A DNA stretch of 64,000 nucleotides. Origin: Candidatus Peribacteria bacterium. GTDB taxonomy: Bacteria; Patescibacteriota; Gracilibacteria; UBA1369; LOWO2-01-FULL-3. Shown one piece after another: positions 1 to 64,000 of this stretch. Positions within the stretch are counted from its first letter, which is position 1. Each line of letters opens with the position of its first letter. The stretch spans positions 2,013 through 66,012 of the forward strand of contig CALRGJ010000003.1 of the NCBI GenBank assembly GCA_943357285.1, given 5' to 3'. Position numbers and translations under genes: made by a program. Below the pieces are notes generated by a model, which had not been told where the DNA came from, made no database searches, and saw nothing but the letters and a program-made list of their open reading frames with translations.

Positions 1-23
1 CACCAGAAAATAAAATAGTAGAT

Positions 24-2297
24 GTGGCTGCGCCTGTAGATAATTCTATGACTCCTTTGATGCATTTCCGTGATGAAAAACCAACAGAAACTCAATTAGG
101 CGTAAATCCAGATTCTTTAATTGAAGTAACTCCTTCTCTTGAAGTTGTTGAGAAAATAAATAAAGATGCTGCAGTCAAGATGACGAACGCTGGTTATGAT
201 CCTGATACGGGTCGTAAATTGGAAAAAGATATTGTTAATAAATCTGCTGAGGAAGTAAAAGCTGAAGAAGTTTTGCATCCTGCTGAAGCTAATAAAGTTG
301 TTGATGCTTCTACTCTTGCAGCTCAAGCGGCTATTGCCCCAACTGCTGCAGAAACAAAAGCGGCCAATGAAGAAGTGAAACCTACGGTTCAGGAGCAAGC
401 AAAAGCTCAAGAATCCGTAGCTAAAAAGAAATCTATTCTTGATAATTTGACTTCACTTTTTTCAGGTAAAACAAAGGCTCATGAAGAGGCTGTAGCTAAA
501 ATTGATACAAATACTAAAGATAAAATTTCTCAAGACGAAAAGAAAAAATATATAGAGGCGGAAAAAATTTACCAGGAAGGTTTGGCTTCAATTAAAGATT
601 TGATTGCGCCGGCTTCAATGGAAATTCTCTACGATAAAATTCATATGGATGGACAGTTTGTTCAGTCCTTCTATGTATTTGCTTATCCTCGTTATCTAGA
701 TGTGAATTGGTTGGCGCCAATTATTAATTTCGATGTAACGATGGATGTTTCACAGTTTATTTATCCTATTAGTTCCGGAGATATTATGAAGATTTTGCGT
801 AAAAAAGTGGCGCAAATGGAATCAAGTATTCGTATTAATTCCGAAAAAGGAATGGTGCGTGATCCAGCTTTGGAAACAGCGCTTGAGGATGCGGAACAAT
901 TGCGTACAGAAATTCAGCGTGGTCAGGAAAAATTCTTCCAATATGCGATGTATTTTACTATTTATGCTAGCAGTGAAAAGAAGCTTGAAAAGGTTACAAA
1001 ACAATTGGAAAGCTTGCTCGCTGGTAAACTTGTGATGGTGAAGAGAGCGCAGATTCAAGCGGAACATGGATTTAATTCTTCAATTCCTCTTTGTCTCGAT
1101 GAGTTATATACAATTCGTAATATGAATACGGGACCTCTTTCTACGACTTTCCCATTCACATCTTCCGATCTTACTTCTGATAAAGGAATTCTTTATGGAA
1201 TTAATCGTCATAATGATAGTTTGATTATCTTTGATCGTTTTGCTTTGGAAAATGCGAATAGCGTGGTGTTTGCTAAGTCTGGTGCCGGTAAATCTTACGC
1301 AGTGAAATTAGAAATTTTGCGTATGATGATGATGGGTACTGATGTAATTATTATCGATCCTGAGAATGAGTACCAAGCGCTTGCAAATACTGTGGGTGGT
1401 ACATATTTGAAACTAAGTTTGAATAGTGACCGTCGTATTAATCCTTTTGATTTACCTAAGCCAATTGCCGGTGAAGAAGTGCAGCCTGGAGATTTGCTTA
1501 GATCTAATGTGATTACTTTGCATGGTTTGCTTAAATTAATGCTCGGAGATTTAAACCCATCTGAGGAAAGTATTTTGGATAAAGCCTTGATCGACGTGTA
1601 TGCGTTGAAAGGAATTACTATGGATTTAGTGGATCCTTCTGCTTATCAGCCTCCGACAATGGAAGATCTTTATCAAATTTTGAATTCCCTAGAAGGAGCT
1701 CAAGGACTTGTGCAGAGGTTGTCTAAGTTTACGACAGGTTCTTATTCTGGAATTTTTAATAAGCCTACAAATCTTGATCTTACTAGTGGAATGATGGTGT
1801 TCTGTATTCGCGATTTGGAAGATGCTTTACGCCCAATTGCGATGTACATTATCTTAAATTATATCTGGAATAGGGTTCGTAGCGAGATGAAGAAAAGAGT
1901 ACTAGTTATTGATGAGGCCTGGTCTATGATGCAACATGAAGACAGTGCTAAATTCCTTTTCGGTCTCGTAAAGAGAGCACGTAAATACTATCTAGGAGTA
2001 ACTACAATTACTCAAGATGTGGAGGATTTCGTGAAGAGTGATTATGGTAAAGCAATTATCACCAACTCCTCAATGCAGTTGCTCTTGAAACAAGCTCCTT
2101 CGGCTGTAGATATGTTGGCTAAAATCTTTAATCTTACAGAAGGTGAGAAGTATGTATTGCTAAATAGTGGTGTCGGTCAGGGATTATTCTTTGCCGGTCT
2201 CAAACACGTAGCAGTACAGATCATTGCCTCATACACTGAGGATAAGATCGTAACTACGAATCCGGAAGAATTATTAAAACAGAGAGAGCAGGCTTAA
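24..2297 (+). CDS. VirB4/TrbE-family type IV secretion-like ATPase with Ala/Lys/Glu-rich N-terminal region
   Basis: 757-aa ORF. Walker A 'AKSGAGKSY', Walker B 'VLVIDEAW', VirB4-type N-domain block 'FAYPRYLDVNWLAPII'. The frame stays open back to base 3, so the true start may lie upstream of the window. Confidence 0.8.
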   Translation: MAAPVDNSMTPLMHFRDEKPTETQLGVNPDSLIEVTPSLEVVEKINKDAAVKMTNAGYDPDTGRKLEKDIVNKSAEEVKAEEVLHPAEANKVVDASTLAAQAAIAPTAAETKAANEEVKPTVQEQAKAQESVAKKKSILDNLTSLFSGKTKAHEEAVAKIDTNTKDKISQDEKKKYIEAEKIYQEGLASIKDLIAPASMEILYDKIHMDGQFVQSFYVFAYPRYLDVNWLAPIINFDVTMDVSQFIYPISSGDIMKILRKKVAQMESSIRINSEKGMVRDPALETALEDAEQLRTEIQRGQEKFFQYAMYFTIYASSEKKLEKVTKQLESLLAGKLVMVKRAQIQAEHGFNSSIPLCLDELYTIRNMNTGPLSTTFPFTSSDLTSDKGILYGINRHNDSLIIFDRFALENANSVVFAKSGAGKSYAVKLEILRMMMMGTDVIIIDPENEYQALANTVGGTYLKLSLNSDRRINPFDLPKPIAGEEVQPGDLLRSNVITLHGLLKLMLGDLNPSEESILDKALIDVYALKGITMDLVDPSAYQPPTMEDLYQILNSLEGAQGLVQRLSKFTTGSYSGIFNKPTNLDLTSGMMVFCIRDLEDALRPIAMYIILNYIWNRVRSEMKKRVLVIDEAWSMMQHEDSAKFLFGLVKRARKYYLGVTTITQDVEDFVKSDYGKAIITNSSMQLLLKQAPSAVDMLAKIFNLTEGEKYVLLNSGVGQGLFFAGLKHVAVQIIASYTEDKIVTTNPEELLKQREQA

Positions 2298-4030
2298 AAT
2301 TGTCCTAATGCGGAGTTAAGCTGGGCGTCCACTTTTGGATCTGTGCCTCTTTCTATTGTGACATCTGGAAGGATGCCTTGTTTATTAATATTTGTGCCGT
2401 TTGGTGTGAGCCAGTTTGAAACGGTGTATTTGAGTAGGGAGCCATCTTTGTAAGTGCGAAGTTCTTGGGCGACGCCTTTGCCAAAAGATTTCTTTCCAAC
2501 AAGAGTGGCAATGCCATAGTCTTTCAGTGCGCCTGCTGTGATTTCGGAAGCGGAGGCGGAGCCTTCATTTATTAATACTACAATTTTATATCCGCTTAAT
2601 AAACCATTGGCTTCAGTTTTGCTTTCTTCTACATGCTTATCTACGAATTCCATTTTTACAGCTGTTTTGCTCTCGGTGGTGAAGAGGCTGAGAATGTTTA
2701 CGGCTGTATCTACGTATCCACCGGGATTGTTTCTTAAGTCGAGAATGAAGCCGCTGGGATTACTTTTTATTAATTCGTTTGCGGCATTGGTTATTTCCAC
2801 CTCTGCTCCTTGTCCAAAATCTGATAGGGAAATGTAGGCAATATTTTTGCCGGAAGTTGTTTTAAGTGTTTTTGAATTTACACGTTTTATAGTGATTGAG
2901 CTGCGAATTATGGAGAATTCCATTTCTTTTCCGGCACGATAAATTGTGATTTTTACAGATGATTTTGCCGGTCCTTTTATTTTTGCTGATACTTCTTCCA
3001 AATTTAATCCTTCTGTACTTACTCCATCTACTTTTGTAATAATGTCTTGACCTTGGATGCCGGCTTTTTCGGCAGGTGAGCCGTGGAAAGGAGTAATTAC
3101 GGTAACTTTGTTGTCTATTAGTTCAATGATAATGCCAATTCCTTCATATTTGTTTGAAAGTCTTGCTAGAAGGTTTGCGGTCTCGGATGGTGCATCAAAA
3201 ACAGTGTATTTGTCTTTTGCTTCTGAAACCATTCCTTTGATTGCTGCATAAATTAATTTGTCGTCGTCCAGCTCATCCTTGTAGAGATATTTACTCTTCA
3301 TAGTTGACCAAACATCTACGAGAGTTGGAAAATTTTCGTTTGAAGTTAAGTCGTTTTCAGCAGTTGAATTTTTTGTTGTGTTTGGTGTTTGAGTAAGAGT
3401 AATGGTCATTGTCGGCTGAACATTCTGCTTTATTTTGTAGAGATAATCTGCGGCTTCAGCCTTTGTAATTCTTTTGTTTTGAAGGAATTGAGTTGGTGCG
3501 GTAGGTTCTAAAATATTTAATTTTGCTGCTTTGTCGGCTAGAGGTGCAATGTAAGAATCTGATGTTATATCTTCGAAAGGGAAGTCGGCTTTGGAGAAAA
3601 AATAATTAGTTCCAATTCCTAGGCTATTGAACATAGTGGTAAGGGCTGACACTTTTGTCACTTTATCATTAAGTCCAAAAGCTGTTTGTTCCGGAAGTAG
3701 TTTTAGAATTTTAGTGTCGATGGCTGTCTGAATATATGTTGCATAGGGAGAATCTTTATCAATATCACTGAATGGAAGTTCTATTGTTTTGGAAAGAGGA
3801 GCCATTCCTTCTGTGATAATAAGTTTGTATAATTCTCCTTTTGTTAATTGATCGTTCGGATGAAATTTGTTGTCGCTTTCTACCGGAAGACGGCCGAGGT
3901 CGTAAAGAGCTTTAATGGAATTATAATATTGATTTGTCTGAGGTACATCTGAGTAAAAAGCTAGAACGTTTGTAGTCTGAAGGAGAAGAAGTGTTAATCC
4001 AGCAAAAATGCCGATAAGATATTTTTTCAT
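2294..4030 (-). CDS. S41 family C-terminal processing peptidase with signal peptide, three SLH-like repeats and a PDZ domain
   Basis: Signal peptide 'MKKYLIGIFAGLTLLLLQTTNVLA'. Three 'F-[SE]-D-[VI]' SLH-like repeats. PDZ 'GSPAEKAGIQGQDIITKVDG'. S41 motifs 'LRNNPGG', 'NEGSASASE', 'GKKSFGKG'. Confidence 0.85.
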   Translation of the reverse strand: MKKYLIGIFAGLTLLLLQTTNVLAFYSDVPQTNQYYNSIKALYDLGRLPVESDNKFHPNDQLTKGELYKLIITEGMAPLSKTIELPFSDIDKDSPYATYIQTAIDTKILKLLPEQTAFGLNDKVTKVSALTTMFNSLGIGTNYFFSKADFPFEDITSDSYIAPLADKAAKLNILEPTAPTQFLQNKRITKAEAADYLYKIKQNVQPTMTITLTQTPNTTKNSTAENDLTSNENFPTLVDVWSTMKSKYLYKDELDDDKLIYAAIKGMVSEAKDKYTVFDAPSETANLLARLSNKYEGIGIIIELIDNKVTVITPFHGSPAEKAGIQGQDIITKVDGVSTEGLNLEEVSAKIKGPAKSSVKITIYRAGKEMEFSIIRSSITIKRVNSKTLKTTSGKNIAYISLSDFGQGAEVEITNAANELIKSNPSGFILDLRNNPGGYVDTAVNILSLFTTESKTAVKMEFVDKHVEESKTEANGLLSGYKIVVLINEGSASASEITAGALKDYGIATLVGKKSFGKGVAQELRTYKDGSLLKYTVSNWLTPNGTNINKQGILPDVTIERGTDPKVDAQLNSALGQF

Positions 4031-4089
4031 ATGAGAAATTAGGTTTTAAAACTTGATCATTTTAATCTCATATAATGATTTCAACAAAC

Positions 4090-7000
4090 TTATTTGCGTT
4101 TTGCGAGTGTAGTATTGTCTTTTTTGATTCTATCTTCTTTCTTTTTTAAGAATTCTTTTTCTTGAAGAATGGATAGAAGAGTGAAGAGACCTTCGGATTT
4201 TTGTTCGCCTATTGGTGTTTTTTGACCGGGAAGTTTTTCACCGAAGTCATAAACGGTTTGGGCGTAGGAGTAAGTGTCTTTGATAGTTTTAGTTTTTGAG
4301 AATGGACATTTGTCTCCATTAAATACGCTTTCATCTACTGGTATCTGAGATTCATTTGCGAAATAGATGATATGTCCGATCAAACTAGCCAAGTGATAAA
4401 CAGTGCGGAGATCATTAGCAAATTGTGGATATTCAGTATTTATTTCCAAGTAGGTGTTTATAGCGCTGTTTATCTTTGATTGAGGCTCTATTTTTTGAGT
4501 TTCTGATAGGCCTCTGGAGCTGCCAAGTTCTCCCTCTAATTCTAAGTATATTGATTGAATGCTTTGGATTTTTGCGACTAATTCTTCTGGAACGTCTAAT
4601 CTTTCTTCTATAGTTACTTCTCTAGAATTTCCAAAGCCAATTGGAAGTTTGTAGGTTGCAGCTTTTGGCGCTGAAGGGATGGATCTATCTTTGGCTAATT
4701 CCTTGTCTCTTGTTTGGCGTTTTTTATTGAAATCTCTATTTTGTTTACGGCGTAAAGCTTTGGCAATTATATTTAGTCCATCAAGAGTTGTTTGAACTTT
4801 TCCGAGATTCAAATCTGTGAGGTAATTCCCAAATGCTTGGGCGTTTTCTATTCGTCCCAGATTCATAAAAGGAAATTTTTCCACATCGTATATGCTGTTG
4901 TCTATTTCGATGTCTCTGAGGTGTGCAATTTTTGTGATGTTTCCCATACTACCCATTAAATAAAATGGAGTGATGCCGTAGTATTTATGTTGAGGGTTGG
5001 TGGCCATTTCGGACATTGGAGGTGTGTTCATAAAAGCAAAATCTGCCATTGCTGTGGCTATCAGTTCTTGCATTTCTGCTTCTGTGTCTTCGTTTTCGTG
5101 TGTGCCGTTTGGTTTTTGTAATTCAATCATGAGAGTGCTAATAGCCCAAAGCCTTTCCAGTCTAAGAATGAATTTATAGTCTGAACTTTCGTCTACTTTT
5201 TCGCCTGATTGCTCTATTCCTTCTACTGAATAGGTTTGTACTGCTTGTCTTAGTAACTCAATTTTTTTATCTCCTTCATGGCTTGGAAGAAGTAATGCTT
5301 GTGTCATTTGTGTGTCTCCTTTGAGTTTGGCAATTCTGGCTGCGGCGTCATGTAGTCCCATTTGATTGGCAATTCTCCAGGCTTCGGCAAAAAGTTGTAC
5401 CGCTTCTTCATGTGAACCGAGGAAGGCTTTTACGCCGGCTTGTTGTTCTATGATTTTTAATTCTGAATGTGAGTCAATTCCTAGAGGATGTGCTCTTCTA
5501 ATTCTTTCAATTGTGGAAAGTACTTTGTCTATTTTCTTCATTGTTTCCAAATCTTCTGCATTCAGTGATCCTGGATGCATAATGACGTCATCATCATATG
5601 ATTGTCCTTCTATTTCGCTATTTTTACGTATTCTTTCGTATGGATTTTTGGCTTCACAAATACGACGTATTTCTAAATGTTGTGGAGAAGGAATGCCATA
5701 AGCTTTAGTGTATTCATTCGCTTCATTTCCAATTTGAATTTTGTTGGTTTCGTATATCTTATCGACGTCGGCAAATCTTTCTTCAAAGTGAGCTAGAAGA
5801 ATGTCTATGATTGCTCTTTGGGTTGGAGGGATGGTTTTGCCACATTCTATTAAGGCTTTGTGAGCTTCTTTGATTGCCGGAATGTCATATTGCATACAGG
5901 CTTTATCAAAGGCAATTCTGTGCATACGCACGACATCAACGTTATATGGGAAATTTTGACTAATTCTTTTTAGAATAGTTAATGCTTTTTCTGTTTGATC
6001 GAATTGTCCGGCCATTCTGCTGCTTTCTGCCAGGCTGAAAAGATACTTCATAGTCATCTCTATGGTTTCTCTTTCAAACATGCATTGTTTTGTCTGGAGG
6101 CTGGCTAAACAGGCTTGAAAAGTTGGAATTGAAAGTCCTTCTTCTGAAATTGCTTGAACTCTTTTTATGTCATGTTGGTGATCTGCTTCTTCCAATAATA
6201 TTCCGCTTAGTTTTCTATATTCATCAAGAAAACATTCTACTTCTAAGCTTGGGTAGGGAATTGGTTCTATTGTTTTCGCAATTATTGTTGCTAAATTGTA
6301 TTTTACTTTAGCTGTGATTCCTTCGTTGTCTTTGAAAAGTTCGTAGAGTTTCTTTGCCATTTCCACTTTTTCCTCAGGGTCTATGGAGTCAAGAACTATG
6401 TCTCTGGTTCCTTCGTGTTGTAGTTTGCAATATTCTCCTCTGACGCTGTCGTGAGTTATGTATCCGGCTCTGCTTAGAGTTTCTGATTGTTCTACTAATT
6501 GTTTATTATCCAATCCAATCAATTGAGTTAGAATTTGGATACCATCCCAAGTCCCTAGCTTTTCTTCCATTAAGGAAATGTATTGTAAAAACTTTAACGA
6601 GGCTGGTGGAAGAGTGGCTAGTCTTTCTTGAAAATAATTAGCAATATCTCTGTCGTCTTCAGGGTTAATCTTTGTTATTTTTTCGAGGACTTCTGCTGAT
6701 ACTTCTATAGTGTCGTCCTTGATGATTATGTTTGGATAGGTTCCGCTGGCTTCGTCATATTCACAAACGTGATCCATGTAACTTTTCATTATCCATGGTG
6801 AATTTTTTGCCTTATAGGCAAGGACGCGAGACCAATGACCGAGTTTTAGGGCTTTTCCTTCTTTGTCATTACGAATTTCCGGCGGTAGGGAGTGGAAGGC
6901 AAAAGCTTTTGAGAGGTGGTCTTCCATTAGAAAGTTAAGACCGTTTAGTTTTACCGGCTTTAGGCCATTTTTATTAGCCGGGTCATTTTTTAAATTTTTG

Positions 7001-8397
7001 AAGGCTAAGGACTGGAACATTTCTTCTGGTCTGGAAGTGACGAGAGATTTGCCTTGTTTGTCGCCATTTATTCCAGAATATTCTTTGATTAATTCAATGA
7101 TATGTGGCTCGGAAATGCGATCTGCATGGTGTAAGTCCTCGAGTACGAAAAGCGTTTTTGGATTTTTTGAGGCTCTCAGTTTGCGCATTGCCTTAAGACA
7201 TAAATCCTTAACTGTATCAGGATGCATGGCTGCAAATACTATTTTTTGTGCATGCTCTAATTTATTGAATTCTCCTAGAGTTATGCTGTGTTGTTTGTAG
7301 GTGAATTCTCCGTTGGCGCTTACCCCTTGTAGTTCTTGGTATCGCATTGGTTCTTCATCTGAGTCTTTGTCTTCCAGGATGTCTTCTAACTGTTTAGCTA
7401 TAGTGGCTAAACTTGATCCTTGAATGTTTTTATCTGATGGGTTGATTGAACATAAAATTGAGTTTGGAAGTATTCTCAATAATTCAGTACGTATACGAGA
7501 TTTACCCATACCTCCTGCGGCTTCCAAGGATATAATTTGTGTTTCGTCGTCGCTTGAATACTTCAGAAGTGCGGCTAATTCTTCTTCATAGCCTATCATC
7601 TTATCCGGTCCTCCGAGTTCTTCGGAAACTCTAGAAAGAGCTTCGGTTAAAATCCTCAGCTTTGAATTTTCGTGTGGTTTCGTTAAAAGTTTTGTATTGC
7701 TACCAATTCTTGATTTTGGATCGGCAATTTTCATACTCAAGCGGTCGCTAATACAAGTAATTCCATTTTCTTCTGAAGATAAAATGCATGCGGCTTCCGG
7801 GTCTAGACTTGAATCTATAAGTGTTAGTTCTGATTCTTCGTTGTAGAGAGTACAATCTCCCATAAGTATTTTTGAAGATGGAACATCTGATCTAATAGAT
7901 CGCTCTATATCAAATAATTTTTCTACACCTCCTCTTTCTGAAAGCGAGAAAATAATTAAATTTCCATCATTGTCTTGTGTGACTAAAAAGTCTCGAGAAT
8001 TGGAAATTATGCTTATTTCATCCTTTAACCTTTTTTGTGTTGCTGGATTTGAAGTTGTGGCAGAATCAAGTATTAAATAACTGGCTGTGCGTTTTTTTGA
8101 AGTTTTTATTTCTGGCGAGATAGGGAAGCCGAGTTTATTGAAAAGTTCTTTGTGGTTAAGATGAGGTAAGCTTAAGGTGAATGAGCTCGTATCTTTTTCT
8201 GGTGTTTCTGTCGTACTGTATGCAGCTATAGCTGCTTGAATTTCTGCTGTGGGGATTTCTTGGGTTATAGCTAGTTCGTCAACTTCCTCTCCTGGTATTC
8301 GAGGATTTTCAGGAATGCTTTGGTTGCGTATACCCAATGATGGCATTGTATCTGCAACTTGGTCTATGTTTCCCTGATTTGTTCGAATTGTAGTCAT
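4090..8397 (-). CDS. Giant AAA_16/STAND-like NTPase with long helical (TPR-like) C-terminal region; paralog of 9133..13365
   Basis: 1435 aa. 'IGYEEELAALLKY...LEAAGGMGKSRIRTELL' matches the AAA_16 P-loop context. Walker B-like 'LFVLEDLHHADRISEPHI'. Collinear similarity to the 1410-aa neighbour from the N-terminal 'DGNLII' block to the C-terminus. Confidence 0.7.
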   Translation of the reverse strand: MTTIRTNQGNIDQVADTMPSLGIRNQSIPENPRIPGEEVDELAITQEIPTAEIQAAIAAYSTTETPEKDTSSFTLSLPHLNHKELFNKLGFPISPEIKTSKKRTASYLILDSATTSNPATQKRLKDEISIISNSRDFLVTQDNDGNLIIFSLSERGGVEKLFDIERSIRSDVPSSKILMGDCTLYNEESELTLIDSSLDPEAACILSSEENGITCISDRLSMKIADPKSRIGSNTKLLTKPHENSKLRILTEALSRVSEELGGPDKMIGYEEELAALLKYSSDDETQIISLEAAGGMGKSRIRTELLRILPNSILCSINPSDKNIQGSSLATIAKQLEDILEDKDSDEEPMRYQELQGVSANGEFTYKQHSITLGEFNKLEHAQKIVFAAMHPDTVKDLCLKAMRKLRASKNPKTLFVLEDLHHADRISEPHIIELIKEYSGINGDKQGKSLVTSRPEEMFQSLAFKNLKNDPANKNGLKPVKLNGLNFLMEDHLSKAFAFHSLPPEIRNDKEGKALKLGHWSRVLAYKAKNSPWIMKSYMDHVCEYDEASGTYPNIIIKDDTIEVSAEVLEKITKINPEDDRDIANYFQERLATLPPASLKFLQYISLMEEKLGTWDGIQILTQLIGLDNKQLVEQSETLSRAGYITHDSVRGEYCKLQHEGTRDIVLDSIDPEEKVEMAKKLYELFKDNEGITAKVKYNLATIIAKTIEPIPYPSLEVECFLDEYRKLSGILLEEADHQHDIKRVQAISEEGLSIPTFQACLASLQTKQCMFERETIEMTMKYLFSLAESSRMAGQFDQTEKALTILKRISQNFPYNVDVVRMHRIAFDKACMQYDIPAIKEAHKALIECGKTIPPTQRAIIDILLAHFEERFADVDKIYETNKIQIGNEANEYTKAYGIPSPQHLEIRRICEAKNPYERIRKNSEIEGQSYDDDVIMHPGSLNAEDLETMKKIDKVLSTIERIRRAHPLGIDSHSELKIIEQQAGVKAFLGSHEEAVQLFAEAWRIANQMGLHDAAARIAKLKGDTQMTQALLLPSHEGDKKIELLRQAVQTYSVEGIEQSGEKVDESSDYKFILRLERLWAISTLMIELQKPNGTHENEDTEAEMQELIATAMADFAFMNTPPMSEMATNPQHKYYGITPFYLMGSMGNITKIAHLRDIEIDNSIYDVEKFPFMNLGRIENAQAFGNYLTDLNLGKVQTTLDGLNIIAKALRRKQNRDFNKKRQTRDKELAKDRSIPSAPKAATYKLPIGFGNSREVTIEERLDVPEELVAKIQSIQSIYLELEGELGSSRGLSETQKIEPQSKINSAINTYLEINTEYPQFANDLRTVYHLASLIGHIIYFANESQIPVDESVFNGDKCPFSKTKTIKDTYSYAQTVYDFGEKLPGQKTPIGEQKSEGLFTLLSILQEKEFLKKKEDRIKKDNTTLAKRK

Positions 8398-8476
8398 ACT
8401 AAAATTGAATTGGGGATCATTATAGCACGTGTGTCAAGTTTATGAAGGGAAAATTAAAATCCTCAGCTCTAGCGCG

Positions 8477-8505
8477 TTGACTAAAGACAGTCTTTGTGTT
8501 ATAAT
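8477..8505 (+). promoter_or_regulatory. Sigma70-type promoter for the small membrane-protein genes
   Basis: TTGACT (8477-8482), 17-nt spacer, TATAAT (8500-8505), about 28 nt upstream of ATG 8533. Confidence 0.6.
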
Positions 8506-8532
8506 ATAATCAATATTTTAACAAAAATAAAA

Positions 8533-8862
8533 ATGAAAACACCGTTCGTAAAGAGAGTTCAAGCACATCCCTTCGCTATTTTTGGCGTCGGAGTTTTAAC
8601 TGGTGCTGTAATAGTTAGTTTGATTTTATTCTTTAAGGTTGCTGAATTGAAAGAATTTCAGTCAGCGGTTCTTAGAGGTTTAAATCCTAGTAAAGGTACT
8701 GTGCAAATGGCTCCAGTACAAGGAAAGACTGCTTTGCCTACGCCAACTGGTAATAAAAATGCATTTCCGACTCCTCCAAATGGAATGACAAACAATCAAT
8801 TGCCTACACCAACAGGTAATTTGAATGCATTCCCAACTCCTCCAAACGGTATTACTAAATAA
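8533..8862 (+). CDS. Small single-pass membrane protein with C-terminal tandem LPTPTGN-x-NAFPTPPNG repeats
   Basis: The ATG at 8533 is preferred, because the track start at 8494 lies inside the promoter. TM segment 'FAIFGVGVLTGAVIVSLILFF'. Two about 20-aa repeats at the C-terminus. Paralog of 8879..9136. Confidence 0.6.
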   Translation: MKTPFVKRVQAHPFAIFGVGVLTGAVIVSLILFFKVAELKEFQSAVLRGLNPSKGTVQMAPVQGKTALPTPTGNKNAFPTPPNGMTNNQLPTPTGNLNAFPTPPNGITK

Positions 8863-8878
8863 TTCTAATTAAAATAAA

Positions 8879-9136
8879 ATGGATAATTCCGTTAGAAAAA
8901 ATGTAAAATTGCATCCAATGAGACTTTTTCTCTTAGGGGTTTTAACTGGTGCAATAAGCGTAGGATTGTTTTTCTTTTATAAGTCTGTAGCTCCTCATCA
9001 GTATGAATCTGCTGTTTTGCAGAGTACGCGTTCAATTCAGTCTATTGCTCCGTCCACGATGAAAGCTACCAATCTTAGGGCTATGCCTACCCCAACTGGT
9101 AATTTTAACGCTTTACCAACTCCTACAGGTAATTAG
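8879..9136 (+). CDS. Small single-pass membrane protein with PTPTGN repeat tail (paralog of 8533..8862)
   Basis: 85 aa. TM 'LFLLGVLTGAISVGLFFFY', shared 'ESAVL' block, C-terminal 'MPTPTGNFNALPTPTGN'. Confidence 0.6.
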   Translation: MDNSVRKNVKLHPMRLFLLGVLTGAISVGLFFFYKSVAPHQYESAVLQSTRSIQSIAPSTMKATNLRAMPTPTGNFNALPTPTGN

Positions 9137-12100
9137 GCTGCTTTTCTTAATTCTACAACTTCCGAGTGTCTAGTTCTTAGGCCTCGGAATTTTGTTATGT
9201 CGGAAACTTTACCTGAATCAGTAGCTCTCCTTTCTCCTAGGTCTATTACTTTTGAAAGACCTGGAAGTTTTCTAGCGTCTACTTCTCCCACGTTGTCTTT
9301 CATTGCCACGGAAGTATTAAGAGCGTCATTAATATTTTCCGGCAAGAATCCAGGATAGTTTGTAGTATCTAGTACATCGGGAATTTCTGTTCCGAGTTCA
9401 GCTTCGCTTATTTCAAGGTCTTCAATCGCTTGAAGTACATGTCCCATGCTGGAAGTAAGATAGTAGCTATAAATTCCTCCTGCCGGTTTGTTGTTGAATA
9501 TAGCTTTCCATTCAGGTGATTGATTCATGAATTTGAAATCTTCGATGGCAGTTTTTAGGTGGGGAATTAATTCGGCCTTTATTTCATTGGCTGAGGCTAG
9601 TTCTGTTCCAGGGATTTTTGCTGCAGCAATTTGATTCTCATAAGAAAGAGAAAGGGCAGCAATTCCTCTCAATCTTTGGCCACGCATTATAAGCTGATAA
9701 TCATTTTTTTTCTCAACTTTTTCTTCCAAAATGCTACAGCCGTTTTCAGTGTAGGTTTGAATAGCTTTTAATATTCTTTTTGGAAATGTTGTTCCGTTTT
9801 TGAGAGGTTGGGCAGTCATTCCTTTGCCATCTACAAACTGGATTTGAGCTACAGCCATCATCATTTCTATATCTCCTTTAATTTTTGCGGCGCGAACGGC
9901 TTCGGTAGGAATTTGCATTTGTTGAGCAAGGCGCCATACTTCATTTAATGATTGTGCTGCCGCTTCATAATTACCGGTGAATGCTTGGATTTCGGCTAAT
10001 TGATCACGAAGATGTAGCTCTTGTAGTGGATCAAAATTGTCAGGGTTTTCTTGTAATTCTTTACTCATGGCATCTAATTCTCTTTTTATTCTGATAATTT
10101 CAGAGAGTTCCTCTACTTTGATTAAACCTGGATCTAACACTACATCTCCATCTACTCCTTCTTTGTTCTCTAAATTTTTGCGAATTCTATCTAATTTAAT
10201 TCTTTGTTCTAAGCGAGTGAATTCAGTGTAGGTTGCTTTGTCATTCACAACTAGAGTTGCGATTATGTCTCTATATTCAGGTGAATTGATTATTTTATCA
10301 CATTCTTTGAATCCGTCGTTGTCTCCATTTTTGAAGGCGAGGCGAAGTTGCATGCTAATAACTTCACTATTTTTTCTATCTGTTCTTGAAGTGTATTTTT
10401 TATAGAATTTATCCATTGCCTCTATATTGTGCTGTAGTTGCGCAGCACGGAATCCAACGTTATAAGATTCTGTAAGGTATTCTTGAGCTCCAATTTTTTC
10501 CAAGACGGAAATTGCTTCGCCAGTTTTTTTGAAACGTCCTAGATTAAGTCCGTTTTTAACGACAGCAAATAGAGCATTCGTTATCATTTGTCTGATTTGT
10601 GGTTCAACTTGGATTGCTTGCTCTCCTCCTTGATATAAAGCAATTAATCCTTTTATTAGAGGTTCATTTTTGTGCTTCCTGATGTTTAAGTCTCCCAAAA
10701 TTGTCATAGCAATCTCATAGCCTCTTCCAGATGAACGTTCTTGTTTTGCATCACGCAAAGCTTGATTTGCACGAGCGGTATAATGAGTCCAAAATTGTGA
10801 GTCATTTAGAGGCATGGAGCCGGAAAGTTCGCAAAGTAATGCAAACTTTTTGTCATTGTGGACTTCTTTAGAGTCATTGAATTTTAAATATAATTTTACA
10901 ATTAATTCTCTTTTTTGAGCTTCAGCCATAGAAGCTAGAGCAATGTTTTTGTAGTTGTCGTGTTGAATTCCGCAACCTTCTTTCTCGTCGGCGATAATAT
11001 ATCCACCTCTTGTTAAGTCGAAAAATGCTTGATTGGCTTCTTCGGGCGTAAATCCTCCTACTGATGTAGCTAAATCGATTAATTTGGTTTTGGAAAGTTT
11101 TGCTCCCAAAATACTGACATATTGGAGTACTGCTTGTGCTGGACCATCCAATCTGCGAACACGATTTTCATGATAGGTTTGGAGATCGGTATGTTTTTTA
11201 ATTTTTGATAATTCCGCTAGTGCTTCGGGACGAATAGAAATACTATCCGGACCAATAATTAATGATTTTTCAGGATCTTCCAGTAAGCTGCTGATAAGAG
11301 AAGTAAGGTCAAATGGTGTACGGCATTTGGCTGCTAATTGTTGTGGCCAATTTCCGAGGTCTTTTTCTTTTCCATTTACTGGATTTACACGTATTTCTTC
11401 AGGTAGGGAATAAAATACATAGTCACGAGCGGTTTTGGGATTTTGAAGATTAAGCTTAGGCTGTTTTTTTAAATCTTGGAGGTCAACTATTTCAACAGGT
11501 CTTTGTCCCTCTATCGATTGATCTCTAAATTTATTGTGAATGTTTGTGATTAAATTTGCTTGTTCGGTTGAGTGATAGGTCTCTTCTGGACGACGCATCA
11601 TCATTACTTTTGATTTTGATCCATTTATAAATTTCTCTACTAAAGACATGATATGTTTCTCGGAAAATCTATCAATGTGGTGAATATCATCAATGGCAAA
11701 TAAGAAAGCTCCACCGGTTTTTTCTAAGATCAATAATCCCGTTTCGCAGGCTTTGGCGATGCTATGTGGAGCAATTTGTATTTGGCGTATTTTTTCGTCA
11801 TCTGGGAGAATGGCAAATCTTTCCAGCTCCGATAGTTCATCTCTAAATCTTGATTTTTGAACATCTGTTAATCTAGAGTTCATGGCTTCTGAAATTGTGA
11901 TTGCAAGGTCTGCTAAAGCTGCACCTGGAATGTTTTCTCCTGAGGCATCGACTGAAGCGACTAGAGCGGTTGGATTATCCTTTAAAAGTTCATCTGCTAA
12001 ACGAGATTTACCACTACCGGCTCCACCATTTAAAACTAATAATTTAGATTTATTATTTGGTTTTGCAAAGTTGCGCATTTTCTCAATTTCATCTGCATGT

Positions 12101-13365
12101 CCTATTAGTCTGTCTGGTCCTCCAATTCTTAATTTTGGTCGTCTGGAAACTTCTGTTAATTTTAGAAATTGTGCGCTTGCATTTACCTCTTCGGTTTTTA
12201 ATTCACGAGTAGTTGCATCACGTCCTTCGTTAATTGCTTTTTGAGTTGCTGCGGTGAGATATGTTCCTGGATTTTCTTTGGCAATGCTTGCCCAGTGAGC
12301 GAGAGTTGAGGAATCTGGATAATTTTCCATGCCAGTAACTGAGCCATCTTTTTTGAAGACACCTTTTGCAAGTAAAATGCTGGTTTTATTTTCTGTGGAA
12401 TGTTCAATATCAGCAGCTAGTCCGGCCATGTAGGATCCACTGCGTTGAGCAAAATCCGCAATGATTAAATTGCCATTTTGATCAAGAGCGATGGTGAAAT
12501 CTTCGGAAACTGCTAGATTGCCCAGTTTATCTAAAATTTTGTATTTTGCTGGATCACCACTGTTTAATAGCGCATTTATATTGATCACTAAGTAGCTGCT
12601 TTCTGCCTGCATATTCTCTTTGAGGCGATTTGGTTTTTGAGCTAATTCCATGGCTAAGGCTCGTTTGTAATTTGCGCTATTTAAGGGAAGAGCTTCAAAT
12701 ATTTGTGGAATTCTTTCCTGTGCCTTGGATATGGTTTGTTTTTCAGTTGGATTGCTTACAGTGAATGATCTTGTATTGATGTCGCTCTTTGTGGTGTGAG
12801 AGAGGACGGATCCATCGAGTGGTATTACTAATTCTCCAAATCTTATGGCTCCTTTTGTGTCTTTGCCAGATACGGTTATTTCAGCTGGAATTTCTGGAAA
12901 GGCTTTTGCTATGGCAAAAACGTTATTGGCATGTGGAGTTAGAAAGAATTTTGTAGTTGTTGAGCTATCAGGCCCACTGATAATAGGAGTGTTTAGCGGT
13001 AGGGCAAAGCCTGATTCAATGAGCTTTTGCTCGAGTATTGCTAAGTCTTTTTGAGAAGCAGTGATGGCAATAATGCGTTTTTGGCCTAAAGCTGCTGTTT
13101 CTATCTCTTCATATGCAGAATTTGGGGATTTAAAACCCATTTGAAGCATGGCTTTTCTATCAGGAGGGAGGTTTTCGTAGGCATCAGGTGATTCCGCTGC
13201 TGCACCAAGTGCTATTGCTGAGGTGATAGTTGTTTCTGATGGATCTACTGATGGAAGCTGAAGTTCATCTGGAGTTTTTCCTTGTTCATTAATTTTTTTC
13301 AGAGCTTCTAGGGAAGTAGGTGCTTCAGGTGCTCCTTTTGATCTGTTATCTGTAGGGTTTGCCAT
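9133..13365 (-). CDS. Giant AAA_16/STAND-like NTPase with helical C-terminal region; paralog of 4090..8397
   Basis: 1410 aa. 'IGHADEIEKMRNF...LNGGAGSGKSRLADELL' P-loop. 'LFAIDDIHHIDRFSEKHIMSLVEKF' Walker B region. C-terminal blocks ('EVWRLAQQMQ', 'KIKGDIEMM', 'EDFKFMNQ') align with the other giant ORF. Confidence 0.7.
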   Translation of the reverse strand: MANPTDNRSKGAPEAPTSLEALKKINEQGKTPDELQLPSVDPSETTITSAIALGAAAESPDAYENLPPDRKAMLQMGFKSPNSAYEEIETAALGQKRIIAITASQKDLAILEQKLIESGFALPLNTPIISGPDSSTTTKFFLTPHANNVFAIAKAFPEIPAEITVSGKDTKGAIRFGELVIPLDGSVLSHTTKSDINTRSFTVSNPTEKQTISKAQERIPQIFEALPLNSANYKRALAMELAQKPNRLKENMQAESSYLVININALLNSGDPAKYKILDKLGNLAVSEDFTIALDQNGNLIIADFAQRSGSYMAGLAADIEHSTENKTSILLAKGVFKKDGSVTGMENYPDSSTLAHWASIAKENPGTYLTAATQKAINEGRDATTRELKTEEVNASAQFLKLTEVSRRPKLRIGGPDRLIGHADEIEKMRNFAKPNNKSKLLVLNGGAGSGKSRLADELLKDNPTALVASVDASGENIPGAALADLAITISEAMNSRLTDVQKSRFRDELSELERFAILPDDEKIRQIQIAPHSIAKACETGLLILEKTGGAFLFAIDDIHHIDRFSEKHIMSLVEKFINGSKSKVMMMRRPEETYHSTEQANLITNIHNKFRDQSIEGQRPVEIVDLQDLKKQPKLNLQNPKTARDYVFYSLPEEIRVNPVNGKEKDLGNWPQQLAAKCRTPFDLTSLISSLLEDPEKSLIIGPDSISIRPEALAELSKIKKHTDLQTYHENRVRRLDGPAQAVLQYVSILGAKLSKTKLIDLATSVGGFTPEEANQAFFDLTRGGYIIADEKEGCGIQHDNYKNIALASMAEAQKRELIVKLYLKFNDSKEVHNDKKFALLCELSGSMPLNDSQFWTHYTARANQALRDAKQERSSGRGYEIAMTILGDLNIRKHKNEPLIKGLIALYQGGEQAIQVEPQIRQMITNALFAVVKNGLNLGRFKKTGEAISVLEKIGAQEYLTESYNVGFRAAQLQHNIEAMDKFYKKYTSRTDRKNSEVISMQLRLAFKNGDNDGFKECDKIINSPEYRDIIATLVVNDKATYTEFTRLEQRIKLDRIRKNLENKEGVDGDVVLDPGLIKVEELSEIIRIKRELDAMSKELQENPDNFDPLQELHLRDQLAEIQAFTGNYEAAAQSLNEVWRLAQQMQIPTEAVRAAKIKGDIEMMMAVAQIQFVDGKGMTAQPLKNGTTFPKRILKAIQTYTENGCSILEEKVEKKNDYQLIMRGQRLRGIAALSLSYENQIAAAKIPGTELASANEIKAELIPHLKTAIEDFKFMNQSPEWKAIFNNKPAGGIYSYYLTSSMGHVLQAIEDLEISEAELGTEIPDVLDTTNYPGFLPENINDALNTSVAMKDNVGEVDARKLPGLSKVIDLGERRATDSGKVSDITKFRGLRTRHSEVVELRKAA

Positions 13366-13446
13366 AGGTTTTTTAAGTTAGGAGGTGAATGTTACTACAT
13401 TTGGGTCTTATTGCAAATTATAGGGAGTATTTATGGTCTGGATCTG

Positions 13447-13475
13447 TTGATGTTTGGGACATTTCATGGTATAAT
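13447..13475 (+). promoter_or_regulatory. Sigma70-type promoter with extended -10
   Basis: TTGATG (13447-13452), 17-nt spacer, TGgTATAAT (-10 at 13470-13475), 20 nt upstream of ATG 13496. Confidence 0.55.
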
Positions 13476-13495
13476 TATTAGATTAATTTGAACAT

Positions 13496-15892
13496 ATGAC
13501 AGAGATTTTGGAACAGCCACAATCAGTAAATGTTGACCAAAACAGTCTTAATACTGGTACTGCCAGCTTTTTCTTGGCTGGAAATTGGATGAAAACCTTG
13601 GTTTTTGCTGCAATTAGTTTTGTAGCGGTTTTAGGGACTTTTATGTATGAAGGAAGTGTTTCTGGTAAAGCTATCGTAAATCAGTTCCAAGAAACCAATA
13701 AATTCATTGAAGATAAAAAAATAGTTTTTGAAAATTTGAGCGGTGGATCTGCTCCGATAAATACTCGTCTTTTGAAGGATGGAAGCTATTTTGCTGAGGT
13801 GAATGATGGTAAATTCTGGGCGAATTTTTCCGATACTAATTCTAAAGGAGAAATTCTTGTCGGTAGGGTAATGCTAATTCCAAATAGAGCTGTATTTGAT
13901 GCTTCTTTTGATGGGTCTAAGATGATTCTTAATGTTTATGATGGTGATGTTTATGTGGGATTTTTACCTGAGAAAGTTGATGTTACTGAATATATTGATG
14001 CCTATAGTCCTATTTTTATTAATAGAATTTTGGTTCCTCGGGAGAATAGCTTGTCTGTCCCTATGGGGAAGGTGAATGAAGAAATTCGTCCTTTGCTTTA
14101 TTCCAAATTGGTTAAAGAATTTAAGTTGGCGAGTTTGACTGATGAGGTGAAAAATTCTGATTGGGTGAAGAATAATCGTCAAAAAGACAAGAAGGCTTTA
14201 GAGTTGGCTCGTCAGCAGTTTAGTGCAGATAGATTTAATGAAGGCCCAAAAGTTCAAGACGGTTATTTGAGTAATTTTTTGTTTTGGTCAGAAGAGAATT
14301 TGACCTATATGCCGGATAAAAAGAACGCAATGTTGTTGACTCATTTATTTGATTATCTTGATGATGCGGCTTTTTATGCTTATCAGGGAGATAAGGAAAA
14401 ATCAGATGCAAGTATGCAATCTTTCAATGATTATATGCTGACTTTGGATCCTTCTGTTTTTGATACTAAGGATTACAATTCAAGATTAAATGCCTTTATA
14501 GATGGTCTGAGAATTTTTGGTCCTGGTGATGCAGAATACGAGGTATTGAAGACACTTTTGAATCAAAAATTTCTTGAAGGAAAAGATAGAAATGCTATTG
14601 TGGAAAGCTTTTGGCAGGATGTTTATAAAGGCTTAAATGCTTCAGATACATTAGCTGAAGAAGCTTTGAATACTTATTATGAATATTTTGATAAGACCCG
14701 AACGAAAAATATTACGGGTGAGATTGATGAGAATTTTTATAAAAATTATTTAGCTTACCAAAATCAACTTTTTGATAATTTATTATTGAAGTATCCGTTG
14801 TTTTATAAAGATGGATATTTTGCCATTAAGACTATTTTTGAAAATGATCTTTTGAGTTTGTATTCTGCTGGTCAGTTTAAAGATGAAATCAAACAGGCTT
14901 TCGTGAATAATAAGATAAATTTCATGAAACGTTTGAGAAGGTTTTTCTTTGACGGCGAGCTGGATGTGAAGCAAGCAAAGGAGATTTACAAAAGACTTTT
15001 TGCTGAAATAACTGAGTTAATGCCAAAGGATAATTCTGGAGTTGCTGTGGTTAAACTTTTTGAATCTCAGTTAACTGATATGGATGATTTTTGGGGGTAT
15101 TTGAATACTCCTGAGTATCAATCCCAAGCTTATGGTCAAACTCATGAAGATCGTTATAATGTTTATTTACAAGACAGAAAAACTATTTTGAGCTTTGAAA
15201 ATATTAAGAAGGATCTTTTGGGAGAAGTTATTGTTCAAAATACTGAAAAAACTGTCCAAGAAATTACTGTTGCAGTTCAAAACGCTCTGCAGGCTAATGA
15301 AAATGTTAGCAATATTGAGGTGGGTAAAATTGATACGGTAGATCAAAGATACATATCTGTTAAATTCGTGCTGGGTGGATATCCTGTTGAAGCGAATTAT
15401 GATAGGGATAATGATTCGGTGAAAGATGTGAATGTTTATAATCAAATCGTGTCTGATCGTGCTGTGAAGTTGACTGGTTTGCTCGATCTTCTTCAACAAA
15501 AATTTGCCGATTTAGCTAAAGAGCCTAAGATTTTGGATAAGGAAGATGCTTCTTTGGAAACGGCAGCTCAACGTTTTGCAAAGGTATATATTGCGAAAAA
15601 GATGGTTGTGCTTGGGTTTGCGGTCACTGTTGATGACGTGAAAATTATTGATCAGCTTAACGCTGTTTATAGAATTGAAAATTCTAGCTTTAAAGATACT
15701 CCGGATTTGAAAGTTACTTTTGATGTGTTGATGAGTGGAGAAATGATTACAAATGTTTTCCTTACATATAAAGGCGAGCCTCAAACTTTAAAGGATAAAT
15801 ATACTTTTGAAGAATTTGCTAGCATGATGGCGGCAGAGGGCAAGACAAGTAAATCTCCTGATGAATCTTCCACAAAAGGGATTGCAAGATAG
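13496..15892 (+). CDS. Membrane-anchored hypothetical protein with FecR-like beta domain and long helical region
   Basis: 798 aa. N-terminal TM 'TLVFAAISFVAVLGTFMY'. The segment 'FWANF...GEILVGRVMLIPNRAVFDASFDGSKMILNVYDGDVYVGF' resembles a FecR-type sensor fold. Confidence 0.45.
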   Translation: MTEILEQPQSVNVDQNSLNTGTASFFLAGNWMKTLVFAAISFVAVLGTFMYEGSVSGKAIVNQFQETNKFIEDKKIVFENLSGGSAPINTRLLKDGSYFAEVNDGKFWANFSDTNSKGEILVGRVMLIPNRAVFDASFDGSKMILNVYDGDVYVGFLPEKVDVTEYIDAYSPIFINRILVPRENSLSVPMGKVNEEIRPLLYSKLVKEFKLASLTDEVKNSDWVKNNRQKDKKALELARQQFSADRFNEGPKVQDGYLSNFLFWSEENLTYMPDKKNAMLLTHLFDYLDDAAFYAYQGDKEKSDASMQSFNDYMLTLDPSVFDTKDYNSRLNAFIDGLRIFGPGDAEYEVLKTLLNQKFLEGKDRNAIVESFWQDVYKGLNASDTLAEEALNTYYEYFDKTRTKNITGEIDENFYKNYLAYQNQLFDNLLLKYPLFYKDGYFAIKTIFENDLLSLYSAGQFKDEIKQAFVNNKINFMKRLRRFFFDGELDVKQAKEIYKRLFAEITELMPKDNSGVAVVKLFESQLTDMDDFWGYLNTPEYQSQAYGQTHEDRYNVYLQDRKTILSFENIKKDLLGEVIVQNTEKTVQEITVAVQNALQANENVSNIEVGKIDTVDQRYISVKFVLGGYPVEANYDRDNDSVKDVNVYNQIVSDRAVKLTGLLDLLQQKFADLAKEPKILDKEDASLETAAQRFAKVYIAKKMVVLGFAVTVDDVKIIDQLNAVYRIENSSFKDTPDLKVTFDVLMSGEMITNVFLTYKGEPQTLKDKYTFEEFASMMAAEGKTSKSPDESSTKGIAR

Positions 15893-16032
15893 TTTTTATT
15901 TAATATAATGCAGCCATATGAACTTTAGATTTATAAATATCAGCAAGGCAAACTGTTGTGTTTGTACACTCCTACCAGAGGTGTCTTGTTGTAGCTGTAT
16001 AAACTAAGAAATTCGTCAGTTTTATACTCTCA

Positions 16033-16056
16033 AGGCCCCTCGAAGGGTCTTTTTTA
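16033..16056 (+). terminator. Weak candidate rho-independent terminator
   Basis: Short stem GCCCC/GGGTC (mismatched at the C/T position) around loop TCGAA, followed by TTTTTT. It lies about 140 nt after the stop of the 13496..15892 gene. Confidence 0.35.
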
Positions 16057-16084
16057 TTATTTATTATTCTAACTAAAAAAAATT

Positions 16085-16465
16085 ATGACAAACGAAAATA
16101 TGACAATTGGTGCACCGGATACAGTTATTGGTATTGTCGGTGATAGCAACGATAGAAACTTTTATGATGGAGTAAAAGGTAGGGAAGGAGTGGATTATGC
16201 TACGAGAATTGTTGTTCCTGAAGACAGGCACGAATTTGATAGGTTGGTGGAGTCGTTGATGTTTACAATCGGTGGAGTGTTGAATCAGGCTGGAAAACGT
16301 ATTGGTTTAGTGTTGGATGCCTCTGCAATTAATGCTCTGGGCGTTAACGTTGATGACATTGCCGAATTGATTTCTGACAGGGTGGCGGGTACCTTGTCGG
16401 TGAAGGAAGTTCTTGATCCTAATAGTCTGCAAGCCAGGATGGCGGAGATGTTTGCGAAGGTATAA
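16085..16465 (+). CDS. Hypothetical protein
   Basis: 126-aa ORF with coding-like composition and no motif I can recognise. Confidence 0.45.
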   Translation: MTNENMTIGAPDTVIGIVGDSNDRNFYDGVKGREGVDYATRIVVPEDRHEFDRLVESLMFTIGGVLNQAGKRIGLVLDASAINALGVNVDDIAELISDRVAGTLSVKEVLDPNSLQARMAEMFAKV

Positions 16466-16502
16466 GACTTATGCTAAAGTGCTGTCGCTTTTTAATATGT
16501 AA

Positions 16503-18431
<1,929 letters not shown>

Positions 18432-18511
18432 TATTTCCTTGTTTTTTGATTTTTTCTCTTTATAATGCCATTTGTCTTATCTTTTAACTATATTGGGGAG
18501 GTGAATAAAAT

Positions 18512-18718
18512 ATGAAAGTAACAGTTTGGAAAAGTGAAAAAGAATCCAATGAGAGAGCGATAACTCGCTTTAACAAGAAGGTTCAAGGTAGTAGAAAACT
18601 TTTAATCGTTCGTGGTAAGAGATATCACGCTCGTCCTGAAAGCAAACGCCATGCTAGGAAACGCGCTATTATGCGTGATAATTTCAGAGCAGCTCGTGAA
18701 AAGAGTAAGTTCTACTAA
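18512..18718 (+). CDS. rpsU: 30S ribosomal protein S21
   Basis: 68-aa basic protein with the S21 pattern 'RFNKKVQ...RGKRYHARPESKRHARKRA'. GGAGG Shine-Dalgarno 8 nt upstream. Confidence 0.85.
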   Translation: MKVTVWKSEKESNERAITRFNKKVQGSRKLLIVRGKRYHARPESKRHARKRAIMRDNFRAAREKSKFY

Positions 18719-18731
18719 ATTTATAAATGCG

Positions 18732-18776
18732 GACTTGGCCAGATCTCTTTTGATTTGGCTGGGTCTGTTTTTGTTT
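18732..18776 (+). terminator. Rho-independent terminator after rpsU
   Basis: 12-bp stem (GACTTGGCCAGA / TTTGGCTGGGTC, including G-U pairs), 10-nt loop, then TGTTTTTGTTT. Confidence 0.7.
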
Positions 18777-18852
18777 ATTATTTTCCTCTGGAGGATTTAT
18801 TGAGTAAAAGTGTTCATATGAACATATCAGAAATTATTATAACATTTAGTCA

Positions 18853-19755
18853 ATGACCATCCGAGATCTCATCAAACAAGGTTACGAGTTTTTAGAAGGC
18901 GCAGAAAACGCTGTGCTTAATTGCGAGGTAGTTTTGGCGAATGTTTTAGGAGTGGATAAGGAATATCTTATCTCTCATAGTGATCAGGAAATTGGTGGTG
19001 ATAGCGAATTTAGTGAAGATTTAGCTGATCTCTACATGGCTTATTTGAAGAAAGTAAAAGCCGGCGAGCCTGTTGCTTATATTCTCAAGGAAAAGGAGTT
19101 CTATGGACTTAGTTTCTTTGTGGACAATAGGGTATTAGTGCCACGTCCTGAGACTGAGCAGTTAGTGGAAACTGTACTTAGCTTTTTGGAAGAGAAATAT
19201 GGAGTGAAACGCAGTCGTGAATTCGAGAGTGATGCAGAAAAATTTAGAATTCTTGATGTTGGTACTGGCAGCGGAAATATTGCGATTTCTCTGGCAACTA
19301 ATTTTCAGAATTTGGAAGCGGTGGCTTTGGATGTGAGTGATGATGCTATTGAAGTGGCTAGGGTAAACGTAAATCAGCATGGTGTAGAAGATAGAGTAGA
19401 GTTATATCAAAGTGATTTATTGGATGTTATTGAGGATGGAGAAAAGTTTCACGTGATTGTGGCAAATCTTCCATATATTGGCACTAAAACTAATTCTGAT
19501 GTAGACGAAAATGTAGAAAAACATGAGCCTGCTTCTGCGTTGTTTGCGGGAGAAGATGGATTAGATTTGTACTTAAAAATGTTTACGCAAATCCAGGAGA
19601 AAAACGTTGGTTATGATCTGATAGTCGGAGAATTCGGATCAATGCAGCGTGAAGATATGGAGGCTTTGCTTACAGATTTTTTTGGACAAAACTGGAGGAT
19701 AGAAAAGGATTTGGCAGGGCTTGATAGAATGTTTGTGGTAGAATGCGAAAGTTAA
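18853..19755 (+). CDS. prmC: Release-factor glutamine N5-methyltransferase (HemK/PrmC)
   Basis: SAM motif 'ILDVGTGSGNIAISLA'. Catalytic motif is the variant 'NLPYI' instead of NPPY. The gene lies immediately upstream of prfA. Confidence 0.85.
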   Translation: MTIRDLIKQGYEFLEGAENAVLNCEVVLANVLGVDKEYLISHSDQEIGGDSEFSEDLADLYMAYLKKVKAGEPVAYILKEKEFYGLSFFVDNRVLVPRPETEQLVETVLSFLEEKYGVKRSREFESDAEKFRILDVGTGSGNIAISLATNFQNLEAVALDVSDDAIEVARVNVNQHGVEDRVELYQSDLLDVIEDGEKFHVIVANLPYIGTKTNSDVDENVEKHEPASALFAGEDGLDLYLKMFTQIQEKNVGYDLIVGEFGSMQREDMEALLTDFFGQNWRIEKDLAGLDRMFVVECES

Positions 19756-19764
19756 TAAATTCAA

Positions 19765-20835
19765 ATGATTGAAAAATTAGAAAAATTAGAAAAAGAATTT
19801 TTGGACATTCAAAATAAATTGTCTGACTCTGCTGTGATTTCAGATCAAAATTTGTATAAAACTCTTTCTCGTCGTTATAAATCTTTGCAGCAAGCAGCTG
19901 ATCTTACTAAGAGATACAGAGAAGTTTTGATGAATAAAACTGAGGCGGAGGAAATTCTTAAAACAGAAACTGATGCTGATATGGTAGCTTTAGCTCAATC
20001 TCAATTGGAGGAGGCAAACGGAAGACTTGTGAAGCTTGATGATGAAGTGAAGTTGGAATTATTGCCAAAGGATTCTAATGATAGTAAGGATTGTATCATT
20101 GAAATTCGTGCTGGTGCAGGTGGTGATGAAGCGGCAATTTTTGTGGGTGAGGTTTCGAGGATGTATATGAAATATGGAGAGAATAATGGATATGCTGTCG
20201 AATTAATGAGTAAAAGTGAAGGTGCACCAGGATGTATTAAGGAAATTGTTTTCGCGGTGCGTGGACTTAATGCTTATGCTTCTATGAAATTTGAAAGTGG
20301 TGTTCATCGTGTACAACGTGTGCCAGTGACTGAAGCTCAGGGTAGAATTCATACTTCTACGGTGTCTGTGGCTGTTTTGCCGGAGGCGGAAGAAGTTGAT
20401 GTGGAAATTAAGGAAAGCGATCTTAGAATTGATGTATATCGTTCTGGAGGAGCTGGAGGACAATCAGTTAATAAAACTGAGTCTGCAGTGCGTATGACGC
20501 ATATTCCTAGTGGATTGGTGGTAACATGTCAGGATGAACGTTCTCAGATCAAAAATAGAGCTAAGGCGATGAATGTAATGAGAACTCGTTTGTATGATAT
20601 GGAATTGGAGCGTCTTGCTAAGGAGCGTGGAGAAGCGCGTTCTAGCCAGATTGGTACTGGAGATCGTAGTGAAAAAATTAGAACTTATAATTTTCCTCAG
20701 GATAGATTAACTGATCATCGTATTCATCAAAACTGGAGTAATCTTCCTGGAATTATGGAAGGTGATATTAGTGATATAGTTGAAGCCATGAAAAAATACG
20801 ATCAGGAACAGAAGTTGGCTAAGTTGGGTAGCTAG
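19765..20835 (+). CDS. prfA: Peptide chain release factor 1
   Basis: GGQ motif '[11 protein letters not shown]'. RF1-type tripeptide 'PVT' within '[14 protein letters not shown]'. Confidence 0.95.
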
Positions 20836-22325
20836 TCTACGAAGTGGCAACCTAGCGATTTTTGGCGATGGTAAGCTGCTTGAAGAATGAGAATTCCTAC
20901 TTTTGCCATGTTCTCTGTTTCGGTAAGGGTTTGGTTTGTAAGAATTTTATTTTGAGAAAGTTGGAAAAGTTTTGTGAGAATTTTTTGCATTTGGGGAATA
21001 GCTTCTTTTTTTATTAAGCTGCGATTTCTGATAATGCCGGCGTATTGCCACATGAGATGTTTTATCTGTTGTTTGAGATGAAGTGCTAATTTTGTTGTAG
21101 GAGAATTTTTTGGTAAAAGTTTTGGTGAGGATATTTTGTCATCAAATTTTGTCGCTGATTTTTTTAATTTTTTTATAATTTGATTGCTGAAAACCAGGGC
21201 TTCTAGCAACGAATTTGAGGCTAAACGATTGGCTCCATGGACTCCAGTACAGGTGACTTCTCCAAAAGCAAAGAGATTTTTAATTCCTGTGCGACCGTAT
21301 AAGTCGGTAACAATTCCTCCGCAAATATAATGTGCTGCAGGAGTTACTGGAATAAGATCTTTTTCCATTTTATAGCCATCTTTTAACAGCTGTTTGTAAA
21401 TTTGAGGAAAACGATTTTTGAGAAATTTTGCTGAATGTTTAGTGCATTTAGTCGTGCAATCCAGGAAAACCGGACCATTTTTCATCTGGGCATATATTTC
21501 ACGGGCAACAATATCGCGAGGTGCGAGATCTTTTAAAGGATGTAATGTTTCCATGAAATATTCTCCTTTGCTGTTTATTAGTTTGGCTCCTTCGCCACGT
21601 ACTGTTTCTGACACCAGAAAGCGTGGGTAGCTGTTTGTCTCTAGAGCTGTAGGATGAAATTGAATGAATTCTAAATCATCTGTTTTGCAGCCTGCTGAGA
21701 CTCCAAGAGCAATTCCATCCCCGGTGGAAATTGGTGGATTGGTGGTGAATTCATAGAGTTGTCCAATTCCTCCGGTGGCTATGATTGTTTGGTTTGCAAG
21801 AATCGTTTTAATCTTGTTTTTATGAATAATTTGAGCTCCAAAGCATGCTTTGGTTTTAGTAATTAGTTTTAGAGCAAATGCATCTTCCAAAATTGTGATA
21901 TTTTTATTATCTTTCACTCTTTTTACAAGAATTCTTTCTATTTCTTTTCCGGTGTAATCTCCTACATATGCGATACGACGGTGATGATGCCCACCTTCTT
22001 GAGTTAACTTTAATTCTCCATTTTCTTTGGCAAATTTTACTCCGAGATCCATGAGTCTGTGTACTGCTGAGGTAGAATTTTTTACCATGAATTCAACGGC
22101 CTTTTTGTTATTGTGATATGCGCCAGTTTCGAGAGTGTCTTTTACGTGTTGTTTAATGTCATCAGTTTTATCAAGAACAGCTGCTATTCCACCTTGGGCA
22201 TAGTTGGTACTGGTATCAATAATTTTCTTTTTTGTAACTATAAGGACCTTGCCTTTTTTGGCTGCATTGAGAGCAAAATTCAGGCCAGAAATTCCTGACC
22301 CTATAACTAGAAAGTTTGTAAGCAT
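20832..22325 (-). CDS. nadB: L-aspartate oxidase
   Basis: FAD fold 'VIGSGISGL', 'AQGGIAA', 'HPT', 'GGI.TD..GRT.I..LFAFGE...[16 protein letters not shown]'. Confidence 0.9.
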
Positions 22326-22372
22326 GAATGGAGTGTAACAGAAAAGAATCTATGCTGAAATGTAGATGGTGA

Positions 22373-22400
22373 TTGACTTCTTCGTAGTTACTTGTATAAT
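22373..22400 (+). promoter_or_regulatory. Sigma70-type promoter for the histidine kinase gene
   Basis: TTGACT (22373-22378), 16-nt spacer, TATAAT (22395-22400). Confidence 0.55.
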
Positions 22401-22420
22401 CCCATTCCTTGTATAGTTAT

Positions 22421-23209
22421 ATGCCTGAATTTGAAGATAAAACTAGCGAAGAAGCTGTGGTGGATGATCCTGAAGGATTAATTATGATAGCTAATGCTGC
22501 AAAGCAGGTTGCTGAAGCTGCTTTGGCTGTTGCAGAGGTGAAAATTTTGAATTTGAGGTCTGGTATACATGATGCAAATAATTTATTGGTATCTGTCTTT
22601 GGCTATCTTGAATTAGCGACAATGGGGGTACATGATCCAAATGCCCTTAAGGATTTGGGTATTGTTGCTGATAGTGCTAGAAAACTAAAAGTTTTGTTGA
22701 ATAGAGCTATTACTGATAAGTCTGAATTGCAGCTTAATATTGATCAAGTTGATTTGAATGGGTTAATTAGTGCTGTTTTGATTTCAGCTAGACCATTTAT
22801 TGCTAGGGGAATTAATGTGAATTTCAATCAGCATGATCATCTTAATGTTTATGTAGATATTACAAATTTACATAGTTCTTTATTGAATCTTGTTAAAAAT
22901 GCTGCGGAAGCTTTGGAGGGAACTGTTAATCCTGAAATTTCTTTAAGATTTTTTGTAGATGGTGATGATGTAAAAATTGTTGTGAGTGATAATGGTCCAG
23001 GGATTCCTCAAAATTTACGCGGTCAAATTTTTGAGGCACATGGAGCAAGCACGAAAGGAAATAAGGGGCATGGTTTGGGCTTGCCAATGGTAAGAAAAAT
23101 TATTGAGGCTCATGGAGGGAAAATATTGCTTGATTCTGTTACTGCTGATGAAGGTTCAAATACAGGCACTAAATTTATTGTAGTTTTGCCGTTTACATTT
23201 AAAGAATAG
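22421..23209 (+). CDS. Soluble orphan sensor histidine kinase (HisKA-like + HATPase_c)
   Basis: H-box 'GIHDANNLLVSVFGYLELA', N-box 'NLVKNAAEA', G1 'DNGPGIP', G2 'GHGLGLPMVRKIIEAHGG'. No TM segment and no adjacent response regulator. ATG 22421 is preferred because the track start at 22409 sits at the predicted transcription start. Confidence 0.8.
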   Translation: MPEFEDKTSEEAVVDDPEGLIMIANAAKQVAEAALAVAEVKILNLRSGIHDANNLLVSVFGYLELATMGVHDPNALKDLGIVADSARKLKVLLNRAITDKSELQLNIDQVDLNGLISAVLISARPFIARGINVNFNQHDHLNVYVDITNLHSSLLNLVKNAAEALEGTVNPEISLRFFVDGDDVKIVVSDNGPGIPQNLRGQIFEAHGASTKGNKGHGLGLPMVRKIIEAHGGKILLDSVTADEGSNTGTKFIVVLPFTFKE

Positions 23210-23277
23210 AGATTAGCTGATGGTATTGCCATTTTTTCTCTTTACGCTAATATAACTGGGCTTAATTTAGAGTAAAT

Positions 23278-24663
23278 ATGTCAACATTACCAAAATTCGA
23301 AAAACCAGAGCTTTTATTACCTGCAGGGAATCTATCAAAATTGAAGATTGGTCTTCAGTATGGTGGCGATGCTTTCTTTTTGGGTTTTAGCCCATTTAGT
23401 TTACGTTGTAATGATAATGGTTTTACGATGGAGGATTTGATTGAAGGTGTGAAATTGATTCGTGCAGCCGGAAAGAAATTTTACGTAACGATGAATATCT
23501 CTCCGCGCAGTGAAAAGATGGAGGCTATTAAAAAACATTTAGAATTTTTGAAAGACGAAATTAAGCCAGATGCGCTTCTAGTAGCGGATCCTGGTATTTT
23601 TGAATTAGTGCAGGAATTCTATCCTGAGGCTGTGGTGCATATGTCTGTTCAAGCGAATATTTTGAATTATAGAGGTGTGGATTTTTGGAGAAAACAAGGT
23701 GCTGAGCGTGTGATTTTGCCTCGCGAATTAACATTGAAGGATATTAAAGATATTCATGAAAAAGTTCCTAAAATTGAATTGGAATTCTTTGTGCATGGAG
23801 CGATTTGTATGGCTTATAGTGGCCGTTGTTTGCTTTCTAATTATATGACAGGCCGTGATTCAAATCAGGGTGCTTGTTCTCATAGTTGTAGATGGAAATA
23901 CAAGGTTTTGGATGAAAAGGGTGTGGAAAAAAGAGAAGCGGAATTAGCTAGCGGTGAAAAGAGTTGGAATGGATTGGAGGGAAAAGATAAGAAGGAAGTG
24001 GAGGAAGTTCGTTCAAAGACAATGTATCTTGAGGAAACAAAACGTCCAGGAAAATTTTATAAAGTGGAAGAAGATGATCATGGAACCTATTTTATGAATT
24101 CAAAAGATAATTGTTTATTGCCTTATTTGAGAGATTTGGCTGAAGCGGGAATTTGTAGTTTTAAGGTAGAAGGAAGAAATAAAACTGAATATTATTTAGC
24201 GACTGTGGCAAAAACTTATAGAAAAGCTATTGATGATATGATGGCAGGAAAGCCATTTGATGAGAAATTACTCGAGGAAATTGGCAAGACTGCGAGTCGT
24301 GGATTCATTCCAGGATATTTGTTCGGATACCCTGATGATAATGATACAAACCATGCTAGAAGTTCTTCAATGCAGGACTGGAAATTTGTGGGAATTGTGA
24401 TGGGGGAGGCAGCTGGATTTACTGATGGGGAACATTATGAGATTTCTGTACGTAATCGTTTGGATAAAGGAAAAGAGATTGAAGTAATGACTCCGGATGA
24501 CCAATTTGCTTTGATTGCGGAAGAGATGTGTGACTTGAATGGTAAAGAGGTCGAAGCGATACATGGAGGCGCTGGAAACCGCGTTATTCGTTTAAAAAAA
24601 GGCGTTCCGGTGGGTGCAATGATTAGAGCGAGATGTGAAGAAGGTGAGAAAGGGGAGAATTAA
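23278..24663 (+). CDS. Peptidase U32 family protein (RlhA/TrhP/UbiU-like Fe-S enzyme family)
   Basis: 'ELLLPAGNL..LK.GL.YGGDAFFLG' N-terminus and the conserved Cys cluster 'CMAYSGRCLLSNY...GACSHSCRWKY'. Confidence 0.85.
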   Translation: MSTLPKFEKPELLLPAGNLSKLKIGLQYGGDAFFLGFSPFSLRCNDNGFTMEDLIEGVKLIRAAGKKFYVTMNISPRSEKMEAIKKHLEFLKDEIKPDALLVADPGIFELVQEFYPEAVVHMSVQANILNYRGVDFWRKQGAERVILPRELTLKDIKDIHEKVPKIELEFFVHGAICMAYSGRCLLSNYMTGRDSNQGACSHSCRWKYKVLDEKGVEKREAELASGEKSWNGLEGKDKKEVEEVRSKTMYLEETKRPGKFYKVEEDDHGTYFMNSKDNCLLPYLRDLAEAGICSFKVEGRNKTEYYLATVAKTYRKAIDDMMAGKPFDEKLLEEIGKTASRGFIPGYLFGYPDDNDTNHARSSSMQDWKFVGIVMGEAAGFTDGEHYEISVRNRLDKGKEIEVMTPDDQFALIAEEMCDLNGKEVEAIHGGAGNRVIRLKKGVPVGAMIRARCEEGEKGEN

Positions 24664-25169
24664 GAGTGAAGCTTTAATTTCTCAATTATTGCTTCGCAAT
24701 CTTTTTCGATGTTTTCGCTGCGTTCAAAAATGATGGATGCGCTTTCACAGTAGCGACTATTTCTTTCTTTGTAGATTTGTTTCATCTCTTCTTCGACGGA
24801 TTCTTTATTTGTGAGAGGAGGGCGGTTTTTATCTTTGAGAATGCGGGCTGCGGCGATTTCTGGTTTTACGTAGAGGTAGATGATTTTGCCATTTTTTTTG
24901 AAAGCTTTTTCGTTTTCTTGGTCGAGAATAGTTCCGCCACCGGTAGAGATGACAGTGTTTTTTAATTTGGCTGTTTTTTGTGCAACTTTGGATTCTAAGG
25001 CGCGGAAGTATTCCCAGCCACGTGAGTCTATTATTTCTGGAATTTTTTTCTTTTCTTCTTTTACGATTTCTTCGTCAATGTCGACGAAATTCATCTTTAA
25101 TTTCAGTGCTAGTATTGAGCCGATTTTGCTTTTACCGCTGCCACGAAGGCCGGTTAGGACTATATTCAT
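24660..25169 (-). CDS. aroK: Shikimate kinase
   Basis: P-loop 'LTGLRGSGKSKIG'. 169 aa. Last gene of the aro cluster. Confidence 0.85.
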   Translation of the reverse strand: MNIVLTGLRGSGKSKIGSILALKLKMNFVDIDEEIVKEEKKKIPEIIDSRGWEYFRALESKVAQKTAKLKNTVISTGGGTILDQENEKAFKKNGKIIYLYVKPEIAAARILKDKNRPPLTNKESVEEEMKQIYKERNSRYCESASIIFERSENIEKDCEAIIEKLKLHS

Positions 25170-26431
25170 TTTTGGATTTTTTTTAGATCTTGCCAGAATG
25201 TAGGGTAGCTCTTTGAAACGCAGGATGGATTTTCTATTTTTAGGTTTTTAATTATGGACGTGAGAATGCCAAAGGACATGGCGATACGATGATCGTTGTA
25301 AGTAGCAATTTTAATTAATTTTTTATTTTCAACTTTTTTTAGTTCATTAATTTCTATCCAGTCTTTGCCGGTTTTTACTGTTGCTCCTAATTTTTTTAAT
25401 TCATTTTCTAAGGCTTGAAGACGATCTGTTTCTTTAATGCGTAAATTGGCTATATTTGTGATTTTTGTGCTGCCATTTGTAAACAAAGAGGTGATGGCAA
25501 AAGTCATTACTAGATCTGGAGTTTCGTTCATATCTATGGTGCCAAGGGACTTGAGAACTTTTGGTCCTTCGACGATTGTTCCAGATTTATTTTTCTTTAT
25601 TTTGCAGCCTATTTTTTGAAGATATCTCAAAAATTTTATGTCTCCTTGCAGAGAATTCTCATGAATATTTTGTAAGAGAATTTTTTGTGAATAAATTGCG
25701 GCAAAGGCACCAAAGTATGAAGCAGATGAGGCATCACTTTCAATAATATAGGTCTTAGGGGATTTTGGTTTTTGCTTTGGAGTTATTGTGAATTTTTTGA
25801 AATTTTGGTTATAAACTTTGAGTCCAAATTTATTCATGACTTTAATTGTCATGGCAATATATGGCTTAGAGCAGAGATCTTCGGTGATATTTATAATGGT
25901 TTTATTTTGCGCGAATGGGGCGATCATCAAGAGCGCAGATAGATATTGACTGCTAATATTTCCTGGTAGATTTACTTCTCCACCTTGTAAAAGTTGTGGA
26001 TAAATTTGTATTGGAGGATAACAACTTTTAGTTTCTATTTTTGCTCCGAGTTTATTTAAAGTTTTTGTGAGTTCTGAGATTGGGCGTTCGCGCATACGAG
26101 AGTCGCCGTCGATGATAATCTCATTGCCGGTGAGAGTGGATAAGGCTGTAAGAAAGCGCGTAGTTGTGCCAGCGTTACCGGTAAAAAGGTTTGTTGTTTC
26201 TCCTAATTGTGGAAACTCTAATTTGCCTTTGTCATTCACTCCGGTGATTTTGACCGTGCTATTTTTTTGCTGAATTCCTATGCCTAATTTTTTTAAATTA
26301 GCGATTAAATAATTTGTGTCATCGCAAATCGCCACATTCTTTATTGTTGTAGTTCCTTTGCTCAAAACTGCGAGAATTATTGCTCGATTGCTATGACTTT
26401 TTGAGCCTGGAATGTTTATTTTTTTTAGCAT
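25166..26431 (-). CDS. aroA: 3-phosphoshikimate 1-carboxyvinyltransferase (EPSP synthase)
   Basis: 'PGSKSHSNRAIILA', 'LFTGNAGTTTRFL', 'DHRIAMSF'. Confidence 0.92.
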   Translation of the reverse strand: MLKKINIPGSKSHSNRAIILAVLSKGTTTIKNVAICDDTNYLIANLKKLGIGIQQKNSTVKITGVNDKGKLEFPQLGETTNLFTGNAGTTTRFLTALSTLTGNEIIIDGDSRMRERPISELTKTLNKLGAKIETKSCYPPIQIYPQLLQGGEVNLPGNISSQYLSALLMIAPFAQNKTIINITEDLCSKPYIAMTIKVMNKFGLKVYNQNFKKFTITPKQKPKSPKTYIIESDASSASYFGAFAAIYSQKILLQNIHENSLQGDIKFLRYLQKIGCKIKKNKSGTIVEGPKVLKSLGTIDMNETPDLVMTFAITSLFTNGSTKITNIANLRIKETDRLQALENELKKLGATVKTGKDWIEINELKKVENKKLIKIATYNDHRIAMSFGILTSIIKNLKIENPSCVSKSYPTFWQDLKKIQK

Positions 26432-26604
26432 TTCACGCTGTAGCTATCTTCATTGTTCTTTTTTAGAACCCAAAGTCCGCCGTCTTCTTTTTTCCCGCTA
26501 AAAACTTTGCCATCATCTGCATTTTCTATAGTCTCTTCTCTTGGTACTTTTAGTGCACCAGCTTTTGTTAATTCTTCTAGTGCTTCACGGAGATATGGGT
26601 TCAT
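26425..26604 (-). CDS. Small hypothetical protein embedded in the aro operon
   Basis: The internal ATG at 26604 gives a 59-aa product (MNPYLREALEEL...). It starts 10 nt after the aroB stop and overlaps the aroA start by 7 nt. The longer track ORF would overlap aroB. Confidence 0.4.
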   Translation of the reverse strand: MNPYLREALEELTKAGALKVPREETIENADDGKVFSGKKEDGGLWVLKKNNEDSYSVKC

Positions 26605-26614
26605 GGTGTTTAAG

Positions 26615-27658
26615 TTAAATTTTTTGATTATAAATAATTGCGTTGCCAATTTTTGTTGGCAAAATGAAATTGATAGATTTGCCGTCACTTTTTTTATCGG
26701 TGGTGAGGTTTTTCATTGTTGGCTTGTACATACTGTAGACTGGTAGGCCAGCTTGTTCGAGTAATGCCTTAATCCTGTCAGCATCTTTTTGTTTTAGAAG
26801 TTTTTTTGCTACAGCCATTTCGTTAGCGATTACCATTCCAATACTGATGGCATAGCCGTGGAGTAGAGTGTAGTTGGACATTGTCTCTAGTGCATGACCA
26901 TAGGTGTGACCGTAGTTTAGTAACATACGATTTTTCGCCTCCTTTTCATCATTTTCTACTACCTCAACTTTGATTGCGATAGATTTTTGAATGATATAAT
27001 TAAGAACTTTTTCGTCGTGATTAAAAACTTTTGAAAGATTTTTTTCGAGGTAGCTGAAGAATTTTTCGTCTTTAATTACTCCATATTTGATAATTTCTCC
27101 AAGTCCATTTCTGATCTGATTTTCAGGTAATGTTTTGAGTAAATTAATGTCAATGAAAACAGCTTTCGGTTGAGTGATTGTTCCTAGTAAGTTTTTACCA
27201 ATTTTCAGGTCTACTCCAGTTTTCCCACCGATGGCTGAATCAACCGCGGCTAAGAGAGTGGTAGGAATTTGAACAAAGGGAATTCCACGTAAATAAATTG
27301 AGGCAAGGAATCCTGCAATATCTCCAACTACGCCTCCGCCGAGTGCGATAATGGCATCTTTACGATTGAAACCTTTTTCTACCATTGACTCGGCAAGCTC
27401 TTCAATTGTGCTCAGTGTTTTTGATTTTTCACCGGATTCAAAAGAAAAAATCTCATTCTTAATTCCATTCTTATTAAGAAATTTGGAAATAGTTTGGCCA
27501 TGAATCTTTGCTGTTTTTGAATCTGTAATGATGGCATATTTTTGTCCGAGATTTATTTTTTTCAAAAGGCTTGGTAATTTATTTACCACACCTTTCTCGA
27601 TGAAAACTTTGTAGGAATCATCTATTTCTTTTTTGTGTTTGGCTTGAATGATAGGCAT
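26615..27658 (-). CDS. aroB: 3-dehydroquinate synthase
   Basis: 'GGGVVGDIAGFLASIYLRGIPFVQIPTTLLAAVDSAIGGKTGV', 'NYGHTYGHALE'. Confidence 0.93.
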   Translation of the reverse strand: MPIIQAKHKKEIDDSYKVFIEKGVVNKLPSLLKKINLGQKYAIITDSKTAKIHGQTISKFLNKNGIKNEIFSFESGEKSKTLSTIEELAESMVEKGFNRKDAIIALGGGVVGDIAGFLASIYLRGIPFVQIPTTLLAAVDSAIGGKTGVDLKIGKNLLGTITQPKAVFIDINLLKTLPENQIRNGLGEIIKYGVIKDEKFFSYLEKNLSKVFNHDEKVLNYIIQKSIAIKVEVVENDEKEAKNRMLLNYGHTYGHALETMSNYTLLHGYAISIGMVIANEMAVAKKLLKQKDADRIKALLEQAGLPVYSMYKPTMKNLTTDKKSDGKSINFILPTKIGNAIIYNQKI

Positions 27659-27667
27659 ATACGCTGA

Positions 27668-28681
27668 TTATAATGTCTTTCCGACCGCTTGTATAATTGG
27701 TTTTAAACTTTCGAGCATTTCGGCGAAACGAGCCGGAGTAATTTGTTGTTGTGCATCTGATAAAGCTTTTTCCGGATTTGGATGAACTTCAATGCAAATT
27801 CCATCTGCACCACAGGCAATTGCTGCTTTGCTCATTGGTTCTAATAATGATCTTTTTCCTGTCGCATGAGATGGATCTACGAGAATTGGCAAATGACTTA
27901 ATTCTTTTACAAGTGGCACAGTGGCGAGAGCAAGAGTGTTGCGGGTGTCAGTTTCAAATGTGCGAATGCCGCGTTCGCAAAGAATTACCTGAGGATTGCC
28001 ATGAGACATAATGTATTCAGCGGCGAGGAGTAATTCTTCAATAGTTGCTGAGAGTCCACGTTTCAAAAGCACAGGCTTTTTTACTTTTCCAAGTTCTTTT
28101 AGTAGTTCGAAATTTTGCATATTGCGCGCGCCAACTTGAATCATATCACTTTGTGCAGCGATATTGTCGAGATCGCGAATATCTAGAATTTCTGTAATTG
28201 TAGCCATGCCGTAGCGATCGGCTGCTTCGCGCATCATTTTCAATCCTGGCTTTCCGAGGCCTTGGAAAGAATATGGACCGGTGCGAGGTTTGTAGGCGCC
28301 ACCGCGAAGAATTTTTACTCCTACTTTGGAGAGTTCACGAGCGACTTCTTCCATTTGTTCTTCTGATTCTACGGAGCATGGTCCAGCAATGATTGCCAAT
28401 TGATTACTACCAATTTTTACGCCATTTACTTCAATGATGCTTGGGTCGTGTTTTGTTTCTTTGCTGACGAGTTTGTATGGATGAACGACGCGCATTACTT
28501 TCTCTACGCCTGGTAGGGCTTCGAGGTGTCCTATGCTCAAGTCTCTTTCTTCGCCAATGACGGCGATGACGGTGCGTTCTACACCGTAGAGAGGCATTGG
28601 AGTGAGTCCAATGGATTGAAGTTCTTCAATAATTCTTAGTGCTTCTTCTTTCGGTGCGCCGGCTTGCATTACGATAATCAT
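27668..28681 (-). CDS. aroG: 3-deoxy-7-phosphoheptulonate (DAHP) synthase, type I-beta with N-terminal ferredoxin-like regulatory domain
   Basis: 'IIAGPCSVESEEQ', 'GGAYKPRTGPYSFQGLG', 'LKRG', 'LCERGIRTFE', 'DPSHATG'. The N-terminus 'MIIVMQAGAPKEEALRIIEEL' matches the Thermotoga-type regulatory domain, so ATG 28681 is preferred over the track start at 28726. Confidence 0.9.
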   Translation of the reverse strand: MIIVMQAGAPKEEALRIIEELQSIGLTPMPLYGVERTVIAVIGEERDLSIGHLEALPGVEKVMRVVHPYKLVSKETKHDPSIIEVNGVKIGSNQLAIIAGPCSVESEEQMEEVARELSKVGVKILRGGAYKPRTGPYSFQGLGKPGLKMMREAADRYGMATITEILDIRDLDNIAAQSDMIQVGARNMQNFELLKELGKVKKPVLLKRGLSATIEELLLAAEYIMSHGNPQVILCERGIRTFETDTRNTLALATVPLVKELSHLPILVDPSHATGKRSLLEPMSKAAIACGADGICIEVHPNPEKALSDAQQQITPARFAEMLESLKPIIQAVGKTL

Positions 28682-28709
28682 GGGGTGGGGGTTAAAAAAT
28701 GGGTGAAAT

Positions 28710-28734
28710 AAAAAAAATAGCCTCATTTGAGGCT
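28710..28734 (-). terminator. Attenuator terminator in the aro operon leader
   Basis: On the minus strand: AGCCTC-AAAT-GAGGCT followed by A and eight T. It lies 29 nt upstream of the DAHP synthase ATG. Its 5' arm is also part of an alternative 13-bp hairpin. Confidence 0.65.
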
Positions 28735-28764
28735 TAGATAGAAAAATTAATCTAAAGGCCTCAA
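28727..28764 (-). promoter_or_regulatory. Antiterminator hairpin of the aro leader
   Basis: On the minus strand, TTGAGGCCTTTAGAT (28764-28750) pairs with ATCTAAGCCTCAA (28739-27). This gives 13 bp with a 2-nt bulge. The hairpin sequesters the terminator 5' arm. Confidence 0.6.
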
Positions 28765-28767
28765 AAA

Positions 28768-28848
28768 TTAGCTAAAAAAGTAAAAGAAAGCCCAGTTAAA
28801 AGATTTGTTTTTTGCGAGGTGTGCGATTTTTTGGCTTTCTTGTCTCAT
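28768..28848 (-). CDS. Candidate aromatic-rich leader peptide (MRQESQKIAHLAKNKSFNWAFFYFFS)
   Basis: 26-codon ATG..TAA ORF translated by hand from the minus strand. It is too short for the ORF track. Seven of its last ten codons are Phe, Trp or Tyr. The stop codon lies 3 nt before the antiterminator 5' arm. Confidence 0.55.
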   Translation of the reverse strand: MRQESQKIAHLAKNKSFNWAFFYFFS

Positions 28849-28870
28849 GAAATTTTTATGTTGTGTCTTC

Positions 28871-28899
28871 ATAATATTTGGATAAAATGCCTTTGTCAA
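28871..28899 (-). promoter_or_regulatory. Sigma70-type promoter of the aro operon
   Basis: On the minus strand: TTGACA (28899-28894), 17-nt spacer, TATTAT (28876-28871), about 22 nt upstream of the leader ATG. Confidence 0.65.
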
Positions 28900-28918
28900 T
28901 TTTTAAGATTTGAAAGCT

Positions 28919-30307
28919 ATGGGTGGAGAAGTTGGAAATAGAGATAGGGTGATTGAGGATATTATTTCTACTAGGTTGAAGCCGGATTCAGATAGGCAGC
29001 CTTATTTTGTGCTTCCCACTAATGGAGGTCTTGAGGGAGCCGATTTATCACAGATTTTGGATGGAGAAGTAATTGAACGTTTGTCTTCTACAAGAATGAG
29101 TGTCTTGAGACAGATGGGATGGGACGGGGATGCTGTTATGAGAGGCTTGGGTGATGGAAGTTTATCTAGGTTTTTTCAGGCGGATCTTTTGAAATTATTG
29201 GATAGAAATAAGGCTTGTTTAGGTATAACGGGAGGTGGTGATTGTGCTGGAATATCTGATTGTTTGGCTTCGTTTGCTCAAAATTTGAGTAGAGATAAAG
29301 TGATGCTTGGTGTGCAAAATGCTAGTGAGGGTTTAGCTCTGCATCCTGATCTTTTTCCTAATAATTTGATTTTAGTTGATAGTTTAGTGCGTGCTGATAT
29401 GGTTGGTCGTGGCAGTACTCCATTTGGATCTGCTCGTTTGAATGCTTTCGATAATGATGCTCAGAATGTTTTGGATAATGTTAGATACTTTGGTGCTGTT
29501 TATGGAACTGGTGGAAATGGGGGGTTGGCGATGTTAGAAAGAATTGCTAAAGAATTTCCTGAAAGGTGTGTGGTCGGAACTTTTAAGAGTATTGATGGTG
29601 ATGGTTTGATTGATGGTAGGCCTACGCAAATGCTTGGTTTTAATACTGCTGTTCGTGCAAATAGACATGCAGTTTATGATATTGCTCAGAGCGCATTTGC
29701 TCATGGTACGGTGGATGTGGTGGAGGTGTTTGGGCGAAATTATGGCAGGTTAGCCTTTGAGTCTGCACGTCACGATAATTTGGCCGTGGCAGATGAAGGT
29801 AGAGATTTAAGGAGGAAAATAGAGGAGCTTGGTCAGATTATGCTTATTTTAATTCCAGAGAAGCCCGCTTCAATGAGAGATGTAGCTGCAGAAGTTCTTG
29901 AAAGAAAAAAAGAGTTTGGTAGTTGTGTTGTAGTTGTTGCTGAGGGTTTTATCCCGACAGATTATTCTAATGGTTCTCATAGTAAAGTTAGTGATCATAT
30001 TGCTGATGGATTAAAGCAGTTTGCTGGTTTAAATAAAGTTAATGTTACTACTCAAACTCGTCAGGCAAGAGGTACAAGGCCTTCATATTATGATAAAATG
30101 ATGGGTTTGAGGATTGGAAATAAGATGGCTGAATTGGTGAATGAAGGAGTGGTGGGTGGAAAGGCTGTGGTTTATTTTGAAGGTGTTGATGCGATGCAAA
30201 ATGATCCAGAGGTAGTGGATTTGCATGGTGTTTCTCAAGGTAGTACGTTATTGAGTCTTCATTCTGATGAAGTATTAAGGAAAGGTGGAGTGTTTTGGAA
30301 GGATTGA
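28919..30307 (+). CDS. Divergent phosphofructokinase-family (PFK, PF00365-like) protein with N-terminal extension
   Basis: Blocks align to PFK: 'GITGGGDCAG' (GGDAPG), 'RGSTPFGSAR', 'GTGGNGG' (GGDG), 'FKSIDGDG' (TIDND), 'VVEVFGRNYGRLAF' (VEVMGR), 'VVVVAEGF'. Confidence 0.6.
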   Translation: MGGEVGNRDRVIEDIISTRLKPDSDRQPYFVLPTNGGLEGADLSQILDGEVIERLSSTRMSVLRQMGWDGDAVMRGLGDGSLSRFFQADLLKLLDRNKACLGITGGGDCAGISDCLASFAQNLSRDKVMLGVQNASEGLALHPDLFPNNLILVDSLVRADMVGRGSTPFGSARLNAFDNDAQNVLDNVRYFGAVYGTGGNGGLAMLERIAKEFPERCVVGTFKSIDGDGLIDGRPTQMLGFNTAVRANRHAVYDIAQSAFAHGTVDVVEVFGRNYGRLAFESARHDNLAVADEGRDLRRKIEELGQIMLILIPEKPASMRDVAAEVLERKKEFGSCVVVVAEGFIPTDYSNGSHSKVSDHIADGLKQFAGLNKVNVTTQTRQARGTRPSYYDKMMGLRIGNKMAELVNEGVVGGKAVVYFEGVDAMQNDPEVVDLHGVSQGSTLLSLHSDEVLRKGGVFWKD

Positions 30308-30328
30308 TTAATGTGTTAAATTGGTTTC

Positions 30329-31177
30329 ATGCTAATAGATACACACGCACATATAATGTTTCCGGAGTTTGATGAAGATAGAAAAGATGTTATTGAACGT
30401 GCAATGGATGCGGGATTGGAGAGGATTGTTTGTGTGGGGTGTGGGGCTGCGTCTTCCGAGGCGGCAGTAAAAATGGCGAAAGAAGATAAAGATGGTTTTT
30501 TGTATGCGACTGTTGGGCTTCATCCCTATGATGCGATGGATGTGACTGATGGGCTTTTGGCAGAATGGGAGAAATGGATTGTGGCGGACAAGGAAAGTGG
30601 TGCGCGAAAAATTATTGCAATTGGGGAAACTGGTTTGGATTATTTTAAATCTAAAGTCGATCCTGAAAAACAGAAATTTTCTTTTAAAAAACATATAGAA
30701 TTGGCGGTGAAAATGGGACTGCCGGTGATTGTACATAATCGTTCGGCGGATGAGGATTGTTTAGGGTTGTTGAAAGAGTTTAGTAGGGGTGGAGAGTTGT
30801 ATAAAAAAATTGTTCAAGATTGTGGTTGTGATGGAGAAAATATGATTGAACCTGTGAAGGCAGTTTTCCATTGTTATGGTTCTACTTTGGAATTTGCCCG
30901 CAAAGTTTGGGAGGCAGGATTTATGACTTCATTTACAGGAATTATTACTTATCCGAGTGCGAAGGAATTAAGGGAAGTGGTGAAGGAAGTCCCTTTAGAT
31001 AAGTTCATGGTGGAGACAGATTGTCCTTATTTGGCGCCACAAGGACATAGAGGAAAGAGAAATGAACCATCCTATGTGGTGGAAACTGCCGAGAAGATTG
31101 CGGAAGTGAAAGGTATGGGTCTAAGTGATGTGGAAAAACAGGTGATGGAAAATACCAAAAAGTTTTTTGGATTTTAG
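30329..31177 (+). CDS. tatD: TatD family metal-dependent hydrolase/DNase
   Basis: 'LIDTHAHI', 'IGETGLDY', 'PVIVHNRSA', 'METDCPYLAP'. Confidence 0.9.
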   Translation: MLIDTHAHIMFPEFDEDRKDVIERAMDAGLERIVCVGCGAASSEAAVKMAKEDKDGFLYATVGLHPYDAMDVTDGLLAEWEKWIVADKESGARKIIAIGETGLDYFKSKVDPEKQKFSFKKHIELAVKMGLPVIVHNRSADEDCLGLLKEFSRGGELYKKIVQDCGCDGENMIEPVKAVFHCYGSTLEFARKVWEAGFMTSFTGIITYPSAKELREVVKEVPLDKFMVETDCPYLAPQGHRGKRNEPSYVVETAEKIAEVKGMGLSDVEKQVMENTKKFFGF

Positions 31178-32502
31178 TTTAGATTTCTTAGTGCGGTCTG
31201 AATTTCTTTGTGTGTGGCTGGGCTGACTATGTCTTTGAATCCTAGTTTTTCGGCTTCTTTTAGACGTTTCTCGTGATGAATTACTTTGCGAAGTTCACCG
31301 GAAAGTCCGACTTCGCCGAAGATTGCGCTGGTCTGTGGTAAAGGTTTTTTGAGATAAGAAGAAGCTATAGCCATGAGTACGGCTAAATCTGCAGCAGGTT
31401 CGCTGAGTTTTATTCCTCCAACAACATTAATGAAAACGTCCTGATTTTGGAGATTGAATTTGGCGTATTTTTCAAGTACGGCGATAAGAATTTGTAGACG
31501 ATTTAAATCAAAACCATTAGCTGTGCGTTTAGGAAAGCCAAATGAACTGGTGGAAGCGAGGGCTTGTACTTCTACAAGAAATGGTCTGGTGCCCTCCATG
31601 GCGACGGTAATTGCCGAGCCGATGGCATTTTGTTTACGACCTTCAAGAAATTGTTGTGAGGGATTTTTAATTTCTGTCAGACCATCTTCAGTCATTTCGA
31701 AAATTCCAACTTCTGAACAAGGTCCAAAACGATTTTTATTAGCTCTGAGAAGTCTGAATTGCTGAAATCTATCTCCTTCAAAAAGGAGAACAGTATCTAC
31801 TAAGTGTTCCAAAACTTTAGGGCCAGCTAGTGTGCCGTCTTTGGTGACGTGACCGATAAGAATAACTGGTGTATTGGTAGTTTTGGCGACTTCTAGTAGG
31901 CGTTCAGTGCAGTATCGTACTTGCGTAATTGATCCGGCTGATCCAGGGAAATCCATGCTAGAAATTACTTGAATTGAATCAATAATTATCAGTCCTGGTT
32001 TTTCAGCATCGATAGTTTCAAGAATTGTCTCTAGGTTATATTCGTTGAGCGCTAATAAATTTTTTTCATTCAGCTTTAATCGTCCAGCGCGACCGGCAAT
32101 TTGCTCTACTGATTCTTCTCCGGATACTAAGAGAACTTTGATTTTCTTTGCTAAGTTATTTGCTACCTGAAGAGTAAGTGTGGATTTACCAATTCCAGGT
32201 TCTCCACTTAAAAGAATCATACTTCCTGGTACTATTCCGTCTCCTATGACTCTATCGAATTCTTCTATATCGCTTAAAAGTCTGATTGTTTTAGTTTGTC
32301 CGCTTAATTCTAAAGAAGTAGGGGATCTAGCTCCTGCTTTTGCGGATCTTGGTGTTCTTGAAATGCTACCTTTTTCCGGTTTACCTACGTTTATTACGTC
32401 TTCGGCAAAGCTGTTCCAGGTATTGCACTCTGGACATTGGCCAATCCATTTTGAGCTTTCGTATTGGCAAGAATTGCAGATGTAAACGGTCTTTAGTTTC
32501 AT
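31174..32502 (-). CDS. radA: DNA repair protein RadA/Sms
   Basis: Zinc finger 'YICNSCQYESSKWIGQCPECNTWNSF', Walker A 'GEPGIGKSTL', 'KNRFG' motif, Lon-like C-terminal domain. Confidence 0.95.
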   Translation of the reverse strand: MKLKTVYICNSCQYESSKWIGQCPECNTWNSFAEDVINVGKPEKGSISRTPRSAKAGARSPTSLELSGQTKTIRLLSDIEEFDRVIGDGIVPGSMILLSGEPGIGKSTLTLQVANNLAKKIKVLLVSGEESVEQIAGRAGRLKLNEKNLLALNEYNLETILETIDAEKPGLIIIDSIQVISSMDFPGSAGSITQVRYCTERLLEVAKTTNTPVILIGHVTKDGTLAGPKVLEHLVDTVLLFEGDRFQQFRLLRANKNRFGPCSEVGIFEMTEDGLTEIKNPSQQFLEGRKQNAIGSAITVAMEGTRPFLVEVQALASTSSFGFPKRTANGFDLNRLQILIAVLEKYAKFNLQNQDVFINVVGGIKLSEPAADLAVLMAIASSYLKKPLPQTSAIFGEVGLSGELRKVIHHEKRLKEAEKLGFKDIVSPATHKEIQTALRNLN

Positions 32503-32542
32503 GCCGCAAGTATAGGTGAGCGTACGCTCACCGTCAAGAGAT

Positions 32543-33667
32543 TTATTGTGCTTTGTAGATTTTTTCGTATTCTTCAGCCATTTTTTTCGCTTCGAATTTT
32601 TCGTGCACTAGTTTCTCTCCGGCATTGGATAGTTTTTGGCGTTTTTCTGGATGAGAGATTAGATCAATGAGTGCAGCAGCAATTCCTTTATAATTTTCTG
32701 GTTCTACTAAAACACCTGTGTTTTTGATGACTTCTGGAATTCCTCCGGTTTCGCTGGCTATGACTGGTAAGTTGCTAATCATGGCTTCCAAAAGAACTAA
32801 CCCGAAAGCTTCGCGTAGTGATGGAAGTACGAAAATATCGGTGCATTTTAATAATTTTGGAATTTCTTTTTGGCGACCTGTTAGAATTACGTGATTTTCG
32901 ACTCCAAGTTTTTTGATTTCTTTTTCGAGTTCTCCACGTTCTGGTCCTTCTCCTACAATCACTAATTTTATGTTTGCGAATTTTTTACTAACTTCCGGAA
33001 TTGCTTCAATTAAGAATTTTAGACCTTTTCGTTCGTGAAGTTCCGCCACGCTGATTATTATCAAAGAATCTTCATGTGCGAGAAATAATTCCTCTTTTAC
33101 TTTTTTTCGGTCTAGATCTGTAAAACGTAATGACTGAGAATGCCACCAAGTAGTGTCTATGCCGTTGGGAATTACTACAAATTTTTCTTTAAATTCAGGA
33201 TATAATTTTTTTAGAACTTTTTGATTTGCAGAGGAAACTGTCACTACGATATTTGTTGCTTTCAGACTTCTTTTTTTAATGAAATCTTTGAGAATGGAAA
33301 GTTTGAAAGGATCGTGTTCGGTGGTGATGATAGGAGTTTTAGTGCTAGTGGCTGCACTAAAAGCATATCGACAACTTGCCGGATTCCAAACGTGAGCGTG
33401 TACCAAGTCAATTTTTTCTTCTTTAATTATGCGACGAAGTTCTATGAAGTGCTTGGGATCGTGTTTGTGTTTTACGTCTATTCTAATCACTTTTATCCCT
33501 TCTTTATGGAAATTGTCGCACCATCGATCAAGTTCCTTGTAATTACTACAAGCCAAGATCGGCGTAAATTCGTTTTTGTCTAAAAATTTTGCTAACAGGA
33601 ACATTTGAAGTTCCGCACCTCCAACTTGTGGAGTATCTGTATAGATTAGGATGTTTTTCACTTGCAC
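32543..33667 (-). CDS. Glycosyltransferase family 4 (GT-B fold)
   Basis: 'GGAELQ' N-terminus and the C-terminal 'PSLREAFGLVLLEAM' E-x7-E region. Confidence 0.8.
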   Translation of the reverse strand: MQVKNILIYTDTPQVGGAELQMFLLAKFLDKNEFTPILACSNYKELDRWCDNFHKEGIKVIRIDVKHKHDPKHFIELRRIIKEEKIDLVHAHVWNPASCRYAFSAATSTKTPIITTEHDPFKLSILKDFIKKRSLKATNIVVTVSSANQKVLKKLYPEFKEKFVVIPNGIDTTWWHSQSLRFTDLDRKKVKEELFLAHEDSLIIISVAELHERKGLKFLIEAIPEVSKKFANIKLVIVGEGPERGELEKEIKKLGVENHVILTGRQKEIPKLLKCTDIFVLPSLREAFGLVLLEAMISNLPVIASETGGIPEVIKNTGVLVEPENYKGIAAALIDLISHPEKRQKLSNAGEKLVHEKFEAKKMAEEYEKIYKAQ

Positions 33668-33751
33668 AGTATAGCAGGTGATAGGATTGTGGGAAGGCTT
33701 TGACTTATTCAGCGATTAATGTTTTAATATATGCTATTTTTTTGTATATTT

Positions 33752-34477
33752 ATGGAAGATCTTTTGTCAGGATTTAGTGAGTCAGTTGATGTTAATCGTG
33801 CAAAGGCAGAGGAATTTTTAGATGAAGGAGTGATTCGTGATATAGAACGTTCTACTGAGATGGAATCTGATAAGGTTCAGGCTGCAGTTTGGACGAGAGT
33901 AGCTAGGACTCTTAGAACAATGAGTGATGACTTTAAAGAGCCAGAGAGAAAATCTCTTGTTGACCATACTTTGGCGATGATGGGCGGTGGTCTGGATTTT
34001 CAAGTAATTCCGCGTCAATCTTGGATTTACCCAGATGGACATAGAAGAGAGGGGGATTTTTATATGTTTGCGCGTGGTCCGGTTTATTTTGGGGAAGTGA
34101 TGTTAAAATATGCTTATGATGTTCAGGCTAGAAAACCATATTGTCTTATTGATCACATTCAGGGTATTCAGCAGAATGAATATCCTGATACAAAAGGTTT
34201 TTTTGGCGTTAATGTTTTGGAGGGAATGGCTTCGTATGTAATTGAAAAATCTAGAGGTTTAATTGATGATGGTTGGTGGTTGGCTTTGAAAGCCGAGACA
34301 CTTCCTATGTCGAGAATGGCTGCTCCTTATTCAAAGGGAGTTAAAGATAGATTTTTTGATTCTAAATCACGAGATGTAGAATTAAAGTCTACTACTCTTC
34401 CAGGCGTTGCTTTGCGTACTTCTATTTATGATTTAAATCCTAATCGAAGAAGGGTGCAGGAACTTTTAGGAAATTAG
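33752..34477 (+). CDS. Hypothetical protein
   Basis: ORF of about 241 aa from ATG 33752 (track start 33731). A TTGACT-17-TTTAAT promoter-like site ends near 33722. No recognisable motif. Confidence 0.45.
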   Translation: MEDLLSGFSESVDVNRAKAEEFLDEGVIRDIERSTEMESDKVQAAVWTRVARTLRTMSDDFKEPERKSLVDHTLAMMGGGLDFQVIPRQSWIYPDGHRREGDFYMFARGPVYFGEVMLKYAYDVQARKPYCLIDHIQGIQQNEYPDTKGFFGVNVLEGMASYVIEKSRGLIDDGWWLALKAETLPMSRMAAPYSKGVKDRFFDSKSRDVELKSTTLPGVALRTSIYDLNPNRRRVQELLGN

Positions 34478-34545
34478 TGATTGGAAATTATTGTATATGA
34501 AGGAGAAAACGGTTATTATGATTGTTGTTTTATAACCCTTTTCCT

Positions 34546-36390
34546 ATGTCTCTTCCTTCTCTAATTGATGTCTCTGAATTTACGGCCAGAACTATTCGCC
34601 GTTTCACTATTTCGGTGCTTGCAGCCTATGTGGCGACTATTTTGGCGGTGATTGCAAATCATTATAGTTATGATCAGGTTAATGATTTGTTTCCTTATAT
34701 CATGACTTGTTTCTTTGCTTTTCCTCTGGCTTTGGCTGTAGATGTTTTTATGGAGTCAAAAAGAATTGGAGCGATTGGAAGATTTTTTTCCAGAGTTGTT
34801 GTCCTTGGTGTGATTGGTGCGGCTTATTATTTTGTTTTCAAGGATTTAAAGGAGAGTTTTGGAATTGATGGTTTGAGATCATTTTTAATGTTTTTGTCTG
34901 CAACTGTGTTGGTTTTTATTGCACCGTTTTTTTGTCGCGATAAAGCTAATGCTTTTTGGCAATTTGCGATTGCAATCGTTGTGAGATTTTTTCAAACCGT
35001 TGTTTATTTTGGAATCCTTTATTTGGGAATAGTCCTTTTGATTGAATCTGTTAATTATCTTTTTCAATTAAATCTAAGTGGCGAATATTTTGGAGATGCT
35101 TGGTTTATTATTACTGGAATTTTTGCTTCTGTTTATGGTCTTTCAGGTGTTCCGGCCAATTTCAAGAGCCTTGATCAAACTACTTCATATCCTAAATTTT
35201 TGCGTGTTTTGACTGAGTACTTTTTGGTGCCGTTGGTATCTCTATATTTGATTGTTTTATACGCTTATAGTGCAAAAATTTTGTTTACTTGGAATTGGCC
35301 ACTTGGGGGAGTAGCTTCATGGATTATGGGCTTTTCTGCAGTGGGTGTTGTTACTTATTTCTTGATTCATTCAGTTAAGGAAAAGTTTTTGAGCTATGTG
35401 GAATTTTACAAGAAGTGGTTTTTTGTAGCTCTTCTTCCTTTGCTTGTGGTTTTGGCTCTTTCTATCTGGATGAGAATTCAAAATTATGGCGTTACTGAAG
35501 AAAGATATTTTGTTGTGGTTTTTGGTATTTGGGCTTTGATAATGGCAATTTTCTATTTAATTTCTCGTTCCAAAAATTTGAAGTTCATGGCGGCTTCTTT
35601 GTTTGTAATTATTTTGTTTACAATGTATGGACCGCAAAGTGTTTTTGAATTGCCAAAGACTAGCCAGTTGGCGCGTTTGGAAACTATTTTGGTTAAATAC
35701 GGAATTCTTTTAGATGGAAAAGTGGTAAAAATTGACGATTCTAAATTAAGCCAAGATGATGGTTATGCCATTAACTCTATTATGACTTATCTTGCACAAA
35801 ATTATGGAGTGGAGGTTATGCAACCATGGTTTACTCAAAATTTAAGTGAAATTGGAACTCAGTATCCTGGAGATTACTGGAGTAAAGTACAGACTATTGA
35901 GCAAGACTATATGGGTATTGATGTCAGCAAGTTTTATGGACCATATGGGTATATGGGTAATTCTAGTTATAGAAATTTTAGTGTAAATGCAGAGATTTGT
36001 CAGTCAAGTAAGAGTATTTCTTATCCTTTAGGATGTCCGATTGATGTGGCGGGTTATAGTTATTATTTGCCAATGGATTTTTATGGAGGTGTTGGTTATG
36101 AGAGTCCTCATTTTAAGGGTGGAGGTCAGGAATATGTAGCTAATATGAAAGATGGGCAGGTCGTGGTGGTTCAAAATGTTAATACTTCTGAAATTTTATT
36201 TAATTTGAATGTGAAAGATTTAGCTGAAACTCTTGAGAAAAAATATTCTGTAACTTCCAATATCGCACCGGCTGATATGGTTGTTAACTTTGGAAAAGGA
36301 GTTTTTAGAATTTCCAATATAAACGCTTACTATGCTGATGGTAAATTTAAGAATTTTGAGAATGTGTCCGGGGCATTGTTATTTAAATAA
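34546..36390 (+). CDS. Polytopic membrane protein with C-terminal soluble domain (function unknown)
   Basis: About ten hydrophobic helices in the first 380 aa, followed by a non-membrane domain. ATG 34546 is preferred over TTG 34522, but the start is uncertain. Confidence 0.55.
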   Translation: MSLPSLIDVSEFTARTIRRFTISVLAAYVATILAVIANHYSYDQVNDLFPYIMTCFFAFPLALAVDVFMESKRIGAIGRFFSRVVVLGVIGAAYYFVFKDLKESFGIDGLRSFLMFLSATVLVFIAPFFCRDKANAFWQFAIAIVVRFFQTVVYFGILYLGIVLLIESVNYLFQLNLSGEYFGDAWFIITGIFASVYGLSGVPANFKSLDQTTSYPKFLRVLTEYFLVPLVSLYLIVLYAYSAKILFTWNWPLGGVASWIMGFSAVGVVTYFLIHSVKEKFLSYVEFYKKWFFVALLPLLVVLALSIWMRIQNYGVTEERYFVVVFGIWALIMAIFYLISRSKNLKFMAASLFVIILFTMYGPQSVFELPKTSQLARLETILVKYGILLDGKVVKIDDSKLSQDDGYAINSIMTYLAQNYGVEVMQPWFTQNLSEIGTQYPGDYWSKVQTIEQDYMGIDVSKFYGPYGYMGNSSYRNFSVNAEICQSSKSISYPLGCPIDVAGYSYYLPMDFYGGVGYESPHFKGGGQEYVANMKDGQVVVVQNVNTSEILFNLNVKDLAETLEKKYSVTSNIAPADMVVNFGKGVFRISNINAYYADGKFKNFENVSGALLFK

Positions 36391-36474
36391 TTGAAATTTT
36401 AAATTCTGCAAAAATCTTGCAAGGGGCATAAAATGGTGATAGTTTGCTCCTTGCAATTTTTACACAGGTTTCAT

Positions 36475-36550
36475 GGGGCAGTAGCTCAGCTGGTAGAGCA
36501 GCGCCCTCTTAAGGCGACGGTCCCGGGTTCGACCCCCGGCTGCCCCACCA
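36475..36550 (+). tRNA. tRNA-Lys (anticodon CTT), CCA encoded
   Basis: Cloverleaf folded by hand. Acceptor GGGGCAG/CTGCCCC, anticodon loop CTCTTAA, T-loop TTCGACC. Confidence 0.9.
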
Positions 36551-36602
36551 TGAAAAACACAGATCTTATCTTATTTGATGAGATTGATTATGCTTTTCTC
36601 CC

Positions 36603-36688
36603 GGGCAAGTGGTGAAATGGTAGACACGCAGTGTTCAGAACGCTGTGGGAGCAATCCTGTGAGGGTTCAAGTCCCTCTTTGCCCACCA
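36603..36688 (+). tRNA. tRNA-Leu (anticodon CAG), long variable arm, CCA encoded
   Basis: Acceptor GGGCAAG/TTTGCCC, anticodon loop TTCAGAA, variable arm TGGGAGCAATCCTGT, T-arm GAGGG-TTCAAGT-CCCTC. Confidence 0.88.
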
Positions 36689-36696
36689 GTAAATTG

Positions 36697-39258
36697 TTAA
36701 GAATTTTCTGCTGCGCTTTCCTTGATCATTTTAGCGAATTCTTTGTAGCCTTTTTTGCTTAAATGAATTCCGTCCGAATTTGCAAATTCAGGTTTTAATT
36801 CTGTACCATCTTCAGTGACTGTGTGTTTAGAAATATCCAGTAGAGTGTCTGGGCCATATTTTTGGCGTAGTTCATCATTAAATTTTCTAGTTACTTCTCC
36901 TTTGCCAACTGCTGGTTGGATTGTGGCAATTTTTACTTTTACGCCTTTGTTTACAAGGAATTCTTTGATTTTCTCATAGGCTCGTAGATTTTTTTCTACT
37001 GAGTTGTTGGCTGAGCTTAGACCGTTTACGGCTAGGCCTGCAATTACAATTTGTTTAGGCAATTTAAGCTGAGAAATTTTTGGCCAATAATCTTGTAGCT
37101 TTTGATAGAATCCTTCTGGGCCACTGCCTCCGATTCCGAAAAATCCTGTGTTTCCCAGAGAAATGGTATCTCTGATTCTATTCATTTGTACAGCGCTGCT
37201 GCTACCTAAAATCCAGCTATCCTGATTACTGCTAAGATTTATAATTCCGTTTTGAATTTTTTCTGAAATTTTTTCGTTATTGCTGCTTGATTGCTCGTTT
37301 GTGTTTGCACCTTCTTTGACTGCTCCAACGACCATTCTATCTAGAATTTTCGCACCTTCTCCTTTTAGATGTCCGTATTGAGCTGCGTATTCCGGGATAA
37401 TTGCTGTTCCATCAGAAGTAGTGGTGTACTTCGCAACATCTATACAGTTCTCACCATATGTTTTTCTTAATTCGTCATTGAATTTGCTTACTCCTTCTCC
37501 GTTTTTCTCGGAAGGTTGTACGGTTGTTACTGTTATTTTTGTACCTCTTGATTCTAGGAGTGTTTTTATCTTGGAATAGTTTTCGAGATTTTCTCTCACG
37601 CTGCTATCTGAATTGTTTAGTCCGTTTGCGGCCATACCCATCAAAATTACTTGTGGTGGAAATTTCAGGGCTTTAATTCTATCCCAATTTTCTACGAGTT
37701 TTTTGTAAAAGTTTCCTGAGTTTATTCCGACAACTCCAAAGAATCCTACGTTTTTTAATCCTAATTTATCTTTTGTTCCATTTAATCCAACAACGCTGCT
37801 GCTTCCGAAAATCCAAGCATCTTGGTTGCTTCTGAGTTTGATGATGCCTTTTCCATTTGCACCTTCTTTGCCATTGTCGATTCTTTCGGCGATTTCGTCT
37901 TGAGTGCTTACTACACGTTCACCAAACATTTTGAGAGCTGATTTTGAACGTGCTTGCATGGCACCATATACATCTCTAGGTCTTTCAATATATTTGGAGA
38001 AAACTGCTGCCAGCTCTGTTACAGTTGCACCAGCTTTTGCGCGAGCAATTAATACACGGCCAAATGATCCAAGAACTTCTCTTTCAATGATAGTTTTTGT
38101 ATTTGTGACCGGGTCTTGTCTTTCTTCTACGCTCATGTGATGACCTGCTCCATTTATGTTTAGTTGGAATAGTCCAATGCTGTTTCCGTGATCTCCAATT
38201 GCGGATGCATTCAGTCCTGATTCTTTGTAGGCGTTTACTATAGCGGCAGCAATGATTTTGGCTATTGCTTCATCTGAAAGTCCTTTTCCTTGCAACTTTT
38301 CTTTGAAAATATCTTCAATAATTTTTGCATTTTTTTTCTGAGAAGAATTTAGTGAAATTTTAATTTGTTCTACGACACTTTTACTTGGATCTAAATTTGC
38401 TTCGGTGTAGTAGACGTCTTGATCTTCCGTAGATCTTATTTCATTCTCATAATTTTTTTCGTTTTCTTCGCGTGTTTTTTCTTCCTCACCGAATTGACTG
38501 AGATATTTTTTTACAGCCTCGGGATTTTTGAAATCAGTTTCATCACCACTTAAAATGCGGAAACTATCTCCGGTATAGGTGTCCAAGTATCTATTGTTTT
38601 CATCCAAGAAGGCTAATCGTCCTGCATGCATTTGACGAGAGGGAACTACTCCACGATGAGCTTTAACGATGGTTCCATTAGATCTTTTTAGTAAAATTTC
38701 TTTTACATCTGGGTCTAATAAAATGTCTCCGAGTCCAACATTCATTTCGTGAGTACGACCTTTTTTGTCAGATCCCAAACGTTGATAGTTTAGGGTGTAC
38801 CAATCGTTAGCACCCTTGTCTGTGTATGCTTTGATACGTTTTGCTGTTTCTTCTTTTATATTTAAAGCTTGAGTGTTTTCATCTTCTTTTTCAGTTTTAG
38901 CTTTTAGAAGTCTTGATTTAAAACGAATTGTTTTAATGTCATTATCCTGAAGAGTTTTGAGGTCTTTTTCGGCATCAGCTTCTTTAATTGCTTCTGTCTT
39001 TTCAATGTAAGTTTTGTGAACTTTTCCGGCTGGGGTTTCATTGTCCTCTTTTGTTTCCGGTTTGGTCGTTTCTTCTTGAGCTTTTTTATCCGCTAAATCA
39101 GCACGTTCAGCTTTTTGTTCTGCAACTTGTTCTTTGCCTTCTGGCTCTCTTTTTTCTGCACGTGTTTCACTTTCGGCAGCCCTTGGAGCTTCTCCGGGTT
39201 TTTCGAAAACGAATCTATTGTTAAGAAACAAATTGTAGAATTTTTTTATCTTTATCAT
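36697..39258 (-). CDS. Multidomain putative cell-wall hydrolase: charged N-terminus, lysozyme/transglycosylase-like core, two tandem SGNH-like esterase domains
   Basis: 853 aa. 'AIGDHGNSIGLFQLN' resembles phage-tail-lysozyme/transglycosylase motifs. There are two repeats of 'FGSSS...GMAANGL...' and 'LGSSS...GLAVNGL...DGIHLSKKG' (SGNH blocks I, III and V). Confidence 0.45.
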   Translation of the reverse strand: MIKIKKFYNLFLNNRFVFEKPGEAPRAAESETRAEKREPEGKEQVAEQKAERADLADKKAQEETTKPETKEDNETPAGKVHKTYIEKTEAIKEADAEKDLKTLQDNDIKTIRFKSRLLKAKTEKEDENTQALNIKEETAKRIKAYTDKGANDWYTLNYQRLGSDKKGRTHEMNVGLGDILLDPDVKEILLKRSNGTIVKAHRGVVPSRQMHAGRLAFLDENNRYLDTYTGDSFRILSGDETDFKNPEAVKKYLSQFGEEEKTREENEKNYENEIRSTEDQDVYYTEANLDPSKSVVEQIKISLNSSQKKNAKIIEDIFKEKLQGKGLSDEAIAKIIAAAIVNAYKESGLNASAIGDHGNSIGLFQLNINGAGHHMSVEERQDPVTNTKTIIEREVLGSFGRVLIARAKAGATVTELAAVFSKYIERPRDVYGAMQARSKSALKMFGERVVSTQDEIAERIDNGKEGANGKGIIKLRSNQDAWIFGSSSVVGLNGTKDKLGLKNVGFFGVVGINSGNFYKKLVENWDRIKALKFPPQVILMGMAANGLNNSDSSVRENLENYSKIKTLLESRGTKITVTTVQPSEKNGEGVSKFNDELRKTYGENCIDVAKYTTTSDGTAIIPEYAAQYGHLKGEGAKILDRMVVGAVKEGANTNEQSSSNNEKISEKIQNGIINLSSNQDSWILGSSSAVQMNRIRDTISLGNTGFFGIGGSGPEGFYQKLQDYWPKISQLKLPKQIVIAGLAVNGLSSANNSVEKNLRAYEKIKEFLVNKGVKVKIATIQPAVGKGEVTRKFNDELRQKYGPDTLLDISKHTVTEDGTELKPEFANSDGIHLSKKGYKEFAKMIKESAAENS

Positions 39259-40853
39259 TGTTTAATTAGTTTAAAACTGTTGACTGAGTAAAAAGTTGAT
39301 CCTGTTGGATCTGTAACTTTGTAAGTAAAAGTTGTTTTATCTGGGTTTGAAGCAATTAAGCTATCAAAGTCTGTTTTCATAAAAATCATCTGTTTTGGCT
39401 GATTGTTAGTGCTGAAAACGTAGCTTTCAAATGATCTTAGGTCAGTGCATGAGCTCAAAGAATCGTCGCAGAACACAAGGGTTGCTGTAGTCAAATATTG
39501 AGTTTGAGGAGCACCTGTCTTGATGTTTGGTAGGGTGTATTTGAAGGTGATTGGTTGAGTTCCAGTTACGCTATATGGTATTTCGTTATTTGATACTTGA
39601 GGATAGACAACTTTCATTGTAAAAGTGGTTTCATCAAAGATGTTTCCAACAATAGGAGGAGCCATAATTGCAGCTTTGTCATTCTCGCTAATTACTAGTG
39701 TTAGAGCATTTGTTGTAAGAATTGTTCCAGTAGGATCCTTGATTGTAAAAATGTAAGTTGGATTACCTCCGTTATTTGTAAGGTGATCTTTTACTTGAGT
39801 TACAAGAGTGTCGTTAGGAATTGTATAAACATATTTTCTGTAAGTTTCCGGATCTGTTTGGAATTTTTGATCCTTGTGGAAAATAGTTTTTGTATCTGTT
39901 ACAAGGTTTTGACACTGAGTGCCGTCGGCATTACATACTTGAGCGGAAATTTCAGCAATGTAGCTCGTTTTTGTATTTGGAGCTGCATCTAAATTGTATG
40001 TAGGAGTGTTGAATTGAAGACTGAGAGAATTCTTTACGTTTTTATCATAAAAGACCTGTGTTCCATTGTTGGAGTAACCACCACCTCCCGGTACCGAGTA
40101 ATAAGATAGACTCATGGTAGCTTTGTCAAAAAGTGTTTGTCCACCAGCTACTGCCGGTGCGGCACTGTAATCATAAAAAGTATAAGCTAGAGATTTTGAA
40201 GTTAGACTCTTTCCAGTGTTATCGTTGATTGTGTATTGGATTGTTCCTTGATCATTATTGCTAATTCCGGCAGTTTTTACTGCTGAATTTACTTCGTCTT
40301 TGCTTACCATAATTGTTCTATCTATCATGCTCATTGTTTGAACTGGAAGAGTTTTGATGTCAGAACACTTTGACCCATTGCAGATCTGTAAATGGGCTAC
40401 TGCACCATAGTCAGGGCCTGTATAAGTAGGCAGTTTAATGTTGAATTGGATTCCGTTAGTTGAGTCGTTATAAAAGATGATATTTGAATATTTATCTTCT
40501 CCTTGCCACTGGCGGCTGATGTCCATGGTTGAGGCATCAAAGGCTTCAGCTACTGGAGCAGTTTCAGTCGGTGGGGGAGTTGTTTGAGTTGGAGTAGTGG
40601 TTGGAGCTGTCGTTGTTGTTTGTGTTTGTGGCGTGCTTGTTTTTTTGCCACGTGGAATAAGCTCTCTGGTGGCAGGTTGAGTTTCTGTTGCTCTTGTTTT
40701 TGTTCTGATTGAACCTTGTGTGCCAGTGCTAGAACCAAAATAATATGTTCCAGATAAGATAATAACTAGCGCTAAAGCTCCAATAATAACTTTTTTTCTG
40801 GAATTGCCATTGTTTTCAGGAGTTGGAGTAGAATTTGGTATGAGATTTTCCAT
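39255..40853 (-). CDS. Secreted/anchored hypothetical protein with Thr/Pro linker and three Cys-pair repeat domains
   Basis: N-terminal TM 'VIIGALALVIILSG'. Linker 'TSTPQTQTTTTAPTTTPTQTTPPPTETAP'. Three about 140-aa repeats, each with a CxxxxxxC pair (QICNGSKCSD, QVCNADGTQCQN, VFCDDSLSSCTD). Overlaps the downstream gene by 4 nt. Confidence 0.5.
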   Translation of the reverse strand: MENLIPNSTPTPENNGNSRKKVIIGALALVIILSGTYYFGSSTGTQGSIRTKTRATETQPATRELIPRGKKTSTPQTQTTTTAPTTTPTQTTPPPTETAPVAEAFDASTMDISRQWQGEDKYSNIIFYNDSTNGIQFNIKLPTYTGPDYGAVAHLQICNGSKCSDIKTLPVQTMSMIDRTIMVSKDEVNSAVKTAGISNNDQGTIQYTINDNTGKSLTSKSLAYTFYDYSAAPAVAGGQTLFDKATMSLSYYSVPGGGGYSNNGTQVFYDKNVKNSLSLQFNTPTYNLDAAPNTKTSYIAEISAQVCNADGTQCQNLVTDTKTIFHKDQKFQTDPETYRKYVYTIPNDTLVTQVKDHLTNNGGNPTYIFTIKDPTGTILTTNALTLVISENDKAAIMAPPIVGNIFDETTFTMKVVYPQVSNNEIPYSVTGTQPITFKYTLPNIKTGAPQTQYLTTATLVFCDDSLSSCTDLRSFESYVFSTNNQPKQMIFMKTDFDSLIASNPDKTTFTYKVTDPTGSTFYSVNSFKLIKQ

Positions 40854-40984
40854 TTGTTTTTGGGTTTAATTTTTTGTTTATTATATCATAAAATGGCACT
40901 TTTCACAAGACTCCTATTCTGTAAATAGAGGTTGATTTTATCATGAAAAAAGGGAAAAATGGGGCGGTAGTTTCTATACCCCTT

Positions 40985-41070
40985 GCCCGGGTGGTGAAAT
41001 GGTAGACACGCAGGACTTAAAATCCTGTATCAGCAATGATGTGCGGGTTCAAGTCCCGCCCCGGGCACCA
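40985..41070 (+). tRNA. tRNA-Leu (anticodon TAA), CCA encoded
   Basis: Acceptor GCCCGGG/CCCGGGC, anticodon stem-loop CAGGA-CTTAAAA-TCCTG, long variable arm, T-arm GCGGG-TTCAAGT-CCCGC. Confidence 0.9.
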
Positions 41071-41100
41071 CTTTTGCAAATAACTTAATATATATTTTAT

Positions 41101-42021
41101 ATGGATGCACAAACTGGTTTGACCATACTTTTCGCTGTTGTGGTTATCGGATTTTTAGTGGCAGATCTTGGTTTTTTCAATAAAAGAAGTCATAAAATTG
41201 AATTTAAACCGGCTCTTTATCAATCATTATTTTGGGTAGGGGTATCTTTGGCTTTTGGATTTTTGATTTCTTTATTTATAGGTAAAGAGACCGCTGTAGA
41301 ATTTTTTAGTGCATATGTCACAGAGAAGATGCTTTCAGTAGATAATCTTTTTGTAATATTATTGATTTTTAGTTATTTCAAATTAGAGGAACAGTATCAT
41401 CATAAAGCCTTGTTTTGGGGAATATTGGGGGCAATAGTTTTTCGTGCCATCTTTATTGGGGCAGGTGCTTTTATTATTCATCAGTTCTATTGGGTATTAT
41501 ATATTTTTGGGGCAATACTTTTTTACACCGGTATTAAGTTATTAGGTGCCAAAAAAGAAGAACATATTGATTTCAAAAAAAGCAAAATAATTGCATTTGC
41601 TCATAAAATTTTGCCTTTTACGGATAGCCACCATGGAGGGAAATTCTTTTTTAAAGAGAATGGTAAATTCTATTTTACTTCATTGTTCATGGTTGTTTTG
41701 ATGGTAGAGGCGACCGATATTATTTTTGCTGTTGATTCTATTCCTGCGGTGTTTGCAATTTCACAAAATTTATTTGTAGTATTTACTTCAAATATTTTTG
41801 CGATTATGGGGTTGCGAGCATTATTTTTCTTGATTGAAAATGTTTTACATAGATTTCATCATCTACAAAAGGGCCTTGCGGTTATTTTGTTATTTATAGG
41901 ATTGAAAATGTTATCAGGAATATTCGGATTTCACGTGTCTTCGCTAATTTCATTCGGAGTTATCATGTTTGCACTTGTTTCATCCATCGTTTTATCCTTG
42001 ATATTTCCTAAGAAAATCTAG
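41101..42021 (+). CDS. terC: TerC family integral membrane protein
   Basis: 'EFFSAYVTEKMLSVDNLFVILLIF' and 'EATDIIFAVDSIPAVFAI' are the duplicated TerC signature motifs. 306 aa, polytopic. Confidence 0.85.
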   Translation: MDAQTGLTILFAVVVIGFLVADLGFFNKRSHKIEFKPALYQSLFWVGVSLAFGFLISLFIGKETAVEFFSAYVTEKMLSVDNLFVILLIFSYFKLEEQYHHKALFWGILGAIVFRAIFIGAGAFIIHQFYWVLYIFGAILFYTGIKLLGAKKEEHIDFKKSKIIAFAHKILPFTDSHHGGKFFFKENGKFYFTSLFMVVLMVEATDIIFAVDSIPAVFAISQNLFVVFTSNIFAIMGLRALFFLIENVLHRFHHLQKGLAVILLFIGLKMLSGIFGFHVSSLISFGVIMFALVSSIVLSLIFPKKI

Positions 42022-42142
42022 GTGTAACTAGGAACTATTATTTCGACTCGATATCTCAAATTTCTGGCTAGATCAAGCGTATGTGGCTGGAATTTGTGGG
42101 GCTTATATGCTAGTATCTGCGAGAATTATTAATTCAAACAAT

Positions 42143-43120
42143 ATGAAAAAGAAGATTTTAGCTGTTTCTGCATCTGTTATTGCTGCGGCGACTGGAATGT
42201 TGGGTGGATCGGCTGGCGTGTATGCTAAATCATATAAGGACACTAAAACTTATCAGAGTAGCAAGAGCTATATAGATAGTCTAAATAGCCAATTGGAAAG
42301 AACTTATAAGAGTGAAAAAGCTTATATTGATGCAACCTTGAAAAAGGCGGCAAAAGAAGCTAAGGCTGCAAAGAAGAAAAACCCTGATCAGTCTGCTAAA
42401 ATCGATCAGTCTTACAAGGATCTTAAGGCTTATTATCAAGATTTATCAGCAAAGTCAGAGGCGAGTTTTAAAGATGAAAAATCTAGTATGCAGGATTTGG
42501 TTGCTGAAGTTAAGTCTACCAAAAATGATGTGAATTATGCTGAAAAGTTGAGTAAAAAAGCAGAAATTTCTTATAAAGATCCTAAGGCTTATCTTCAGGA
42601 TATTATTGATAATGATGGAGGAAAATTTAATAAGACTTCTGTTACTGATTTATTGGGAAATTTGAGTACTAAGGTTGATGCTAGCTATAAGGATCAGAAG
42701 GCTTATGTACAAAGCTTAGAAGGAAAATTGTTGAGTGATAGTAAGTCTACAAAAGAAGATGCTGTTTATTTGGACGAAAAAAGTCAGAAAATTGATGCTG
42801 CTTATGCTGATCAGAAAGCTAATATTTCAGCTTTGATTGCCGAAACTAAATCTCAAAAAATTGATGTTAGTGATTTGAAGGATTTGAGCTCTAAGCTTGA
42901 TGCGTCTTACAAAGACGAAAAAGCGGCTTTTTCAGAAGGTAAATCGAATAAAGCTGATGCTGCTTATTATCAATCATTGAGTCAAAAAGCCGAGCAATCT
43001 TATAAAGATTTGAAATCATCTAAGGAAGATACTCAGTATAAAGCTGAAAAGTCTTACAAAGATGTTAAATCATTTTTACAGGATCCATCTCGTACTTACG
43101 AGAAGCCTACTTTGGAATAA
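42143..43120 (+). CDS. Secreted repeat protein with about a dozen [AS]YKD-x-KAY motifs
   Basis: Signal peptide 'MKKKILAVSASVIAAATGMLGGSAGVYA' from the internal ATG 42143. Lys/Ser/Asp-rich periodic repeats such as 'DASYKDQKAYVQ', 'DQSYKDLKAYYQ' and 'EISYKDPKAYLQ'. Confidence 0.55.
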   Translation: MKKKILAVSASVIAAATGMLGGSAGVYAKSYKDTKTYQSSKSYIDSLNSQLERTYKSEKAYIDATLKKAAKEAKAAKKKNPDQSAKIDQSYKDLKAYYQDLSAKSEASFKDEKSSMQDLVAEVKSTKNDVNYAEKLSKKAEISYKDPKAYLQDIIDNDGGKFNKTSVTDLLGNLSTKVDASYKDQKAYVQSLEGKLLSDSKSTKEDAVYLDEKSQKIDAAYADQKANISALIAETKSQKIDVSDLKDLSSKLDASYKDEKAAFSEGKSNKADAAYYQSLSQKAEQSYKDLKSSKEDTQYKAEKSYKDVKSFLQDPSRTYEKPTLE

Positions 43121-43135
43121 AGTTCTAAGTGGAGA

Positions 43136-44158
43136 TTATTTTTCGTACTTTTCTACGAAATTTTTGTATTCTTCGGGTTGAAGAACATAGTCATATGCAC
43201 CGCTAAAACTAAGGTGTTTTCCGCCGAATCCGGCTTTGAATACGCTAAGACCATGCCAATCATGGGCTTCATCGGTCAGAGATGGTGCTACGCCCCATAA
43301 GTCATATTCCTTATAGCCATTCATTTTAGCTACTTTCATGATATGCCAATGTAAGGCATATGGTCCCATGAGATTGCGATTTTCATTTGAAGATGCTCCA
43401 TAAAGATAAGTAGCTCTGTCGCCAAAATTTACGACAAGTGCGGAGGCTAGGGGAATACCTTCTGCTGATTCAGCAATGTAGAGCTCAAGTTCTGATTTCA
43501 TGCTTTGAATGAGTCCTTCGAAAAATCTGATTTGTTTACAATCAAATCCGTCTCTTTTTGCAGTGTCTTCGTAGAGTTTGTAGAATTTTGGTAATTCGCT
43601 CCATGAAGCTTTATAGACGCGGACATTTTTCTTTTCTGCTAGTCTGATGTTGTAGCGGCATTTTTGCTTCATTGCTGCGAGAATTTCTTCTTCGCTTGTT
43701 GCTAGTTCAATCACTCTGGTGTGACGTGGTTGTAGATTTAATGGAGATTTTTTCCAACCCAGTAGCATCCAAGAGGGGATACTTTCTACTCTTGGTTCCA
43801 TGCGCAGGTGAGTGGTTCTCATCTTTGCTGAAATTTCTATAATGCTATGTATAGCAGTTTCCAGGCTTCTCCATTGCCAAAATAGTTCGTCTTCGTTTTC
43901 GTAATTTAGAATTGGTCCTTCGGGAATATAAATGAAATTAGTTTCCTTGGTGCATTCGAAGGAATAGGCGATACAGCCACCGCATAGCTTGTTGCTTTTT
44001 GTATCAAAAATACCAATTTTGTAGCTATCCCAGTTGTCCCATTGTTTGAATTTTGCCCAAGAAAAGGTTTGATGAAAACCACCAGCTGTAGATTTTTTTA
44101 CTAAATCTTCCCAGTCCTTTTCCATTTCTTTGGTGATGTGTGTGCAGTAGTAGGACAT
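43136..44158 (-). CDS. FemAB-family peptidoglycan interpeptide-bridge aminoacyltransferase
   Basis: 340 aa. 'FHQTFSWAKFKQ' N-terminal block and the 'YLYGASS...NLMGPYALHWHIM' GNAT-like FemAB core. Confidence 0.7.
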   Translation of the reverse strand: MSYYCTHITKEMEKDWEDLVKKSTAGGFHQTFSWAKFKQWDNWDSYKIGIFDTKSNKLCGGCIAYSFECTKETNFIYIPEGPILNYENEDELFWQWRSLETAIHSIIEISAKMRTTHLRMEPRVESIPSWMLLGWKKSPLNLQPRHTRVIELATSEEEILAAMKQKCRYNIRLAEKKNVRVYKASWSELPKFYKLYEDTAKRDGFDCKQIRFFEGLIQSMKSELELYIAESAEGIPLASALVVNFGDRATYLYGASSNENRNLMGPYALHWHIMKVAKMNGYKEYDLWGVAPSLTDEAHDWHGLSVFKAGFGGKHLSFSGAYDYVLQPEEYKNFVEKYEK

Positions 44159-44862
44159 TAATTGTATTTTTCGTCATGAATATCTTTCTCTTCCATTCCT
44201 TTGGATTTGAGAAGATTAGTGACTTCCAAGATCATATCTTTTAGTCCGCACATATAGAATTCAGTATTCTTTGAATCAATGGCCGTTTTTTCTAAAATTT
44301 CTGTAACACGACCTTTTGAACCGGTCCATGAATCATTTTCAGGACGAGAAAGTGTGTATTCTACGGTAAAGTTTGGATATTTTTTTGCCAGTTCTTCGAA
44401 ATGTTCTTTGTAGAATACGTCTTTGATGTAGCGTAAGCCAAAAAGTAAGTGCATTTTCTGTTTATTTCCTTTGTTTAATTCATCTTCAATGAGAGATTTC
44501 ATCGGTGTAATTCCTGTGCCGGTGGCAATGAAAATCACAGATTTTTCGGGAGGAGTTTGAAAAATCAATTTTCCACTTGGTCCCATGAATTCTACTTGGT
44601 CTCCGATTTTCAAAGTGTTGAGCCAGTTACTGCCGCGACCTCCTGGGATTACTTTGAGGCATGTGGCTACAGTGTTTCCATCTTTCACAGGTGCTGTGGA
44701 AATAGAATAAGCTCTGAAGCACGGAGGCATTTTGTCAGCTATTTTATAAGTGACGAATTGTCCTGCCTTAAAATTAAAAGGCTGAGGAGTTTCGAATACT
44801 AGTTCAATAACGTCGTCTGTGAATTGTTTCTTTGTCTTGAGAGTGGCAGTGTTTAAAGGCAT
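44158..44862 (-). CDS. Ferredoxin-NADP reductase-like FAD/NAD(P)-binding oxidoreductase
   Basis: FAD motif 'FRAYSIS', 'GGRGSNWL', NAD(P) motif 'ATGTGITP', C-terminal 'FYMCG'. Its stop overlaps the FemAB start (TAATG). Confidence 0.75.
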   Translation of the reverse strand: MPLNTATLKTKKQFTDDVIELVFETPQPFNFKAGQFVTYKIADKMPPCFRAYSISTAPVKDGNTVATCLKVIPGGRGSNWLNTLKIGDQVEFMGPSGKLIFQTPPEKSVIFIATGTGITPMKSLIEDELNKGNKQKMHLLFGLRYIKDVFYKEHFEELAKKYPNFTVEYTLSRPENDSWTGSKGRVTEILEKTAIDSKNTEFYMCGLKDMILEVTNLLKSKGMEEKDIHDEKYN

Positions 44863-44877
44863 AGAAGATATTTAGAT

Positions 44878-44952
44878 TGGAGGCGCCATCCAGATTCGAA
44901 CTGGAGAATAACGGTTTTGCAAACCGCTGCCTTACCACTTGGCCATGGCGCC
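44878..44952 (-). tRNA. tRNA-Cys (anticodon GCA), CCA encoded
   Basis: The reverse complement folds as acceptor GGCGCCA/TGGCGCC, anticodon loop TTGCAAA, T-loop TTCGAAT. Confidence 0.9.
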
Positions 44953-44966
44953 TCGACAGGTTTGTC

Positions 44967-45557
44967 CTATTTCAGCGAAAACGAGTCTAACATTTCTCCT
45001 AGTGCTGTGACAACACTTTCGTCTTCGTTTGGTAAGTAAGAGGCTGTTACCGTATATGAGGTTGCGCCGCTGACAATATAAACTTGCTTGAAATGGATGA
45101 TTTGTTCGCTGGCGGATTTTTTGCCTTCAAATTCCGTATAATAAGTCGATAGTCCTTCTTTACCATAATTCATTTTGCCTTCCTTCTCATTAAGCAATTG
45201 GTAGCCGATTAAATTGTTTCTTGAAATTTCCATGCTGCTTTTTGCGAAATCTTTTACGCTGGCGCTATCTGTTTGGCGAAGCTGTTTTTGTGCGACATTT
45301 ATATTTGCAGTAAAAATATCACTCTTGATGTTGTTTCTGAATCCTATCATTGTTTCTGGTGGAACTGTCGAGGTGAAGCTGGTTTTATCAATTACTTCCC
45401 AAGCTTTTGGTATTTGTATGCTGTAGCTGCTATTCTCATAAATTAAGTTTCCTTCTTTTAATGGAGCCGAGGTGCTAGTGGAAGAACTGGAGCCACCGCA
45501 TCCTGTAAATAAAATGGAGGAAATAATTCCTATTGCTGCTAATTTTCTAAATTTCAT
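44967..45557 (-). CDS. Lipoprotein of unknown function
   Basis: Signal peptide with lipobox 'ILFTGCGG'. 196 aa. Confidence 0.6.
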   Translation of the reverse strand: MKFRKLAAIGIISSILFTGCGGSSSSTSTSAPLKEGNLIYENSSYSIQIPKAWEVIDKTSFTSTVPPETMIGFRNNIKSDIFTANINVAQKQLRQTDSASVKDFAKSSMEISRNNLIGYQLLNEKEGKMNYGKEGLSTYYTEFEGKKSASEQIIHFKQVYIVSGATSYTVTASYLPNEDESVVTALGEMLDSFSLK

Positions 45558-45654
45558 AGAGAGTTTATTTAGTATCTACGGATTGCATTCTAGCATATAT
45601 TGACTTTGCATAAATAGCGTATAGACTCAGGCTTGTTTTATTATCGGCAGATTT

Positions 45655-46563
45655 ATGAAAATAGGAATTCTTTCTTATCGTTCATCAAGCACTAAAGCTA
45701 CGAAGGAAGAGCTTGAGCTTAAGAAAGTAGCCAGAGAAAAAGGTCACGTGGCGCGAATTTTTCGTGCTTCTAAGTTTCAATTAATTTTTGATTCTAAGTC
45801 TCCGTGGCTTTTATATGATGGAAAACCTTTTGAAAATTATGATGTGGTTATCACAAGACCTTCTATTTTGAATAATGTGGATTTGCATGTGTCATTGATT
45901 CAGCAAATGGAAATGATGGGAATTCCTTTGTTTAATAGGGCTCAGGCGATTCTTGCTGCTAAGAATAAAATTAAGACGATGCAGATTTTGGATCACTATG
46001 GTATTCCGATTCCAAAGACTGTTGTTATTAGAAGAAAGGATGATTTGGGAGAAGTTGCTAAATTGATTGGTGGATTTCCGGTTATTGTTAAGCAACCGGT
46101 CGGTTCTTTTGGTGCCGGTGTGACTATTATTGAGAGTATGCGTGCTTTGAAGTCATTTTTGCTTTGGGATCAGCCTATGTATTTGATTCAAGAGTTTGTG
46201 AAATATTCTAAAGGTAAGGACATTAGAATTTTTGTTGTGAATGGGAAAATTGTTGGTTCAATGATGAGAAAAGCGAAGAAAGGTGAATTTAGATCCAATA
46301 TAGAATTGGGTGCAATTGGTAGACCTGTTGAAATTACTGAAGAAGAAGCTTCAATAGCTTTGCGTTCAGTGCAAGCTCTAGACTTAACTTATGGAGGTGT
46401 AGATGTAATAAGAGGTGTTAACGGACCTGTTGTATTAGAAGTAAACTCCAATCCTGGTTTCAAGGAATTGGAAAAAGCTACTGGAGTCAGTATTGCTGGA
46501 GCCATCGTTGATTATGCCATTGAATATGGCACAAGACATAGGCAAGCAGCTGCTAGAGCTTAG
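45655..46563 (+). CDS. rimK: RimK-family ATP-grasp alpha-L-glutamate ligase
   Basis: Collinear with E. coli RimK: 'KNKIKTMQIL', 'PVIVKQPVGSFGAGV', 'KGEFRSNIELGA', 'GVDVIRGVNGPVVLEVNSNPGFKELEKATGVSIAGAIVDY'. Confidence 0.88.
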   Translation: MKIGILSYRSSSTKATKEELELKKVAREKGHVARIFRASKFQLIFDSKSPWLLYDGKPFENYDVVITRPSILNNVDLHVSLIQQMEMMGIPLFNRAQAILAAKNKIKTMQILDHYGIPIPKTVVIRRKDDLGEVAKLIGGFPVIVKQPVGSFGAGVTIIESMRALKSFLLWDQPMYLIQEFVKYSKGKDIRIFVVNGKIVGSMMRKAKKGEFRSNIELGAIGRPVEITEEEASIALRSVQALDLTYGGVDVIRGVNGPVVLEVNSNPGFKELEKATGVSIAGAIVDYAIEYGTRHRQAAARA

Positions 46564-46572
46564 GTTTTACTA

Positions 46573-47190
46573 TTAACGCTTGTTGATAATATCGTCTACA
46601 AGGCCGTATTTCTTTGCCATTTCAGCATCCATGTAGTTATCACGATCGGTGTCTTTTTCAACAGTCTTAATTGGTTGACCACTATGTTTAGCAAGAATTC
46701 CGTTTAGGATGTTCTTAGTCTTTTTAATATGGTCTGCATGAATAATGATGTCTGAAGCCTGACCTTCTGTTCCGCCTAGAGGTTGATGAATCATTACTTC
46801 AGAGTTTGGAAGACAGAATCTTTTACCTTTAGCTCCACCTGTTAGTAGTACTGCACCCATAGAGGCTGCCATACCAAGACATACAGTAGATACGTCTGGT
46901 TTGATGTATTGCATAGTGTCATAGATAGCTAAACCGGCAGTTACATGACCACCTGGGCTATTAATATACATAATGATGTCTTTCTTAGGATCTTCGTTCT
47001 CAAGGAATAGTAATTGAGCAACGATTAAATTTGCTACGTGACTATCAATAGCAGTACCTAAGAAGATTACGCGGTCTTTAAGTAAACGAGAGTAGATATC
47101 AAAGGATCTTTCTCCAGCATGGGTCTTCTCAATTACTGTTGGAATAAGAATTGATTCAGACTGAATTGGATTGAAAGCTGAGGAGTGCAT
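46573..47190 (-). CDS. clpP: ATP-dependent Clp protease proteolytic subunit
   Basis: '[19 protein letters not shown]', catalytic Ser '[11 protein letters not shown]', His 'MIHQPLGG', 'DRDNYM'. Confidence 0.95.
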
Positions 47191-47371
47191 AGGATGAAAT
47201 TTAAGGATTATTTTTGTTTGTGACTCTCATTATTATACCAGAAATGAACTTTTCTTTCAGGCGGTTGGAATTGACTTACTTGAGTCATCATTGTGAAATC
47301 ATTTTTATATGGTTAAAACGTGGCTTTTAAGCCTATAAATCGACTATTAGAATTATCTTGATAAAATTGTG

Positions 47372-47400
47372 TTGACTTTGTTTTTAATATTGAATACACT
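47372..47400 (+). promoter_or_regulatory. Candidate 16S rRNA promoter
   Basis: TTGACT (47372-77), 17-nt spacer, TACACT (47395-400). The upstream context ATAAAATTGTGTTGAC closely resembles that of the 23S promoter (ATAAAATGATGTTGAC). Confidence 0.55.
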
Positions 47401-47460
47401 GCCAACGCTCTGGAGATGGTTAGTAAAGATCTCTCCGATAATTTTCTTTCTGAAAATAGC

Positions 47461-47472
47461 TGCCCTTTAACA
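47461..47472 (+). promoter_or_regulatory. boxA-like antitermination element in 16S leader
   Basis: TGCCCTTTAACA differs by one base from the E. coli rrn boxA TGCTCTTTAACA. It sits at the 5' edge of the 16S processing stem. Confidence 0.45.
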
Positions 47473-47606
47473 TCTAGAATGTAATAGAGAAAAATTTGAG
47501 TTTTTCTCACAGCAAATGATTTAAATATCAGCGTTGTGAGTCATTATACAAACATTTTGGTTTAGCCTTCGGGCTTACCAATCTAATCTCGTAAAGAGAT
47601 TTCTTT

Positions 47607-49071
<1,465 letters not shown>

Positions 49072-49264
49072 TATGGAGAACAAAGAGTTGCAAACTTATG
49101 GGTTGGTTAACCACTCATAAGAATGCAAAATTCTTATGGTCGAACTGTCTACTTCGGTAGATAGTTACAAAAAGTCTCGATAGCAATATCGAGCAAACAA
49201 GTCCAGTCGCAAGACTGGCAAGACTCATTTTTTTCTCTATTACATTCTGGATGTTAAGGACAAA

Positions 49265-49291
49265 GGACCTCGTTGGAGGTCTTTTTCTTTT
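49265..49291 (+). terminator. Rho-independent terminator ending the 16S transcription unit
   Basis: GACCTC-GTTG-GAGGTC perfect 6-bp stem followed by TTTTTCTTTT. It lies just after the 3' half of the 16S processing stem. Confidence 0.7.
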
Positions 49292-49307
49292 GTGAAATTG
49301 ATTGTGC

Positions 49308-49342
49308 GCAAAAAAAAATAGACTCTCTTGCGAAAGTCTATT
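49308..49342 (-). terminator. Terminator hairpin (repeat copy 1), minus-strand sense with a plus-strand T-run as well
   Basis: TAGACTCTC-TTGC-GAAAGTCTA flanked by A9 on the left and TTTT on the right. It lies about 30 nt downstream of the stop of the minus-strand gene 49368..50414. Confidence 0.6.
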
Positions 49343-49367
49343 TTGATTTGAATAATAGGTGAGAGCT

Positions 49368-50414
49368 TTAAAGTTCTTTTACTTCTCCATTACTGAAGTT
49401 GTATTCAAAGTTGTGTTTATTTTCAAATCCTTGGAATGAAAGGGTGTATTTTAGTATGTTTCTGTTTTGATCGTATCCATTGCATCCAAATACTAAAGAA
49501 CCTGTCTGCTGTAGATTTTTCTCTAATTCAAATGATGGAACAGATGAAATGTTGACCTTTCCTTCATGCATTCCTGATCCAGAGCAGTTGTAGAAGTGCT
49601 TCATGTCATAGGTGAATCCATATAAATCTCTTTGATTATCAATATCATGCACTACTTTCTTTTGCTTGATGTCATATACTTTTCCAGTAGCTGATTCCCA
49701 TCCACTTTTCCAATAGATAAGGTATTCTCCACCAGGAGTTATTTCTACATTATTGAACTCAGAGTTTTTCGTCACATCTTTTTGGTATTTTTTTGCTGTA
49801 TCAATAATTGTTTTTTTACCATTTTCTACGAGGAATAGGGTAGTTGTAGCTCCGTCTTCACCGTATACAAATCTGAGGGCGGGTGATTCATTAGTTGAGG
49901 TGGAAGAGATTGTATTCAAAAGTTTACCTTCAACTTGCATTAATACACGATATTTTTCTATTGAATCGTCTTTGTTGGTCAATTCTACGAGAAAATCATA
50001 TTGATTTGGAGCGACCTCTATAAAATCTAGAAATTTAGTGCTCTTTAGGTTGGTGTACCAGCTTTTGAAAACACTAAAATCCATTTTCTTATACTTTTTC
50101 ATGTCGTATGCTGCTTGGTAATTGCCTTCTGCTAAATTGTTATAATAGAGTGTAATTAGTTCTTGTCCTGCAGAAGTTGTTTTACTTGTTTCGCCTGTTT
50201 TTACTTCTGTAACTTTACCTGGTTCAATTGTTGGTATTCCGTTAATTATTTTTGTTTCTTCTATGCTTTGTGTTTCTACTTTGTTTTCAGTTGCATCTTC
50301 TTTTTCTGATCCGTTCTTGTAGTTCATTGCTGCAAACCAGGTGAGTGCAATTATTCCTAGAATGCCTAGTACTATCAGTACGGCGTTGAGGGCTTTTTTA
50401 CTATTTTGTTCCAT
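49368..50414 (-). CDS. Membrane-anchored hypothetical protein
   Basis: 348 aa. N-terminal TM 'ALNAVLIVLGILGIIALTWFAAM'. No recognisable catalytic motif. Confidence 0.5.
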   Translation of the reverse strand: MEQNSKKALNAVLIVLGILGIIALTWFAAMNYKNGSEKEDATENKVETQSIEETKIINGIPTIEPGKVTEVKTGETSKTTSAGQELITLYYNNLAEGNYQAAYDMKKYKKMDFSVFKSWYTNLKSTKFLDFIEVAPNQYDFLVELTNKDDSIEKYRVLMQVEGKLLNTISSTSTNESPALRFVYGEDGATTTLFLVENGKKTIIDTAKKYQKDVTKNSEFNNVEITPGGEYLIYWKSGWESATGKVYDIKQKKVVHDIDNQRDLYGFTYDMKHFYNCSGSGMHEGKVNISSVPSFELEKNLQQTGSLVFGCNGYDQNRNILKYTLSFQGFENKHNFEYNFSNGEVKEL

Positions 50415-50467
50415 AGTTTGAAATTAAAGATTTAGACTAATTAAGATCTTAGCACAGACCTTTTCAC

Positions 50468-50503
50468 AACAAAAAATAGACTCCCTTGCGGAAAGTCTGT
50501 TTT
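50468..50503 (-). terminator. Terminator hairpin (repeat copy 2) after tRNA-Ala
   Basis: AAAAAATAGACTCCCTTGCGGAAAGTCTGTTTT is about 88 percent identical to the copy at 49308..49342. On the minus strand the hairpin has a GCAA loop and is followed by TTTTTTGTTG. Confidence 0.55.
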
Positions 50504-50507
50504 ATGA

Positions 50508-50584
50508 TGGTGGAGCTGAAGGGAGTCGAACCCTTTACCTCCTCGGTGCAAGCGAGGCGCTCTAGCCAAGTGAGCTACAGCCCC
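50508..50584 (-). tRNA. tRNA-Ala (anticodon TGC), CCA encoded, opposite strand to the rRNA genes
   Basis: The reverse complement folds as acceptor GGGGCTG/CAGCTCC with a G3-U70 pair, anticodon stem-loop CCTCG-CTTGCAC-CGAGG, T-loop TTCGACT. Confidence 0.92.
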
Positions 50585-50599
50585 ATAAGGAACAGCGGT

Positions 50600-50628
50600 A
50601 TATTACGGAAACTGTCTTTTCTTTGCAA
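50600..50628 (-). promoter_or_regulatory. Promoter for tRNA-Ala
   Basis: On the minus strand: TTGCAA (50628-23), 17-nt spacer, TAATAT (50605-00), 15 nt upstream of the tRNA 5' end. Confidence 0.5.
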
Positions 50629-50647
50629 GATAAAATTGAAAATTTAT

Positions 50648-51508
50648 TTATCTGCTTGTATCTCTTATCTCGTCTTTTTTGTCTTCAATCTTTTCTTCTC
50701 TAATATTTTGTTTTGTTCTCTTGTAAAACTTATCGTCGAATTCTGCGCGTACCTCAGAAATCTCTTCCATAGCTTTTTCTCTCTTTGTCTTTTTTCGAGT
50801 TGTTACTTCTGTTTCTAATTCTGTTTCTACTTTCGTTTCTGCTTTCGTTTCTACTTTCGTTTCTACTTTCTCAGCGGTATTTTCTTCTCTTATGCTAAGA
50901 GTGGTAGTGGTTGGAATTTCTTTCATAAGCTGAATTGGAGTGCTTGATGGTGCAGCCATAGGTAATTCGATCCTAGTTGGTGCTGGATTTCTAGTCTTTT
51001 TTACTGTTTTGACTTCAATCATTTCATCTATCTCTTCTTCAGGTACAGCTAATGCTATAGTGGAAGCTCTTACTATTAGATTGTCTGTTTCTTTAATGGT
51101 TTTTTCGTCTATAACTCCTTTTCTTTCTAGTACGGCTAGTTCGCGCATTCTTCTCTTGGCCATTTTCTTGTAATAGTTTGATTTAGCTTCAGGAGTAGTG
51201 GCAAATGTTTCTTCCACTTTTTCTGTACTAATTTTGAGAGGGTATAGAATGCTTCCATTTGTTACGTTGTCATTGCCGTAAGCATATATGGTAGTTGAGC
51301 TAAAAATCACTAATACAAAAGTAGCTGTGATCTGAGTCTTAAATCTCCAAATTCTTTGGAAGAATGGGATTCTTGGTGTCTCATATTGAGTATGGAAACG
51401 TTCACGCAATTTTACTTTGAGCATTTGTTCAAAGTTTTTATCTGGTTTAGCATCTTGAGAGATACTATTTAAGATTTTTTCTAATTGTTCGTGATTGTTG
51501 GTCTCCAT
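50648..51508 (-). CDS. Anti-sigma-factor-like single-pass membrane protein with (x-E-T-K)n repeat
   Basis: Its start overlaps the ECF sigma gene stop by 1 nt. TM 'ITATFVLVIFSSTTIYAY' at about aa 60. Near the C-terminus 'VETKVETKAETKVETELETEV' is encoded by a 12-bp tandem repeat. Confidence 0.5.
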   Translation of the reverse strand: METNNHEQLEKILNSISQDAKPDKNFEQMLKVKLRERFHTQYETPRIPFFQRIWRFKTQITATFVLVIFSSTTIYAYGNDNVTNGSILYPLKISTEKVEETFATTPEAKSNYYKKMAKRRMRELAVLERKGVIDEKTIKETDNLIVRASTIALAVPEEEIDEMIEVKTVKKTRNPAPTRIELPMAAPSSTPIQLMKEIPTTTTLSIREENTAEKVETKVETKAETKVETELETEVTTRKKTKREKAMEEISEVRAEFDDKFYKRTKQNIREEKIEDKKDEIRDTSR

Positions 51509-52029
51509 TATTCTGATTGATATTTGATTGGTTCGAGTTTTCTTTTTAGGTCTTGTAGAGTTCTATGGATTACTACTCTTATATTGTTTTCGTTGTCCTT
51601 GGTTATTTCGGCTATTTCTTCATATGAGTATCCGGAGAAGTATCTTAGTAGTATTAGTTCTTTCTTGTTGTCGGGTAGGGTTTCTATTGCTTCTTTGATG
51701 ATTTCTTTCTCTATTTCTTCTTGGGCTGCTTGTTTTGTGTCGTTCGGATCTCTTAGTTCATTGGCTAGATCATCTATTGAGCTGCTAGATTTATTCTTAT
51801 TTGAACGGAAGTAGTCGATTAGGTAGTTCTTAGTAATTTGGAATATCCATGATTTAAAGGCACCTTTCTCTCCATTATATTGTTCGAATTTCTCGATTGC
51901 CTTTAGGAATATATCTGAAACAATATCCTCTGCTAACGCCTTGTTTCTGTTCGTTCGCATGTAAACATATCCATAGACTTGTGGCATATGTTCCTCGTAA
52001 TATTTGTTGAATTCTTCGAAGTTTGGCAT
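51508..52029 (-). CDS. ECF-type RNA polymerase sigma-70 family factor
   Basis: Region 2 'ALAEDIVSDIFLKAIEKFEQY...FKSWIFQITKNYLIDYFR'. Region 4 'LRYFSGYSYEEIAEITKDNENNIRVVIHRTLQDLK'. Confidence 0.88.
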   Translation of the reverse strand: MPNFEEFNKYYEEHMPQVYGYVYMRTNRNKALAEDIVSDIFLKAIEKFEQYNGEKGAFKSWIFQITKNYLIDYFRSNKNKSSSSIDDLANELRDPNDTKQAAQEEIEKEIIKEAIETLPDNKKELILLRYFSGYSYEEIAEITKDNENNIRVVIHRTLQDLKRKLEPIKYQSE

Positions 52030-52093
52030 CGGTTACACAGCTAGGTATACTATATAAGTGTTGGAATATTACATCTTTTTAATAAATTTTTAA

Positions 52094-52651
52094 ATGCTTG
52101 AAGTTTTAGTTACATTTGTTTTCACTATTTTGATTGCTTTCACGGTATGGTTTTGGCTTAAGGTAGCCTTTTTAGTACTTCTTGTTGTTATTATTTATCC
52201 CGGTGTTTATGCCATGATTAAGGGCGCTCCATTTGTTCCTAGTATGGATAAGGCTATAAAGGCGATGATTAAATTGGGTAAATTTAAAAAGACGGATAGG
52301 GTAGTGGATATAGGATGTGGAGATGGCAAGGTAATAAGAAAAATTGCTAAAGAAGGAGTAAAGGAGGCGGTAGGATATGAGCTATCTATTCCCACTTTCT
52401 TATTGGCTAGGTTCCGAACTTTCTGGAGTGGGGGAAAGGAAAAGATTCGTTTTGGCAACTTTTGGTATCAAGATCTTTCTAAGTATGATGTGATTGTTTG
52501 CTTCCTATTAATAGAGGCGATGACGAATTTTGAAAAAGATGTTTGGCCAAAATTAGGAAAGGGGACAAGGGTTATATCTAATGCTTTCAAATTAAAGCAT
52601 GTTGAAATTACAGAGGAAAAAGATGGTGTTTATCTTTATATTAAAAAATAA
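52094..52651 (+). CDS. Class I SAM-dependent methyltransferase with N-terminal membrane anchor
   Basis: SAM motif I 'VVDIGCGDGKVIRKIA'. Hydrophobic N-terminus of about 40 aa. Confidence 0.7.
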   Translation: MLEVLVTFVFTILIAFTVWFWLKVAFLVLLVVIIYPGVYAMIKGAPFVPSMDKAIKAMIKLGKFKKTDRVVDIGCGDGKVIRKIAKEGVKEAVGYELSIPTFLLARFRTFWSGGKEKIRFGNFWYQDLSKYDVIVCFLLIEAMTNFEKDVWPKLGKGTRVISNAFKLKHVEITEEKDGVYLYIKK

Positions 52652-52711
52652 ATTGACTCCTGAGGTCCTTTCAAGTAACTTTGTCTTCGCTAATTTGTTT
52701 TATACATTCAA

Positions 52712-52788
52712 GGGCGAGTAGCTCAGGTGGTTAGAGCGCGACACTGATAATGTCGAGGTCGGAGGTTCGAGTCCTCCCTCGCCCACCA
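52712..52788 (+). tRNA. tRNA-Ile (anticodon GAT), CCA encoded
   Basis: Acceptor GGGCGAG/CTCGCCC, anticodon stem-loop CGACA-CTGATAA-TGTCG, T-arm GGAGG-TTCGAGT-CCTCC. Confidence 0.92.
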
Positions 52789-52807
52789 TTTATTTAACCT
52801 CAATTAA

Positions 52808-53053
52808 ATGGATAAGTTTCTAGCGTTAATAATTGGTTGCCCGTTGGGATTCGTTATTATGTATTTTCGCCGTTCCATTAAAGAGTTTATTGGGGAGGTG
52901 GGTTTTGCCGAACAATATTTGGGAGTGGGTGGTACAAATACTTTTGTAGTATTAATGGGGATGTTAGTTTTTATAGGTTCCTTAATGTATGCCTTGGGAA
53001 CTTTCCAGGCACTTTTGGGTGATTCCATCGGTTCGTTCTTTAATAGTAAATAA
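52808..53053 (+). CDS. Small two-helix membrane protein (hypothetical)
   Basis: 81 aa with hydrophobic segments 'FLALIIGCPLGFVIMYF' and 'FVVLMGMLVFIGSLMYALG'. The antisense ORF 52804..53028 is judged spurious. Confidence 0.45.
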   Translation: MDKFLALIIGCPLGFVIMYFRRSIKEFIGEVGFAEQYLGVGGTNTFVVLMGMLVFIGSLMYALGTFQALLGDSIGSFFNSK

Positions 53054-53121
53054 AAGTGCTGCGATTTTTTCGCATATCTAAGCGATTTTGATAGATTATA
53101 GAGTTTTTGTATAAAATGATG

Positions 53122-53150
53122 TTGACATTGTTATCCCTCATAAATATAAT
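53122..53150 (+). promoter_or_regulatory. Consensus sigma70 promoter for the 23S-5S unit
   Basis: TTGACA (53122-27), exactly 17 nt, TATAAT (53145-50), about 220 nt upstream of mature 23S. Confidence 0.75.
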
Positions 53151-53370
53151 GGCGAGGCATTTGGGATTGATAACAGATTGAAAATAAGAAACTTGATGCA
53201 GGAAAAATCAGCTACTTACCCTTTAGGTTCATGACTTTGTCTCTCAAAGTCGTAGCTTAAAGGGTGCGTAGCAATACACACCCTTTTTTGATCCTTGAAA
53301 ACTAGTGGCAATATAAATAAATTTTTTTTACCAATTACTAGTTAAAGTAATTGGTTCTCTGTAATTTCAA

Positions 53371-56370
<3,000 letters not shown>

Positions 56371-56435
56371 TTTTCAGAGAACCTTTATTTTGACTAGTAA
56401 TTAGTGAAAAAAATTTATATTTATAGAAGCCATCA

Positions 56436-56550
56436 TCTTGGTAGTTCTAGAGGCAGGGGTACACCTGTTCCCATCCCGAATACAGCAGTTAAGCCTGCCC
56501 TCGCCGATGTTACTGTGGTTTTCCCACGGGAAAGTAGGGCGCTGCCAAGA
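56436..56550 (+). rRNA. rrf: 5S ribosomal RNA
   Basis: TCTTGGTAG...CCCATCCCGAATACAGCAGTTAAGC...GGGAAAGTAGGGCGCTGCCAAGA. The terminal helix TCTTGG/CCAAGA is extended by flanking complementarity. Confidence 0.92.
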
Positions 56551-56600
56551 TAATGGTTTCTATAATCTGTCGCTAGTTTTCAGGGTTAAACCTGCATAAG

Positions 56601-56629
56601 CTTAGGATTCGTCCTGGGCTTTTTTTTTG
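56601..56629 (+). terminator. Rho-independent terminator of the 23S-5S unit
   Basis: CTTAGGA-TTCG-TCCTGGG (UUCG tetraloop) followed by C and nine T. Confidence 0.75.
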
Positions 56630-56649
56630 TTTTGTGTTAAAACTTTGCT

Positions 56650-57441
56650 ATGAATTTAGAGCATGAAATTAAGCAGAATTTACAGCTCACAATTCTTGGC
56701 TCAGGTACTTTGATACCAACTGTTACACGTCATCCGGCAGGGTATTTATTGGAATACGAGGGAGAGAAGATTCTAATTGATTGTGGTCATACTACGATTG
56801 CGCGATTGGTTGATATGGGTGTGGATCTTCATTCTATTAACACGCTTTTTATTTCCCATTTTCATACAGATCATTTTGCTGATGCTTTTCCTTTTATGCA
56901 TGCGAGATGGGTAGATGACTTGTATAAGCCGGAAAGTGAGCGTCAGAAGAAGCCTCTTTTGGTAATTGGACCAAAGACTCTAGAAGAGCGTTGGAATAAA
57001 TTGAAAGAAGTTTTTTGGCCGGAACCGAAGGAAAATTATGGAATAAAATTTCTAGAGGGTAAGCAGACTATAGAGATTAGTGATTTGAAAATTGAGCTTT
57101 TTGACGTGGTGCACGTGCCATGGTTTCCGTCAGTCGGAATAAAAATTACTCATAATGGAAAAACTTTTGTTTATACCGGAGACATTGGTAGTAATCATCT
57201 GCTTGAGGATTTGAAAGCTAAGGTGGCAGACGTCGACGTTCTTTTAATAGAATGTGGAACTATGAAACCGTCTCCATCACATTTTACAATTGAACAAGTA
57301 ATGGAATTAGTGGATACTGCAAAGGTGAAAAAGGCTTATGTTACACATCTTCGTGTGGAGAATGAGTCTTTGATCCAAGAGAAAATTGGTTCAAGAAAAG
57401 ATATAGTGATAGCTCAAGATAATATGAAAATTTTAATTTAA
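56650..57441 (+). CDS. MBL-fold metallo-hydrolase (RNase Z/BN-like)
   Basis: 'ILIDCGHTT' and 'ISHFHTDHFAD' (HxHxDH motif). 263 aa. Confidence 0.75.
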   Translation: MNLEHEIKQNLQLTILGSGTLIPTVTRHPAGYLLEYEGEKILIDCGHTTIARLVDMGVDLHSINTLFISHFHTDHFADAFPFMHARWVDDLYKPESERQKKPLLVIGPKTLEERWNKLKEVFWPEPKENYGIKFLEGKQTIEISDLKIELFDVVHVPWFPSVGIKITHNGKTFVYTGDIGSNHLLEDLKAKVADVDVLLIECGTMKPSPSHFTIEQVMELVDTAKVKKAYVTHLRVENESLIQEKIGSRKDIVIAQDNMKILI

Positions 57442-57444
57442 TTT

Positions 57445-58032
57445 ATGCGTACAGTTTTTATTTTTCATGGCGTGGAGGGAAATCCGGAAGAGAATTGGTT
57501 TCCGTGGTTGAAGAAGGAATTGCAGTACAAAAAATGTAATGTGATAGTGCCACAGTTTCCTACGCCTAAAAAACAAACTTTAGAAAATTGGCTGGAAACT
57601 TTTGAGCAATATGCTGATCAAGTTCAGGAAGATTCTATTTTTATTGGGCATAGTTTGGGTGGTCTTTTTATGTTGTCACTTTTAGAGAAATATAAGATCA
57701 AATTAGCTGTTTTCGTGGCAAGTTTTGCTAAACTTCCTGGCGGTAAATTTGATGAAGGAATGAAAACTTTTGTGTCGCCGGAAAGATTAGAATTTGATTG
57801 GCGTAAAATTACCGATAACTGTCATAAGTCCATGGTGTTCTATGGAGACAATGATCCTTATGTCGGATTTGGAACTGCTCAGCAATTAGCAAGAAATATG
57901 CACGCTAAATTTCATTTAATGAAAGGAGCCGGACATATAAATGCTAGCTCTGGTTTTACAAAATTTACTTTACTTCTTGATGAGCTGAAACCGTTTCTTT
58001 TGCCTCCACAACAGCCTGTTCGTCAGTTGTAA
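57445..58032 (+). CDS. Alpha/beta serine hydrolase, YdeN/RBBP9 family
   Basis: 'VFIFHGVEGNPEENWFPWL', nucleophile elbow 'IGHSLGG', C-terminal 'GAGHIN'. Confidence 0.7.
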   Translation: MRTVFIFHGVEGNPEENWFPWLKKELQYKKCNVIVPQFPTPKKQTLENWLETFEQYADQVQEDSIFIGHSLGGLFMLSLLEKYKIKLAVFVASFAKLPGGKFDEGMKTFVSPERLEFDWRKITDNCHKSMVFYGDNDPYVGFGTAQQLARNMHAKFHLMKGAGHINASSGFTKFTLLLDELKPFLLPPQQPVRQL

Positions 58033-58738
58033 TTGCAGTATTCATGAGATCCTTTAGTTTCTGGCTTCTAGAAGTCATTGGATTGTAACTTTCATAGTAG
58101 AGCTCTATGAGTGAAGTTGTATCCATTTGTTCAACTTTTAGACCGCAGTTTTCGAGACCGGCTTGAATTACATTTACTCTTTGAAGTAATCCTTTTTTTA
58201 GATTATTAAATTCTGAACGACGCTGTTTGATGTCGGCATAACTATCTTTAGGAGCGAGTCTTTCAAAGAATGAGAAAAATTTCTTTGTTGAATCTGCAGT
58301 TTGGGTTCTACCTGGATCGTATGGAACTACTACATAGAATTCTTTTTCCATAATGTCGGCATACTCTACCAGACGTTTAATGTATTGAGCGTATTCCATA
58401 GTCTGTTCCTGTAGAAGTTTGTTTGTTTGTTTTTCGCCAATTTTTTTCACTCCATCGATATAGTCATCAATATCCAATTTTTTTGAGCGAATAAGAATTT
58501 GAATAGGGAATTCTAGTGAGTTTAAAAAACTTTGATAAGCATAGACGATTGAGTTCTGTTCTTGTTCAGATTTTAAATTGAAATTTATTGAAGAAGTCTT
58601 GAGTACTGCACGCATACCGCCGTTCTTGAGCACGACTACATTCTCACGAATTTCGGCAATTCTGATGTGAGCTTGAGTGCTATTCATCTGATTATCTCTG
58701 TCTTTTTGTCCCGGTGAAATGAAGTCTAGGAATCCCAT
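57965..58738 (-). CDS. Hypothetical protein resembling a stand-alone VirB4 N-terminal domain (no ATPase motifs)
   Basis: 257 aa. The pattern 'IRIAEIRENVVVLKNGGMRAVLKTSSINFNLKSEQEQNSIVYAYQSFLNSLEFPIQILIRS' is typical of the N-domain of Gram-positive-type VirB4/PrgJ proteins. It follows a PrgI-like gene and has no Walker motifs. Confidence 0.35.
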   Translation of the reverse strand: MGFLDFISPGQKDRDNQMNSTQAHIRIAEIRENVVVLKNGGMRAVLKTSSINFNLKSEQEQNSIVYAYQSFLNSLEFPIQILIRSKKLDIDDYIDGVKKIGEKQTNKLLQEQTMEYAQYIKRLVEYADIMEKEFYVVVPYDPGRTQTADSTKKFFSFFERLAPKDSYADIKQRRSEFNNLKKGLLQRVNVIQAGLENCGLKVEQMDTTSLIELYYESYNPMTSRSQKLKDLMNTAITTDEQAVVEAKETVSAHQEVK

Positions 58739-58750
58739 AAGGTGTTTGTT

Positions 58751-59275
58751 TTAAATGATTGGCGACTTTGTCGCCTGATAGTTTTGATTTATTAATTGTT
58801 TCAATCCTTCTTTTTTTTCTTGGCTTGAAAGTTCTTTTGTTTTTTCTGTATTGTCTGCGCCTCCTTGGGTGTCTAATACTTCAGTAAGTTCTGCGAGACT
58901 CTTTTTCTTTTTCAAATCTTTTTTAGGTTGAGCTTTTTCCACTTTCTTTTTTGAATCGTCGAATGGTGGAATAAATGGTTTGCCGGCCCCTTGAATCCAA
59001 CTTCTTTTTCTAGGAAGCATATGATATTCAATGAAGTGCATTAAGAATTCATCGAAAGGTAAATTGTGAACTGTAAGAAATGCAAAAGCCAAAGTGATGG
59101 CGGAAATAATTACTACAGGTGGAAGCCAAACTTCCATGAAATATGTTTTTGATAATTGAATGTAGAGGGCATAAGCAATTCCTCCGCCAATGCCAAGAAT
59201 GATCAATTGCTGGATTGTTAGTGTCCAGATAATTGTATCTTTACGTTGTACGTCTTGTGGGACTTTGAACTGCAT
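58751..59275 (-). CDS. PrgI/VirB3-like small membrane protein
   Basis: 'MQFKVPQDVQRKDTIIWTLTIQQLIILGIGGGIAYALY' matches the PrgI-family N-terminus. Two TM helices and a Lys-rich tail. Confidence 0.5.
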   Translation of the reverse strand: MQFKVPQDVQRKDTIIWTLTIQQLIILGIGGGIAYALYIQLSKTYFMEVWLPPVVIISAITLAFAFLTVHNLPFDEFLMHFIEYHMLPRKRSWIQGAGKPFIPPFDDSKKKVEKAQPKKDLKKKKSLAELTEVLDTQGGADNTEKTKELSSQEKKEGLKQLINQNYQATKSPII

Positions 59276-59405
59276 TAGGTTTCTTTTAAATTTATCTGAT
59301 TATTATACCAAAATTTGGACGAAATTACAATACTGCTTTCATAGCTTACTGAGTGAGCGCTTTCTCCTTTTGCTCTTGGGTGCTTTTTGGTAGAATTGGC
59401 GCACT

Positions 59406-61217
59406 ATGGATCTTAAACATATTAGAAATTTCTGCATTATTGCGCATATTGACCATGGAAAGTCCACTTTGGCTGACCGTTTTCTCGAAGTGACGTCTAC
59501 TCTTAATAAGAGGGATATGAAGCATGGCCAGATGCTAGATACGATGGAATTGGAACAAGAAAGAGGTATTACCATCAAACTTCAGCCTGTAAGAATGAAT
59601 TGGAATTATAAGGGAGAGGACTATGTTCTCAATCTTATTGATACTCCGGGACATGTGGATTTCTATTATGAGGTTTCTCGTAGTCTTGCGGCTTGTGAAG
59701 GCGCTATTTTAGTGGTGGATGCCACTCAAGGAATTGAGGCTCAGACATTGGCAAATTGCTATATGGCCATGGAGCATAATCTGGAAATTGTGGCTGTTTT
59801 GAATAAAATTGATCTTCCTTCTGCGGAAGTGGATAGAAGAGCGAAGGAAATTGAGACTGCTCTGGGAATTCCAGCGAGTGAAATTATTGCGGTGTCTGCG
59901 AAAGAGGGAACAAATGTGGAAGCTATTCTAGAAAGAGTAATTGAGAAAGTTCCTTGTCCAAAAACCGCTGAAACTGATGAGTTAAAAGCTTTAATTTTTG
60001 ATTCAATTTACGACACGTATAAAGGTGTAGTGGCTTTTGTGAGATTGCGTTCCGGATCTGTAAAAAGAGGAGATAAAGTGACTTTTTTGAATACTCAAAA
60101 AGAAATCGAAGTTTTGGAGGTTGGGTATTTGAAACCTAAGTATCAGCCGGCGGATGTACTTTTGCCTGGTGAAGTGGGTTATATAGTGACTGGTTTGCGT
60201 AATGTGCGTGAATGTCGTGTGGGTGATACAGTTTGGCATTCGGGGTCTACTGGCATGACTATGGAGCAAGCAGAGCCTCTGGAGGGATATAAGATTGTGA
60301 AACCTTTTGTATTTGCGGGAATTTTCTGTGCTGAATCTGATGATTATCCTTTGCTTCGTGAATCTTTAGATAAACTTAAATTAAATGATAGTTCTTTAAC
60401 TTTTGAGCCTGAGCATTCTGGTGCTTTGGGTCATGGTTTCCGTTGTGGATTCCTTGGGCTGTTGCATATGGATATTGTGCAGGAACGTCTAGAGAGAGAA
60501 TACAATCTTACCTTGATCGCGACAGCGCCATCTGTTTCTTATATTGTGGTGAATAGCAGAGGGGAAGAAAATATGATTTCTAGTCCGGCGGATTTACCAG
60601 ATCCAGCGACAATTCAGGATATTAAAGAGCCTTGGGTGAAGGTGGAAATTTTGACACCAAGCGAGTCTATGGGAGCGATTATGACACTTTGTGCTGACAA
60701 GCGTGGTATTTCCAAAAACATGCAATATATAGATGAAAAACGTGTAATTTTACACTTTGAAATGCCTTTGGCCTCTATCGTCGTAGATTTTTACGATCAA
60801 TTAAAGAGTATTAGTAGTGGATATGCTTCGATGAATTATGAGCATTTGGATTATAGAGTAGGTGATTTGGTTAAATTGGATATTTTGATTGCTGCTGAGA
60901 AGGTGGATGCGCTGGCTTTGATTGTGCATAGAAAAGACGCTTTTTATGTGGGTAGTGATTTAGTGAAGAAGCTTAAGGAGTTAATTCCTAAACATCAGTT
61001 TACGATTGCGTTACAGGCGGCCATTGGTGGCAAAATTATTGCTCGTGAGACTATTGCGGCGTTCCGTAAGGACGTTACCGGTTATCTCTATGGTGGAGAC
61101 GTGACTCGTAAGAATAAGCTCTTGGACAAGCAGAAAAAGGGTAAGAAACGTATGAAGATGATGGGTAAGGTGGAATTGCCACAAGAAGCATTCTTGGCGG
61201 TGTTGAAGAAGAACTAG
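59406..61217 (+). CDS. lepA: Translation elongation factor 4
   Basis: 'IRNFCIIAHIDHGKSTLADR', 'DTPGHVDF', 'NKIDL', LepA-specific C-terminal domain. 603 aa. Confidence 0.97.
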   Translation: MDLKHIRNFCIIAHIDHGKSTLADRFLEVTSTLNKRDMKHGQMLDTMELEQERGITIKLQPVRMNWNYKGEDYVLNLIDTPGHVDFYYEVSRSLAACEGAILVVDATQGIEAQTLANCYMAMEHNLEIVAVLNKIDLPSAEVDRRAKEIETALGIPASEIIAVSAKEGTNVEAILERVIEKVPCPKTAETDELKALIFDSIYDTYKGVVAFVRLRSGSVKRGDKVTFLNTQKEIEVLEVGYLKPKYQPADVLLPGEVGYIVTGLRNVRECRVGDTVWHSGSTGMTMEQAEPLEGYKIVKPFVFAGIFCAESDDYPLLRESLDKLKLNDSSLTFEPEHSGALGHGFRCGFLGLLHMDIVQERLEREYNLTLIATAPSVSYIVVNSRGEENMISSPADLPDPATIQDIKEPWVKVEILTPSESMGAIMTLCADKRGISKNMQYIDEKRVILHFEMPLASIVVDFYDQLKSISSGYASMNYEHLDYRVGDLVKLDILIAAEKVDALALIVHRKDAFYVGSDLVKKLKELIPKHQFTIALQAAIGGKIIARETIAAFRKDVTGYLYGGDVTRKNKLLDKQKKGKKRMKMMGKVELPQEAFLAVLKKN

Positions 61218-61271
61218 GGTGGTGTTTAGCTCTGTTTTTTGCTATAATGTTAGGAATAAATTATTTCTAGT

Positions 61272-62531
61272 ATGCAATTTTTAAAGTGGTTTTTCGGATT
61301 ATTTTCGCAATATGTCAGTCCTTTTGAGAAAAAGGTGGATAAGTTTTTTGTGAATATAAAATCTACAGATAGTTTGAGTTCAATTAAAGATAAATTATTG
61401 GAACTCATGCAGGAAAATTTGATGATTGTGAATGTGTGGCTGGAAAAGAAATTTAAAGGCTATCTTTATTTAACGAAAGATATGCGTAGAAAAATGTATG
61501 CAGACACTCAATTGATTATAAAAAAGTTAGAAGAATTTTGTGCGACACACGTGGTGAAGGTGGATGAGTTGAGGATTTTCTTTAAAGATCATGGCTTTAC
61601 TTTTCCTGACGGTGACGAGGTGAAATTGGCTTATGTGTACCAAATAATGATGTTCTTAGAGCCTGAGAAATATTATCACTATATAAATACTGCCAGTTTC
61701 GGAAAACTTTTGCGCGATCCGAATAAAGAAAAACTGGAAGGTGATTGTAATCAAATTGTGACACTTTATATTTATTTATATTCGTTGAAATATCCGGTTA
61801 GTGATTTGCAAATTAAACTTTTACCAGAGCATGTTTGTCTACATTTTCGTGAAATTGATATTGAATGTACGAATGGTCAATTTGCGAAATATACGGAGAA
61901 TAGAGATGTGCTTCCGGCGACAGAAATTATTTCTACTAACTTGCTTGATTTGAGTGATTTCCGTGAGGATGTGCAAACTATTACGCCAGATGTAATGGTG
62001 AAGAGCGCGCAATTGGCTTATGCAATTAGTAGTTTGAAAACGATGGTGGCGAAAAATTTAAATATTTCTTATCACAATCTTGCTGTTTCGGCGATGAATG
62101 CGCATAAATTCGATTCCGCTATCTTCTATTTTGATAAAGCAGGGGACAGAGAGCAGCTCTTGATTGTTTATCGTAATGCCATGGCTTATTACATGGGTTT
62201 AAAAGATTACAAAAAGGCTCTTTTTTATGCTAGCAAGAGTGGTGATCATGAAATGGAGAAAAATATTAAATTTAATCAAGGAGTGGATTTCTTCAATCAA
62301 AATAATGTGGATGCGGCTTTGGCTATTTTTAGTTCAATTGGAGATGAGAAAATGAAAAAAGCTTGTTATCAGAAGCAATATAATGAATTAGTGGGTCAGG
62401 TTTCTGGCGTGAAAACGCTTCAGGATGCCAAAAATAAGAAATATGTTTACCAGAAAATGTTGGTTTTGGCGGAGAAGATAGGGGATGCGGGTTTGGTGGA
62501 GTCAGTGAAGGGAACTTTGAATAAGATTTAA
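61272..62531 (+). CDS. Hypothetical protein, possible transglutaminase-like Cys-protease fold plus TPR-like C-terminus
   Basis: 'EGDCNQIVTLYIYLYSL' followed by 'EHVCLHF' and 'IDIECTNG' resembles a Cys-His-Asp/Glu transglutaminase core. The C-terminal half is helical-repeat-like. This call is tentative. Confidence 0.35.
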   Translation: MQFLKWFFGLFSQYVSPFEKKVDKFFVNIKSTDSLSSIKDKLLELMQENLMIVNVWLEKKFKGYLYLTKDMRRKMYADTQLIIKKLEEFCATHVVKVDELRIFFKDHGFTFPDGDEVKLAYVYQIMMFLEPEKYYHYINTASFGKLLRDPNKEKLEGDCNQIVTLYIYLYSLKYPVSDLQIKLLPEHVCLHFREIDIECTNGQFAKYTENRDVLPATEIISTNLLDLSDFREDVQTITPDVMVKSAQLAYAISSLKTMVAKNLNISYHNLAVSAMNAHKFDSAIFYFDKAGDREQLLIVYRNAMAYYMGLKDYKKALFYASKSGDHEMEKNIKFNQGVDFFNQNNVDAALAIFSSIGDEKMKKACYQKQYNELVGQVSGVKTLQDAKNKKYVYQKMLVLAEKIGDAGLVESVKGTLNKI

Positions 62532-62631
62532 TAGATTGTGGATGAATGCAATGATCTGTACTTACAAGTCATTTTTTGGTATAATGTAGGGATGTTTCCG
62601 AGCTCGGAAATCAAAAATAACAAAAACAAAA

Positions 62632-64000
62632 TTGAGCGAGAAATTGAGTAAAATTTTGAAAGGTACAACTTATGGATTATTCCTTTTTGCTTTTGCATGG
62701 GTGTCTGGACAGTTGTTTTTTGAGAATCAAACTAATAGTTTAATGACTTCAATATTCTCAAGTGATGGTGCGATTAAGCCGAGTATTGAAAACTTGCGTG
62801 TGATTTATGCGGATGAGCCTGTTTCTCTTGAGCCTACTCTTTATGATCCGACAACGCGTCAAAGATTGATAAATATTTTTGAGCCTTTGGTTAAATTAGA
62901 TAGAGATTTAAATGTGAGACCAGGTTTGGCTTTATCGTGGGGAATGATTGATGATCTTACTTGGAAATTTAGTTTGCGTCCTGATGTGAAGTTTCAGGAT
63001 GGTACTAAACTTGATTCCACTGATGTGAAAGACAGCTTTGAGCGAGCTATTCATGAAAAAAAATCTCAGCTGATTAGTATTTTGGAAACTATAGATAAGA
63101 TTGAAATTGTTGATAGTTCAACTTTCAAAATTATTACAAAAAAGCCTGATCCTTTGCTTTTGCAGAAGGTTTCGACGGTGCTGATTTTCTCAGCTGATCA
63201 GAAAGAAAAAATGCAGATTGATCCTATAGGAACTGGTCCATATAAATTTTCTTCTTGGGAACAAGGAGCTGGATTGATTTTGGATATAAATGCTGATTAT
63301 TGGGGTGATAAACCAAAATTTTCCAGAGTGGAAATGCTGGTCATTCCAGATAAATCTGCGCGTGTAGGAGCATTAGTAAATGGTGAAGCGGACCTTTTGG
63401 ATTTCGTTCCATTTGATGGCGTTTCTCATGTGATAGATCAAGGTTTGTCTATTTCCGCCGTGCCTAGTCTTGAAGTTCAGTTTTTGGTTTTTAATACTAA
63501 GTCTGCTATATTTCAGAATTTGGAAAAGAGAAAGGCTTTTTCTTTAGCTATTGATCCTAAATCATTAGTTGATGTAATTGGAGTGGATTTTTCTAGAACT
63601 ATTAGTCAATTTGTAAGTAATGGAGTTTTCGGTTTTAATCCGGAAATTTTGTCTCATGTTTATAATATTGAGGAATCAAGAAAATTGGCTATAGACAGTG
63701 GATTTAAGGGGCAGACAATTTCTTTGCATTTGCCAAAAACTTTGGAATTGCTTGGGGAACATGTACGTAAGCAAATGTCTGAAATTGGAGTGAATGTTTT
63801 AGTTTCTTATATGGAAAATGATCAATTTATGAAGAGTCTTTCTACTGGAGATGCTGATCTCTATTTTCTTGGATTCAAAGCTGATATTGGAGATTCTAGT
63901 GACTTCTTAAATACTCTGGCTTACAGCAAAGGGTCATTTAATGTCGGTCATTATTCGAATGATAAAGTTGATAAATTAATAGAAGACAGTGCTGTGCAGT
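62632..64000 (+). CDS. ABC transporter substrate-binding protein, family 5 (peptide/nickel type), 3' end outside window
   Basis: Translated by hand, as it is absent from the ORF track because no stop falls in the window. 'LRVIYADEPVSLEPTLYDP', 'FEPLVKLD', 'LSWGMIDDLTWKFSLRPDVKFQDG', 'GTGPYKFSSWEQG', 'YWGDKPKF', 'LVNGEADLL'. The start is uncertain (TTG 62632, 62644 or 62656). Confidence 0.8.
   Translation, partial: MSEKLSKILKGTTYGLFLFAFAWVSGQLFFENQTNSLMTSIFSSDGAIKPSIENLRVIYADEPVSLEPTLYDPTTRQRLINIFEPLVKLDRDLNVRPGLALSWGMIDDLTWKFSLRPDVKFQDGTKLDSTDVKDSFERAIHEKKSQLISILETIDKIEIVDSSTFKIITKKPDPLLLQKVSTVLIFSADQKEKMQIDPIGTGPYKFSSWEQGAGLILDINADYWGDKPKFSRVEMLVIPDKSARVGALVNGEADLLDFVPFDGVSHVIDQGLSISAVPSLEVQFLVFNTKSAIFQNLEKRKAFSLAIDPKSLVDVIGVDFSRTISQFVSNGVFGFNPEILSHVYNIEESRKLAIDSGFKGQTISLHLPKTLELLGEHVRKQMSEIGVNVLVSYMENDQFMKSLSTGDADLYFLGFKADIGDSSDFLNTLAYSKGSFNVGHYSNDKVDKLIEDSAVQ

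Follow-up and report, generated by a model that had tools for sequence, protein, structure and literature searches.

Leader-peptide transcription attenuation is a textbook mechanism in itself, and it also has published precedents for DAHP synthase genes. In the enterobacterial leaders, segment 1 pairs with segment 2 as a protector or pause hairpin, so that an untranslated leader terminates; this 1:2 protector is typical of the trp, his, and phe leaders, and not of all attenuators. Candidate-phyla-radiation bacteria are uncultured, have small genomes, and very little is known about their gene regulation. It was in C. glutamicum that leader-peptide attenuation of a DAHP synthase gene was described, in the aroR-aroF system, first predicted in PMC4046766 and reported by Neshat et al. 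(2014; as given in PMC11802643). Subsequently, Brewer et al. (2021, PMC8632094) presented the uORFC-13-1 motif, a predicted uORF before aroF, from Acholeplasma and from environmental sequences of no assigned taxon. Its 24 representatives occur only before the DAHP synthase gene, and the motif comprises an RBS, “at least one” Phe codon, and an additional base-paired substructure. Here, we describe what, judging from sequence and its comparison, is very probably a ribosome-mediated (leader-peptide) transcription attenuator controlling the shikimate operon of a Peregrinibacteria bacterium.

The DNA analysed is a stretch of 64,000 nt, called here the window, and all the coordinates of the element are given on its minus strand. 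The operon (28681 to 24660) starts with a type I-beta DAHP synthase having an N-terminal FXD domain (28681-27668), followed by aroB (27658-26615), a 59-aa ORF without any Pfam match (26604-26425), aroA (26431-25166), and aroK (25169-24660), the four genes being identified by Pfam matches; the same gene order is also present in relatives. The mechanical ORF list began the DAHP synthase in the terminator loop, where an ATG in the same frame lies at 28726, giving a protein of 352 aa, while the start at 28681 is favoured by the alignment of the Pfam FXD domain from residue 1 and by the MIIVM start of the protein in all the relatives. Gene callers either miss the leader or lengthen the DAHP synthase to a false upstream ATG. 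Upstream of the operon, a sigma-70-type promoter spans 28899 to 28871, with the -35 box TTGACA (28899-28894), a spacer of 17 nt, and the -10 box TATTAT (28876-28871); with 11 matches out of 12, it ranked first among the 17 promoter-like sites found by a consensus scan of positions 24000-31000, and transcription is predicted to start near 28864. A TTGACA and a -10-like box also occur in three of the relatives (L161, L164, and L081).

The leader ORF has 26 codons (28848 to 28768, ATG 28848-28846, TAA 28770-28768) and encodes MRQESQKIAHLAKNKSFNWAFFYFFS, with 5 Phe, 1 Trp, and 1 Tyr (7 of 10 aromatic) in its last ten codons; it has the highest aromatic density of the 775 small ATG ORFs of the window. 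Its aromatic regulatory tract, read from the sequence as F N W A F F Y F F, covers codons 17-25 (28800 to 28774). Another in-frame ATG lies upstream at 28872 and overlaps the -10 box; therefore, it should be absent from the transcript. The leader ORF carries no Shine-Dalgarno (SD) sequence, as is normal in this genome, where an SD was present in only 2 of 34 long ORFs, and initiation on the leader is assumed. Wholly inside the ORF, a hairpin that we call P1 (28841 to 28784) is formed by the pairing of AAGAAAGCC (28841-28833, codons 3-6) with GGCTTTCTT (28792-28784), so that its 3' arm is the start of the aromatic tract, whose W-A-F-F stretch doubles as this arm, and some of the W-A-F-F codons may persist for RNA pairing. 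P1 appears in the minimum free energy (MFE) fold both for the window and for each of the 11 relatives that were folded, with a modest energy support (mean z = -1.6 vs. half-shuffles), and may be modelled as a candidate RNA-polymerase pause or synchronisation hairpin; it is separate from the antiterminator, and the two do not compete.

The antiterminator hairpin (28765 to 28726; 5' arm 28765-28750, loop 28749-28740, 3' arm 28739-28726) is also present in the MFE fold of the window. Its 5' arm begins 3 nt past the stop codon (6 nt when counted from the first base of that codon), and TTGAGGCCTTTAGAT (28764-28750) pairs with ATCTAAGCCTCAA (28739-28727) over 7 + 6 bp around a CT bulge, to which RNAfold adds one pair, 28765 with 28726, for 13-14 bp in all. 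The intrinsic terminator follows (28734 to 28710), with AGCCTC (28734-28729), the loop AAAT, GAGGCT (28724-28719), an A, and T8 (28717-28710); this stem, short at 6 bp, was also picked up by a terminator scan, and 28 nt separate the end of the T-run from the DAHP synthase ATG at 28681. Given that the terminator 5' arm sits within the antiterminator 3' arm, with GCCTC common to both, the two hairpins are mutually exclusive, and the antiterminator is the more stable of them (-14.3 vs. -8.7 kcal/mol). The folding of the entire leader reached z = -3.2 vs. shuffles. The first-pass annotation had already described the promoter, the 26-codon ORF with its seven aromatic residues, the 13-bp antiterminator just past the stop codon, the alternative pairing of the two hairpins, and the four genes downstream, and all of these stood up to the re-analysis; its terminator also stood in hairpin, A, and T8, but the distance to the DAHP synthase ATG, given there as 29 nt, had to be corrected by one nucleotide.

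The comparison was made with close relatives within the Peregrinibacteria, of which those with a long enough intergenic region (L171, L161-L163, L164, L165, L166, L167, L081, L168, L082, L083, and L169) have 72-99% DAHP synthase identity. Two collection scans, one with a DAHP synthase alignment against genome contigs and the other with a single protein against metagenome contigs, gave mostly distant homologues of 50-58% identity, and among the matches listed in these scans only L081-L083 were close, the other close relatives having been found individually. A leader ORF with ATG, 26-30 codons, and an F/Y/W-rich end is kept in 12 of 13 close relatives, in fact in every one with a long enough intergenic region; L170, where the intergenic region has only 72 nt, shows no leader. 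The best 10-residue window holds 6-8 aromatic residues in each relative, and the middle part of the ORF varies freely. The aromatic share across the relatives is 54% in the reading frame, the two alternative frames having 17% and 32%, and the synonymous aromatic codons are used as TTT 47, TTC 12, TAT 13, and TAC 12 times. Measured in 11 sequences from where the antiterminator arm begins, the first base of the stop codon always falls at -4 to +8 nt, and the last aromatic codon 8-14 nt upstream. L171, the closest relative, has lost 1 nt, and its frame is shifted towards the end of the ORF; the ORF is still open and ends at a TGA that falls within the antiterminator arm, and the substitutions in L171 are confined to loops and non-aromatic codons. 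Five relatives have a second small ORF, placed after the terminator and before the DAHP synthase gene, in a region for which RNAalifold gave no consensus structure.

The response that we infer in vivo would begin with transcription from near 28864 at the near-consensus promoter and translation of the 26-codon leader during ongoing transcription, with P1 perhaps holding the polymerase until the ribosome melts it. When charged tRNA-Phe and tRNA-Tyr (perhaps also tRNA-Trp) are plentiful, the ribosome would reach the TAA and, with the stop codon in its A site, would cover about 12 nt further (judged by general ribosome footprint sizes), a stretch that corresponds to the outer portion of the 5' arm of the antiterminator. 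This would free GCCTC to fold into the 6-bp, U8-tailed terminator, and the polymerase would stop roughly 28 nt short of the DAHP synthase start codon, the ribosome terminating at the stop codon acting as an anti-antiterminator. When the aromatic aminoacyl-tRNAs are scarce, the ribosome would stall in F-N-W-A-F-F-Y-F-F, at least 12 nt upstream of the arm; the stabler antiterminator would form first and sequester GCCTC, and, with the terminator blocked, the polymerase would continue into DAHP synthase, aroB, aroA, and aroK. In the search for a 1:2 protector, which took in a suggestive CCTC-like motif in the middle of some leaders, no segment of the upstream leader paired with the antiterminator 5' arm better than shuffles did (z about -1.7 to +0.8 for the best duplexes), and a protector was rejected. 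With no conserved protector pairing, an untranslated leader should read through, its default being ON, and termination would rely wholly on a tight coupling between ribosome and polymerase.

This default also favours the reading in which the attenuator is real but serves mainly as a checkpoint of coupling or as a partial terminator that acts constitutively, sensing the general translation capacity and not aromatic aminoacyl-tRNA in particular, given that with readthrough as the ribosome-free state and no protector hairpin, any slowing on the leader would raise readthrough. We consider it very improbable because the 6-8 aromatic codons found in the last 10-13 codons of every relative argue for amino-acid specificity, and because the unrelated leaders of other phyla before the same enzyme are likewise rich in aromatic codons. 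As to which amino acids would be sensed, the first-pass annotation had proposed all three aromatic aminoacyl-tRNAs, a view supported in part, with Phe and Tyr codons dominating and Trp having at most one codon per leader and none in L168 and L082; the Trp codon lies inside the conserved P1 helix and may be kept for pairing.

Riboswitches, T-boxes, and protein-dependent attenuators commonly have a terminator/antiterminator pair by itself as their expression platform, and the aromatic-pathway genes of Firmicutes are often under T-box or TRAP control, so that an RNA switch run by a protein or small ligand (riboswitch, T-box-like, or TRAP-like), with the ORF as an incidental passenger, has to be weighed. 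An Rfam 15 scan of positions 27500-30000, taken up to E = 10, gave no relevant family and only a spurious HOTAIR_2 match, and the scan of the whole window at gathering thresholds gave rRNAs and tRNAs only. Moreover, no conserved structure of aptamer size was found upstream, the region before the antiterminator being the ORF with its freely varying middle, and a ligand switch would not need a conserved ORF, frame-specific aromatic codons, or a placed stop codon. Such a switch is therefore very unlikely here.

The structural side of the leader-peptide attenuator is carried by covariation, for which an anchored pair table and counts on an unbiased MAFFT alignment were used. RNAalifold on this alignment predicts P1 and the antiterminator, with compensatory changes in 6 of the 14 predicted pairs. 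In the alignment counts, 79% of cells are paired in P1, with 4 pairs changed on both sides; 90% in the antiterminator; 85% in P1 and the antiterminator together, with 9 pairs changed on both sides; and 80.5% in the terminator, with 4 pairs changed on both sides. The slid controls gave 30-54% for the antiterminator, alone or with P1, and 26-47% for the terminator, and none of 500 shuffles reached the observed value of the antiterminator, that of P1 plus antiterminator, or the covariation score of the terminator. The hairpin with its T-run was found in 9 of the 11 relatives scanned, the T-run being degenerate in L164 and L165. More specifically, in the arm shared by both hairpins, a base that is G, A, T, or C depending on the relative is accompanied by matching changes of its partners in both hairpins, giving the pairs C-G and G-C in the window, T-A and A-T in L166, A-T and T-A in L168, and G-C and C-G in L082. 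A MAFFT alignment of only the region from the stop codon to the T-run misaligned three sequences and was left out of the counts. An arm-swap duplex-energy test, comparing cognate with non-cognate arms, was strongly positive and was set aside as circular, because every sequence's arms had been taken from its own fold. The comparative tests proposed in the first-pass annotation all favour its attenuator interpretation, with the ORF, the hairpins, and the stop placement kept, and they bear out a conserved short ORF ending in F/W/Y codons and compensatory changes in both hairpins; the frameshift of L171 is a natural case of what that annotation had named as a possible refutation, and the element withstands it.

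These same data weigh on a different view, in which the product of the ORF is itself functional, as an aromatic or hydrophobic micropeptide (e.g., a membrane peptide), and the ORF has its own terminator, with the operon expressed independently or by simple leakage. At the peptide level, the closer relatives keep the C-terminal motif (F/Y)FGWAFFY fairly well, and small ORFs are common in the region, as with the further one of the five relatives. A micropeptide, however, leaves unexplained the overlap of antiterminator and terminator with its three-way covariation, the stop codon fixed beside the antiterminator arm even after the frameshift, and a location that is always just before a DAHP synthase gene; the N-terminal conservation is accounted for by the RNA pairing of P1, and the leaders of distant phyla are unrelated in sequence, sharing only their aromatic richness and a terminator. 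We hold it to be very improbable indeed. Finally, chance, by which T-rich intergenic DNA of an AT-rich genome (38% GC) would give Phe codons and a random hairpin before a T-run, can point to the lack of local enrichment of terminator-like patterns (4 found vs. 6.2 expected) and to the 10 of 154 reverse-complement controls with 5 aromatic residues in 10, yet it is effectively refuted by the comparative data, given an element conserved and covarying across 12 relatives and a frame-specific aromatic content. Moreover, when the intergenic region was dinucleotide-shuffled 5000 times, an ORF with at least 7 aromatic residues in 10 arose in just 22 cases.

A leader-peptide attenuator at this locus would imply that this lineage of Peregrinibacteria produces aromatic precursors for itself and adjusts the pathway through tRNA charging. 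Attenuation requires ribosomes close behind the RNA polymerase, here in an organism almost without Shine-Dalgarno sequences, and, if true, the element would be the first sequence-level evidence that candidate phyla rely on a tight transcription-translation coupling despite SD-less mRNAs. It can also serve as an annotation marker; no Rfam family exists for it. The result extends known biology and overturns nothing. Literature searches returned no report of an attenuator or leader peptide for Peregrinibacteria, Patescibacteria, or the candidate phyla radiation, and this is apparently the first leader-peptide attenuator reported in the candidate phyla radiation. The novelty suggested in the first-pass annotation survives to that extent but was otherwise overstated, since attenuation of DAHP synthase genes has been published for C. 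glutamicum and predicted for Acholeplasma, and since analogous leaders precede the type I-beta enzyme in several other phyla. In our survey, similar aromatic leaders with terminators were found before FXD-type I-beta DAHP synthase genes in at least Acidobacteriota, Clostridia, and Gracilibacteria among the matches listed, which suggests that the same solution is widespread before this enzyme type and under-described. We lean somewhat towards a broad, uncatalogued class of “aro leaders” before FXD-domain I-beta DAHP synthase genes in many phyla, which may combine aromatic-codon leader peptides with terminator/antiterminator switches in Peregrinibacteria, Gracilibacteria, Acidobacteriota, Clostridia, and others; given that the leader sequences are unrelated between phyla, such a class would have arisen or diverged repeatedly.

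In comparison with the known systems, the element resembles the uORFC-13-1 motif, as far as its description goes, in having a uORF with promoter, start codon, Phe codons in a U-run, an adjoining intrinsic terminator, a further base-paired substructure, and a position before the DAHP synthase gene, and it differs from that motif with its RBS in having no SD, 6-8 aromatic codons, and a clearly resolved antiterminator. With trpL, pheL (pheA), and pheM (pheST), it shares the regulatory codons in the leader peptide and the mutually exclusive terminator and antiterminator, and the proposed working is also that of the enterobacterial leaders, where the 5' arm of the antiterminator is hidden by a ribosome that has arrived at the stop codon and a stalled ribosome permits antitermination. 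Unlike in these leaders, there is no conserved 1:2 pairing here, P1 lying instead within the ORF, the genes are those of the common pathway and not of a terminal branch, and there is no similarity in sequence or in Rfam.

In both the present element and aroR-aroF, a short leader ORF with aromatic codons (Phe-Tyr-Phe in aroR) precedes an operon headed by a DAHP synthase gene, ribosome stalling at the aromatic codons raises, or here would raise, the transcription of the operon, and the end products of the common aromatic pathway are sensed, as we propose also for the present element. The two differ in phylum, Actinomycetota vs. candidate phyla radiation; in the aromatic tract, which has 7 of 10 codons including one Trp here and three codons in aroR; and in the kind of support, aroR-aroF being experimentally supported and the present element being known from its sequence. 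The AroF of C. glutamicum is presumably of a different class I subtype, the enzyme here being I-beta with the FXD domain. The phylogenetic distance is large and homology to aroR is unlikely, while the functional analogy of the proposed attenuator to aroR-aroF is clear.

On the minus strand of the window, the region upstream of the DAHP synthase-aroB-aroA-aroK operon very probably works as a ribosome-mediated attenuator responding to aromatic amino acids, as judged from its own sequence and that of its relatives. The promoter lies where the first-pass annotation placed it, TTGACA (28899-28894) and TATTAT (28876-28871) being separated by 17 nt, and with 11 of 12 matches it is the top-ranked sigma-70-like site within 24000-31000 in a consensus scan. 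The leader ORF, from ATG 28848 to TAA 28770-28768, encodes MRQESQKIAHLAKNKSFNWAFFYFFS and also reads as proposed, with 5 Phe, 1 Tyr, and 1 Trp in its final ten codons; an in-frame ATG further upstream (28872) overlaps the -10 box. Its aromatic content is the highest among the 775 small ATG ORFs of the window, and when the intergenic region is dinucleotide-shuffled, just 22 of 5000 versions reach 7 or more aromatic residues in 10. Three nucleotides past the stop codon begins the 5' arm of the antiterminator, TTGAGGCCTTTAGAT (28764-28750) paired with ATCTAAGCCTCAA (28739-28727) at -14.3 kcal/mol, followed by the terminator AGCCTC-AAAT-GAGGCT (28734-28719; -8.7 kcal/mol) with A and eight T extending to 28710. 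Both hairpins lie on the minus strand as described, and because they share GCCTC they are mutually exclusive; the whole-leader MFE fold includes the antiterminator (z = -3.2 vs. shuffles). The distance from the T-run to the DAHP synthase ATG, given previously as 29 nt, is actually 28 nt.

The upstream regions of 13 close relatives (Peregrinibacteria loci, DAHP synthase identity 72-99%) show that the short ORF with its F/W/Y-rich end is conserved: 12 of them keep an ATG ORF of 26-30 codons with an aromatic-rich terminal run, ending in ...YFGWAFFYFSNS, ...SFGWFFGYFYFS, ...FFGWAFFYAYFA, ...FFVGAFYYGYFFTK, ...TFAGFYFAYFYA, or ...SFWAFFNFYFS, and the remaining one (L170) has no leader and merely 72 nt of intergenic DNA. 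Across these relatives, the final 13 codons are 54% aromatic in frame vs. 17% and 32% in the other frames, and the aromatic codons are mixed freely (TTT 47, TTC 12, TAT 13, TAC 12). In 11 sequences, a distance of -4 to +8 nt separates the leader stop codon (TAA, TAG, or TGA) from the point where the antiterminator 5' arm begins, and the last aromatic codon precedes this arm by 8-14 nt. A change of frame in a close relative, which the first-pass annotation had named as a possible refutation, does occur in the closest one (L171), where a 1-nt deletion alters the end of the ORF (...FFYFLANY*), yet the ORF remains open with a TGA stop within the antiterminator arm, and the other differences of this locus fall in hairpin loops and non-aromatic middle codons. 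Five relatives (L161 2925-2981, L081 2407-2472, L168, L082, and L083) carry one more small ORF, 18-33 codons long, in the interval separating the terminator from the DAHP synthase start (in L168, L082, and L083, 25-130 nt before the ATG). This ORF ends near a conserved TG.GCCTATCRA (peptide ...C.Y[RQ]..) and has no counterpart in the window, where that interval is 28 nt; RNAalifold gave no consensus structure for this region in the relatives.

Of the 11 relatives scanned, 9 have a terminator hairpin (-7.7 to -12.9 kcal/mol) with a T-run, its 5' arm being overlapped in each case by a stronger hairpin of -13 to -19 kcal/mol; the T-runs are degenerate in L164 and L165. On an unbiased whole-leader MAFFT alignment, RNAalifold independently predicts the antiterminator together with a hairpin inside the leader ORF (P1), with compensatory change in 6 of 14 pairs. 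The anticipated compensatory changes were found in both competing hairpins: P1 and the antiterminator have 85% of cells paired and 9 pairs changed on both sides (slid controls 30-54%), the terminator has 80.5% and 4 pairs (slid controls 26-47%), and none of 500 shuffles was as high for the former or reached the covariation score of the latter. The strongest evidence comes from anchoring the comparison on the shared arm: the base immediately 5' of CCTC varies among G, A, T, and C, and its partners in both the antiterminator (5' arm) and the terminator (3' arm) change to match. The antiterminator and terminator pairs are C-G and G-C in the window, T-A and A-T in L166, A-T and T-A in L168, and G-C and C-G in L082, and like three-way changes occur at +2 (L081) and +3 (L169). 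Such changes are the signature expected of two mutually exclusive helices, both under selection.

P1 pairs AAGAAAGCC (28841-28833, codons 3-6) with GGCTTTCTT (28792-28784, the start of the aromatic tract) on the minus strand, which accounts for the conservation of the K-E-S / K-S-P codons close to the leader N-terminus. All relatives that were folded have P1 in their MFE structure, and it shows some covariation, its energy advantage over half-shuffled controls being modest (mean z = -1.6); P1 is a candidate pause hairpin that would be melted by the translating ribosome. A trp-like segment 1 pairing with the antiterminator 5' arm was sought, and none better than chance was found; this is a three-segment design lacking a protector, in which readthrough would be expected when the leader is not translated.

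When charged aromatic tRNAs are abundant, a ribosome at the stop codon, with an assumed footprint of ~12 nt downstream of the A site, would cover ~6-7 nt at the beginning of the antiterminator 5' arm, leaving GCCTC free to form the terminator and halting transcription before the DAHP synthase gene. When Phe-tRNA or Tyr-tRNA is scarce, the ribosome would stall within codons 17-25, no closer than 12 nt upstream of the arm, and the stronger antiterminator would form first, allowing the operon to be transcribed. Sensing of all three aromatics had been proposed; Phe (4-7 codons across the leaders) and Tyr (1-3) appear as its robust signals, whereas Trp sensing is less certain because the single Trp codon, which falls within P1, is missing from two relatives. 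In type I-beta DAHP synthases, the N-terminal ferredoxin-like (FXD) domain is known to mediate feedback inhibition by Tyr and Phe, and together with the attenuator this would subject both the transcript and the enzyme to regulation.

A divergent phosphofructokinase gene lies upstream, and the downstream genes are, in order, the type I-beta DAHP synthase with its FXD domain, aroB, a conserved 59-aa ORF, aroA, and aroK. The closest database protein to the DAHP synthase (99% identity) belongs to the Candidatus Peregrinibacteria MAG GCA_026395515.1. A mechanical ORF call begins at an in-frame ATG in the terminator loop (28724-28726, minus strand), and we regard the resulting 352-aa ORF with the N-terminal extension MRLFFLFHPFFNPHP as spurious, given that the Pfam FXD alignment begins at residue 1 when the protein is started at 28681 and all relatives begin with MIIVM; automatic annotation could choose ATG 28726 and thereby hide the attenuator. 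Every relative has a TAAC(C/A) motif 10-16 nt before the DAHP synthase ATG (window 28692-28697); it could be an SD-less translation-initiation signal or an internal promoter element. The 59-aa ORF (26425-26604, minus strand; MNPYLREALEELTKAGALKV...SVKC) overlaps the aroA ATG with its stop codon, has no Pfam match, and is called at the equivalent place between aroB and aroA in relatives. In this genome (38% GC), SD-like motifs precede 2 of 34 ORFs of at least 200 aa, and most translation seems, as in Bacteroidota, to initiate independently of SD sequences, despite the canonical anti-SD GATCACCTCCTTT at the 16S rRNA 3' end (49055-49071); in having no SD sequence, the leader ORF is therefore typical of this organism. 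A split arrangement is seen for the rRNA genes (47607-56550, plus strand), with 16S (47607-49071) and 23S (53371-56372) ~4.3 kb apart and 5S downstream (56437-56550). The gap contains tRNA-Ala (50508-50584, opposite strand) and tRNA-Ile (52712-52788), as well as two ORFs on the minus strand, at 49368-50414 and 50648-51508.

Aromatic leaders also precede the same DAHP synthase type in distant taxa. Among the matches listed in a survey of at least 154 distant loci (50-58% identity), 18 of 154 have, upstream of the gene, an ORF containing 6 or more aromatic residues in 10 and then a terminator, vs. 0 of 154 in the reverse-complement control. Loci with such an ORF and a strong terminator (L036, L055, L059, L073, L104, L108, L112, L113, L121, L127, L130, L135, L136, L149, L150, L154, L158, L160, and L008) carry them 150-350 nt upstream of the DAHP synthase match and include Acidobacteriota (...F[ST]FRFW[YF]...), Clostridia and gut metagenomes (...YFYFSAGYF...), Gracilibacteria, and others; in a complete Gracilibacteria chromosome, the leader ends in ...ISFNFYFF* and overlapping hairpins follow. 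The aromatic-leader solution thus appears widespread, hinting at a broad uncatalogued class, although the peptides are lineage-specific and unrelated in sequence between groups.

Rfam 15 has no matching family, and homology does not place the element in any described one. Our literature search turned up no publication on leader-peptide attenuation in Peregrinibacteria, Patescibacteria, or the candidate phyla radiation, and this is the first such element that we can find reported for that radiation. This part of the earlier novelty claim stands, whereas attenuation of a DAHP synthase gene as such has precedents in the experimentally studied Phe-Tyr-Phe leader of C. glutamicum aroR-aroF (PMC11802643, PMC4046766), and in the uORFC-13-1 motif predicted upstream of aroF in Acholeplasma and unassigned environmental sequences (PMC8632094). 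The mechanism is thus not new; the element has all the structural features of ribosome-mediated attenuators except the optional protector hairpin, and it adds a solid and well-resolved regulatory element to a lineage of which little is understood.
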